Shown piece after piece: positions 1 through 64,000 of a stretch of DNA of 64,000 bases (position 1 is the stretch's first letter; each line of letters opens with the position of its first letter). Source of the stretch: Octopus vulgaris. Its lineage: Eukaryota. Under the pieces are notes generated by a model, which was not told the origin of the DNA, did no database searches, and saw only the letters and a program-made list of their open reading frames with translations. The DNA lies in the NCBI GenBank assembly GCA_951406725.2, contig OX597820.1, positions 6,634,001-6,698,000 of the forward strand, in the 5' to 3' direction. The position numbers and the translations under genes were made by a program.

Positions 1-611
1 ACGTCATTACTACAACGAACAGAGCATTCAACAGAGACTTCATGGAGAGTTTAGCCGTTCAGCAATAATTATAATTTTACACTCAAATAAATCAGCCACT
101 AGACTGTTTTAGACTGACAGCTTTTAGATGAGATGACGTACTATATTTTAAAGGGATATGTCCTATTGGGACCTTAGACACTCGGAAACTGGAAGACCTG
201 CACAGAACGAATACGTCACCGTTTGGAACGCTTTCGGTGTCCTTTGGAGATATATTGTTCAAAATTATAAACTCATTCTATTTCTTTCTTTTAAGAACGA
301 ACGACGGGTGAATTTTTCAGAAATATTAGCACCGATGAGGGATTTTTTATTTCTTTCTTTTATAACCGGGTCCCAGAGGCTTTTAAAACAAAAGGGACTA
401 TTTTAATATCAGAGTTGTAATGGTTGTGAAACGTTTGCAGTAAAATGGACTACTGTGTTGTGATGTTAAGATAGATAAGTCCACCTAATAGATTATTTTC
501 TCCCTTTATATATTTTCAAGGAACTGGGCATTCTGTAAGTCATGGCATTTTCAAATCTGGGATTTGAACAAATTCCACCACATAAGAACAAAGGGGTCTC
601 TCTCTCTCTCT

Positions 612-663
<52 letters not shown>

Positions 664-665
<2 letters not shown>

Positions 666-1010
666 TGGTACAAAAACATTCTAGTCGATCCAATCAACGG
701 AACAACATGCTCGTGAAATAGGCAAGTGGTTGAGCACTCCACAGACACGTGTACCCTTAATGTAGTTCTCGGGGGAGGTTCAGCGTGACACAGAGTGTGG
801 CAAGGCCGTCCCCTTTGAAATCCAGGTACATCAGAAACAGGAAGAAAGAGAGAAAGTTGTGGTGAAAGAGTACTGCAGGGTTCGCCACGCCCCATGCCGG
901 AGCCTCGTGGAGTTTTATATGTTTTCACTCAATAAACACTCACAACGTCCGGTCTGGGAATCGAAACCGCGATCGCACGACCGCGAGTCCCGTGTCATTG
1001 CACTTCCACA
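664..1010 (-). mobile_element. tRNA-derived SINE (family S3), chimeric head/tail
   Basis: Minus strand has B-box-like GGTTTCGATTCCC. 850-1010 matches the head/body of 19180-19350; 664-830 matches the tail of 30995-31160. Ends at (TA)n. Confidence 0.75.
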
Positions 1011-1028
1011 CATATCTATATATGCGTG

Positions 1029-1062
<34 letters not shown>

Positions 1063-1352
1063 TGCACACACAAATTCTACATAAATTCTAATATGTGTGT
1101 GTGTCTGAAAGATAGATAGTGTGAGTGTGTTCGTTTGCGTGTGTGCAGACTGTGACACACATACAAACGCATTTATTTCATCCAATTACCATTTTTTATT
1201 TTGCACAAAACTTTTTTTAAAGAAAATCATTTCTACTGTCTTTCATTATTTTTCTTTTTTATATTTTGGTTTTCGGAAATTTTAGATTTATTTGCAACAA
1301 TAGCTATTGAGGCATCGCTTGCTTAGCATAAACACAGGCTGATATACGTCTT

Positions 1353-1400
<48 letters not shown>

Positions 1401-3525
1401 TCATATATATATATATATATATACACACATGTAGGTGTGTATATGTGTGCGTCTACCAACATATTTGTGTACAATGACATACTTGAAAATTTTATGCACA
1501 TAATCTATCGGGTGATAACAACTGTTATCCATTAAGGGGCACTCACACAAACACATACATACATACATACATAGATATATACATACATACATATATATAT
1601 ACACAGATACATAATTAATCACATATGTGTATACACACAGAGACACACATCTTTATATGAAACTGTATGTCTTTATATTGTCAAAGCGAGTGGTTGGCAC
1701 TAAATTTCATACAAAGGCAAAACAGAGATTGAGACAAGCTCACACACACCCACACACGCGCCTACAAATACTGATACAGGCATGAATGCACACACGTACG
1801 CTTGTATGTTGGTGTGTTTCCCTGTGTTCCATTGAATGCGTCAATATCGATTTCCTGGTCACAGAATCCTCCTCCCCCTACCACCACAGCTTCTACCCTC
1901 ACCCTCTTGCCCTTTCTTAGAATCGTTACAAGATTTACCAAAGGTGCGACTTCCAAGCTTAACACAGTATTCTTCGTTGTCAACTAATTGTTTGTCGTTT
2001 CTAATCAACCTACAAATATTCCTCATAGTCTCGCAATCGTTCTGCACTTGCAGATAGTTCCAAAACAACACTTTACAAAAAAACAACAACATCCCATCCG
2101 CCAATCCCTTTTCTCTTTCTTTCTTTCTGTCTTTCTTTCTTTCCTTCCTCTCCGCCTTCTCAGCCTTCTTTTTCTCCCTCCCCCCGTTCCTTACTCTTCT
2201 CTCACAACCATCGTCACACGCATTACCATCATTGTTATCACGTCACCCACTATCACGAACCCGTGACGACGACGACCACTGCCATCACTATCACCAATGC
2301 CATCATCATCATTTTCAGCATCAGTAAGGGCAGTGTCGTTGGCCGTCGCCTTCCTCATTTATTTTTTATCTCCATCTTCTTCCATTTGTAGGTATGTATA
2401 GGGAAGACGGAGAAAGAAAATCGTCAACGATACACACGCGGTCACATATATATATAAGTACAAGTTTCCGTCTATAAAATCCATTCTTAAGACTTTGGAT
2501 CAGACTGGGGCTATAGTAAAAGACATTGCCTAAGAGGTCACGCAACGGGAATAAACCCAGAACCATGTGGTTACGAAACGAACTGTTTTTTTTATCACAC
2601 AATCATTCCTTATATTTATTGAGATATGTTGATGATGGCTGTCAACTCGTGACCGAGGAAGACTATCACTGACCACCGTCCATGCAAAATACCAGCAATA
2701 CCCGTGCCTGGGTTTATTGCACTAGTTTTACCTGGGTTCACGCTCGCAGATTCCCTGCTCGCCGCGCCGTCCTCTTGCACTACCGGGTATCGGATTGTTG
2801 CCTCACCGGCGATTTCACAGCATAGAATTTTAGAAACAATAAGGCTTGCACGACACCTCACAGATTCTCTCCACTGACATACGGAGACAAGTAAGGGAAA
2901 GTTACCCAGTACTAATATCGGTCACCAGCTCAGGAATGTGGGAGCGCCATGATCTGGGGCGCAAGCAAAAATACCCAAAATCTTTAATGCCATTTGTTTT
3001 TATATCAGAGTGACCTCCTCCTAGACAAATGCTTTACTAAAATTCAAGGAGTGTCTCATTCCCAGTGGTCTACTGAGATGCTAGACACCAAGTTGAAATT
3101 CCTGGTGGCCCGTCATATTGCTAGGTAGTCGTTGGACTTACACTTCATAGGTCTTCGTTTTAGTCCTGCTGGGTTTCTAGCAGCATTCATCACCAGACAA
3201 GCTTAGCCACTTTACTTGCTGTTGACCCAACCATGCAACAGGTTGTACTGTTTTACATGCATACTTTCACGTGCAAATGTCTAAGTATGAAAGGACTCAT
3301 TATCAAATGGTTATAAAGGTTTTTGACAATCACGAGTTCCTTATTTCGATTCCCTGTAGAGATATCTTCCATCATAATTAGCGGTTGAACCAATCCTTCC
3401 GCACAAAATGGTTCACAGGGAAACTGTGGCAGAGAACCCAATGGATGGCAACAGTATTTTAATGGGTCTACCTTTCCGCTCAGTGTGTCATACTAAACCT
3501 TCATAATTTTAATAAGCAGGGCTGT

Positions 3526-3740
3526 AAGCTAGCAGAATCGTTATCATACAGGGGAAAATACTTAGCGACATTTCGTCCGCTTTCTCGTCCTGAGTTCAAA
3601 TTCAGCTGAAGTCAACATTACCTTTCATAGTTCCAGGGCCAACTGAATGAGGACCAGTTAAGCATTTTGGTCAATGCAATCGACTTAACCGCTCCTCGTC
3701 CCCGAACTTACTGATCTCGGGCCAAAGTTTGAAATCAATA
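3526..3740 (+). mobile_element. SINE family S1, diverged copy
   Basis: agctagcagaatcgtta head, ctgagttcaaattc B-box-like motif, degenerate gtcaac..cctttcat core; similar to 41910-42120. Confidence 0.7.
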
Positions 3741-3970
3741 ACTACGATAAGCGTACTCTACACTTTGGAATACTCAGCAACTTATACAGAAAGCCAGGAC
3801 AGATAATTCAGCTGATCTAAGCCAAAAATATTCTCCATGAAATTTATATCAGTTTCTCTTTTACACTCTACGTACTTTTGTGATTTCTGGGTCAAATCAA
3901 TAAACTCCATTTGAATTATACAAACAGCTGCATATTTATGCTTATATATGTATGGATATGCACACACACG

Positions 3971-4037
<67 letters not shown>

Positions 4038-4528
4038 GTAAGTATATATACATTCACTTACACACACAAATATAAAATCTACAGGTAAGTGTGTGTGAGT
4101 GGGTGGGTGTTTGGTGATATATATTCCAGCGTGTTGCAGAGAAGATATTTCATATATGTACAGAACACAAGAGAACACAACGTACAGATTTGGTCTCTAT
4201 CAAAGATGTGAAAACGGAACAAACGTGAAAACCACCTTCGGTTATGTAAATAGACAATAGAATATTTAAAAGCACCTTTTTATATTCTTGGCTGATTAAT
4301 AATTGTCTTTGATCTCTATGGAAATCCTGATTGTCATTTTTGAAATATCTCAGTCTTAGAATTACTTCGACAAATTCCATTCTCGTTACTCGCTTCTAAT
4401 CAAACAGCATACAATGGGGAAATAATGTCGGATTAAACAAACTTCATAAATAAGGCAACGTTACGGCTCGCTTGTAACTAACATCATTGAACACTGCAGT
4501 AGGAAAGAATAACGATGATGATGATGAC

Positions 4529-4646
<118 letters not shown>

Positions 4647-5419
4647 GCGACAACATAAGCAAAAAGGATGATAGTAATAATGATGATGGTGATGATTGTT
4701 ATAATAGCATAAATGTAAACATGGAGAGTAGTTAAAGTCTGCACATTACATTTTCTCTGTTTTAAGTATACACAATTTACTTAGCAGCAGATATTGTTGT
4801 AAATAAACTAATAAGATAAAACAGTTTAATATTCGAAGCATTAATATTGATGGTATGATATAGCGAACGTAGGATTACACTTGGGAATAGCATCTGAAAT
4901 AAATCTACATAACTGCACAACTACTAAGAATAATGTCACATTGTTTCAAAGACTTATGGTAAATTCAGAAAATTAATTTAAGAATTGCCCTAATAAATAT
5001 TTCAAGTTATTTAATCTGATTGCAGTTAACATTTATTTATGCAGGTTAAAGTTAAATTTATTATTTAGATATTTGTGAGAAAACTTTCACAGAGCTAGGA
5101 AGTTAGTTTTCGGGGCCAGTCGCTCTTGGTAAATGTTTGAAATATGTTATAGTATAAAATATACGTCTTATTTCTTATGATTACAAACTATTTTAATACC
5201 TGGATACGAACTATAATACATTTCTGCCTTACAAGATTGATGGGGTTTCACGTTATGCACAGTCAGTCGCAAATACTAGTTTTAGGAAATTCCAGAACAA
5301 CAGGTATTGCATGTGTGAAACCATATAAAGTAGAGTTAAGTGGTGACTATCAAAGTTTATGCTGAAAGTATCACATAACCAGCTGTACTAAAATTGATGA
5401 GAAAAACTGTAGGCCATAC

Positions 5420-5720
5420 TGTGGGTAGTAAAGAAATAGGTATTTCTTCTGTCGCTACGTTCTGAGTTCAAATTCTGCAGAGGTCGACTTTGCCTTTCAT
5501 CCTTTTGGGGTCGATAAATTAAGTACCAGTTACGCACTGGTGTCGATGTAATCGACTTAATCCCTTTGTCTCTCCTTCTTTGTCCCCTCGGTGTTTACCC
5601 ATTGTGGGTAGTAAAGAAATAAGTATTTCGTCGACTTTGCCTTTTTTCCTTTCGGGGTCGATCTAATCGACCGGCCCCTACCCCAAAATTTCGAGACTTG
5701 TGCCTAGATTAGAAAAGAAT
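5420..5720 (+). mobile_element. SINE S1 tandem of head-less units
   Basis: Tail gtgggtagtaaagaaatag joined directly to gtatttc, twice; core gtcgactttgcctttcatcc..ggggtcgataaattaagtaccag. Confidence 0.85.
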
Positions 5721-6164
5721 GTGTGCTTGTCTGTGTGTGTAGTAGGGATGTTAGTAGTATTCACGTCTGTGGAGCCAGGAGGATAAATGGTTTAAATATG
5801 AACTCAATACAGGTACCTTTTACAGCACCTACTGAACGAGGCATAGCTCATTCATAAGGCTAATTGCATACACACATACATAGAGAGAGGATGGGGATTG
5901 TGAGAGGGAAATGAATTGATGCAAATATAAGGTCCTCGTCGAAAATAGAGCACTATAAAATCGAACTGAAATCTGTGTGAGCCTATCTCATTACTTTTGT
6001 TGGTATAGTATGATTCGTAGCATATATGCCAGTCATTCGAAGCGGGTTCAAGTGGTAGTCTTGCTGGGGTGTTGAACAAATGTCCTCTGGGTGTCAACCT
6101 AACTGCAGCCGGCATCGCTTTCTAGTTCTTCCAAGTCGATTAAATAAAATAGAAATCGAATATC

Positions 6165-6395
6165 TCTTTCTTTACTACCCACAAGGGGCTAAACACAGAG
6201 AGGAAAAACAATGACAGACAAAGGAATTAAGTCGATTATATCGACCCCAGTACGTAACTGGTACTTATTCAATCGACCCTGAAAGGATGAAAGGCAAAGT
6301 CGACCTCGGCAGAATTTGAACTCAGAACGTAGCGGCAGACGAAATACCACTCAGCATTTCGCCCGGCGTGCTAACGATTCTGGCAGCTCGCCGCC
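6165..6395 (-). mobile_element. SINE S1, near full length
   Basis: Reverse complement of ggcgagctg..gaatcgttagcacgccgggcgaaatg..gttctgagttcaaattc..core..ccccttgtgggtagtaaagaa. Confidence 0.9.
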
Positions 6396-8139
6396 TTCGG
6401 CGAAATCGAAAATCGTTGTTCTACTTAACATACTACACCTACCCTCACAATTTCGATGCCCTCTGCTGCTCATAGAAAGCATCTTTGTATTTGTTTTGAC
6501 CAGGTGGAACAGCGTTCAAGCCCAAGGCTCCGCATAACACCGTTACAAAACAATATTATTTGATTCTTTAAACAAGACACCTCACTAGAACTTTCGAAAA
6601 AAAACAACGACATTTCTTTGTGTAATTCTTTCTTTCTCTTTCCTCACATTCAAACAACCTAATCAATTACTTTGTTGTTTGTTTCCGATTCTCAACGTCC
6701 AATTCTCTTCGTTATTCTTTATTTCATACTTTCCATTTTTTTGTGCTGTTGTTGTTGTTGTTGTTGTTTCTTCTTCCTCTCCTGAAATTCCAATTCAAGT
6801 TTTTGCTATTATCGACAAAAACAATATTTCTTTAACGGCCGCAATAAATATTACAAGATTATTTCACTCAACATGATGTTTCTTCTTTGTAAAATAAAGG
6901 AGGTGATATCTGCTGTTCTCTTTTTTGCTTTTCTTTAGTGTTTGTTGTTTGTTTTCTTTCGTTGCCACAGGTTGGTTCGAATAACAGATTGTGACAACTG
7001 AGAAATAATTGATAATTACTGACTTATTGTAAATTGTTTTTAGACTTCACAGGAGATGAATTATCTCGCAGTTATCTAACCGCAGTTTACTGCCAGATCA
7101 GTCTCTCCCCCAGCTTTCTCGCGCTCGCAGCTCCTCTTCTACGTGTCTATGGCTCTCCGTCGCTCTGGCTCTCCGTCGCTCTTCCTCCCCGTCGCTCTGC
7201 CTCTTTCTCTTCCTGTCTGTAAGTCCCTCTCTTTCTCCCTGCATTCTAGGCATCTTGTGTTGTTATACGTGTTTGTCTCTATGTATGTGTGTGTGTGCGG
7301 GTGTATATGGATGCGTGTGTGTTGGTGTTTATCGCTTTTCAGCAGCATGCCCCACCACACACACATATACCCTACCCTTCTTTCCATAGAAAACTAGGAA
7401 ACGTACGGGTGTTTCTGGTGTGTGTGTGTGTGTGTGGGTGTGTGTGCGTGCACGTGCTCACCCGTATTCCTCTTCCGTCACTCCTCATCTTTTTCACATT
7501 ATCTTTTCCCCAAGTCTCTTCCTTTCTCTTTCTGCATAGCCAATGTATAAAAGATGGTATGGTCACGATGGAACGCTTTTTATCACACTTTTACCCGAAC
7601 GAAGCAATTTGATGGTCTATCGATTCTTCCAATCTAATTATTCATATTCCAATCAATCACACTCATTATGGATATGAATGAACTAAATCCTATGAGACAC
7701 AATAATAATAACAAGAGCACCGAGAGAGCGCAAACCTCCGCCAAGGCAAAATCATTGTCTTCTCAACGATTAGCCTGAGATAATTTTTAAAATGAGAATA
7801 TCTGAAATGAACTCGACTGCCCTCACAAATGAGAATATTAAAAATAAACCGACCGCTCTCACAAATTAAGTACAAAAAAACAAAACAAAAAAAGAAATCA
7901 GAAAAAATAATCTGGAATCTTTGTCCGGAATCTGATCGACCCCAAAATTTAGTCAGTTCCTGCAAGTCACAAGACTAAACAACCCTGAAAGTTTCATCCG
8001 AATTCATTCAGCGGTTCTTGAGATATTTTGTCCACGGACAAACAAACAAACACGACTGAAAACAATACCTTTGCCTTCGCTAAGGCAGAGATATGAAGCC
8101 TTTCCAAAAGGGCAGAAGGCCTGAAAATATGGAGGCGGA

Positions 8140-8445
8140 CCAATGGTTTATTACAGCGATCCAGAGCGCTCCACACGCGCTTAGTTTCTCTAACCCAAAA
8201 TGAAATGTAAAGTCGGCGCTGATGGAATTTGAACTCGGAACGTCGTACAAGACCAGCTGTCTTAGGAGCAAGGGTTAAGTCAATCATTCCGATTCCAGTA
8301 CCTGGCTGGTAAGTATTTTCTCGACCGTGAAGAATGAAATGTAAAGTTAACATTAGCTTAATTTGAACTCAGAAAATAGAATGCCGGAAGAAAGGCCGCT
8401 AAGCATTTTGTCCGGCGCATTAGCGATTCCTCCAGCTCACCGCCT
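8140..8445 (-). mobile_element. two diverged SINE S1 fragments
   Basis: Two aatttgaactc (B-box reverse complement) plus aaagt..ac motifs; head reverse complement at 8400-8445. Confidence 0.65.
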
Positions 8446-8939
8446 TTACCACGACTGTAATTTAAAATCTGGTTAACTGAAATCATTGTTATTTATTGTT
8501 TTATTATCGATTATGTTCGGATAAATATCGTTAAGTTTGATGATGTTTTAAGCTCAAATACCACCGAGATTTATTTTATTTCTTAATGTTGTGGGCTCGA
8601 AGGAATAAATTACAATATTATGCACATGTACACAATATATCGCCTTGGCCCATTCCAGTAAAGGATTACATCGATCCTGCGTCTCAAAGATATTAGTCAA
8701 TAATATCCTTCATCTTCTACCGTTTACTTCACTTAGTCATTTGTCTGCGGCCATGCTGGGGCACTCCTGTGCAGAATTTTTCATTAAACGACCCAATCCC
8801 TATATTTATTTGTTCCAAGCCCCGACTCTTGGTCGAGCTGCTGAGTTATGGTCTGGGGTACAAAAACAGATAGAAAGTCACAGAAACACTCACACACACA
8901 CACAGGCGCGCGCACACATACACACACACACACACACAA

Positions 8940-8974
<35 letters not shown>

Positions 8975-9140
8975 CTTTATTGCCCACAAGGGGCTAAACA
9001 AAGACAAAGTGATTAAATCGATTACATCGAACCCAGTGCGTAATCGGTACTTTATTTATCGACCCCGAAAGGATGGAAAGCAAAGTCGACCTCGGCGGAA
9101 TTTGAACTCAGAACGTAACGGCAGACGAAATATGGCTACG

Positions 9141-9144
<4 letters not shown>
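8975..9144 (-). mobile_element. SINE S1, 5'-truncated
   Basis: gaccccgaaaggatggaaagcaaagtcgacctcggcggaatttgaactcagaacg; flanked by (TA)n. Confidence 0.85.
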
Positions 9145-9211
<67 letters not shown>

Positions 9212-9269
9212 AGAGAGAGAGAGAGAGAGATGATAGAGAGATAGATAGATACAAAATAGATATAGATAT

Positions 9270-9430
9270 CTGACGGGGTTTTTTTTCAGTTTCCGTCAAC
9301 CAAATACACCCACAAGGCTTTGGTCTGCCCTAGGGTATGGTAGAAGAGAATTGCCCAAAGTGTCAAGCAGTAGGACTGAACTCGGAACCACGTGGTTGGA
9401 AAACAAGCTTTTACCACGCCTGTGCCTATA
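9270..9430 (-). mobile_element. SINE S2, 5' half
   Basis: tttcagtttccgtcaaccaaatacacccacaaggctttggtc matches 22810-22958. Confidence 0.75.
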
Positions 9431-9947
9431 GTGACAATTTGTATGTTTTGTATCATTAAAAGTGGAAACGTGAGTAAACGAGAGAGCTTGTGTGTTTGCT
9501 CGGCCCGAAATAGCAACTTTATGAGACTCAAATCATAAACTATTGTTTAAAAAAGTGGAAGAACACTTTAGATAAAATAATCTCCAATACATCATACTTG
9601 ATAAAATGTCAGACAGGATGGCCATAGATGGGATGTCTTTCAACATAGTCCTAGATCAGGCCCGACCAAATTCTAAACGATAACAACAGTAGCAAAAACA
9701 ACAAAAATACAACAGCAACCACAACAATTAATATGCAGAACACGACTAAGATCAGTCGAAATTCTATTCACTTTGCAAATGTCTGTACGTTTCACGCCAA
9801 CAAAAGGACATCTCGATGGGCACTGAACATGCCAAAAACAGCAGTTAAGTCTTAGCTTCTTGAAAGAGGAGGGATACCCCTTCACCTAATCCAAGATGTA
9901 CTTTAAGAAAATAGATGGTCGTAACTGGAAAGATTTGAACAGCAGTA

Positions 9948-10030
9948 TGATAGATCATAGCTGACTTCTGACAGATCATAACTGACTTATGATAGATCAT
10001 AGCAAATTATGACAAAATTATAATTGACCT
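9948..10030. repeat. ~21-bp minisatellite, ~4 degenerate copies
   Basis: tgatagatcatagctgacttc / tgacagatcataactgactta / tgatagatcatagcaaatta / tgacaaaattataattgacct. Confidence 0.75.
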
Positions 10031-11334
10031 GGGGCCAAACAATAATTACAATAATAAACTTCTCATTTTTCCTATCAAAGACGTAGGGTCGAGTGCCTGG
10101 TTAACAAATATGTACATAATTAGCAGGAACGTACAAGAAACTTGTAAGGACTGTGGGATAATTTTTATGTTCCTAGCAAATGAAATAATTGATCCTGTTT
10201 CGATCTCGAGTATAGTAATTTGGTTTTCCCTTCTGTACTAAATGCTCTTCAGACAATCTCATTTAGTCTGGATAATTAATGAAACAAAAATTACTGTACG
10301 GAACTGAAACAATGGAAAATGGTCCTGTGATGTCTTCGAATGAGACAGAAAGATATGGAAGATAGGAAACAGGGAGATCGATGACATAAAACGGAAATAT
10401 ATTACGTAAACTTTTAATTAATTTTTTCGTAAGTAGATTAAAAGCTAATTATCAAACAGTTATAATGACTGGCCGAGTCGATTAGGAAAACAGAAATGCA
10501 GCAATCAGACTAAGTGGCCATGGCTGTGGTGTGGAAAGATGTCAGAAGAGTTAAAGTAACTTAATACTGAGAATATATATTTAATTATTCTACAATATTA
10601 CAACAAATAAAGTTAATTGAATGAAGTTCCGTAGTTTGAAGAATCAATCAATGCTTGATTAGCGTAATTATCAGCATTCTTAGGCGATCTGCTATCCATC
10701 GCGATAGAAAGTCTTCGGAAAAAAGTCATTACCAAAATAAAAATTTAAAGAAAAGTATAAAGAAAGTGGTTCATTCCAGCTCTTCTTTGCAACGTATGAT
10801 GGGAAAACATGATCCTCGTTTTCTGATTAAAATATTTAAATTTGTACACAAGAATCCCCGCAGGGGAAAATTTGAAATTCAGAAACATTTCTCCTTAATT
10901 ATATTGAAGAAATCAGCAACATCCTCTGCGAAGTTTATCAACCACAGATCTTGCCATGTTACTGCTATGAAGTCCACAGCGAGTGTTACACTGAATGTAT
11001 ACAATATTATATACACTAGGTGTATATAACGATGTATTCGCCTTAAAATACATAAGAAACCTAAGAGTAAACAGAGAAACCAAGGTTCAATGCATTTCGA
11101 CTGCCAATAATCTCCATACTCAATCATCATCTTCAATTATTGATGAATTCATCAATAATTGAAGATAATAGGTAAAAAAGTTGTTCTTGCTTTTAAACTC
11201 TCAGCTCAGTGCGAAGCAAATGGATCAAGGATCAAATCTCTTGAATCGGCGTCGTTTCCTTTGAGATATATTGAACTTTCACAGAACTACCTTAAATATT
11301 GGTTAACTAATATCTAAGCTAAAATTAACTCCCT

Positions 11335-11522
11335 TAAATTTTGGCACAAGGTCAGAGATTTCGGGGGAAGGGGTGAAGTCAATTACATCGACTTCAGTAT
11401 TCAACAAGTACTTATTTTATCGACCCCCACAAAGATGAAAGATAAAGTAAACCTCGCTGGAAATTGAACTCAGAACGTCAAGATGGATGAAATGCTGCTA
11501 ACGACTGCTCCAATTGGGCTCC
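11335..11522 (-). mobile_element. SINE S1, diverged
   Basis: attacatcgac..gtacttattttatcgacccc..gatgaaagataaagt..ttgaactcagaacg. Confidence 0.75.
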
Positions 11523-12139
11523 TTAAATACCCTAACTAATAACAATATTAAGGCGTTTTTTAGGAGAAGGCGGAAATAACTTTGACAAAGATTTCTCTGC
11601 TATTCTTAAAAGCTGAACTTAGCACACAGGAAGTGACAAAGTTTGGCTAAGGAATAATCTTACGATCATTTCGGAAACTGGTCAGTTGTATACTAATGTA
11701 TATCCTTCCACCATAAACACTCAACTCAGATTTGTAGGCCTACTGAACACTCGTCGTTGCACAGTGCTGTTACCACTGTTCTTATCTGCGGGGAATTACT
11801 CCGAGCGAGACACCAAGACAGCCTTTAGAGTCTGGCTGCTAGAAATATCAGTTCTCTCTTATAATTTATCCTCCCACCTTAGAAAGCAAAGAACGATACA
11901 TTTAAAGCTAACGAAGAACTGTGTGAGGGATTATCTAATATGTTTGGTAAAATGAAAGTGTGGTGGCCAAGTATTGAGAGAATTAAAGGCAAATTTGTCT
12001 ATCTAGTTGGGGGTTGAACTTAGAGCATGGAGAGCTGGAATGAATAACGCAAGTCGTTCTAGTCGCCATCCTAACGACCCTCACAATTCGACGCCATGTT
12101 GTGTTGGGTATATCTCTGGATAAAATATGGTCGGATAAT

Positions 12140-12563
12140 ATTGGTTTCTAATTTTGGCACAGGCTGGAAGTTTTGGGGGAAGAGGCGTGGATACGTCGAT
12201 AACTGCTACTTACTTTCTCGATCGCTAAAGAACGAAAGGCAAAGTCGGCATAGGTGGCTTTTGAACACAGAACGGAAGAAATGCCGCTACGAATTTTTCT
12301 CGGTGCGGTAACGATTCTGCTAGCTCACCGCCTTAATAAGGGCGGATAATATTCCTTTCCACTATAGGCACAAGGCCTGAAGTGCTGGAGGATAAAGATA
12401 GACGATTACATCAACCCAGAGCTCGACTGGTGCATGTTTTATCGATTCCAAAACGGTGAAAGGCAAAATGAACTCCGTCGGAATTTGAACTCAGAATGTA
12501 AAGCCGGATGAATTGTCGCTAAACAATTTAACCGGCATACTAACGATTCTACAAGCTGACCAC
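12140..12563 (-). mobile_element. two adjacent diverged SINE S1 copies
   Basis: Two gaaaggcaaa..tttgaac cores, each with an aacgattct head reverse complement (ending ~12332 and ~12563). Confidence 0.7.
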
Positions 12564-13254
12564 CTGATGCTATTGGAACATCTTTAGTCATAAGTGAATT
12601 CTGTAGGGCTGATCTGGTTTTAAGCAGTAACAATGACAAGTTTCGATAACGACAACATCCAGGTGATCTCCCGGGAGTAGGAGTGAAAATGGTTACTTTG
12701 GGCAAGGGCAGCAATAGTTACCAATGGTATGAACCATCCACACCTCAGTCTGCTGTCTGGTATACTATTGCTTCGTCCTACCTTCCATGCTTTAGTAAAT
12801 GAGGTTTATACATTCTGTGAAATACATTATACTTAACACAGGTATATTAGCCTCAGTAGCTTTACTAGAATGACTGAGAATGGTTATATTTGACTCAAAA
12901 CATCATTATCGCACATGTCAAATGATATTCTCCGCTAATTAATTTATTCAAATACAAAATGATTAAAATATAATTAAACACGGGAAGTAGTAAGACTAAT
13001 AGCGATGTTGCGTGTGTAATATTGTTTTTTTTTTCCACCCTGAAATCCCATTTGATCGAATTCAGGATACAGAAAATTGTGGGTAGCTGCTCGCAATAAC
13101 ATATATGCTCAAAAATTACACAATACAATTATATATTAATTAATGCAAATGAAGAAAGATAGTACATACATACGCGCACACACACACACACATACATATA
13201 TATATATATGTAGGCATATACCTATATATGTAAGTATATATATATATATATATG

Positions 13255-13536
13255 TAATGTTGGCAAATGAAATAGGGATAAGAATGTGCATTGTCCGTTT
13301 AACTGGAAAATTCTATATGTGGCTGAAGATTGCTCGACATTTTAAAACTGATGTAATACCTACTGTGTTTAATAAAATTAAGTAGCATGAAATAATTGTA
13401 CTACTCTACCTTGGATATACTTGTTGCTTATTTTGATTATAATCACCCCATTTGATTTATATGGATAATACCATACCAAATTCTGGTGTCTTTAACTTAA
13501 GTACCATATTTATCTGAATCTAAATGTTGCTGAACT
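13255..13536 (+). mobile_element. (TA)n-flanked non-autonomous PLE-like repeat (family H2) with hammerhead motif
   Basis: Same sequence at 33433-33585 (+), 48288-48567 (-) and 48601-48686 (+). Contains tgtgg CTGAAGA ttgct ..long loop.. agcat GAAA taattg TA ctac (13318-13404). Confidence 0.75.
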
Positions 13537-14066
13537 GATATATATATATGCACATATTATATACATGCATGGTATCTCTCCCAATTTCTCTCATCTCCCT
13601 TCCTCTATCTTCCACTGTCTCCTAATTCTCTCTCTATATATATATGGGGGTGTTTATATATATTTATACACACACACACATATATCTACATACATACATG
13701 TGTGTGAGTGCATACCTGTTTGTATGTGCGCGCGTGCATATGTGTGTGTATGTGAGTGTGTTGTTGTTTAGTCTGTTTAGCGCAGATTAATATGTTAATA
13801 TGCTGATAAGTGTATTGTTGTAATGTGGTTGATTTGTGAGGAAAATTCTTGGAAATTCAAATGGTTTCAGAGATGATTCTCTGACTCTTGTCTTTGTAAT
13901 AAGTTTATTGTTACAGAACACAATTCAATGATATTTCTTCTACCTCCTTGTCTTTATAATTTCTGTAGACTCTTTGAACCATCAGCTGTTTGGTGTCCCA
14001 CTTATCCGGCTATCGTTTTACTTTGTTCAAAAATCATTTCATATTATTTGCATATATCTTTTTTAT

Positions 14067-15438
14067 TATGAGGCCTAGCTGAACATTTTCTACTCTAAGA
14101 TATTATGATTGAATGTAATCAAAGGAAGCTGATTTTTTAGCAGATTCCTCCTTGTCATCGACACATTTCTTCCAGCAGTGTTACGGTGCTTCGATGCATT
14201 GGTGCACAAGCGTTGATCTTGTCAGTCAGAAGAGCCATCAACAGCAGATATGATGTTATCCTCACTGCGATACTGGTTCATAGAAAACTGTTTTTACATG
14301 CTGGGGAACGGATGATTCTCGGATGGGACCAAATCAGAAGAATAAGGGCGATGATCAACTAGTTCATGATGAAAACAGTGCCTTTCATCAGTTTTCCTGG
14401 GTAATTGGTCTTGATAGCCTTTTGTAACTACCTCAACAAGTTGGCTTAGTACTTTCCATTCACAGTGTGACCCTTTTGAAGATAGTCAAGAAACGCAATG
14501 GCTTTTGTGTACCCAAAGGTCTGAGGCTTTCACTTTCCCAACAGATGAAACGACCTTGACCTTCTTGAAGAGAAATATTTCTACTGCAGAATTATCTCAT
14601 TGTTTGTGATAATTGTAATGAAGCCAATATTTATCCTGGGTTAGAAAACTTTTAAGAAAACCAGCTGGATCTGCTTCAAACGATGTCGGATTTTTTTTTC
14701 TTTGATGTGATAAGCCTGGTGTCAGAAGACATGGCACCCACCGAGAAAAAACCCCGTCATGTCAAATTCAACATGCAGAATATTCTCAACTATCCCACGG
14801 GTTATGCTAATAACTTTGGCTATTTGATTTATAACCGGTCACCTTTCATCCATCACTATGTGGTGAACATATTCAATACGGTGGCAGTTACAGGACAGCC
14901 AGACCTTGGGTCATCTTCAAACTCTCCCGTCCCCTCCTAAAACCAGCTACCCACTTTTACACTGTTGATAAAGCGGGGTATCATCCCCTAATGTAGCCAC
15001 CATGTGAGCATGAATGTCCTTGGAGGCAAAAGTGTTTTTCTACAAGGACTTGATAACTCCACAATACTAAATTTTTCCGATTCTCAAGAAAAGTCGCTAC
15101 GAGTTACATTTGATGTCTTTTAACAGTTCGATAGGCCGCTGCAATTTCAAATGCTGATCACACATATTAATGCAAACATGCACGTATAGTGTCTGGCATA
15201 CTGGAAGTATTACTACACGGGGAGCGTGGCGAAACAGGGGTAATCCTATAGACGTCACGTGGTTACATAAATTCTCTGTGATGGTCAATGCGACGATCAC
15301 ATGCCACACACCTTCCTTCCAAGCACTGCTGCAAACAGCAGAAGTGAACCAGAACGTTAACACTCAGTGCGCATGTACAGCAGAGCGGAAGGTTAGTCTG
15401 TGTAAAGTGGCTTCACTCTGGATACTTCAGCTTCGTTA
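14067..15438 (-). pseudogene. decayed mariner (DD34D-type) DNA transposon
   Basis: Minus-strand translation across stops/frameshifts gives DIHAHMVATLGDD..FRRGRES.EDDPRSGCP, RWVPCLLTP (14720-14745), HRPYSSDLVPSE (14317-14352, YSPDLAPSD motif) and WKKCV. Length ~1.37 kb with degenerate TIR-like ends; boundaries approximate. Confidence 0.85.
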
Positions 15439-15490
15439 CTATGGCAGATATACATTTCTCTTCCCTTCGTTGGATCATTCCTTTTTCTGT

Positions 15491-15525
15491 GTTTCTGACG
15501 AAGAGCTCCGCTCGAAACGTTAAAT
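15491..15525 (+). ncRNA. minimal type-I hammerhead ribozyme motif (family H1)
   Basis: gttt CTGACGA A GAGC tcc GCTC GAAA CG TT aaat: intact core, 4-bp stem II, palindromic ACGT stem III, stem I gttt/aaat; host repeat ends at (TA)n at 15627. Confidence 0.75.
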
Positions 15526-15679
15526 CCTCCTTCTTTCTTTCCTTTCCTGAGCGTCCAATAACACTATACTTATTCCAGTCCTCGCATTGTTGTGTTTTCT
15601 CTTTCTGTTTTCATGTTTGGATTAACTATATATATATATATATACTTTATTTAAAGCAGCAGAAAATTCAACAAAACCT

Positions 15680-15713
15680 GTTACTCTGAGTTTCACGTTC
15701 CCGTTCGTCGGAC
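15680..15713 (-). ncRNA. hammerhead-like motif (family H3), U4C core variant
   Basis: Reverse complement gt CCGACGA ACG ggaa CGT GAAA CTCAGAG TA ac; second copy at 57677-57710. Confidence 0.6.
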
Positions 15714-15810
15714 TGAATTTTCTGCTGCTTTAAATAAAGCATATTACTCGACCACTGGTATTTGAGTACTCTTTTTTCCACCTTGTTTCACATTTATGTG
15801 TTTACCCCGG

Positions 15811-15858
<48 letters not shown>

Positions 15859-17176
15859 CATAAATATGTATTATTCAGTTTTTGGCCATTGTTGGCCCAG
15901 AGCATGTCTAATTTAATAACACACTGGGGTAGTCGTCTTTTAAGTCATGCTTTTTTAAGACATCATAACCAACTGAAGTAAAATGCGATTCTTTCTCAAA
16001 ATGTATCCGGGTGTAGGTAATTCGTTTGATATATCTAGAATGAATTTATCCATCTACCATTTGAAGGTGACGGTGTACTTTTCTTGTTTAACTGCTTCGA
16101 TAATAACGCAGTACAAGCTGAGACAAGTTGTGTCACGATGATGTTATGTGATGTGAGTTCGATTTTTCTAAGAGGCATAGTTATCGAAGAGGCATATCGC
16201 CCTGGGGTGAAGGATTGGGTGACATTTGAACTTGATACTGGCACTGTTTGGACAATGTTGCTGAATGTTTTTCCCATCGCGCGCACACGTTTATTTCTGC
16301 TTGTAAGTATACGAACACACACACATACACACACAGACACACACACGCACATATACATTAGTATTAACTGCGATCGATAAGATACGTATATAAGCGATAA
16401 TTTGCTTTAATATCAATTGATATCCGGATGTTTCAATATAGAATCACAAACACGGCGTTGAATATAGCGAAACGGTCAAATGGCTGGGGGCGGAGATATA
16501 AAAGTTGCGAGGCTGGAATATTGCAAAGGCAAATTAGAGTGTGGAAGCCCATTAAGGCTCAAATCACCAATTTAATAGAGAAATCAATTAACTGAACATT
16601 TATGACCAACGGAACCTTTAAATGGAAACTTAATTGCTAAATTCGGGTCAGAGTTCAATCGCTATTGACCTGTTTAATAGAAAGAATCAATTAGTCGGTC
16701 ATTAAAGTTCCAGTTAGTGATTTATAGAACGGATGAGAGATATGAAAGAAACTGGAGTGGAGTGAATATAAATGAATGGTTCTAAGGTAGCAGCTGTAGC
16801 CATTCTGATTGGGATCAGAAAAATCTATTTGTAGAGATGGAAATTAAAGAACACTGCCATGATGGGTATTTGGAATCAGATCATCCTTCAACTACAGACA
16901 TGAAGGATACAAACATGTAGTGCCTAGATGATACTATATATAAATGCCTAGACGATGTGTGTGTGTGTGTGTCTTGTTATATTTGTGTATGTGTATATGC
17001 ACTCCTCCTTTATACCCAGCTCAAAACCTTGATATACTCCTATACATGCATATCCATTCATATTTTTTTTCTATTCTAACTCCCGGTTAAACCACCTTCC
17101 TACCAAGCTACTCACGCATCACTAATGCTTTTCCACCTCTGATGTACATTTCCTCTTCTACACTCTTCCTTACTTT

Positions 17177-17212
17177 TCTTCCGATGAAGGACACGCGTCC
17201 AAAATATTAAGA
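17177..17212 (+). ncRNA. degenerate hammerhead motif
   Basis: tctt CCGATGA A GGAC acgc GTCC AAAA TATT aaga; GAAACG apparently decayed at CpG. Confidence 0.45.
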
Positions 17213-17495
17213 CTTCGTCCGTTCCTTTTTTCAAACTTTAAACTAATATGAGATTTGTTAAAACTACCCCCACACCCACAATTCGTTATTATTTTCAATC
17301 TTTTCCTTCGTTGCCTCTACAATATACGAATGTGCGTATGTGTATGTTTGAATTTGGTGTGTATGTGTGCATTCGTTGGTCGTCCTTCAGTTTCGAATAT
17401 TACCAAAACACAATCACTACCAACTAAACACTATCACAGCGGACAGTCCTACAAATTATGTGCGTTATATGTTCATATACACGAATATATATATC

Positions 17496-17562
<67 letters not shown>

Positions 17563-17755
17563 TATTTTAAAATAGTGAACATTTAAACACAAAAGAAAAC
17601 CACCCTTTAATAGGTAATTTTTACATGCTAGAAATAGCAGCCAACACGGCCCAAACCACCATTTAATAGCAATTGGCTGCTATTTCTAGCGTGTAAAAAT
17701 TACCTATTAAAGGGTAGTTTTCTTTTTGTGTTTAACTGTACACTATTTTAAAATA
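17563..17755. repeat. long imperfect inverted repeat next to (TA)n
   Basis: Arms 17563-17644 and 17673-17755 (~82 bp, a few mismatches), 28-nt spacer. Confidence 0.9.
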
Positions 17756-17860
17756 TGAATATGTTGTCTATTGACTCTTTAAACATGCTAGGCCACTGGT
17801 GGTGATATTTATAATGAATATTCGCTACCCTGTATATGCATCTTATGTATGTATCTGATG

Positions 17861-17973
<113 letters not shown>

Positions 17974-18787
17974 ATATGCCCCTCTTAACACGCATGTTAC
18001 CTAAAATAGAATTACAAACATTCGAGAGAGCCACCTCATCACTGCACTGGATTTAGACCGATATTAATAAGAACAACGACAGAAGTGCAATTACCAGTTC
18101 CAACAGCCCCCCACCAAAGAATTGGAATGACACCTGTCTGGGAATAAACGTAACCCTCCTTATAAAAACAGAAATCAATTACTTTAGTTTACATGGGACA
18201 TGAAAAAACAAACAAAAAACACAAACTAGTGTTACGTCTCTTGTTTTGAAAATTTCATAAGTCACGTGCCCCCCTTGGTTTCAAATGTGGAAAAAAATGA
18301 GGAAAAATTGTTTAAAACATTAAGTGAAATCAACGGGACCGGATCTAGGTCAATAACGAGCGTCTGTTTTCTATTATACTGCCAAAATCTCTTTCTAGCC
18401 GCAAAACTCAAAATATATTCATTAAAAGACTTTTCCTATACAGAAGACTCGAAGAAACATGTGCCTCCGTGTTCTACCGTGTTCCCATTTCCCTTCTCAA
18501 TATACTTATTAGGTTTGTATGAATTATATATGTCAAACTCACCTTATGAATACATTAATGAATATATTTTCAGTTGACCTATGATACGGAAACATTTATT
18601 TTGTGACAACTTATGTTTATAGTTTATTTTTCATATATATAGACACGTGTAATAAAATTAATGTCTACTTATGCTAAAAGATTAAGATTATCTTAACTAT
18701 GCAACAAAAATATACATATAAATGAAACATTTTGTTGCATTTTTGTATCTATATATATGTATATATACATACATATATACATACACG

Positions 18788-18822
<35 letters not shown>

Positions 18823-18854
18823 ATATTTTTATATACATACATATATATAGTTAC

Positions 18855-19000
18855 TAATGTCTTCTCTTTTTATTCTCTCTCTGTCTATTTCCTTGTGTTC
18901 CTTTCTGTTGAAAAGCGTAGGCTCGAAACATGAAAGATTTTTCTCTCCTTGTCGAGCGTTAAACTAATACACCTGCTTTCGTCTTTTGTAAATTCGAACA
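18855..19000 (+). mobile_element. H1-family repeat with degenerate hammerhead
   Basis: cttt CTGTTGA aaagc gtag GCTC GAAA catg aaag at 18901-18936; downstream gagcgttaaactaatacacctg is shared with 46215 and 60440. Confidence 0.6.
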
Positions 19001-19015
19001 ACACACACACATATG

Positions 19016-19058
<43 letters not shown>

Positions 19059-19064
<6 letters not shown>

Positions 19065-19350
19065 ATCACATGACCGACCAGACCATCAGATGTAGTGACA
19101 CATCGCTGGTCACAATGCGTTCGCATTGTTTTAGCCTTCGAATGACGCCACCCCGCTGGCTAAGCGAGCAGGCCGACAGAAGAAAGAGTGAGAGAAAGAG
19201 TGGTGAAATAGTACAGCAGGGATCACCACCCCCTGCCGGAGCATCGTGGAGCTTTTAGGTGTTTTCGCTCAATAAACACTCACAACGCCCGGTCTGGGAA
19301 TCGAAACCGCGAGTCCGCTGCCCTAACCACTAGGCCATTGCGCCTCCACA
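19059..19350 (-). mobile_element. tRNA-derived SINE S3
   Basis: Minus head gtggaggcgcaatggcctagtggttaggg (A box TGGCCTAGTGG) then ggtttcgattccc (B box); head-only copy at 19568-19646. Confidence 0.85.
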
Positions 19351-19459
19351 TGTATATATATATATATGTATTAAAGAATATATTTATATTTTAAAAGATT
19401 TTTTACGTATATTTATTAATTATTTTATTATTCTAGTTTATTTTTGACCTGATCAGTGG

Positions 19460-19512
<53 letters not shown>

Positions 19513-19689
19513 AGTGATTTTACTATTACTACTACTATTTTTTTCTTATTATAATCATTTCTTAAATACGCCCAATCTGGGAATCGAAACCGCGATCCTG
19601 CGCCCGGGAGTCCTCTGCCCCAACCACTAGGCCATTGCGCCTCCACATATATATATATACATATATACATATATATATATATACATATA

Positions 19690-19880
19690 TGATAGATCGG
19701 TAGCCACTATACACATTTTTTCTCTCCTTGTTTCTCGCCTTGTTTTTTCTGTGTCCCTTTCTGTAGAAGAGCGTGTGCTCGAAACATAAAAAAATTTTTT
19801 CTATTCCTGAGCGTCATACTAATACATCTGTTTTGTACACAACCTGTCTTCGTCTTTTGTTCTTTTCGTAAACTCTCCCT
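19690..19880 (+). mobile_element. H1-family repeat with hammerhead variant
   Basis: cttt CTGTAGA A GAGC gtgt GCTC GAAA CATA at 19757-19792; highly similar to 46215-46400; (TA)n both sides. Confidence 0.75.
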
Positions 19881-19886
19881 ATATAT

Positions 19887-19941
<55 letters not shown>

Positions 19942-20567
19942 CATACATACATACATACATACATACACACGCATATGTATGGATGTATATATTTATCATG
20001 TATGAAAGCATGCATATATGTATGAATATGATTATGTATATGTGTATACAAACGTACATCATACGTACATTTGCCAGTCTAAAAAATAAAACGCACACAC
20101 ACACAGTAATATACATGGTCACATAAACATCTATGCGTGCATTTTGGGCTGTCAGTGTTATTTCGCTGTGAATGCAAGATAATATTTCCACCAGAATTTA
20201 TAATATTCTCACTTCTTTTACTGATAAGGACAAAATCAAAATCAGATACCACTCTCTGATTATGGTGATAAGCGACCAGTAACGCTGCAGACAACTCGTT
20301 CATAGCCATGTAAAAAGTTTTCTAATGAATACGCTCATAAATCGGTGTGCATAATAAAGCATCGGAACAGGTTAGCATCGTAGTTATGATTAGTCGTAAC
20401 AACAACTACAACAACAACAACTGCAATATCATGGAATAGAAATTACTAATATTAATATTCAAATTAAGCGTAAAACCAAAAACAACAATGTATTAACTGA
20501 TGCCCAACCCCACCCAAAATATCATTGCTGTTCTTTTTATTTAGGTTCATTATTATTGTTGTTCCTG

Positions 20568-20568
20568 T

Positions 20569-20630
<62 letters not shown>

Positions 20631-20679
20631 TTACTACTACTACTATTGATGACTGGATTTTAAAATTCTTAGTGGATTG

Positions 20680-20714
<35 letters not shown>
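20568..20714. repeat. two (TAC)n microsatellites
   Basis: TAC runs at ~20568-20645 and ~20680-20714. Confidence 0.95.
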
Positions 20715-21352
20715 GTTGAGGATGATGATCATGATGACGTAGATGTGAAGGTGAGGATGATGAAGCAACGTAATTAATGTCAATGTCGTAAATACAATTA
20801 TGATAATTATCAAAAGAAAACATCAAGATGATAACGATGATGATGGTGATGATGATCATCAACATGGCCGTCATTCTTCTCACTCTCATTATCAACCCAT
20901 CGTCATTGTTAACTTTTTCGTAGTCATCTTTGTCATAATTGTCGCCGTCATCACTATCTTCACCTTCACCCGAATCGTTATTCACATCGTTACCATCACT
21001 ACCCTCTTCCTTCTACACGTGACTATCATCATCATCATTTGTATAATAAATATGATCACATGTTAAACATTTGATTTATATTCTTTCGCAAGAATATGGT
21101 TTCAATTCTACAATGTTGCCAAAAGTATTTGCGAAATTCTATAAGAAAGCGAGAGAAAAAAAAAAGGGAAAAAAGTATGAAAAAGAAATATTCGGAAACT
21201 GTTCATGCTTACCAGAAATTCGACGCCGCCGAATGGGGAAGATATTTTGTTATCAGAAAACCGTTGGTTATTATTTACTTGGTGACTTGTCTTAAGTTCA
21301 CCAAAATATACTCGTTTTGATATTATATACATACACACAGACGCATAGACAT

Positions 21353-21386
<34 letters not shown>

Positions 21387-21444
21387 GTATGTATGTATAT
21401 ACATATGTATATATATAAATGTGTGTGTGTGTGCGTATATATAT

Positions 21445-21645
21445 ACCTCGTAAAGACCACTCGCGTTTTTTTCCCTCTGTCCTCCCACCTCGGGATCTTT
21501 CTTTCTCTTATGTTTCCGACGAAGAGCTCCGCTCGAAACGTCATACCCTCCTTCTTCCCTTTTTTCCTGAGCGCCTAATAATACTTTAATTGTTCCACCT
21601 CTTTGCGTTGTTGTCTTTTTTGTTTTCTTGTTTGGATTAACTTTA
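21445..21645 (+). mobile_element. H1-family repeat with hammerhead (U4C variant)
   Basis: gttt CCGACGA A GAGC tcc GCTC GAAA CG TC atac at 21512-21546; 3' end gtttggattaact then (TA)n, as at 15615-15627. Confidence 0.75.
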
Positions 21646-21752
21646 TATATATATATATATATGTATATACGCAAACATCTATACATATATATATATATAC
21701 ACACATATCTATATCTATATATTCAATCACACACACGCACGCATACATACAC

Positions 21753-21790
<38 letters not shown>

Positions 21791-22568
21791 GTATGCATGT
21801 ATTTGTGTCTATACTTGTCGCACTTAGCATCAGTTGACAACCAATAATACAAACATCTGTGGAGGTCGTACGACGCATAATTCAAAGCTTCAACTTATTG
21901 GTGCTTATTTTATCGACCCTGACAGGATTAAAGAGAAAGTCGACCGCGGCGAAATTTCAACTCAGAACGTAAAATGGAGAAAATTTTCTCCGGCGTATAA
22001 ACAGTTCTGTCAGCCTTATATATTCTAATGTAAGATATTTTGTTTTTCTAATTCAAAGAGCCAATCTGTATCACATATTGTTACTCAGAATAGGTGCAGA
22101 GATTTGTTAATGGTATAAGTGGCGGTGGAACGGTCAGCAACTTCAATTAGAATAGAGAGAGACGATATAATTCTGTGGATCAAAGAATTGGAATGTTTAT
22201 CGTAGATGTTGGCCTCATAGTCCCTTACCAAGAATGAAGGTGACTTCGCTTCAATTATAATGAAGCCACTAAGAAAGAGATATTTCACAACAATTCCTTC
22301 TGCACGTCCCACTCTGTTAACGAATGATGCACTCATGGAAGCTGCACTTGAATTTTATGTGACACATGTCAATTTTGTTTCTTTAAATTCTTCACTGGTT
22401 CCGAAAACAGAGGTTTCATAAGGATTCTTTATTAGCTGGAAGCAAGACATCAAGGGTTTTGTATTAACTATAATCAGGTCGAATATCTGCGAATACAGTG
22501 TGCATATCTATATGTATCTACGAGTGTGTATCTCATGTTTATATACGCGCGCGCGCTCACACACAAAA

Positions 22569-22958
22569 CTTTACTCTTTTACTTGTTTCAGTCATTTGAC
22601 TGTGGCCATGCTGGAGCACCGCCTTTAGTCGAGCAAATCGGCCCCGGGACTTATCCTTTGTAAGCTCAGTACTTATTCTATCGGTCTCTTTTGCCGAACC
22701 GCTAAGTGACGGTGACGTAAACACACCAGCATCGGTTGTCAAGCAATGCTAGAGGGACAAACACAGACACAAACATATACATACATATATATACATATAT
22801 ACAACAGGCTTCTTTCAGTCTCCGTCTACCAAATCCACTCACAAGGCTTTGGTCGGCCCGAGGCTATAGCAGAAGACATTTGCCCAAGATGCCACGCAGT
22901 GGGACTGAACCCAGAACCATGTGGTTGGTAGGCAAGCTACTTACCACACAGCCACTCC
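22569..22958 (-). mobile_element. SINE S2, full length (tRNA head, CORE-like box, internal TA/TG tract)
   Basis: Reverse complement of ggagtggctgtgtggtaag..gggttcagtcccactgcgtggcatcttgggcaa..tail gtaaaagagtaaa; near-identical to 39033 and 53656. Confidence 0.92.
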
Positions 22959-23257
22959 TTTCATTTATATTTATAATGAATGGTACACACAGATTCTTCC
23001 TGAGTCCCAGTTGTTTCCTTGCCGGTCAACCACTTTAGATATCCATCCATTTATCGGTCTGTCTATCTATCAATAAATCAATCGATCAGTCAATCAGTCA
23101 GTCAATAAGTCAACCGATCTATCTAACTATCTATCTATCTCTCTATCTATCCCTCTTTAATTACCTGGTTATTTCTCTCGCGCTCCCCATCTATCTATCT
23201 ATCTATCTAAATGTATGTCTAGCTAACCAGCTTCTTTTCTCTCTTTCTCAGACACTT

Positions 23258-23289
<32 letters not shown>

Positions 23290-23291
23290 CC

Positions 23292-23324
<33 letters not shown>

Positions 23325-23326
<2 letters not shown>

Positions 23327-23550
23327 ATAATAAATATTAGGGAATGAATCCAAAATTACAGGGAAAAATCAGATTTAGGGTTAAATCCAATTTTATAGTA
23401 AAATATTATATAATATAATTCGAGACAAAACCACTATTTTAAAACCAAACAAGAAAAGACTTAATCAATACATAAAATTTTAATATAAATTAAATAAACC
23501 GCCATCCATAATGGTTTTAAAATAGTGGTTTTGTCTCGAATTATATTATA
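23325..23550. mobile_element. (TA)n-flanked repeat with 39-bp perfect inverted repeat
   Basis: Arms 23409-23447 and 23512-23550; non-palindromic copy in opposite orientation at ~54943-55092. Confidence 0.85.
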
Positions 23551-23561
23551 TTATATTATAT

Positions 23562-23616
<55 letters not shown>

Positions 23617-24117
23617 TTCGTATATGTAAGTATTCGTATGTTGTGTTTATATATATGTCTTTATGTTTCTCTTCTGTGTGTATTCTACTGACGAGGCAAA
23701 GCATTATTAAATGCCAAATCAGAAATCCGGGATCTGGAATTATCCAGTAATTTTTTACTAGTTTCATCTTGTCTCTTTGTTTTCTCTCCGTGTTGATATA
23801 TCAACACTTAAGGTGGTTTTAGAGTTAGATCATCGTTGCTATTTTCAGCATGGTGGTATCTCGTAGATACCCTAATTTATAATTTTAAAATACATACATA
23901 TATATATATGTATATATTTATCTATCTATGTAACTTTTTATATATCTATCTACCCAACCCTATATTATTCTTGCAGGATAATGTAAACGGAATACAAGGC
24001 TGAATGTTGGCTACACAAGTAGCATCTGCTAAAGTTTCTGTTGTGATAGAGAACAGGTTGCGCAGTCTCCATTCAAAAAGATGATAGGGCAGTTTATATG
24101 TGTGCGGGTGTGTATAG

Positions 24118-24150
<33 letters not shown>

Positions 24151-24296
24151 TAGAGAGAGAGACGGAACAATAATTTGCCATTCCTGCATTTTCTCGAATA
24201 TTCAAAAACATCACAGAGCTGAAAGCCGTTATTGAATACCGATTCCGTGGAGATCAAATATACACCAAACACATACACACGCATATATATCTGAGC

Positions 24297-24343
<47 letters not shown>

Positions 24344-24352
<9 letters not shown>

Positions 24353-24690
24353 AAGAAAAATAAGTTGGCTAGCAGCGAGCTGTTTCACCTCATACCGAAG
24401 GAATTAGAAATGGCAGTCAAAGACCCTTTTTTCCATTTCTATAAGTGGAGATTCCAAAAACGAAGGCCCTTATGTTTGTGATCCAGAAACACCGTGTTCG
24501 CTATTAACGGTAAGTGACTGAATTCGTATATTTGCCACTCCGGTTTTGTGTATGTGAGCCGCAAGGGCCTTCGTTTTTGGAATCTCCACTTATAGAAATG
24601 GAAAAAAGGGTCTTTGACTGCCATTTCTAATTCCTTCGGTATGAGGTGAAACAGCTCGCTGCTAGCCAACTTATTTTTCTTTACTATATA
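24344..24690. repeat. 128-bp perfect inverted repeat, 91-nt spacer
   Basis: 24344-24471 is the exact reverse complement of 24563-24690; element continues to (TA)n at ~24807. Confidence 0.97.
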
Positions 24691-24802
24691 CTGAACCTTA
24701 CAAAGGTCTTGACAATTATTTTGTCGTATTTACATACCGAAATTTACCGGTAAATAATTGTTGGTTACATGAAAAACCACAGGAAAATTATTTACCATTT
24801 TT

Positions 24803-24853
<51 letters not shown>

Positions 24854-26664
24854 AATACACACAAATATTAATACGGAAATGCAATGTTTTTGTTTTATTT
24901 TCAATGAAACCTTCCTTGGACTCGTTAAATTTTGTGAAAATAAAATATTTTAATTACAAGCAATGAATGTAATAATCTGTGGGTGAAATGCCCAGTAACA
25001 GAATCGCCATGCAAGGGATGCATATTTACTGTATGTGCAGTGGTGTTAAGATAACAAAGATTTATGAATGGTGGAAATGATATGAAAATGATATAACGAG
25101 CAAAGAAGAAGCAAATACGAAACGACGGCTTCTTTGTTACGATGGCATTGATGTATATGGAATGAATTGTGACATAAATCCCATTGAAAAAAAAAAAGAA
25201 TGAATCAAGTGAAAAGGTGTTAATTCAAATATAGGAAGGGGGAAAAAAGAGGGAGTGAAATATTTGAGTCGGTATTAAGCTATTTCAATCCACTTGATCT
25301 AATTTACAACATCTTAACGGAGCTTGAAGTATTTCAGATGTGTGATTAAAATATCAGTTTCATTTAAGTAAAGTGAGCATCGTATAATGAAAGGGGTAGC
25401 AGGGGAGGTCTGCGCAGAGAACATATTTTAACATCTTATAGGAAATTAATAAAGTTATTTTAAAATAAATGTAATAAATCGAACAATAAAACTAACAACT
25501 AGCTAACTAAAACAAGCAACAGCTCTTTAGACTAATGACTAGTTTTAAAGAAATGGAAAAAAAAAATAATAAAGAATTAGAAAATTGATAGAAATATAAA
25601 GAGTGAAACCGAAGACTTGTGCAAGTTAATGTTGAAAATCATCAAATAAACGGTGTTTAAAATAGCAAAGAGGAAGAAGATAGGAAGGAAGGAAATGACT
25701 GAGAGACAGAAACAGAAAGAGAGAAAGAGAGAGAGAGAGGAGAGGCAGAGTGAGAGAGAGAGAGAAAGAAAATTTTAGAGAAAAAGCGATAGAATAAAAG
25801 GTGAACGGGGAAGATTTTACAAAAGTAATTAAATAGAGTAAAGAAAAGAAAAAAATATGGAAAAGAAAATGAAAAAAAAATGAAAAATCAATCAAATTGT
25901 CATGTAAAAGAGCTTTTAGATATTGGAATCAAATGTAATTAGTCTTCAGGACACTGTGTAAGACTGGCGATTGGCTTCATTCTCTACAATCAAAGAACTA
26001 GAGAGAACGGCTTGCCGATTCTTAACTGTTGTCAGTTCTCGGATTTAATTGAAAATTTTTAAAGTTATTAAAACTTACAGAAGGATGAATTAATAAAAAA
26101 TAGCAAAAATATAAAAATTAACAACGAAAATAAAAATAATAAGACGATAATAATAACAGTAATAACCATAAAAATAATACTAATAAGGATATTAAAAGCG
26201 CATTTAGAAATTTCTTTAAAAAATGGTATAATTTAAGATAATAAAAAATAAAAGCTGTAAATTATGGTCTTTCAAAATTATGATTTATACACCAGTTACT
26301 GTATGTAGAATGAGAGAATAATGTGGTATAAATAAATGAATGAATAAAATAAGGATGAATCGACTTTAAAGAACTTGAAATATGGCAAGAATATTTTCGA
26401 AATTTGAACTTGCTCTGTGAAGTTTTCGTAGAACAAAAGTGTTGTAAATCATTCTATTAAAAGCTTGAGTGCAGCCTTTAACGACCGAACGTTACTGCAA
26501 GAACGGTATATATAGTGCTTTGATGGCAAAATATTGCTCTTTTAAGGATTAACGCACAGACCCAGAGATTGGCCTCCCTTCCAAACGTTTCAATTTTTCA
26601 ATTTGTTTTTCTGGTTTCAGTTTGTAGGGAGCAATCATGATGAGGCACCACGTTCAATATTTTC

Positions 26665-26890
26665 GAGCTGGCAGAACCGTCAAGTACGCCGGGCGAAATA
26701 CTCAGCGGTATTTCGTCTGTCTTTACGTTCTGAGTTTGAATTCAGCCGAGGTCGACTTTGCCTTTCATCCTTCCGGGGTCGATTAAATAATTACCAGTTA
26801 CGTACTGGGGTCGATATAATCGACTTAATCCCTTTGTCCTTGTTTGTCCCCTCTATGTTTAGCCCCCTGTAAGCAATAAAGCAATAAATA
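26665..26890 (+). mobile_element. SINE S1
   Basis: gagctggcagaacc..gggcgaaatactcagcggtatttcgtc..gtcgactttgcctttcatcc..tttagccccc. Confidence 0.88.
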
Positions 26891-28068
26891 TTTTCGATGA
26901 TCACCTCAATCCCTGGATTTTATACAAACTGATACTTTTAGTAACGATCTCTATGTCGCAGGACAGGAATAACATAAACAGAACTAAATGTAATAAAATG
27001 CTAAAAATTAAATAATAAGGTTCACATCCGCCTGTGTCTCTGACTGAAAAACTATAAAATATGTATATAAAACTAATTTCAGTTAGACATTCTCAAGTTT
27101 AGATGACAATCACGTGATCATGGATCTGCTAAAAATCTCAGCTGTTACTTAAAAAATGAAGGACATATTGAATAAAAATCCTTCTTGGTATATATAAAAT
27201 GTATATAGCATGTTCAAGGCAGTAACGCCATTGATCGTCTGCTTTCACAGACACGGTTGGCCTGAAACTAAACAAATCAGCTTAAGCCTACAATAGAAAC
27301 AAATGTGCCTGTTTTCAGCTGTTTGATCTGTTAGCAATAGCAGTTAAATCTTGCCAAAACCAAGCCGTATCGTCTTATAAATATATGAAACGTACATCCA
27401 TTGTAAAATGTAGACCTAAATGCATTGTTAAAGAAATGTACGAGATGGTCATCGCTGAAAATAGGTCTTAAATATAAAAAAAATGTAGACTGAATGAATA
27501 TTCAGTAAAGCAATAAGTAAGCTATGTTAGATGTTATGAAAATAAATAAAAGACTTTCTTCTAAGCAGACAGTTTTAGTTCCGTCCCAAATACCAGATTT
27601 AATTATCTTTAATTACAATAAAGATGATGTGGCCAAATCTAAAGTAGAAACCCTCAGACGTACACGTATTGTATTTTCCATTGTTTCATATATTCTTTTA
27701 TCGAACCGAGTGTACGTGACCAGCTTGTTGATGTACGGCATAAGATGTTGCCACTCAATGTTGTATAATAGCGTCGGAAATATATAACAAAAGGATATAT
27801 AACTGCATAAAAGAGTATCGAGCTGACATGATACTACCATTCTGTTATTGTTTATATACACATACGTATAGACATACATACACACACATACATACTTACA
27901 GACATACAAACACACATATACACGAGCATATATATTTATATACAAACTAAAATAGTGTATGAAAAGGATGTATACTTATTAATGTGAAATATTACGAAAT
28001 ATAACACCGCCGTCTCTCTCACTCTCTGTATGTATACATATATATATATATATATGTATATATATATG

Positions 28069-28116
<48 letters not shown>

Positions 28117-28699
28117 TATATATATATATAAGCGTGTGTGTGTATATTGCGTCTGTATATATATATAAATATATTTTGATGGACCGTATACATACGGAAA
28201 TCTGCAATGTCCTAGCAACTACGGGATTCTCAGACAAGGTTACTCTCAAACACGAACCCTGCTAATAATAAGAATAAACGTGATCGACATTTAAAGTAAC
28301 CTAATGAATATGGAAACCAAATGAATACGAATTCCATGAGTAGATTGACTGAGTCAGGTTTCCTATTCGTGAGAATCGTTGGTCTAAGATCGTTTAAAGA
28401 TTGCCTGAGATATTACAGGTGTATGAAATTAATCGTTGAAGTATCTTAATTTATATTAACTCCATCAATTTATATGTGTATGCAAGTGCTTGTGTATATA
28501 TATGCGTGTCCATGTGTGTGTATGTGTGTGTACTCTAATTTCGAACAATGAGAATGAGTGATCTACACACCGTTGTTGTTGGTTAAACATCCTTTATTTG
28601 TGGCTTAACAAAGCTGCCATTGGTTTCCTGCCGAGAATTATCAGCAATTATCACGTCTGCTTTATTGAGATGATAGTCGTCTCCATCTATGTCCATGTG

Positions 28700-28857
28700 A
28701 AAGCATGGATGTGTGATAAGAAATTTGCTTCCCAATCATATGTTTCCGGGTTCAGTGCCACTGCGTGATACCTTGGGTATCTGTCTTTTATTATAACCAC
28801 GGGCCGAGCAAAGCCTTCTGAGTAGATTTGATTCATGAAAACACAGAGTAGTCCGTT

Positions 28858-28926
<69 letters not shown>

Positions 28927-29102
28927 TGGGTATGTTCCAGCACCACTAGACAACTAGTGTTGATGTGTTTACATCCCCGTTATCTTGCAGTTAGTAGAAG
29001 AAACCGATAGGCTTTAAAAAAAGTAATTGGTTAGATTCATTCGGTTAAAAGTTCTCCAGGCCTGTGTTCCAGACCGTAGTCTAAACCAAGAAAAAGGTAA
29101 GA
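28700..29102 (+). mobile_element. diverged SINE S2 with expanded internal (TA)n
   Basis: ccgggttcagtgccactgcgtgataccttggg head; 3' half after the TA tract (gtgtttacatccccgt..accgatag). Confidence 0.7.
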
Positions 29103-29111
29103 GGTATGTGT

Positions 29112-29174
<63 letters not shown>

Positions 29175-29610
29175 AAAGTAGGATATGCTGACTTGTACAT
29201 CCACAAAATTTATTTTATAACTATATACAGCATATCAAATTGACCTATTCATGGTTTCTGCTGCTTAGTTTACACCTGTCACAAATAACTGCGGCTTATA
29301 ATGCAAATACTTCTTCCCAGGTGACCTTACCAATCCGAATTTGAAAGATAAGGAGGAAATAATTAAAACGAGGGGACCTGGGCAGCGGAAGAAGGGGGTT
29401 GATAACAGAAGAACCAAGAGTCAAAGAGAAACAACCCTAACAAATTCTTTCAGAGGCATAAAAATAGGACGAACCGCTAGAATGAGCAGCATAAAAATTA
29501 ATATCCATACAGAATCGAGAAATAATACCAGACCGGAGGAAGAAAGAAAAGGAAAAACTTCTAGAGAAGTCAACAGTACAATAAATAATAGAAATAGACA
29601 AACAGGTCTA

Positions 29611-29995
29611 TGCAACTGTGCTAGAGATAATGTATGTCCGTTGGACTCAAGATGTCAAATTAAGAACCTGGTCTATAAATGCAAAGTTATCTCGGAGAGA
29701 AGAGAATACTTTTATTAGGAGCGAGCTCTCTTTTTTTAAAAAGGGACCAGGCACTCATGTAAATTCTTTTAGAGATAGAGAAAAAGTAAATAGCACAAGC
29801 CTAAGTAAACTAATTTTGTCAATTAGAGACATGAACAATAGCTATTATATCGATTGGGAACTAATTATTTCTGCTAAGCCTTATCGAGTCGGGGGAAATA
29901 GATTCGGCCTATGTGTAGAAATTTGCCAGATATTTACATCAAAACACATTAATTAATAAAACCCGCGAACAAACCCTAAGATGTTTACACAAACA
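29611..29995 (+). pseudogene. Penelope-like element (Naiad-type) Cys linker + GIY-YIG endonuclease, frameshifted
   Basis: CNCARDNVCPLDSRC..LVYKCKV..YFY/xGAS/FKK..HVNSFR..STSLSKLI..IDWELI..AKPY..GG..LC..INKTREQTLRCLH fits the CxC-x5-CPL-xxx-C, VY-YIG, STxLS, PY and LNK..C.H motifs of Naiad PLE endonucleases. Confidence 0.85.
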
Positions 29996-30208
29996 CAATG
30001 GCAACTTTAGGGATATAGGGATAATTCTAGATAGCCGATATCCCAGCAACAATTGAACTTGATATAACAAATAGAGTAATATAACATAAACAAAAATATT
30101 TAATTACCAAAATTAATGAAAAAAAAGCAAATACCCAGTCCAATGTATAACACAAATCATGAACAACCCAACCGAAAATATGAATATAAACGTGAACAAA
30201 ATCAAAAA

Positions 30209-30411
30209 TATAAACTTAGATAAACTTAGATATGTTTCGACCAAAGATTGGTCCAGGCCATGTCTAACTTAATAGCACCTCCTGATAGGATTATTCGAAT
30301 CCTGTTTAAGTCAAGATTTGTTCAAGTAGTGAGTTCTTGTTGTGTGAGTTGTATCCAATTATGGGTGGCTTATCTGGTATTCTTTGAAGGAATCTATCCA
30401 GACTCCGTTTA
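30209..30411 (-). mobile_element. CR1/L2-group LINE 3' end
   Basis: Matches 62466-62690; encodes LDRFLQRIPDKPPIIGYN; (TCTAAGTTTA)n-like tail. Confidence 0.85.
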
Positions 30412-30989
30412 ATCATTAAAATGATCAAAGAGCATTACAAAAATAATTATCTTGACCTTCTCCTTTTTAAGACTAACCCGACCTTCAAACTGGGGTGAAG
30501 TTGAGGTCAGCAGCATATACCTATAAATAACAACACCCACCACTGCCCATAGAACACTAATAGAGGTTTACTTCAATCAGTTCACTTCCAGGATGACCAA
30601 ATGGACAGATACTGGTGCAGCTACAACGACAATATTGCAAAGCTGCATTTGCAACAATGAGTAGTCGCTGCAGTGGACACACGTGTAGGCCATTATAATA
30701 TGCTGTCTATAACTATAAAATAAAATTTGTCGATGTACAAGTTTCCATACATTTTATTATTATTATTATTAATAATATTAATATATATAAACTCCAGACA
30801 GTTTTTACCGTGCAGCGAAGAGTATAAGAAAGTACCTTTTGGATTAATTCACGGAGTGACTAAGAAGTAACTGTAGTCACAGACATTAAATACTGAGAGC
30901 TCTATACGGTATCTACCCGGGTAATATACCCCTACAAACTCACTTATCACCTACATACACACACCTATATATATATATCTATATCATTC

Positions 30990-31262
30990 ACGGTCACGAC
31001 GACGAGGGTCACAATCGATCCGATCAACGGAGCAGCCTGCTCGTGGAATTAACGTGCCAGTGGTTCAGCACTCCACGAATACGTGTACCCTTAACGTAGT
31101 TCTCAGGAAGATTCAGTGTGTCACAAAATGTGACAAGGCTGGCCCTTTGAAATACAAGTACTACTCAATTTTGCCAGCTGAGTGGACTGGAGGAACGTGA
31201 AATAAAGTGTCTTGCTCAAGGACACAACGCGTCGCCGGGAATTGCATTGATGATCTTACGAT
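30990..31262 (-). mobile_element. CORE-like SINE
   Basis: Minus strand ttgtgtccttgagcaagacactttatttcac..ccagtccactcagctg; tail shared with 664-830. Confidence 0.75.
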
Positions 31263-31396
31263 CATAATATATATATATCTACATAATGAGGAAGATAAAT
31301 TGAATATTAATTTAATTAGTATCAATTTAAAACCAGTAGCCCAGCATATAAAAAATCTGAAAAATCAGAGAACATTTTAATACATGTGTATATTAG

Positions 31397-31506
31397 GGCT
31401 AAAAAACCACTATGTGGACAGCCATATGCTAGAAGAAAATCACATAGAAGAAGTACGTATGTGATCTTCTTCTAGCATATGGCTGTCCACATAGTGGCTT
31501 TTAGCC
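31397..31506. repeat. ~49-bp near-perfect inverted repeat
   Basis: 31397-31446 vs 31458-31506, 11-nt loop, in a TA-flanked element. Confidence 0.92.
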
Positions 31507-31520
31507 TAGCCCTCATACAC

Positions 31521-31586
<66 letters not shown>

Positions 31587-31676
31587 AAATTTAAGTAATT
31601 TGTATTGGAAACGTTTTTGTGTTGTACTTCAAATCTCTATCTTGCGATTTTAGCTGAATAGTATAAGTACTTGCAC

Positions 31677-31715
<39 letters not shown>

Positions 31716-32625
31716 TGTCTATCTGTGGGAGTATAGACTCTCGTGTGGGTGTGATTGTGAATACAAGAGATTATCTTCTTCCAATTTACATTGAGTCCCA
31801 AGTGGAAAAAATACACACACACACCCACACGTACATACAATATCAACTTCGCCATCATACATATAACATGACGCATGCAAGATACATTCACATCTAAAAC
31901 CACAACCAGAGACAGAAAGAATCAAATTCAAGAAGTATGTTTGTCTTCGGAATGATTTTTCTCAAAGTGTTTCGGCAAGTCAGTAATTTGATTTCACAGT
32001 TCCATACGGACGCTGTTTCTAATTGTACCATGCTATCTGTGTATTATTTATACCTAACTAATTTTGCTTGTAATTAGCTTATTCTCCAGCTAACACCTCT
32101 CTCAGTCTCCCACTAATGCTTCTCCGTATACACCTTCGTAATTTCCTACCTCATGCCATTTATTCTTCAATATACATACTATGCATTGGTTATTTTTGAA
32201 ATTGGGGAAAGATTTCACGTCGATGTTCTGTAATTAGTAAGTAATTAGCTGTAAGTAATAACATTTTGGATTGTTGCTGTTGTTGTTGTTGTTGTTGCTG
32301 CTGCTGTTTTTGTAGGCTTTTGTTTAGTAGATACTTTTATGTATCTTCTTTTTCGATTCGCAGTTCTGTATTAATTTCGTCATCGTAATCATCATGATTA
32401 TAAAAGGATCATGATAATGATGGCGGTGATGATGATGATAATCATCATTATCATCGTTATCATCATACACATCATGAGCTCTCTCCGCCTTCTCGCGATC
32501 ATATTCATCCTGCCCCCTCCTTTTCCTCCTCTTCCCTCTCCCTCTCCTCTCCCCGTTCTTTTCTTCCTCCTCCTTTTCATCATCATCATTCTCTCTTTTG
32601 CTATCCTGAGTCATTTAATTCTGAT

Positions 32626-32626
<1 letters not shown>

Positions 32627-32711
<85 letters not shown>

Positions 32712-32772
32712 GTATATATATATGTATATATATATGTATATATGTATATATATATGTATATATGTATATATG

Positions 32773-32811
<39 letters not shown>

Positions 32812-32841
32812 GTGTATATATATATGTATATATATATGTAC

Positions 32842-32891
<50 letters not shown>

Positions 32892-32892
32892 T

Positions 32893-32944
<52 letters not shown>

Positions 32945-32948
32945 CATA
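32627..32948. repeat. compound (TA)n/(TG) microsatellite, ~320 bp
   Basis: Direct inspection. Confidence 0.97.
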
Positions 32949-33279
32949 TATATTGTATCCTTAATCCAGTTATATTAATCTACATGTTATCGATACAAAT
33001 TGATATCTATTTAAATATATTATGCTTGGTACATTAATACATTCCTGCATATAAATACATTCACGCTTATACACGCAAACACTGAATGGCAGATACACAA
33101 AAACCCACACACGTATCGGATATAATAGTCAATAGTCACATATTTGAAACAACTACGAATGTTTATCTATCTATCTATTTATCAATCTATCTGTATAATG
33201 AAATATCATGTGTGCATAAATATATGCTAATTGTTCTCTGTAGCCTTTCTTATATGCATATAGACAAACAAAAATTGAC

Positions 33280-33334
<55 letters not shown>

Positions 33335-33494
33335 TACATATATATAAAACTACAAATGGAGAAGGACATACTACCACCATGTTCTTAATGATGAAATTAA
33401 CCTCCCTGTCTATATATCGACCCAAATTTGTAATGTTGGCAAATGAAATAAGTATAAAATTGTGCTTTGTCCGTTTAACTGAAAAAATTCTATA

Positions 33495-33548
33495 TGTGGC
33501 TGAAGATTGCTCGACATTTTAAAAGTAGCGTGAAACGATTGTACTACA
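33495..33548 (+). ncRNA. hammerhead motif (family H2, short-loop copy)
   Basis: tgtgg CTGAAGA t TGCT cgacattttaaaagt AGCG t GAAA CGATTG TA ctaca; stem I tgtgg/ctaca; near-palindromic stem III. Confidence 0.65.
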
Positions 33549-33619
33549 CTACCTTGGATATCCTTGTTGCTTATTTTGATATTCATATATATATATATAT
33601 ATATATAAAGACACACGCG

Positions 33620-33697
<78 letters not shown>

Positions 33698-34811
33698 TAT
33701 ATGCGTGTATGAATGAATGCTCATTGAGACACGTGTATGGCTTGTGCGTTCAAGCAGCCTTACAGGCCTGAGCCACTACGACATGCATTCAATCATATTC
33801 ATCTCACACTGGATGGAGTATCTTGTCTCGTTGACCCTATCCTACCTTAGCGGAAGAGTAATCTCTGTGTGTGCGCGCGTGTGTGTATATATATATATAT
33901 AAATTATAAGAGAGTTATCACTATGTGGATAGCTCTACTGCTAAAAATAGCTCCGTTACTAGTATAGCCACAGAAAGATGTTTCCAAGAAGAAATAACAT
34001 TACATTTAACGGAAGGAAAGTGAAATATAATGAAAAAATAGATTAACCCTGAACAATTGTTTCATTATTAATGTAATATGTAATTTTACTTACATAGACA
34101 TCTATAAATCATCGGCAGAGGTTTGTCTTAAATACAATTTTGTAGACCCTCACGAGCGTCAAATACACGTGCAGTTTAATCGATTGCATTTGTAGTTATG
34201 CCTCAAATTCCCCGCCAAAGGCATGCTAAGACTCATTGGAAACGAATACTGCATGAAATATTTACTGCAACATAATTAAATTTATAAATTTATATATATA
34301 TATATATATATATATAAATGTATATACTTATATGTGTGTATGTGTATATATGAATGTATGTACAACCATACAAATATGTATGTGTGTGTGTGTGTGTGCC
34401 TGTCTATACACACACACACACACACACATTTATATATGGCTTAGCTTATACAGATATACAGACGATGTTTCACAACAGTTACTTCATGTCAGCCTCTGGA
34501 GTCATGTTAATACTTTTGAAGCTTGCACAAGTTGAATTTAGCAGTTGTCTCACCTGGCTGCTCAGAAGATCATAGGGTGGGCTCTTTAATGTTGAAATGC
34601 ATATTCAATGCACCACTGGAAGTTTCTTATTTTCCAGATACTCAGGGACTGCTATCAACATGATTAGGGGTTCCGTCCCATAACGTGACAACTTGGGGAA
34701 GAGTCTATAAATTGAGGCTAACTAAAGACCTGTGTGGATTTAGTAGATGGAATCCGAAAGAAGCTCGTATAAATGTATGTGTATGTACGTATAAATATAT
34801 GTGTGTGTATG

Positions 34812-34884
<73 letters not shown>

Positions 34885-34890
<6 letters not shown>

Positions 34891-35257
34891 TTTTCTTTTA
34901 CTTGTCATTTGACTGTTGCCATGCTGGAGTACCGCCTTTTAGTCGAGCAAATTGACCCCAGGGCTTATTGTTTGTAAGTCTGGTACATATTGTATCAGTC
35001 TTTCTTGCCAAACCGCTAGCTTACGGGGATATAAACACACCAATATCGGTTGTCAAGTGACGGTGAGGGAGACAAATATTGACACAAAGAGACAGACATA
35101 CACATATAAATATATGTTTTCGCCTACGAAATCCACTCAGCAGTCTTTGGACGGCTCGAGGCTATAGTAGAAGACACCTGCCTAAGGCGCCATCCAGTGG
35201 GACTGAACCCAGCACCATGTAGTTGGGTAGCAAGCTTCCTACCACACAGCCACACCT
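34885..35257 (-). mobile_element. SINE S2, diverged full copy
   Basis: Homologous to 22569-22958; followed by a plus-strand 3' half at ~35355-35535. Confidence 0.85.
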
Positions 35258-35959
35258 GTAACTATATACATATGTATGTATGTATATAGACACACACATA
35301 TACATACATGTATGTATGTATGTATGTGTGTGTGTGTGTGTGTGCGTGTGTGTGTATGCGTGTCTGTTTGTCCCCCACCAACACTCGACAACCCGTGTTG
35401 ATGTGTTTGTTTAAATTCCCCGTAGCATAGCTGTTCGGCAAAAGAGACCGATAGAATAAGTGACAGACTTAAAATGTAAGTAATGATGTTGCTCCAGCAT
35501 GGCTGCAGTCTAATTACCGAAACAAGTAAACGATGAAATATAAAATTCATTGAAAAAAAAAAAAAAAACAGAAGACAGGACAAATATGTCATTGTCGGAC
35601 AATCTGTCGGCTGGCCTTTCGTTCGGTCAAACTCGTATTTCTGTTTCATGTTTTGCTCACAGTCCAGCGTATCAGCATTCAAGTGGCAACAGAAACGTTT
35701 GGCATTTGTGGATGGTTAAGAATGGTGGCAGTGGTGGTGGTGAGGGAGAGAGAGAGAGTTTCTTTTAAAAGTATGCGCGTGTTTGTTTTGTGTTTAGGCG
35801 TTCAGAAAATGGCGGTCATTACGTTGTGACACGGTGAGTCTTCCGTACTTTGCTGTTGAAATAACAGAGACGGATAAAATATTCATCAGACTGAAATAGG
35901 AACGTGAGGAGACGCGGCGAAGGGAATTATTCACGGCATTGCATCGCGACAGACGGAAA

Positions 35960-35999
35960 CAGCGTAGAGAGGATACGGATAGAAAGAAAGAGAGAGGGA

Positions 36000-36074
<75 letters not shown>

Positions 36075-36178
36075 GAGTACAGAGAGAAAGGTGAGAACAA
36101 GAGACTGAGAAATAGAGGGAGAGGGAGACGAGACAAAGGGAGAGGAGGGAGAGCTGAGAGATAAAGACAGAGGCAGAG

Positions 36179-36212
<34 letters not shown>

Positions 36213-36355
36213 AGGAAAGCGATAACGGTGAGAACAAGAGACTGAGAAAGAGAGGGAGAGGAGAGAGAGCTGAAAGATAAAGAGAAAAACAGAGAAAGAG
36301 AGACAAGGAGAGAGGGCTGAGAGACAAAGAGAAAGAGAGTGATATAAAGATAGAG

Positions 36356-36397
<42 letters not shown>

Positions 36398-36606
36398 TGA
36401 TAAAGGTGGGAAGAAGAGACAGAGAAAGGGAGAGACAGAAGTGGTGAGTGAGGAAGAGATGGGGAGAGAGAAAAAGAGAGAGAGGGAGAACTGAGAGACA
36501 AAGAGAAAATGAGTGACAGAATGTGCGAGGCGGAGAGAGAGGGAGAGAGAGAGAGTGAGAGAGAGAAAGTGATAGAAAGAGAGAGATGTAGAATGGCGGT
36601 CAGAGA
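35960..36606. repeat. GA/CT-rich polypurine tract with (GA)n runs
   Basis: Direct inspection; source of the RERE/LSLS ORFs. Confidence 0.95.
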
Positions 36607-37423
36607 GTTTCTAAAACAGCGTCTGTGTAATAATGGTGAGTGGAAAAGTATTTGAAGTTGTTGAGAAGCAAAGATTTAAAAATAAAGTTGTTGGTCGGAT
36701 ACAATGGCGCCGGTCGGTGGCTCGAAGCAGTTGCTGCTGGATGATGTAAACGGGTTTGCACGGGGATGTGAGTGGTGGAAGAGATGGATTGGTAGAGGTC
36801 AATAATGAATCTCACCCATACACATGTGGGAAAGATTAGGAAGGAATGAAACATGCTTTCGATGTAATTGTTACTCATTTCTAATAATAACTAGCACTAT
36901 GACCCGGCGTTGCCAGGTCATAGTGCTAGTGCATGCATATACAGCTGCGTGCGTGCGCACATACACGCGAGTACTGTTCAAATCTCCGACCACTCACATA
37001 CAGCTAGCTGGCATTCAAATGACGTATCACGTTTCGGGCATTTTGATTGGGTTTGGGATACAAAATTCACAAAATAAGTAACTTCTATTGATTTTTTAAT
37101 GGCTTTGCGGGGTGACTGGGGAAATATAAATATGTGCACGACCACCCTTGGACGGTTTTGAATGACCATAGAGAGTGCGAGCCCTCTAACTAAAAAATTG
37201 TGGATTTGTATAAAGGACACACACACACACATACACACACACAGACATTTTGCCGTTTATATGTATAGAGATAATAATAATAATAATAATGAGAAGAAGA
37301 AGAAGAAAAAGAAGAAGAGGAAGAAGAGGAATATCAACAGCAAAAAAGAAAATGATAATAGAAATGATGCATATACAAATGTGTATATGGTACATACATC
37401 TTTATATATATATATATCTTTAT

Positions 37424-37474
<51 letters not shown>

Positions 37475-37875
37475 GAGAGAGTTATATTTCGGGACGGTAT
37501 TTTTTTTTTTTGGGCAAAATAAACACACGCGATATTTATTTTACTTTTTCTTCACTTGTTTATTATTGTTTTTATTTTGTTTTTTTTTTCACTCATGTCC
37601 ATTGTCCGGAAATCTTTCGTTACACATCTGTGACCAACCTTCAGTGACACTTTTCGTTTTCTTCTCTGCTTGCTCCACTTACACCATTATGTTCTTCTAA
37701 GATGTGCATGTTTATGTACGCATGCGTTTGTATCCTTGTTTGTGCGCGCGCGCGAGGTATGTATGCGTGTGTGCGAGTCATAGTTTGTATGTATGTATAT
37801 ATGTATGTATATATGTATGTATACACCTGTGTAGGTGCGTATATGTATTTCTTGTGTGCAACTCGCTCCCACTAG

Positions 37876-38013
<138 letters not shown>

Positions 38014-38299
38014 ATGTATATATAGAGGAGAGAAAGAGAGAGGGAGAGAGAGCAGAGAGAAAAAGATATAAGGTGAAATGAAGAAAGAGAGCTTCACAGA
38101 GGCCATCGTCCAATGACTGAAACCAGTTAAAGAAAATATGTAAATAAGAAGAGAAAAAAATTGGGCGGAGGGGGGAGGGAAGAAGAAATATAGGGAGAGA
38201 AGTGGATGATTATTAACATAAGATATAAGAATATAGAGGGTGATGGTTATAAAAGGAGGAGACAAAATGGGCATGAGGATAGAGGGAGGTGGATAGGCG

Positions 38300-38322
38300 G
38301 ATAGATAGATAGATAGATAGAT

Positions 38323-38410
<88 letters not shown>

Positions 38411-38516
38411 ATATAGATAGATAAATATAGATAGATAGAGATAGAGAGATAGATACATAGATAGATAGAGTGATGGATACAGAGATAGAGTGATAGGCAG
38501 ATAGATAGACAGAGAT

Positions 38517-38565
<49 letters not shown>

Positions 38566-38600
38566 CAGACAGATAGATAAACAGATAGATAGACAGAGAT

Positions 38601-38675
<75 letters not shown>

Positions 38676-38688
38676 TATAGATAGATAG
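38300..38688. repeat. (GATA)n compound microsatellite, ~390 bp
   Basis: Direct inspection. Confidence 0.97.
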
Positions 38689-38974
38689 CCTCTTAGCTAG
38701 CAAATTGTAATGCAGTTGGAGAAAGAAATGCATGGTTATTGTTGAGTGAAAAAGATTGACATTACGAGCAAGAGTTTGAGTGGAAGAATTATGAGTCAAG
38801 GGTGGGGAAGAAATAGACAAGAAAAAGTGAGTGTTTTTAGGTTGAAAGAGGGGAGAAAGGGACAGAGAAATAGGGAGAGAGAAACGGAGATAGAAGTCTT
38901 AAGACCTGGGTATGTTTTACGAAGTCTTTAGACCCAGGTTTAAGTTTCATAAAACCGAATTAAACACTTATCAA

Positions 38975-39032
<58 letters not shown>

Positions 39033-39035
<3 letters not shown>

Positions 39036-39435
39036 TGGCTGTGTGGTAAGTAGCTTGTTTACCAACCACATGGTTCTGGGTTCAGTCCCACTGCGTGGCA
39101 TCTTGGGCAAGTGTCTTCTGCTATAGCCCCAGGCCGACCAATGCCTTGTGAGTGGATTTGGTAGACAGAAACTGAAAGAAGCCTGTCGTATATATGTATA
39201 TATATGTATATGTGTGTGTATGTTTGTGTGTCTGTGTTTGTCCCCCTAGCATTGCTTGACAACCGATGCTGGTGTGTTTACGTCCCCGTCACTTTGCGGT
39301 TCGGCAAAAGAGACCGATAGAATAAGTACTGGGCTTACAAAGAATAAGTCCCGGGGTCGAGTTGCTCGACTAAAGGCGGTGCTCCAGCATGGCCGCAGTC
39401 AAATGACTGAAACAAGTAAAAGCGTAAAAGAGTAA

Positions 39436-39437
<2 letters not shown>
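39033..39437 (+). mobile_element. SINE S2, full length, inside (TA)n
   Basis: gagtggctgtgtggtaagtagc..gggttcagtccc..cttgggcaagtgtcttc..aaacaagtaaaagcgtaaaagagtaaag. Confidence 0.93.
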
Positions 39438-39482
<45 letters not shown>

Positions 39483-39484
39483 GT

Positions 39485-39539
<55 letters not shown>

Positions 39540-40482
39540 AGAGGGAGTGAGAGACAGATGGACAGATAGAAAGACGGAGGAGAGAGAAAATATAAAAGCG
39601 AGAGAGATGGGGAAATGGAGAGAAGTATGTGAAAGTAAATGAAAATGTTCGGAGTGAGGAAGATATTTTTCTGCTTATAAAATGATTGATTGATTTTTCT
39701 GGTGTAATTTCGAAGTCAGATATTGAGTTCCCTCAAAGGATAAACAATCATTTTTGATACAATATTTCTCTGAATATTTATGGCCAGTTAAATTGTCATA
39801 TTTTTGACAATATTAATTCCTAACATAAGCACGAAATACAAATATGAAATGATAACATCGGCGCTGGGGCATCAATTTGTGCGTTAAGAAAGATTTAGAT
39901 AAGTGCAGTGTATTGCAGGCGAGGCATGTGTTCTACTTAAAGACTTCATGCAGAGATAAACGGAAAGTAAAACCTATTTTCTTGCTTGTTAAATGTTTTT
40001 CAACTAATTGGTAAAATATATTTTAGTAAAGAAAATCCTTTTTCTAAAAAAAAACAATTTAAATAGCATTTTTACAAATCATATATTAACGACATTTATT
40101 CCTATGTGTATAAGAGAAAGAACCAAATGCATTGTGCCTTAAATTATTTCAATATTTTTCGTCATTCTTCCCTAAAATTGGTCTGTTGTATTTCTATTTT
40201 ATTATTACTTAGGTTTTGGAGGCCGTGGAATTTACGGGCCCTCTGAGAACAGTGAGATTGATGCAGTTTAATGTTTTGGTAATAAATGCAGGAAATGCAT
40301 GCATGGAGGGGATTTCAGGAGACCTAAAAGTATGAGAAGGACGAAAGGGGTTTAGTGGTGAGGGCTACTCTGTGCTGTTCGACGCAACGTGAATAAAGAA
40401 GAGAAAAGATGAAGTGACTGGGAAAGCTTGAGTAGAAAAGGCATGGGTCAGCCAGCTTCAAGGATGAATATGCATTACAATA

Positions 40483-40522
<40 letters not shown>

Positions 40523-41909
40523 GGATGTGTCTACGGGAATTGCAGATGCTGCGAAAGCACAGCACTAAATGTGAAATATTTCACCGTGGGCCCCACCTGA
40601 GCATTGCAACATTATATTAGTTGGTAACGAAGGACGTATTGTCTGTTTCAAAGATAAAGGACGGTTCTTGGGATGCAGAATTTGCTATGTCAAGGATGGG
40701 CTATTGTCTGGAGAGGTCTTTAATATTTGTCGTACCTGTTAGTAAAATGGGACTTTTTGCTCTCTATCATCTGAACTTTACCTCGCATTGTGCACAGCGA
40801 TGTATAACAACATCAGATAATCTGGTCGATCACATTATATATATACATAAGCACACATGATGTTTACAGTAGCGTACGTATGTATGCATATGTGTATGTA
40901 CGTATATGTATTCATATACGTATGTATGTATTTATGTATATTTGTATATGTATGTATGTATATATGTGAATCTCAGTCTCATTCTGGGCGCATGTAATGA
41001 TTGTTGTAAAAAAGATTCAGAAAGAAGAGATAGGGGGAGAGGGGGGAAGGAGAGAGAGAGAGAGGGGAATGAGAGAGAGAGAGAGGAGGAGGAGAGGGGA
41101 TAACCTTGTATAACGGGCCTGCCTTTCGTTCAGGAATTCCTATGGAATCGCAGAGAACCGATAGGAATTACAAGCTGAGCCAAAGCCAACGTCGAAAGAG
41201 AGAAATAAATAAAGAGATAAGTAGGTAGATAGATAAATCAACATTAAATAAACGGCTAACTTAATTTCAAATGAAATATTATTGAAGAGTGAAGCTATAC
41301 GTGAGAGGAATTCGTGACTGCAAGTAGCGCAGTCCATTTGTTAGCAAACACATCATGGAGATGGGAAAGGAAGTATTGCTAATTAGACGTAAAATCGTTG
41401 GAATGCTCTCGAGATATGAGAAGTGAGAAAATCTTTTGTGACAAGCCATTGTAGAAGTGCGTGCTGAGACCTTCACCAGAGACTGAGAGATGTGAAACAG
41501 ATGGAATAAGTTAATGCGGCCTATGTTAAATTCCCACAAAGTAATAAAAGGAGAAATCTAATAAAATTACAAAATTAATCCTCATTAGAACAAATGCGTG
41601 TTCTTTTGAATAGAATAAAACCATTATGATGGCCGGAGCGTTGCTTAAATTGGTAGAAGCAGTTTCCAGTGCGATTAGAGTATTTTCATTAGTATTTAAC
41701 CAGATAAAGATTATTTTAAAAAGATTTGGTATCACAATGGCGGGGAAACAGGCTGATATTAAGAGATTATGAAACCGATTCCATCAGAAGAGATTACTAA
41801 AATTTAACCATAAATGATAAACTCTTTTATGTATTCCTTCGACTTCCATCTTCCAATGATTTTATCTACGTTTCTCTTTTTCTCGCTTCCATTGTATATG
41901 AGTGCAAAG

Positions 41910-42120
41910 TGGCGAACTGGCAGAATCGTTAGCATACCAAGCAAAATGTTTAGCGGCATTTCGTCTGTCGTTACGTTCTGAGTTCAAATTCCGCCGTGGT
42001 CGACTTTGCCTTTCATCCATTCGGGGTCGATAAATTACGTGCCAGTTAAACACTGGGGTCGATGTAATCGACTAGTCCCACTCCCCACAATTTCAGGCCT
42101 TGTGCCTATAGTAGAAAGCA
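41910..42120 (+). mobile_element. SINE S1, full length (tail type T2)
   Basis: ggcgaactggcagaatcgttagca..gagttcaaattccgcc..core..tttcaggccttgtgcctatagtagaaag. Confidence 0.9.
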
Positions 42121-42299
42121 TTATATATGAGTGTGCGTGCATCCATCCATCAAAGAATCCGCCACGGGCACACTTGTGCGTGCACATATCGATGCTTGTT
42201 TTTATGTGATGTTATAAGCTATTACTTTAAATTGAAGGATTACTCAACACCTTTTATTAGAATACAGATTTCTGAAAATAAACATACATAAATAAATAA

Positions 42300-42330
<31 letters not shown>

Positions 42331-43289
42331 CAAACAAACAGACAAATACACACACGCATATACATACGCACAAATTTGGTGATGCAATCAACAAAGTAGG
42401 ACTCAAAAAACATGAGTACATTACCTTTATTATCAAACGAACGGCAGAAGTCACAGTTTCGTGTATTGGTACTTAACTATGTCAATGTACGAAAATCTCG
42501 GGCCTTGAGTCACTCTGTAACTTCTGTCGATTAACAGTTATAAACTATATATACATACATATCTATGTATGTGCTTGCTTATGTGTGTATGCGGTTGTAG
42601 GGGCGAAGGGATATACGGAAATGGACTTAAAAAAGAGAGGCAGTAAAATGTCAGACTATGCATGGATATATTTCGTTACGTCATACTTTTACATAAACCT
42701 CTTTCACATAATTCCATTTCGTACTCATATAACCAGTAATACACTGGAGTCAATTTTCCTCCAATCGATTATATGATTGCATTTATATACAATATAATAG
42801 AGAGGCTTTGTTGTTATTTTATTTGTTGTTCACCCTCGGTCTATCTTAAATATTGCTGTTTGTGTATTTTTAACCCCTGGTCGATCAATCATTCATTAAT
42901 AAAATCTACTCAAAAGTATTCCAGCCGTGACAGTCCTCTTTGCGTTGGCTATTCTAGAACAGTATTATACAAATTATATTTTTTCGATTAAGGTAGTGTG
43001 TGTTTTGGAAGACTTAGTTGCTTTTACTAGCAGATCTGTTGACCACTTAGGCGTAGTTAAATTATGTCGTATCAGATACGAATGTTGTTCGCGTTTCTTT
43101 ACAGCTTCCGGTGGTTCCTGAGCAAGAATGCCTTTAATGAAAAGTATTCCAGCCATGGCTTTGTCATTTTTTTTTTTTCGAATATGTTTCAGATTATATC
43201 ATCAGCCTGACCTTCCTTCACCAGGATGTTAGTATGTGGTTACGGATATATTTGGCTACAATTTCTAGCATGCCAAGCAACCATGTTTA

Positions 43290-43455
43290 TACATTATTTA
43301 CATTCGACGGATATTTGTCCTCATCTTGTTTGTTGTTAACACAACGTTTCGGCTGATATACCCTCCAGCCTTCATCAGGTGCCTTGGGGAAATTTCGAAC
43401 ATGGGATCTCAATCATAAGGTATTTTTCAATGTTTCATTATTATTATTATTATTA

Positions 43456-43493
<38 letters not shown>

Positions 43494-43566
43494 ATCACTG
43501 CCTGGAATCGAACTCGGAACTGTGGAGTGAGTAGCACGCGCTCTTAACCACTAAGCCATATACCCG
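43290..43566 (-). mobile_element. tRNA-headed SINE-like element with (AAT)n linker and hammerhead-bearing tail
   Basis: Minus strand: A box TGGCTTAGTGG (43548-43558), B box GTTCGATTCC (43504-43513), (AAT)n, then ggcac CTGATGA A GGCTG..CAGCC GAAA CGTT gtgtt (43338-43383), atgtaaataatgta tail. Confidence 0.75.
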
Positions 43567-43640
43567 TGGTCATATTTAATAATAACAATAACATCGAAAA
43601 ATAGCTTAGGAATGAGAACCCAGGTTTGAAATTTCCCCAA

Positions 43641-43686
43641 GACACCTGATGAAGGCTGGAGGGTATATCAGCCGAAACGTTGTGTT
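43641..43686 (+). ncRNA. type-I hammerhead ribozyme motif (family H4)
   Basis: gacac CTGATGA A GGCTG gagggtatat CAGCC GAAA CG TT gtgtt: intact core, 5-bp stems I and II, ACGT palindrome; predicted cleavage after 43681. Confidence 0.8.
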
Positions 43687-44510
43687 AACAACAAACGAGA
43701 ACAAATATCCATCAAATGTAAATAATGTAAATAGGGTAAATAACGTACCTAATTCCTCATTTCTTAAATTTAGAACCATGTTTATGTTTAATACAGTTCT
43801 TGGCAGGGATGTTTAGCCCCAAGTCAGCCCTAACTGAGAAAAAAAGAATTAAAATGACATGACGGCTCTGTAGAGTCATGGATCTTCCCATATATACTGC
43901 ATCTTGGACTCCATTATCTAAAGTGTTCCTTCGTTTCCAAGATATTAGGGTAAAGATTGCTCTTCCATCTTTCAGTCTGAATAAAATAACTGGGCGCAGC
44001 TGTTTAGGAGCTGGTGATAAGGCGCGGTTGGCTGAACATTCAATCTGGTTTGGCGACAATATCTCTTAGCGCTGGAGGCAAAAGTACACATACACACGCG
44101 CATGCAGAAATATACTCATAGAGATAGAGGAGAGAGAAATGTTAAACACACAGACAAACATTAACAGATACATACATAAACAGAGAGAGAGAGAGGGGGA
44201 GGTCGGAGAGGAGAGAAAGATAGACAGACAGAGAAGCAAACGAGAGAAAATTAAACGAGGGAAAACTATAAGACGTCTTATATCAAATAAGTTCGTATGG
44301 AATCAGTGACATAAAGCAAGTGGCACCAGAACGGCTCTGTCACAACACCTCATACCCATTTTCGGGGCATCCAAAGCAAGTTTCCACAGATAACAAATAT
44401 ACAGTGGTTGGCCACCTACCCCAGTATCCTGGCCAATATACTCTATGGATCAAAAGAGTAAGAATTCTAATACGATGGTACCAAATAGTGGGACCCCGGA
44501 CTGCGAGATA

Positions 44511-44668
44511 AGAGGCTGACCAAGAACCCGCTGGCTTGACACCATCAGGAGTGATACCGGAATGGACATGGCCAGTCTGAAGGAAGTGGCCCAGGATAGA
44601 ACTGACTGGAGGACACTGATCCAACGAGTGACCGAGAGTCGACTTCGATTGAGCGGATAGAGAGAGAG
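44511..44668 (+). mobile_element. RTE-clade (BovB-like) LINE 3' end
   Basis: Translates RG*PRTRWLDTIRSDTGMDMASLKEVAQDRTDWRTLIQRVTESRLRLSG*, the typical RTE C-terminus; short GA tail. Confidence 0.85.
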
Positions 44669-45332
44669 GTTGACTTCATCTTTTACCCGAGGTGATTTTA
44701 GAGAAAAATCATCGCGTTATAAGAATTAGGAACGAGAGAGCGGATTAACATTTTATCCCCTCTTCTCCTGTATGAAATCCTTGAAAATGGCGGCTGAGGG
44801 CGCCACGTCATCTGACAAATATTTCAAAAGAAACAGAAGAATATGCTTAAGCGATAAATCAGAAAGTCTCCGGCCACCCGACATAAATATGCTGTAATTC
44901 GTAGGTCAGCTTTGTAAAGAGGATAATTCAGTTTTTCTCTCAAAGCTTTGGTTAAGTTGCTGCCGTGTTCTCTTGTGGCACGCAAAGTTAATATAAACAA
45001 CAACAAAAAAAGGTAGAGGAAAACGAGTAAATATTGTTAACCTTAATGGAGAATTTGCGAAGCACAAATTGAACGAGCAACATACATACGATTATCTAAA
45101 CAGTATGGCGGAAATGACATGATCTAACAAATACCTCGTTCAATTGCTGGCTCTGTTCCATCGTTTGTCAATGGTGGACAAGAAGTTTGTTTAACACTGC
45201 TTCAACACTAATGCTCATACTTTGTAAATAGCTGTCCATGTCATTTTTAGAAGCGACTGAACAATACGCATGCGTGTGCCTGCGTGCGCGTGTATGGATG
45301 TATTATGTATGTATGTATGTAGACATATGTAC

Positions 45333-45382
<50 letters not shown>

Positions 45383-45547
45383 ATATATATATATATACAT
45401 ATATACATACATATATACATACATACATACATATATATATATATACACATATATATATGTATATATATATGTACACATATATATATGTATATATATATAT
45501 ACATATATACACATATATATATGTATATATATATATATACACATATA

Positions 45548-45594
<47 letters not shown>

Positions 45595-45678
45595 ACAAAG
45601 AGAAAGAGGGGAAAAGAGGGATAGGGAAAGAGGAAAAGTGTGTGACATACGTCGAGAGTGAGACATAGAAATGTGAGC

Positions 45679-45718
<40 letters not shown>

Positions 45719-46214
45719 CGACTATGTATGTATACATATGTATGTAAGTAAGAATGCATATGTATAGAAAAATTGAGAGGGAGAAACATTGAGAGACAGC
45801 AAGAGTGCGTGTCATACGTCGAGAGTCAGACAAAATTATGTGAGCATATATTTGTCTGTGTATGTTTGTATGGATAAATACACACACACATGTATATATA
45901 TATACATACATATAAATTGATAGATAGATAGATATAGATAGATGAGAGATAGGCAAATATAGATAGATGAGAGATAGACAGATATAGATATATGGAGATA
46001 GATAGATAGATAGATAGATAGAGTTTACATGCTCGCTAGATCGAAACCTACTCTAGCTTATCCCCAAAATTTAAACGAATTAAATAAGTAATAATTCTCG
46101 GTCATTTTTACTAATTGATTCCTTTATTTCATAATCGCTGCCAGTATTATTACTAAACTTACAAACCGCCATGCACACATACGCACTCACGCATGCAAAT
46201 ATATATATATATAC

Positions 46215-46400
46215 ACCATGATAGATCGTTAACCACTACACACTTATTTCTCTCCTTGTTTTTTCTGTGCCCCTTTCTGTAGAAGAGCGTAGGCTCGAAA
46301 CGTAAAAGACTTTTTCTATTCCTGAGCGCTATACTAATACATCTGTTTGTTTTGTATACCACCCGTCTTCGTCTTTTGTTTTTTTCGTAAACTCTTCTAT
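46215..46400 (+). mobile_element. H1-family repeat with hammerhead variant
   Basis: cttt CTGTAGA A GAGC gtag GCTC GAAA CG TA aaag at 46273-46308; (TA)n both sides. Confidence 0.8.
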
Positions 46401-46458
46401 ATATATATAAACACACACATATACATATATATATGTAAATGGACACAAACATACGTAC

Positions 46459-46499
<41 letters not shown>

Positions 46500-46537
46500 C
46501 ATGCATCACATATAGAGCGTATACATACATACACATA

Positions 46538-46817
46538 TAGTGGCGGACAGGGTCTAAAAATATTGGAGACTAAGTGGGCCCACCCGCAACTAGAATGCCA
46601 TCATTTAATATTTTTTTTCTGTTAAAAGTATTCTTTTTAGCTGTCTACAAACACAGCCAGGCTGAATTAATGCGTTCTTCCAGGAGTGAATAAAAAATTC
46701 TCAAACTTGAGGGGATGGACCCCTTAAATACTAACATTAACCCCCATATATGGATTCTAACGGCGCAGTGGACCACTTGCCATTGGGCAAGCTAGCAACC
46801 TGGCCAGTCCGCCACTG
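46538..46817. mobile_element. hAT-type MITE
   Basis: TIRs tagtggcggacagg / ccagtccgccactg; 8-bp flanks tacacata / cacacata (7/8 match). Confidence 0.7.
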
Positions 46818-47432
46818 CACACATATATTCCTTCACTCACATACGCAAACATATGTGTGTGCATACGTGTGTGTGTTTGTATATTTGTGTTTTTGAGAGA
46901 ACAAGCATGGCTTTTCTTCGACCAGTGTTACGATGGAAGCTTAGAAACTTGTGGTTGTCATTACAACATCTTGTTACTTTCTGATTTTCCTCCAGCATGG
47001 CACCCATCACCTCCATTTCCTGAGCCTGACGCTCATAACGGTGATGCCATCCATGTCCCAATTGAATGACCCCTAATGTTTTTAACCTCCTCAGAGAAGG
47101 ATGTGGCGCCATATTGAAGAAAGAAGTGTGCCACCAAGCTTGTTTGACCGATAAAGTAATGCTAGATGGTTTGAGTAAATGATAATTTAGTGGTAGGACC
47201 ACCGAACAGATGGCGCTGAACACTAATGACCCAACCACTGAGTAGGACGTAGGCAAAACGTTGTATGATTTAGGACAACTGCCAGATGGCGAGGCCCATA
47301 ACTGTTCGATGTTTTAGAAGGATCAAAATTTGATCGCAGCTCCGCCGAACTACGATCTTTCTTTTCCTCCTACCTCTCTCTATCTATTTTTTTCTCTCTC
47401 TCTTTTATATACATCGATACATACATACATTC

Positions 47433-47484
<52 letters not shown>

Positions 47485-47562
47485 GTATGTGTATATACAT
47501 CTACATATGTATATATATATATATATGTGTGCGTGTGTATGTGTGTGTGCATATACATCTAC

Positions 47563-47604
<42 letters not shown>

Positions 47605-48001
47605 GCGTGTGCATGTGTGTTTGTGTATGTATGTATGCATTTATGAATGTATGTTTACAGGCAATGATAATAACGATAGCGATACCAATTCCGAATGTAT
47701 ATTATACCAGTGCAACATTAAAACGTGTGTGAAATAATGAAGAATGGCGTGCCTTGAAATTATTATCAGCAGGAAGCGAGGATATGCAGCCAATTTGATT
47801 CGATTAACCCTTAGAAAGTCTTGGAATTGTAAAGAAGGACAGCTGTAGAGTTGCAGATATCGGAATCACTAGTTTAGTACTTCCACCTTTAGAAATTCTG
47901 TTTATCTTATTTAATATAAATTAAACCGAGCTTTGGAACACAACTGTATTCTCTCTGTTTAAAATTCCACTCAAATGTCTACATCTCCTGTTCAACGGTG
48001 G

Positions 48002-48046
<45 letters not shown>

Positions 48047-48120
48047 GCTATCTAGCTGTGTGTGTCTATAATGACTATCTGTCCTTCTCATTCACTAATC
48101 CTCTTTCCTTCTCTCTCTCT

Positions 48121-48163
<43 letters not shown>

Positions 48164-48242
48164 CCAGCTTAGAGAAGAAGAAGAAACGAAACGAAACGAA
48201 ACGAATCGAATCGACGCGAGGGCGATCAGTCATACAATAGTG

Positions 48243-48287
<45 letters not shown>

Positions 48288-48289
<2 letters not shown>

Positions 48290-48686
48290 TTCAGCAAAAT
48301 TTAGATTCAGATGAATATGGTACTTAAGTTAAAGGCACAAGAATTTTGTATGGTATTATCCATATAAATCAACTGGGGTGATTATAATAAAAAGAAGCAA
48401 CAAGGATATCGAAGGTAGTGTAGTACAATCGTTTAATGCTACTTCATTTTATTAAACACTAAGTAATACCTCAGTTTGAAAATGTCGAGCAATCTTCAGC
48501 CACATATAGAATTTTCCAGTTAAACGGACAATGCACATTCTTATCCCTATTTTATTTGCCAACATTATATATATATACTTATACTTATTTCATATAAATC
48601 TAAGAATGTGCATTGTCCGTTTAATTAAAAAAATTCTATATGTGGTTGAAGATTGCTCAACATTTTAAAACTGATGTAATACTTAC
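48288..48686. mobile_element. H2-family element with inverted partial copy
   Basis: Minus copy 48288-48567 plus plus-strand copy 48601-48686 give ~80-bp inverted arms; TA tracts at both ends. Confidence 0.85.
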
Positions 48687-50216
48687 AGGATATATATATA
48701 TAAATGTATGTGTGTGTCTGTCTGTGTGCGTGCGTGTGCTTGGGTTATAATCAAAATACTACAAAAGCAGTTGTAACTTATTAGCAGGTGTAGGTCGTTT
48801 GGATTGCTGATGCTGGTGATGTAACTCTCTTCTGTATGAAGAGTGAGGAAGCTCTGAACATCCTAGTTTGCCGATTCTCTCATTTGTTGCTAAGGATGTG
48901 GCCACACATTGCGTGGGTGAATTTGAATCGTGTCCCGTTCCGTGTCTTCCACCAGACTCTCTCAGATTGTTAACCTTTTTTTTTTATTGTTCACCGTACA
49001 ACATCATTCCAGAAATTCAAGGTGAATGTCGTCCTTGTCTTCTCCCAAAACTGTCACAATATTTTCCTGCGTCACTCACTGCTTCTTGAACATGTTAGAC
49101 CTATTAAAGCAGCCAGCAATGCTGATGGCGGATTCCTTGAATAGGTGTGTGATAAAAGGATTCTCTATATGTACCTCTATGCGCGACTGTGTGCTTATCT
49201 GTCTCTCTCTCCATGTCTCTAGCTACAAAACAGTGTAGATATATCCTCGTAGATATCCTTCATTAAATCAAAACAATTATCTCCTTAACTAAATCTTCCA
49301 CTAACTCTTTCACTCTCTTTCACTCTCTTTCTATATACATTCATAGATACAAAAGTACATAAATACATACATGTGTGTATGTGTTATATATGTATTGATG
49401 CGCGTGTATGTTCATGTGTTTGAGTATGTGTCTGTGTGCGTGGGAGGTGTATGTGCGTGAGTGTGTGTATTGTGTGCATCTCGGTATAATTAATTCGGCT
49501 CCACTTTGCGATGTATTTAGTATATCGGTTTATCACTTTTATATTTCCCCTGTGATTAGAAATGAATAAAGGAGAATTATTATATGTTGATATATCACTT
49601 CACAAAGATCTACAATCAAGACATATGTCAAGCAAGCACAAGGAATTTCATCATCATCATCATCATCATCAACTACTGCTCTCTTCCTCCTTCTTCTCCT
49701 TCCTTCCCTCCTCTCCTCCTAATTATTATTATTATTATGTTCTTAAATTGTCAGATGTATATCATCTCGCTATTCCGTTTTGTGGATTTTACACGGTATC
49801 TACGCAGAAATTTTAAATATAATACGTACTAATATAATTGTATTCACTCAATGTTCCTTATAAAAAAGAGAATTTAAAAGGAATTTAAGAAAAAAACAAG
49901 AAAATCTAAGAAAAAAATAAAACTAATTACAGTATTTAAAGACGTCTCCAAAAAAAAATTTTAATGAGGGGAAAAACACGTAGTTCTGTTTTAAAGAACG
50001 TATGTAGTACGAAGAGACAGCAATTATTTTCCAACACTCATTTTTTATTCACATTTTCTACCTCAAAACAACGAACCCTCTGTAGAGATTTCCAGGCAGG
50101 AAAAAGAAACATTTTTTGACAGGATCAATGAAGTTTTGGTCGAAGAGGAAGATCTGTTTCCTCAATACTTACAGTCTCGCCCATGATAGAAACTATTTCG
50201 GCCACAACTACTAGAT

Positions 50217-51206
50217 AACCCTTCCTACGACAGGCACAAAGGCTGAATTTTGGGATGGGAGGGAGCAGTCGTTTACATCGACCCCAGTATTCAACTGGTA
50301 CTTATTTCAACGACTCCGAAAGGATGAAAGGCAAAGTTGACCTAGGTTGAATTAAGGACGGACGAAATGCCGCTAAGATGTTTGCTTGTCCTTACGTCCT
50401 TTATGCTGACACTTCAACCACATGAGAAAATTTAGACACGTCTCCCTTCTATGAACATTATTTCAACTGAATATCCGCACATATATTTTTGTGTTTTTTG
50501 TTTGTATTTCCCGTAAATATATGCCCGATATTTCTTTAGAATTACTTCCGAGTATAGAGGATAAATTGGTTTAAGAGAATGATTAAAGCGGATTAAGAAT
50601 GTAACGGTTATCCTATTGTGGCACTTTGCAGACAATAATTGTAGCTTTTGTTTCACATTAGACATTTTGGGATTTTAGAGAGAAAGGAATATATTTAGCA
50701 TTAAATATATTTAATCTATTCGTCGACGACAAATATTTCTGTCTTGTTTAAACATTTATCTCATCTGACACCCGTTTATCCCAGTTCTGTACGGTTCTGT
50801 CAACGGCCCCAGCTGAGGGAAATGTTTATGCGATAAGATTCTTCTTTCCAAAACTCCTGTTCCCCCACCTCAGTCAGGTTCCTATTCACGCATTCCACCA
50901 AAGTTTGTGGTTCACTCCTGCTCAATCGAAGATCACTCTTCATTCCAGATCAGCAACCCTTCCTACGACAGGCACAAAGGATGAAGTTTGGGATGGGAGG
51001 GAGCAGTCGATTACCTCGACCCCAGGTACTCAACGACACCGAAAGGATGAAAGGCAATGTTGACCTCGGTTGAATTTAAGGCAGACGAAATGCCGCTAAG
51101 CTTTTTGCCTGTCCTTACGTCCTTTACGCTGTCACTTCTACCACATGAGAAAATTTAGACACGTCTCCCTTCTATGAACATTATTTCAACTGAATATCCG
51201 CACATA
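50217..51206. repeat. local direct duplication (~260 bp: S1 SINE plus unique flank)
   Basis: 50217-50483 vs 50955-51206 share SINE and non-SINE sequence. Confidence 0.9.
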
Positions 51207-51374
51207 AATCCGGTATCCCTGACCTTCCTTCATCGCCCTTTAGGGGGCTCTCCTCCTAACGGGATGTCTGTTATATATTCTTCAGTAACAGTTGTAATAG
51301 AAAGTAAATCGGTTTTAAAATGTCTACTTGAACTTTGACTTCCTGGTTAGAAAAATAAATTAATATAATTAATA

Positions 51375-52035
51375 TTGATTTCAAATTTTCGCACACGGCC
51401 AGCAAGTTCGTGGGGAAGGGATAAGTCGTTACATTGACGCCACGACTCAATTGGTATTCATTATATCGACCCCGAAAGGATAAAAATTAAAGTCGACCTC
51501 GACGGCATTTGAACCCAGAAAGTAAAGAAGGACGAAATGCTGCCAACTGTTTTCCCAGGAGTGCTAACGAGTCTGCCAGCTCGCCGCCTTTTTATCAGAA
51601 TGATAATCCTTTCTATTATAGGCACAAGGCCTGAAGTTTGCGGGACGACGATAGTCGATTATATCGATCTCAGTACTCAACTGGTACATAATTTATTGAC
51701 CCCGAAAGGTGAAAGGCAAAGTGAACCTCGGCAGAATTTGAATTCAGAACGTAGCGACGGGCGAAATACCTATTTCTTTACTACCCACAAGGGGCTAAAC
51801 ATAGAGAGGACAAACAAGGACAGACAGACGGATTAAGTCGATTACATCGACCCCGGTACGTAACTGGTACTTAATTTATCGACCCCGAAAGGATGAAAGG
51901 CAGAGTCGACATCGGCGGAAATTGAACTCAGAACGTACCGGCAGACGAAATACGGCTACGCATTTCGCCCGGTGTGCTAACGTTTCTGCCAGCTCGCCGG
52001 GCGAAATACCGCTAAGCATATCGTCCAGCTCGCCG
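51375..52035 (-). mobile_element. cluster of three or more SINE S1 units
   Basis: Three gaccccgaaagg..aaagt..acctcg cores; head-core-T1 joined to head-less core-T2 at 51769/51770. Confidence 0.88.
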
Positions 52036-53468
52036 ACATTTTATCATAATATAATAAGAATCTCCTCTTCCACCTCCTCCTCCTCCATCAGTACCAGAAG
52101 TAGTAATGGCGACAGCAGTAGTAAGAGGAGAGACCGCAATAACACCATTACTAATTTCAATATTATATACCATTATTATCTTCGTTAATATCACCATTGT
52201 TGTCATTCGCCGTTCAGATTATTGTTGATGTTGTGTTTCTTGTTGTTGTTGTTGTTGTCATTAATGTTGATGTTCTGATTGATGCTGCATTTCTATTATT
52301 CTGTTCACTCCCGGGAATGCTATTATGACAACGCAGCACCGAATGGGTTAAATTCCTCAGTTAATCTTAGCATCATCTAACGGTAGACTGCGCTTATTGG
52401 ATTAAGAGGATACATTACTATTAACAACAACAACAGCATCAATCACAACAATAACTATATCTACATTAACAGCAACAACAGTGAATGTAAAATCGACAAA
52501 AGCAAACACAACAACAACAACAACAACAACAACAGCGAAACCAACGCTATCGCCAGCAACGAGGAGAACAACAGCAATTATAAGGATGCAAGCCAAAACA
52601 ATCACGGTATCGCTCGAAGGAAAGAATGGTTGATTATAACGTCGTGGTTAACCGAATCATTATATTTCTTGAGAATTTCATGCAAGCGATTGAGCATTTG
52701 TTCATATCTAAATAGAGAATGTTTAAATATTTAGTCACACCGTGAATCCGTCCTAATCAGTTTTATGTCAAGATTTGGCAATGCCATGGACCACTGCGTT
52801 GGATTTCATACACCTTAACCATTCCAGTGCAGTTCAGTCGGTTACTTCTTTGGTCTTTGTAAAACCATGAAAGCGAAATCTATGAGATAAAGGGAATTCG
52901 GTTATGAAGAGTACAATTAATCACGATGTCTTTTGATGTGTATGTAGGACCCCGACAGTCTTATAATGGAGTATCTTTCGCATTTGCATCATTCTAAATT
53001 CAATTCTTGTAAAGGTGCCATGAACTCTGCGAGCGGATATCACTCAATTTAGTGTAGTAGCTTTAATCCGTTACCCGGTTTAATATAACCACCAGGACGT
53101 TAGATGGCTTTGAAACTATTCACTGTCTTGCAGAGAAATTGGGGTAGGTTATGAGTGTGAGGAAACACACAGCACCCTACTATGCTGTTCGGTTCTTCAC
53201 AAAACCACATTATAGGCAGCCCGTCCTCCCGCTTTTGTTAAACCCAAATATAAATATGTGTATTTCGATTTAAAAGAAGGATTTTTTAAAAATTAGTGTA
53301 AACATGAGTAAGAGGTAATGGTGTCAAGAAGACCCAAAGGTGTCAGGTAATGCTGAGTAAGTGCTATGGACAGACTATAGTTAAGGTCCAGGCCCGGTGA
53401 TTATGCGAATGCGGAGTCCAACGTAGGTTGTATATCAGCATGTGTGTATATATAAAAAAAATTATCAG

Positions 53469-53622
53469 AATGAGATAAAAATCGAAGGTTGTGAAACATT
53501 TCAGAACATTTATAAATAGGTCTTACAGCCGTTTGCGGGATATTTTATTTATCCCGAAACAGCTGTAAGACCTATTTATAAATGTTCTGAAATCTTTCAC
53601 AGCATTGGATTTTTATCTCATT
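53469..53622. repeat. ~73-bp fold-back palindrome centred on hammerhead stem II
   Basis: Arms 53469-53542 and 53550-53622; centre cgggata-ttttatt-tatcccg followed by AAACAGCTGTAagacc. Confidence 0.9.
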
Positions 53623-53655
53623 ATGTTTATATATATATATATATATATAGCCCCA

Positions 53656-54046
53656 GGAGTGGCTGTGTAGTAAGTAGCTTGCTAACCAACCACATGGTTC
53701 CGGGTTCAGTCCCACTGAGTGGCATCTTGGGTAAGTGTCTTCTGCTATAGCCCCGGGCCGACCAATGCCTTGTGAGTGGATTTGGTAGACGGAAATTGAA
53801 AGAAGCCTGTCGTATATATGTATATATATATGTATATGCGTGTGTGTGTGTTAGTCCCCCTTGCATTGCTTGACAACCGATGCTGGTGTGTTTACGTCCC
53901 TGTCACTTAGCGGTTCGGCAAAAGAGACCGATAGAATAAGTACTGGCCTTACAAAGAATAAGTCCCGGGGTCGATTTGCTCGACTAAATGCGGTGCTTCA
54001 GCATAGCCGCAGTCAAATGACTGAAACAAGTAAAAGAGTAAAAGAG
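53656..54046 (+). mobile_element. SINE S2, full length
   Basis: Near-identical to 39033-39437. Confidence 0.93.
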
Positions 54047-54047
54047 A

Positions 54048-54087
<40 letters not shown>

Positions 54088-54714
54088 GTGTATTTATACA
54101 AAATATATATAGGGTGACAAGGGGAAGAGATAAGGAGAGCAAGGATCAGTCTGGCATTAATACGTTATTTGTACTTGGTATTTTTGATATAAAAGAAAGA
54201 GAAATGTTTTCTTTGCAAAAGTCTTATTGCAATCAATATGGCTCGCTTTTATGTCAGCAAAAGAAAATCTGAAAAGGAAAAGTGGATGCACTGTGCAACA
54301 ATATCTCTGCTTTCAATATTAAAAAATAACATGAGAGGTCATTGATAGCAGTGGAGATGCGATATCTCAGACACACTAGAAAATATATGTGGGTGTAGAA
54401 TATACAATAAATGGATATCAGAAAGAAAAGAACAAATAATTCTTAGAAAGAAGATATGTAGAAAAAAATTCAACACCGAACTGCATTATAAACTTTATCA
54501 TATGACGCAGAAGAATTGAAGAGAGCAAATAGGAAAGCATAAAGGACCTCTTCAAATATAAAAGAACAGAGACGAGCCTATTAAAGAATTAATTTCTTTT
54601 TAAATAATTAATTATATTCATGTGAAAGTATATCATAAGGAAGAATAAGTTTAGGATATTTGGAGGACAAGCAAAGATCAGTCAAAAATAGTGTGTAGAT
54701 AGGTCTATATATAC

Positions 54715-54932
54715 GGCGAGATGGCACAAACGTTAGCATGCCGGGCGAAATGCTTAGCGGTATTTCGTCTGCCGCCACGTTCTGAGTTCAAATTCCGCCG
54801 AGGTCGACTTTGCCTTTCATCCTTCCGCGGTCGATTAAATAAGTACCAGTTACGCACTTGGGTCGATATAATAGACTTAATCCGTTTGTTTGTCCTTGTT
54901 TGTCCCCTCTGTGTTTGTGGGTAGTAAAGGAA
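54715..54932 (+). mobile_element. SINE S1 (tail T1)
   Basis: ggcgagatggcacaaacgttagcatgccgggcgaaatgcttagcggtatttcgtc..tgtgggtagtaaag. Confidence 0.9.
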
Positions 54933-55396
54933 TATATATATATTTATTTAATTTATATTAAAATTTTATGCATTGATTAAGTCTTTCCTTGTTTGGTTTT
55001 AAAATAGTGGTTTTGTCTCGAATTATATTATATAATATTTTACTATAAAATTGGATTTAATCCAAAATCTGATTTCTAATATTTATTATTATATATATAT
55101 ACTAACACTTGATATTGTAGTAAAAACAATTGTTAGAGTTCTGATGGTGATAAATAATAATAAACAAGGCCTGGATTTCGTAAGGAAGGGAGAGTCGATC
55201 ACATCGACCCCATTACTCAACTGCTACTTAATTTATCGATCTCGAAAGTATGAAAGGCGAAGTCGAACTCGGCGGAATTTGAACTCAAAATGTAGCATAG
55301 CGTCTACTGTCCTAACGATCTGCCAACTCGCCGCCTTTAATTATAATAATAATAATAATAATAATAATGATAATAATAGCAATAATAATAATAATA

Positions 55397-55957
55397 ACAA
55401 ATGTCCCGATGCAGTACCAGACAGCGGCTCTCATGATTTCTGATTTGAACTGATTGGAAGTGTTATCATGTACACTGTTTTGTCTTGGTATAAAAGATGG
55501 GCTACAGCAAATATTCTGCTCAATACCACAGATTTGCTTGTCAGTTGTTTGACCTTAACCAGTTGAGCATGTCCCTTAGTGGCTGACGATATGTGCATCT
55601 CTAATCAGGAGCAGAAGTAGTGGTGAAGCATCATAGCTATGTGTTGAGAAGGATTATTTGGGTTTTGGATATTTCACCTTTGGAAACATGTGTGTTTCGT
55701 TCAACGTCCTTAAACAACCCTTATACAGGGACCTTTTGAGTGGGATGGGCTACTCGCCCCGAAGAAAATTCTAACTGGACCCCACCTGCAAAGACATGTG
55801 CTGTTTATCTTAATATGAGATCACCATGTCGCGTACATATAGTTGTGATGCATGTGCTTAGTGTAGCCTTATCAGACGGGTAGTCATGATGGGTATACTG
55901 GGCTTCGTATATTTTTTCCCCAGTGTCACTTTGATGGCATGCACTGCTCTCTCACTC
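55397..55957 (+). mobile_element. ~560-bp non-coding insertion within (AAT)n
   Basis: Complex sequence bounded on both sides by AAT/AAC runs, no coding signal; family and strand unassigned. Confidence 0.55.
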
Positions 55958-56009
55958 AATAACAACAACAACAATAATAATAATGCTAATAATGATCATA
56001 ATAAAATTT

Positions 56010-56275
56010 TAAATTGCAAGAATTTGGAAAATGAAAACTGTAAACGTTGTTCTTATAATAATTGGTGCACTGGGAACTGTAAGCAAAGATATAGGGAAAA
56101 AAGATGGTTAGAATAGAATGTCCTGTTGAGATTTCCTCTTAGAGACAGGAAAAATTATCAGGAGGGTTCTCAGCACTTGAAAGACTCCAGAAAGTTTTGT
56201 GGATACAGGTTACAGGAGGCGAACCACTGCTCACATAAATCCTACCAGGAATACGACCGAACCTGAGTCAAATCA
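56010..56275 (+). mobile_element. R4/Dong-clade LINE 3' end in (AAT)n
   Basis: IARIWKMKTVNVVLIIIGALGTVSKD..LETGKIIRRVLST*, the restriction-like endonuclease C-terminus; ends in (AAT)n. Confidence 0.8.
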
Positions 56276-56620
56276 ATAATAATAATAATAATAATGATAA
56301 TAATGGTTGTAGTAAAGCATGGATTAATGCTAATAGGGTGGATTATATGCATATTTTGAGTACGAAATTACAATATATACATATATGTTTATATGCGCAT
56401 ATTCACGTACTCATGCGTTTGTGTGTCCGTTATACACACATAAATATACATTATAAATATATATATATTTATTTATTTATATACATACATACATACATAC
56501 ATATATATATATTTATATACATACATATATATATTTATATACATACATATATATATTTATATACATACATACATACATATATATATTTATATACATACAT
56601 ACATACATATATTTATATAC

Positions 56621-56657
<37 letters not shown>

Positions 56658-57594
56658 TGCAGCGTGTGTGTGTGTGTTAAAACGATTGCTAATAAGGCTA
56701 AGAAGCGGTGGCCAAGGGAAGTGATAACATTTGAGCCTAGAAAAGAGCAATGGAATAGGAGAACCAATTCAATAAAGTCGCCCAAGTTGCTGTAATGCTG
56801 GGAAACAGATGTATTGACTTTAGTAAGTCTAGCATTAAAAGATTGAAAGCGATAAAGATTACACAAAATGATAGGAAATCAGATCTAAATCAAATGGTGT
56901 CTAATATTGATGAATATATTATTTCTGATCAGAATCAATGAAGAAATGTAAGTAATATTTAACCAACAACTTTTTATCAGTTAGCTAGTATGTTAAGCCT
57001 GAATTCAACAAGAGAAAATGTTGGTATTAAATGTTATTCATAATAGAAATAAACGGAACAAGTTTGTGTACAAAGAACGAAATAGAAGAAGAGTTTAATC
57101 TAAGACGACGTGACATAGATAGAATATATGAATTTCAAATGAAAATCACACTTAAAGTATCAGCGACAAAGAAAATATTATTTGAAAAATACTGAAAGTG
57201 AAAATACTAATAAAAAAAAAACGTAGTTGTGTATGTGAGAGAGTTGTGAGCAGAGGGGAGGGCGGCGTCGGGGAATATAAAGTATAAGATTGTTATTGAA
57301 AAGATAAAATACATCTGATGAAACAGTGTTTGGTATCTAGAGAATTAAATGAAGGAAGGAAAAGTCAATTGTAAAATAACTCCCTTCTAGAGAGAAGAGA
57401 TAAAATGAAACTGTTTCTAGAAGATGGCGGCGGCTAAAACTATTAGCTGATTGGATCGAGATTGTCAGTTCAACATAAGTATAGAGAATATCGGAATATA
57501 TATATGGTGGGGGGACAGTTATTATTTTGTCCTCGGTCAACCTTCATCCTGGAGACATATCTCCAAATTCATACCTACACTGTCTTTATAGTAA

Positions 57595-57642
<48 letters not shown>

Positions 57643-57676
57643 TTTATTTAAAAGCAGCAGAAATATAACAAAAGCT

Positions 57677-57710
57677 GTTACTCGGAGTTTCACGTTCCCG
57701 TTCGTCGGAC
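57677..57710 (-). ncRNA. hammerhead-like motif (family H3)
   Basis: Reverse complement gt CCGACGA ACG ggaa CGT GAAA CTCCGAG TA ac; element 57641-57710 abuts (TA)n. Confidence 0.6.
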
Positions 57711-57711
57711 G

Positions 57712-57822
57712 GGAACCCAGTCATAACTGTCAGACAATTTCTGCGACAAGATCACCTTTAACATCTGGCCACCTAACTTCCCATACTGCAACCCCCTTGA
57801 TTATTATGCGTGGGCGCAGTTG
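57712..57822 (+). pseudogene. Tc1/mariner-superfamily transposase fragment
   Basis: TQS*LSDNFCDKITFNIWPPNFPYCNPLDYYAW resembles the WPPNSPDxNPLDY catalytic motif. Confidence 0.75.
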
Positions 57823-58205
57823 CCATAATCCTTACCCTCAGTTCATAACTATGTAAATAAGTGGAAACTGAACCAGGTGAGTGCATTAAATAATAAGGCA
57901 CTAGAAGACTACAAAATCCCCAACACCACTAATTATTAAAAATTATTATGATTACTTCAAAACGTTATGACATTCTCACTCCGTTTTTGCCTAAACCAAT
58001 TGGCGTATCCTCCTGTAATTTTTTAATCTTTCTTTGTTATTTCTTTTCCATCCTGTTAACCTTATGGAAAACTTAACCCACCGATTAATATTTTAAGTTT
58101 AGTCATTTACTCAACGTCCTGAAGCGACACAAAAGCAACAATGCTATGATTTGAATATATTCAGCTCTTCGAGGCTCTTCATTTCTTTCATGTATGCATT
58201 TTTTT

Positions 58206-58307
58206 GTTCTGATGAAGCTTCATGTATTTACCAAATATGGTGCATATTATTTTTAGAATTTTCAATGACAATACCGTATAACATTGGAAGCAGAAACAGC
58301 TGTTAGA
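58206..58307 (+). ncRNA. hammerhead-like motif with long loop II
   Basis: CTGATGA A GCTTC ..65 nt.. GAAGC a GAAA CAGCTG TT aga; stem I weak. Confidence 0.45.
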
Positions 58308-58677
58308 TGGGGTACAGTTTATTTGTACTAAAATGTAATAATTGATGTTAGTCAATTGTTGTTGATCAATACCTCCATTTTCTGTTTACACTTAATTTGA
58401 TTCTTGATAAACTCATGTTTATCTTTGTCATTGCCTGTAACCTATTACCATAATATGCCTACATATGAATGTCCAGGGTTAACACAATTAATTATACTGG
58501 TAGTATAGCGGATATTTTTATCCCTTAGACGGTTATTCCAGCCTCTAACTCTACTAACCTCATATACATAAAGTATATATATTTGCGGTTCGGCAAAAGG
58601 ATTCCGATAGTCTAAGTACCAGGGTTAGTATCTATTCAACTAAAAAAGCCAAAATTACAAACACAATATAAAAGAAT

Positions 58678-58729
<52 letters not shown>

Positions 58730-58811
58730 ACATATATATATATATGTAGGTCCCGGGTTAAGTCGGGGTTAACCACAGTAAATAAGGTACTCAATACATA
58801 GCAGACTATAA

Positions 58812-58873
<62 letters not shown>

Positions 58874-58930
58874 AGTGGTCACAAATATACTAGAGAGTAT
58901 TGTAATTCGCTTGAAGTATTGTGTATTTTT

Positions 58931-59178
58931 TGTAAAGAATAAACATCTTTGAATGACACAACAATGCACTATAATACAAACAATGAGCTATATACCTGTT
59001 GTAGTTTAGTCAGCCATGGTCATCCATGGTAGAAAAAGAAAAACCGTTGAAAACCGATTATAGCAGCGACTCCATCTAAGTATATCAAACTATGGATGAC
59101 TAAATTACAACAGGTATATAGCACATTGGTTGTATTACAGTACATTGTTGTACCTTTTAAAACTTTTTATTCTTTACA
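58931..59178. repeat. ~90-bp diverged inverted repeat near (TA)n
   Basis: 58931-59020 vs 59089-59178, e.g. gctatatacctgttgtagtttagtca / tgactaaattacaacaggtatatagc. Confidence 0.85.
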
Positions 59179-60439
59179 TACAAACACACATACACACACA
59201 CATATATATCAATCTATGTGCCTTTCTTGGCTAGAATTACTCATTTAGAAATTATTCTATTTTTTTTTTATTTGTCATTATAATGTCTGTAATATAATTG
59301 TAATTACTTGATTGATTAGATGAAATATATTAAGTGGCCACTTCATAGTTAGTAATAGACACAGAAGGCGTCCCAAAGCGCCTCTTGCCAAGCTACTCCT
59401 TATATTTGCATATGCCATTGTTCTATGTTAGCCAGTGCAGCAGATATGTCGTGTCTGCTGTTTAACGCAGAAACTAGATCATTATCATTAGAACTGTGTA
59501 ATTATGGCTCGAACCTATCACAATTCATTTGCGCTCGTTGCGAAAAATAGAATTAAAAAACCCCTCATAATCAAATTAAGTGGAACCTCGTACGAAACAA
59601 CCACATTACAAATATCTGGGCGATTGCTCTCATTAATATTTCCTTCGATCAACGTGTGTCCCCTTCGGCCACGATTAGATTTTTACATCGAATTTCTCAT
59701 AATTATTGCTCTGCCGTTATTTTTGTTTTTTTTGTGATTCCTCAACATTGGTTGGTTAGTTTACATTAGAAAATATTTATTTCATCGTTAATGACTACGA
59801 TGTTGTTGTTGTTGACGACGACTGCGTGAGGTGTCATGTGTGACGGAGGTGAAGAGGCGATAAACGGCGGGGAGAGTCGGGCATGGCGGGGATGGATGCC
59901 AGTGTTAGGTGGTACAGTACTTAGGTCGCGATATACGTTGCATAATTAAATTGCACTTTTAAGCCGAGTGTGCAATGTTCCTAAAAGTCAATTAATCAGG
60001 CTAAGAGAGCATCCACACACTTAGAGCTCAACACACACATGCATATAAGAAAACAATTCCACACTTACGCACATACATAAATACACACACACACACACAC
60101 ACACATATATTTACATGTGTATACACACACACACACACACATATATATATGCTTAGATACATGCATCGGTATATGCATACAGAAATGTGTGTGTGTGTGT
60201 GTGTGCTTGCATGTCTCTGTACTTTAAATCAGATATTTACCAACATTAACGGAAAACAAAGGAAATTATATATTTACTACTTTTATCAGTACGTTTACAA
60301 TGTTATCTTTGAAGGGTGACATATTGTATCCAGTTCCATAGGAAACGAAATGCACATGATTATATATATATATATATATATATAAATAGAGAGAGAGAGA
60401 GGGGGGGAGAAGGAGAGACATATATACACATATATAAAT

Positions 60440-60600
60440 ATATTTTCTCTCTCCTTGTTTTTTCTGTGCCCCTTTCTGAAGAAGAGCGTAGGCTCGGAAC
60501 GTAAAAGACTTTTTCTATTCCTGAGCGTTATACTAATACATCTGTTTGTTTGTTTTGTACACCACCTGTCTTCGTCTTTTGTTTTTTTCGTAAACTTTCC
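60440..60600 (+). mobile_element. H1-family repeat with hammerhead
   Basis: cttt CTGAAGA A GAGC gtag GCTC GGAA CG TA aaag at 60472-60507; near-identical to 46245-46400. Confidence 0.8.
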
Positions 60601-60710
60601 ATATATAAATATATATATGTATGTATGTATATATATATATATATATATATATACACGGATATATGTATGTGTATATTTATATATATATACACGGATATAT
60701 GTATGTGTAT

Positions 60711-60746
<36 letters not shown>

Positions 60747-60767
60747 GTATATATGTATGTGTATGTT

Positions 60768-60802
<35 letters not shown>

Positions 60803-60804
60803 AT

Positions 60805-60851
<47 letters not shown>

Positions 60852-61632
60852 AGTATGTACGTGTATGTTTGTTTGTGTATATATATATATATATATATAG
60901 TAAATGAATAAGAAACGAAGAACGACCACAAAAAAAGCAACGACGCAAGGACGTGTTACGTCTAAAATGCTAGCAGACGCTTAAGGAAGGACAGGAAAGT
61001 GGTTTTACGTTCCGAGCAAATGTAACTTAATATAATGAACTCTTGACTTTGTATATGTACATTTGTATATGGATATGTGTATGTTAGTATATTATTATAA
61101 TATTCTAATATATTGATTTGATTAACTGTAACATTATATATATGTATGTATATTATTATACATTATTATGCATATACGTATATATATATATATATAGGTG
61201 CATGTGTATATACGCTTATATGTATGTGCATATTATATATTATGTATATGTACTCATTCTTGTATGGGTGTACCTTGTCTGATATTCATATTTAGATTGT
61301 ACTTTATTCTCTAAAGAGGTCTTGGGATATATTTGTAAGTGTCTTATTTATAACCATATATTAACTTATCACACCTGGCTAATATGAACATAATGAGATA
61401 CTCATATCTACATGGCTGAAACAGCTGTAAGATATAGTTTATATTTATATTTATATTTATTTATACATATTGTACTTATTGTATCATATTACTCATTGAT
61501 GTGCACTGTTTTGTTCTGTACTTTTATGTTTGACCGTGATGTTCATATGTAGTTGGTTAATAAATTATGTGAAGGGGTATTATCTTGTAGTTGATTACTG
61601 ATTAAGGTGTAATTCTCCATTTTCTTATTTTG

Positions 61633-61699
<67 letters not shown>

Positions 61700-62465
61700 C
61701 TGTGTGTGTGTGTGTATGTGTGTATCTGTGTGTGTGTGTATGTGTGTGTGTGTGTATGTGTGTGTGTGTGTATCAAAGAGGTAATGATTAAGCAAAACAT
61801 GTGTTATCGCTTTAGAGCATGGAACTTATAATTGGAATATAATTACAGAGTTGTTTGAACTGCAAACGACAGACTGTAAAGTGACACCACGTGGTTTGCT
61901 TGTTCCTTCTTTCTAATCTACATCAAATCAGTCGATGGTAAACCACTTGTAGCCATTCTTCGCTAGATTACTACAGCAACTCCTTGTTTTTAGTTGCAGT
62001 TCAAGTCGGAGTTTTAGTGGTAAACCAATTCGAGTACTTACAGTAAATTCTTATTGCAACATTACCTCATTAGACCGAATTTTAATATACGCACACATAC
62101 ACACGAACACACACGGAAACATACACACACGGAAACACACACACATGTGCAAATATATATAGTGGTTTCTTATGGTCTTTTTCAACGCATGCTGGAAGCA
62201 TATTCAAAAGCCACGTCCATTAGAATCATCCGCTATCTTGTAATTGCGTTGTATTCGTAAACAGGATTATTTCATGAAATCTTTTACTCTAGTTTGGCAG
62301 ACATTACAATCGTGCGGTCGTTTAAAACAACTTCCGCGAAACACTTCAGTCTAGATTAATAATTCAGTGTAATCTTAAATAACTATAGCAGAAGATATAT
62401 CTTTCTACATTGACCTTTAGTGAGTACTTTCACTGGTTGTACATGAATGATGTTACGTGCTTATA

Positions 62466-62967
62466 TAAACTTAGACTTAGATAAACTTAGATATGTTTCG
62501 ACCAATGATTGGTCCAGACCATGTCTAACTTAATAGCACCACCTGATAGGATTATTTGAATCCTGTTTAAGTCAAGTTTTGTTTATGGTCCATTCAAGTA
62601 GTGAGTGTTTGTTGGGTGAGTTGTATCCAATTATGGGTGGCTTATCTGGTATTCCTTGAAGGAATCTATCCAAACTCCGTTTAAAGTTGATGGGATCCTT
62701 TTCCTCTTTGATCTCTTTCGGGACAATGTTAAATAGGGCAGGGTCTGTTGAGGAAAAGAAATTATGTTGCAGTGTACATGTATGCTGTGATCTTGAATTG
62801 GGCAGGGGACGTATGGCCCGTGGTCCCAGTCTTGGATGAACCAGGTCGTTTGAGCAAAGTTGGCGGTATATTCTCCACATCGTACAAATGATGTACCGCT
62901 CACGGCGACGCTGGAGAGAGTAACGTTTCAAGGCTTTAAGGCGATCCCAATAATCGAGATGAGCCAT
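62466..62967 (-). mobile_element. CR1/L2-group LINE, 5'-truncated (ORF2 C-terminus plus tail)
   Basis: LDYWDRLKALKRYSLQRRRERY..LFNIVP..FKRSLDRFLQGIPDKP..GYN; tandem TCTAAGTTTA tail. Confidence 0.85.
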
Positions 62968-63065
62968 GCCTTATATATATACATATATATATATATATGA
63001 GTTTTTTGCGTAATGAGATAAAAAATACCAAGGCTGTATAGATATTAGAGCATTTATAGATAGAT

Positions 63066-63122
63066 GGTTTTACAGCTGTTTCTAGAATATTAATTAGTAA
63101 TAATATCTCTTCATCAGAGACG
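63066..63122 (-). ncRNA. hammerhead motif (family H5), diverged stems
   Basis: Reverse complement cgtct CTGATGA A gagatatt..aatattct a GAAA CAGCTG TA aaacc; downstream homologous to the 53550-53622 arm. Confidence 0.6.
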
Positions 63123-63378
63123 GTGTGAGAGGAAAATAAAGTCATAGTTAGTTTCGATGTGATACAAAATAGATAGTGAGGTGGAGGAAAGAAAACAGAT
63201 GCAAGATATGTTTGGTTATTGAGTTCGTAAATCCATTTTATAGGCATAATGTGTAATATTCCAATATCCTTTGAGTAAAATCCAAAAGTCTAACAGAGTT
63301 TAATATGAGTCCATCCAAATGTAAAGTTGGTCCTTCCCAGTAGGGAATTTATATATATATATATTTATATATAAAATA

Positions 63379-63409
<31 letters not shown>

Positions 63410-63825
63410 GTAAAAAAAAAATACAAACTGGGACAAGAACGTGAAACATTTAGAAGACGACACAAAAAACACGGAAAAACGGGACATTTGAAGCCTTCAA
63501 TCTTCGCAATTTCGGCTATGAGTGTGTGCGTATAAACATCTGAAATCTCCCGTCGAAGAGGACGCATGAGTGTTCAGTTTCTGCTGAACGCCCTGCACGG
63601 CTGATTTGTTTATAGTGATCAAGTGTCTGTACAGCACATTATCTCACTTCCTCCATCAAATCGACATTTCCGGTACGGGTGCATGGTGTACCATTCGTCT
63701 GGGGTGCAACTGATTGCAGAACAACGTGAACCGTCTCCAGAACATAACCACAACTAGATAGAGGGACTGAAATCGTGATCGCGCGATCGTGCGTGCAGTA
63801 GCTCTTCCACACACACACACACACA

Positions 63826-64000
63826 CCTATTTCTATTTCTTTACTACCCACAACGGGCTAAACATAGAGAGGACAAACAAGGATAGACAAATGGATTAAG
63901 TCGATTACATCGACCCCAGTGCGTAACTGGTACTCAATTTATCGACCTCGAAAGGATGAAAGTCAAAGTCGACCTCGTGGGATTTCAACTCAGAACGTAG
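63826..64000 (-). mobile_element. SINE S1, cut by window end
   Basis: tttctttactacccacaac..gattacatcgaccccagtgcgtaactggtac..gaaaggatgaaagtcaaagtcgacctc. Confidence 0.9.

What the first reader, a model, noticed from the sequence alone, without database searches (positions are those of the whole stretch)
53469..53622. Palindrome folds back exactly at hammerhead stem II
Seen: the hairpin apex is GGGATA-loop-TATCCC directly before GAAACAGCTGTAagacc. The homologous element at 63010-63122 (-) has CTGATGA upstream of that stem, whereas here that half is replaced by the reverse complement of downstream sequence. Inference: the cDNA snapped back on ribozyme stem II and self-primed second-strand synthesis, a concrete mechanism for inverted pseudo-LTRs.
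Basis: partly seen in the sequence, partly recalled or inferred. Interest (0 to 1): 0.75.

Follow-up and report, generated by a model that had tools for sequence, protein, structure and literature searches.

The report
Penelope inversions pile at hammerhead cut
The palindrome is one of many back-to-back insertions of a ribozyme-bearing repeat, likely of the Penelope jumping-gene type; the two halves were likely copied separately and then joined, and such joins sit only now and then in ribozyme stem II, as here, but pile up just after the predicted self-cleavage site, which hints that the ribozyme acts during insertion.

Summary
Observation confirmed: a real palindrome (DNA fold z = -18) turns in the 6-nt stem II repeat of a hammerhead, and it is homologous to the 63-kb copy (an older subfamily). 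The palindrome is the centre of a larger insertion (53311-53645): one arm stops at a short 3' end, the other carries a ~135-nt tail. Of 150 mapped head-to-head pairs, 144 have one short and one long end. In 67 of these 144 the short-end arm reaches further 5', which one snapped-back cDNA cannot produce. Stem II joins recur (about 7 of 150; 0 of 45 in an unbiased sample), with the loop on either arm (6 long, 5 short, 2 unclear). The main hotspot is the 12 nt just 3' of the predicted cleavage site (90 breakpoints versus 21 just 5'), and a second hammerhead family shows the same. Best reading: two cDNAs primed on opposite target strands are joined by microhomology, and the hammerhead (cut or folded) is a stop point.

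The parts
53299..53310 (+). Candidate left target-site duplication (TAAACATGAGTA), directly outside the long end
   Evidence: 10 of 12 identical to 54081-54092; 11 of 2698 (TA)n-run ends match this well; picked by eye first
53311..53555 (-). Long arm: from stem II 5' strand through loop, 3' half of hammerhead, short end and tail to long end (family positions -20 to +221)
   Evidence: alignment to subfamily reference
53311..53445 (-). Tail between the two 3' ends (End A ~+87, End B ~+229), present on this arm only
53537..53555 (.). Hammerhead stem II and loop = apex; 53550-53555 (TATCCC) is the microhomology shared by both arms; loop in native orientation on the minus arm
53550..53645 (+). Short arm: stem II 3' strand, GAAACAGCTGTA, predicted cut between 53567 and 53568, End A running into (TA)n; lacks the CYGAnGA half, so no complete ribozyme on either strand
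53650..54050 (+). Unrelated SINE-like repeats in the (TA)n target, between End A and the right duplication (label recalled, not tested)
   Evidence: sequence
54081..54092 (+). Candidate right target-site duplication (TATACATGTGTA)
62988..63331 (-). Older-subfamily copy, 5'-truncated, with a complete but decayed hammerhead motif (core 63117-63111, GAAAC 63082, predicted cut 63071/63070)

Best explanation
This is one head-to-head insertion of a hammerhead-bearing repeat, likely the 3' end of a Penelope-like element, whose two arms were likely made as two separate cDNAs primed on opposite strands of the target and then likely joined by pairing through the 6-nt stem II repeat. Shown: the anatomy, the one-short-end/one-long-end rule, the non-nested arms, the breakpoint pile-up 3' of the predicted cut. 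More often both cDNAs stop 0-11 nt 3' of the cleavage site, either running off a self-cleaved RNA or stalling at the foot of the folded ribozyme, and join at the nearest 2-10-nt self-complementary word.
For: 144 of 150 pairs have one short and one long end, 6 short/short, 0 long/long; 44 of 45 in the unbiased sample. Short-end arm extends further 5' in 67 of 144 (53 by 5 nt or more). In-register stem II joins: loop on long arm 6, short arm 5, unclear 2 of 13. A 3-nt indel 4-6 nt 3' of the cut differs between arms in 25 of 63 pairs, in both directions (9 and 16), near the independent expectation, while most subfamily-diagnostic substitutions agree (discordance 0.11-0.23 against 0.4-0.5 expected); it occurs on every subfamily background. 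Breakpoints of the two arms are coupled: within 15 nt in 21 of 44 against 5.5 by permutation. 90 against 21 breakpoints in the 12 nt either side of the cut, p = 2e-11, with equal microhomology on offer; genome-wide spacer counts 30/61/25/28/20. Second family: 25 of 50 listed short pairs turn 3.5-5.5 nt 3' of its cut. Complex exact duplications flank 4 of 121 pairs against 0.01 in shuffles. In vitro a Penelope-type protein nicks and extends both strands and starts at two sites that bound the tail (PMC11167929).
Against: The window's own copy is nested, has the loop on the long arm and the same indel allele on both arms, so snap-back cannot be excluded for it; 6:5 leaves room for up to about half of in-register joins to be snap-backs. 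Later deletion at palindrome centres could also un-nest arms. The step at the cut is not sharp (peak 5-10 nt downstream; unambiguous joins 10 versus 4 in the first 4 nt, p = 0.18), is weaker in the young subfamilies (20 versus 10) than in the old (70 versus 11), and is absent from non-inverted truncations (2 of 49, 1.65 expected). The core is the U4C variant, reported to lower activity in vitro (PMC3088659 passage). In the anole element hammerhead mutants did not change insertion in vitro and no reads ended at the cut (PMC11167929). No coding region was linked to this lineage itself.
Confidence: 0.58

Rival explanations
1. One reading: one cDNA primed at the long end folds back on stem II, copies itself to the short end, and the endonuclease resolves the hairpin there.
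For: The window's copy fits in every respect; the cDNA hairpin is predicted at -3 to -5 kcal/mol; breakpoints of the two arms are coupled; in-register joins recur; Craig et al. ascribe the tail to endonuclease resolution (PMC8557442 passage).
Against: Cannot make the 67 of 144 non-nested pairs, the 5 of 11 in-register joins with the loop on the short arm, or the 9 of 63 pairs whose short arm holds bases missing from the long arm; near-symmetric unbiased pairs lean neither way (9, 9 and 3 equal, read).
Confidence: 0.2
2. The join was remodelled after insertion: a longer palindrome lost its centre by deletion between the two same-direction GGGATA copies that a head-to-head pair spanning stem II contains.
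For: Long palindromes are unstable at their centres (established knowledge, recalled); predicts the loop on either arm, as seen; could un-nest arms.
Against: Does not explain the short/long rule, the step at the cleavage site where microhomology is no richer, or the 3-nt indel differing between arms; many long palindromes persist.
Confidence: 0.13
3. Self-priming on an antisense transcript gives the head-to-head join (hypothesis of Arkhipova et al. 2013).
For: Proposed for the same geometry in rotifer Penelope elements (PMC3846280 passages); explains coupled breakpoints.
Against: Predicts nested, identical arms; gives no reason for a pile-up at a site defined on the sense RNA.
Confidence: 0.06
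4. A palindromic MITE-like master spread as a unit.
For: Several palindromes share the same in-register centre.
Against: Centres vary widely, occur in at least four subfamilies with either arm carrying the loop, ends are asymmetric, and about half of copies are not inverted (49 of 100).
Confidence: 0.03

Closest known systems
Inverted-pLTR insertions with a one-sided tail of endonuclease-bearing Penelope-like elements (Adineta vaga Pen2a, PMC3846280; scheme in Craig et al. 2021, PMC8557442)
   Same: Head-to-head 5'-truncated copies, overlap at the inverted join, tail at one end only, AT-rich or (TA)n target, duplication around the whole unit in some copies.
   Different: Tail is ~135-140 nt, not 30-40; no ORF tied to this lineage; here the joins are mapped against the ribozyme, and they argue against the self-priming proposed there.
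Anolis PAc/Poseidon in vitro system (Frangieh et al. 2024, PMC11167929)
   Same: Both strands nicked and extended; two start sites bound the tail; hammerhead in the terminal repeat.
   Different: That work does not treat inverted copies in the parts read and found no role for cleavage in vitro; here genomic joins step at the predicted cut.
Penelope-type minimal type I hammerheads (Cervera and de la Pena 2014, PMC4209133)
   Same: Short stem I (4 bp), long stem II (7 bp), extra base after A9, palindromic stem III; that paper notes paired motifs 100-700 bp apart on opposite strands.
   Different: C at core position 4 and an A-G/A-A pair at the base of stem II; activity untested.
Metazoan non-LTR retrozymes (PMC7229834; bioRxiv 10.64898/2026.07.22.740005)
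   Same: Non-coding hammerhead repeats related to Penelope terminal repeats.
   Different: These copies are dispersed, 5'-truncated and often inverted rather than 170-400-nt tandem monomers; only one two-unit tandem was seen (L330).
L1 twin priming (recalled, Ostertag and Kazazian 2001; no call)
   Same: Two target strands prime two cDNAs that join by microhomology, giving an inversion.
   Different: L1 arms cover different parts of the RNA; here both arms cover the same part, so the RNA must be read twice or two RNAs used.

Membership tests
EN+ Penelope-like element (or non-autonomous derivative) | Hammerhead motif near the 3' end / in the pLTR | tested here: met
   128 intact motifs, core positions 94-100% conserved except CpG pair at 4/5
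EN+ Penelope-like element (or non-autonomous derivative) | 5' truncation with adjacent inverted copy | tested here: met
   51 of 100 anchored arms have an inverted partner
EN+ Penelope-like element (or non-autonomous derivative) | Tail at one end only | tested here: met
   144 of 150 pairs; longer than the usual 30-40 bp
EN+ Penelope-like element (or non-autonomous derivative) | AT-rich/(TA)n target, duplication in part of copies | tested here: met
   flanks; strict duplications 4 of 121 versus 0.01 shuffled; the looser test was swamped by (TA)n (38 versus about 30)
EN+ Penelope-like element (or non-autonomous derivative) | Linked ORF with PLE reverse transcriptase and GIY-YIG endonuclease | tested here: inconclusive
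   A sister lineage (68-86% identity in patches) is joined to broken GIY-YIG-like coding sequence in L394/L395; Pfam GIY-YIG E = 0.1, below cut-off, 1 of 3 fragments; no homologue found; no RT seen; nothing coding within ~620 nt upstream in this lineage
Type I hammerhead ribozyme | Core C3 U4 G5 A6 N7 G8 A9 ... G12 A13 A14, stems I-III, UH cut | tested here: inconclusive
   All present in intact copies except U4, which is C in 100 of 128; stem II pairs in 87-97%; not among the 150 Rfam matches listed. The palindrome itself lacks the 5' core half on both strands
Type I hammerhead ribozyme | Self-cleavage | not testable with these tools
   only the indirect breakpoint step
Non-LTR retrozyme | Short tandem monomers bounded by hammerheads, circular RNA | tested here: not met
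   dispersed truncated copies; one ~720-nt two-unit tandem of different lineages; circles not testable
MITE | Fixed-length unit with terminal inverted repeats spreading as such | tested here: not met
   variable centres and asymmetric ends

The most novel reading that the evidence does not exclude
Penelope hammerheads do cut in vivo, and the cut sets the 5' end at which both cDNAs of a double-primed insertion run off together; the genome records this as a step in inversion joins at the cleavage site in two unrelated families, one with a U4C core. Head-to-head joins would then be a genome-wide fossil assay of ribozyme activity, and inverted pseudo-LTRs would come from twin cDNAs, not self-priming.
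Probability: 0.4. Interest if true: 0.75.

Novelty: new member of a known kind. Interest (0 to 1): 0.55.

Why it matters
How Penelope elements make inverted ends and what their hammerheads do are both open (PMC3846280 proposes self-priming; PMC8557442 calls hammerhead function unclear; PMC11167929 found cleavage dispensable in vitro). Mapping joins against the ribozyme gives countable predictions: arms need not be nested, stem II is a pairing handle for two cDNAs, and a stop point lies at the cleavage site. Each can be tested in the existing in vitro system and in any genome rich in these elements.

Tried and rejected
Rfam scan: only microsatellite-driven miRNA matches among those listed. The repeat finder was swamped by microsatellites. 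RNA evidence: no RNA holder listed; three raw RNA-seq runs of one study, laid at 85% on a native copy, gave reads in both directions and no pile of starts or ends: unstranded-looking, fragmented libraries, mostly of related copies, so uninformative on cleavage. Loose duplication test confounded by (TA)n. Search for an autonomous partner: no ORF upstream of four long copies (ORF list for one, L330); only broken GIY-YIG-like pieces on a sister lineage; homologue search empty; protein atlas gave no answer. My first idea that arms often come from different subfamilies was not borne out: substitutions mostly agree between arms; only the 3-nt indel is independent. Palindrome strength as sole cause of the hotspot rejected: the 8-nt ACAGCTGT just 5' of the cut is not the centre of any of the 150 pairs and microhomology on offer is equal on both sides. 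Lunse et al. 2016 is not held.

Full report
Observation. The hairpin is as described: GGGATA-TTTTATT-TATCCC at 53537-53555, then GAAACAGCTGTAAGACC, arms of about 95 nt, z = -18. The 63-kb copy is homologous but belongs to an older subfamily and is decayed. Intact copies of the same subfamily show a Penelope-type minimal type I hammerhead: stem I GTCT/AGAC, core CCGATGA, one extra A, 7-bp stem II, GAAA, palindromic CAGCTG, predicted cut after GTA. The turn lies in natural stem II register, with the native loop on the minus arm. I number from the G of GAAAC (0); the cut is between +11 and +12.

The family. The genome (2.8 Gb, 227 contigs) holds 250 exact matches to the 29-nt motif after stem II and 825 to a 23-nt motif near the 3' end (reversed control 0). 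Coverage falls off 5', as for a retro-copied sequence. There are two 3' ends: End A at an internal TATATATA (~+87), which runs into (TA)n targets, and End B (~+229). Five lineages separate. In the window the plus arm stops at End A and the minus arm runs to +221 at 53311; a 10-of-12 candidate duplication flanks the unit across an intervening SINE-like insert (0.4% chance level). A sister lineage is joined to broken GIY-YIG-like coding sequence (Pfam E = 0.1, below cut-off), so Penelope identity rests mainly on insertion anatomy and ribozyme type.

Sample 1, unbiased as to the join: the first 100 listed of the 825 anchors (contig 1 and half of contig 2). 51 of 100 arms have an inverted partner. 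After dropping three duplicate loci and one complex locus, 45 joins remain; 44 have one End A and one End B; 2 of 45 have both ends in stem II and neither is in register. Inverted arms end 0-11 nt 3' of the cut 7 times against 2.6 expected (p = 0.017), and in the stem II zone 5 times against 3.5; non-inverted arms show no excess (2 against 1.65). Sample 2: all pairs whose two anchors lie 26-175 nt apart. Counts per 30-nt bin are 30, 61, 25, 28 (the bin holding stem II turns) and 20. Of these 164, 11 in the second bin were not listed; 152 were mapped and 2 dropped (one unrelated, one with tandem anchors), leaving 150. 144 are A/B, 6 A/A, none B/B; 84 have both ends at or 3' of +11, 11 have both ends in stem II, about 7 of them in register by eye, the window's copy included. 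That is far above the ~0.4% of position pairs that are in register among the 25 pairs whose arms both pass the cut (rough hand estimate), so stem II is a real but minor hotspot. Breakpoints number 90 in the 12 nt 3' of the cut and 21 in the 12 nt 5' of it (p = 2e-11; 91 and 19 with microhomology assigned the other way; 42 and 12 for unambiguous ends). Microhomology on offer is the same on both sides (0.71-0.90 against 0.83-0.86 nt); both ends fall in the block just 3' of the cut in 24 pairs and in the block just 5' in 2. The peak lies 5-10 nt past the cut and the step is stronger in old (70 versus 11) than in young subfamilies (20 versus 10).

Second family. The hammerhead repeat at window 43350 (-)/43674 (+) gave 68 pairs with 5-44 nt and 57 with 45-84 nt between anchors (control 2 per strand in the second). 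Of the 50 listed in the first bin, 25 have lengths 57-60, an axis 3.5-5.5 nt 3' of the predicted cut at a GTTAAC word (5 expected if uniform). In the second bin about 7 of 50 are in-register stem II turns by eye. Here the hotspot coincides with an 8-nt palindrome, so it is weaker evidence for the cut than family 1.

One cDNA or two. Snap-back from End B needs the End A arm to be a subset of the End B arm. It is not in 67 of 144 pairs (53 by 5 nt or more, 44 by 10 or more), nor in 23 of 44 unbiased pairs by 5 nt or more, some by over 200 nt. Among 13 in-register joins out of 36 short-spacer palindromes (a set gathered by palindrome searches), the loop is on the B arm in 6, the A arm in 5, unclear in 2. 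A 3-nt indel 4-6 nt past the cut differs between arms in 25 of 63 decidable pairs (4 undecided); in 9 the A arm has bases that B lacks. It occurs on all subfamily backgrounds while diagnostic substitutions mostly agree between arms (background 0.08; CpG and end columns are higher). This fits two passes over the same RNA, or sibling RNAs, each slipping here with probability about 0.3 (hand estimate). The two breakpoints are coupled (within 15 nt in 21 of 44, 5.5 expected), which fits a shared template end but also fold-back. Direct joins (90 of 150) average 2.0 nt of microhomology against 0.8 for shifted positions (inflated by my split optimisation).

Mechanism. Inferred: both target strands are nicked; each primes a cDNA, one at End B and one at End A, as the anole protein does in vitro (PMC11167929, parts 1-2 of 4 read). 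Two antisense cDNAs can pair only through self-complementary words. If both stop near the cut, by run-off from cleaved RNA or by stalling at the foot of stem I, they join at the nearest small palindrome; if both read through the ribozyme, stem II offers a 6-7-nt handle. Cleavage and stalling are not separated by my data: ends inside the 3' strand of stem I (23 versus 6 just 5' of the cut; 10 versus 4 unambiguous) lean to cleavage; the 5-10-nt offset, the slip next to stem I and the U4C core (lower activity in vitro, enough in vivo for a viroid; PMC3088659 passage) lean to stalling. I put cleavage at about 0.45, stalling at 0.4 and other causes at 0.15. The window's copy alone fits snap-back, two-cDNA pairing or later central deletion.

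Against what is known. Inverted copies with a one-sided tail are standard for these elements (PMC8557442 and PMC3846280, passages); the latter proposes self-priming on an antisense template. Opposite-strand hammerhead pairs were noted in PMC4209133 (passages and part 1 of 4). Retrozyme papers (PMC7229834, 10.64898/2026.07.22.740005; passages) and a review (PMC6765202, passages) do not address joins in what I saw. No supplements were read; those of PMC11167929 and PMC8557442 could bear on tails and ends. Searches showed no paper mapping inversion joins against the ribozyme; the library lacks most subscription journals. Earlier notes of this scan report the short/long rule and a two-template origin in other families of this genome (looked up after my reading was formed); look-ups returned nothing on breakpoints at the cut or on this sequence.

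Verdict. A new member of a known kind of insertion. The interesting result is the step in joins at the predicted cleavage site. Interest 0.55.

Noticed in passing
window 43290-43410 (-) and 43620-43780 (+): Head-to-head pair of a second hammerhead family (core CTGATGA, AACGTT palindrome), with a tRNA-like stretch between the arms (by eye); used as the second test family.
   Followed up: partly
listing, e.g. L355, L352: In the second family several arms that cross the predicted cut have lost 2-3 nt right at it (about 6 arms by eye), echoing the 3-nt slip in family 1.
   Followed up: no
window 61383-61445: GAAACAGCTGTAAGAT preceded by an inverted piece ending in ATAATGAGATA: likely a short decayed head-to-head pair of another related hammerhead family.
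   Followed up: no
window 57691 (-) and 15694 (-): Third hammerhead-like family, also with CCGA at the core start (CCGACGA...GAAAC), so C4 cores recur in this genome.
   Followed up: no
L330:8225 and 8943: Two hammerheads of different lineages in tandem ~720 nt apart, a layout that could allow dimeric cleavage.
   Followed up: partly
L394:2588-2815 (-), L395:2528-3136 (-): Broken GIY-YIG-like coding sequence joined through a ~1.3-kb non-coding stretch to the sister-lineage hammerhead.
   Followed up: partly
L225 (= L123), L192: Joins at +8 to +19 with 51-54 nt of foreign, partly self-complementary filler between the arms.
   Followed up: no
window 62572-62970 (-): LINE-like reverse-transcriptase 3' fragment next to the 63-kb copy (label from recall of the translation).
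   Followed up: no
listing: 79 genome-wide palindromes of the GAAACAGCTGTAA half-motif with 0-40-nt spacers include several other stem II sequences, so stem II turns occur in further families.
   Followed up: partly
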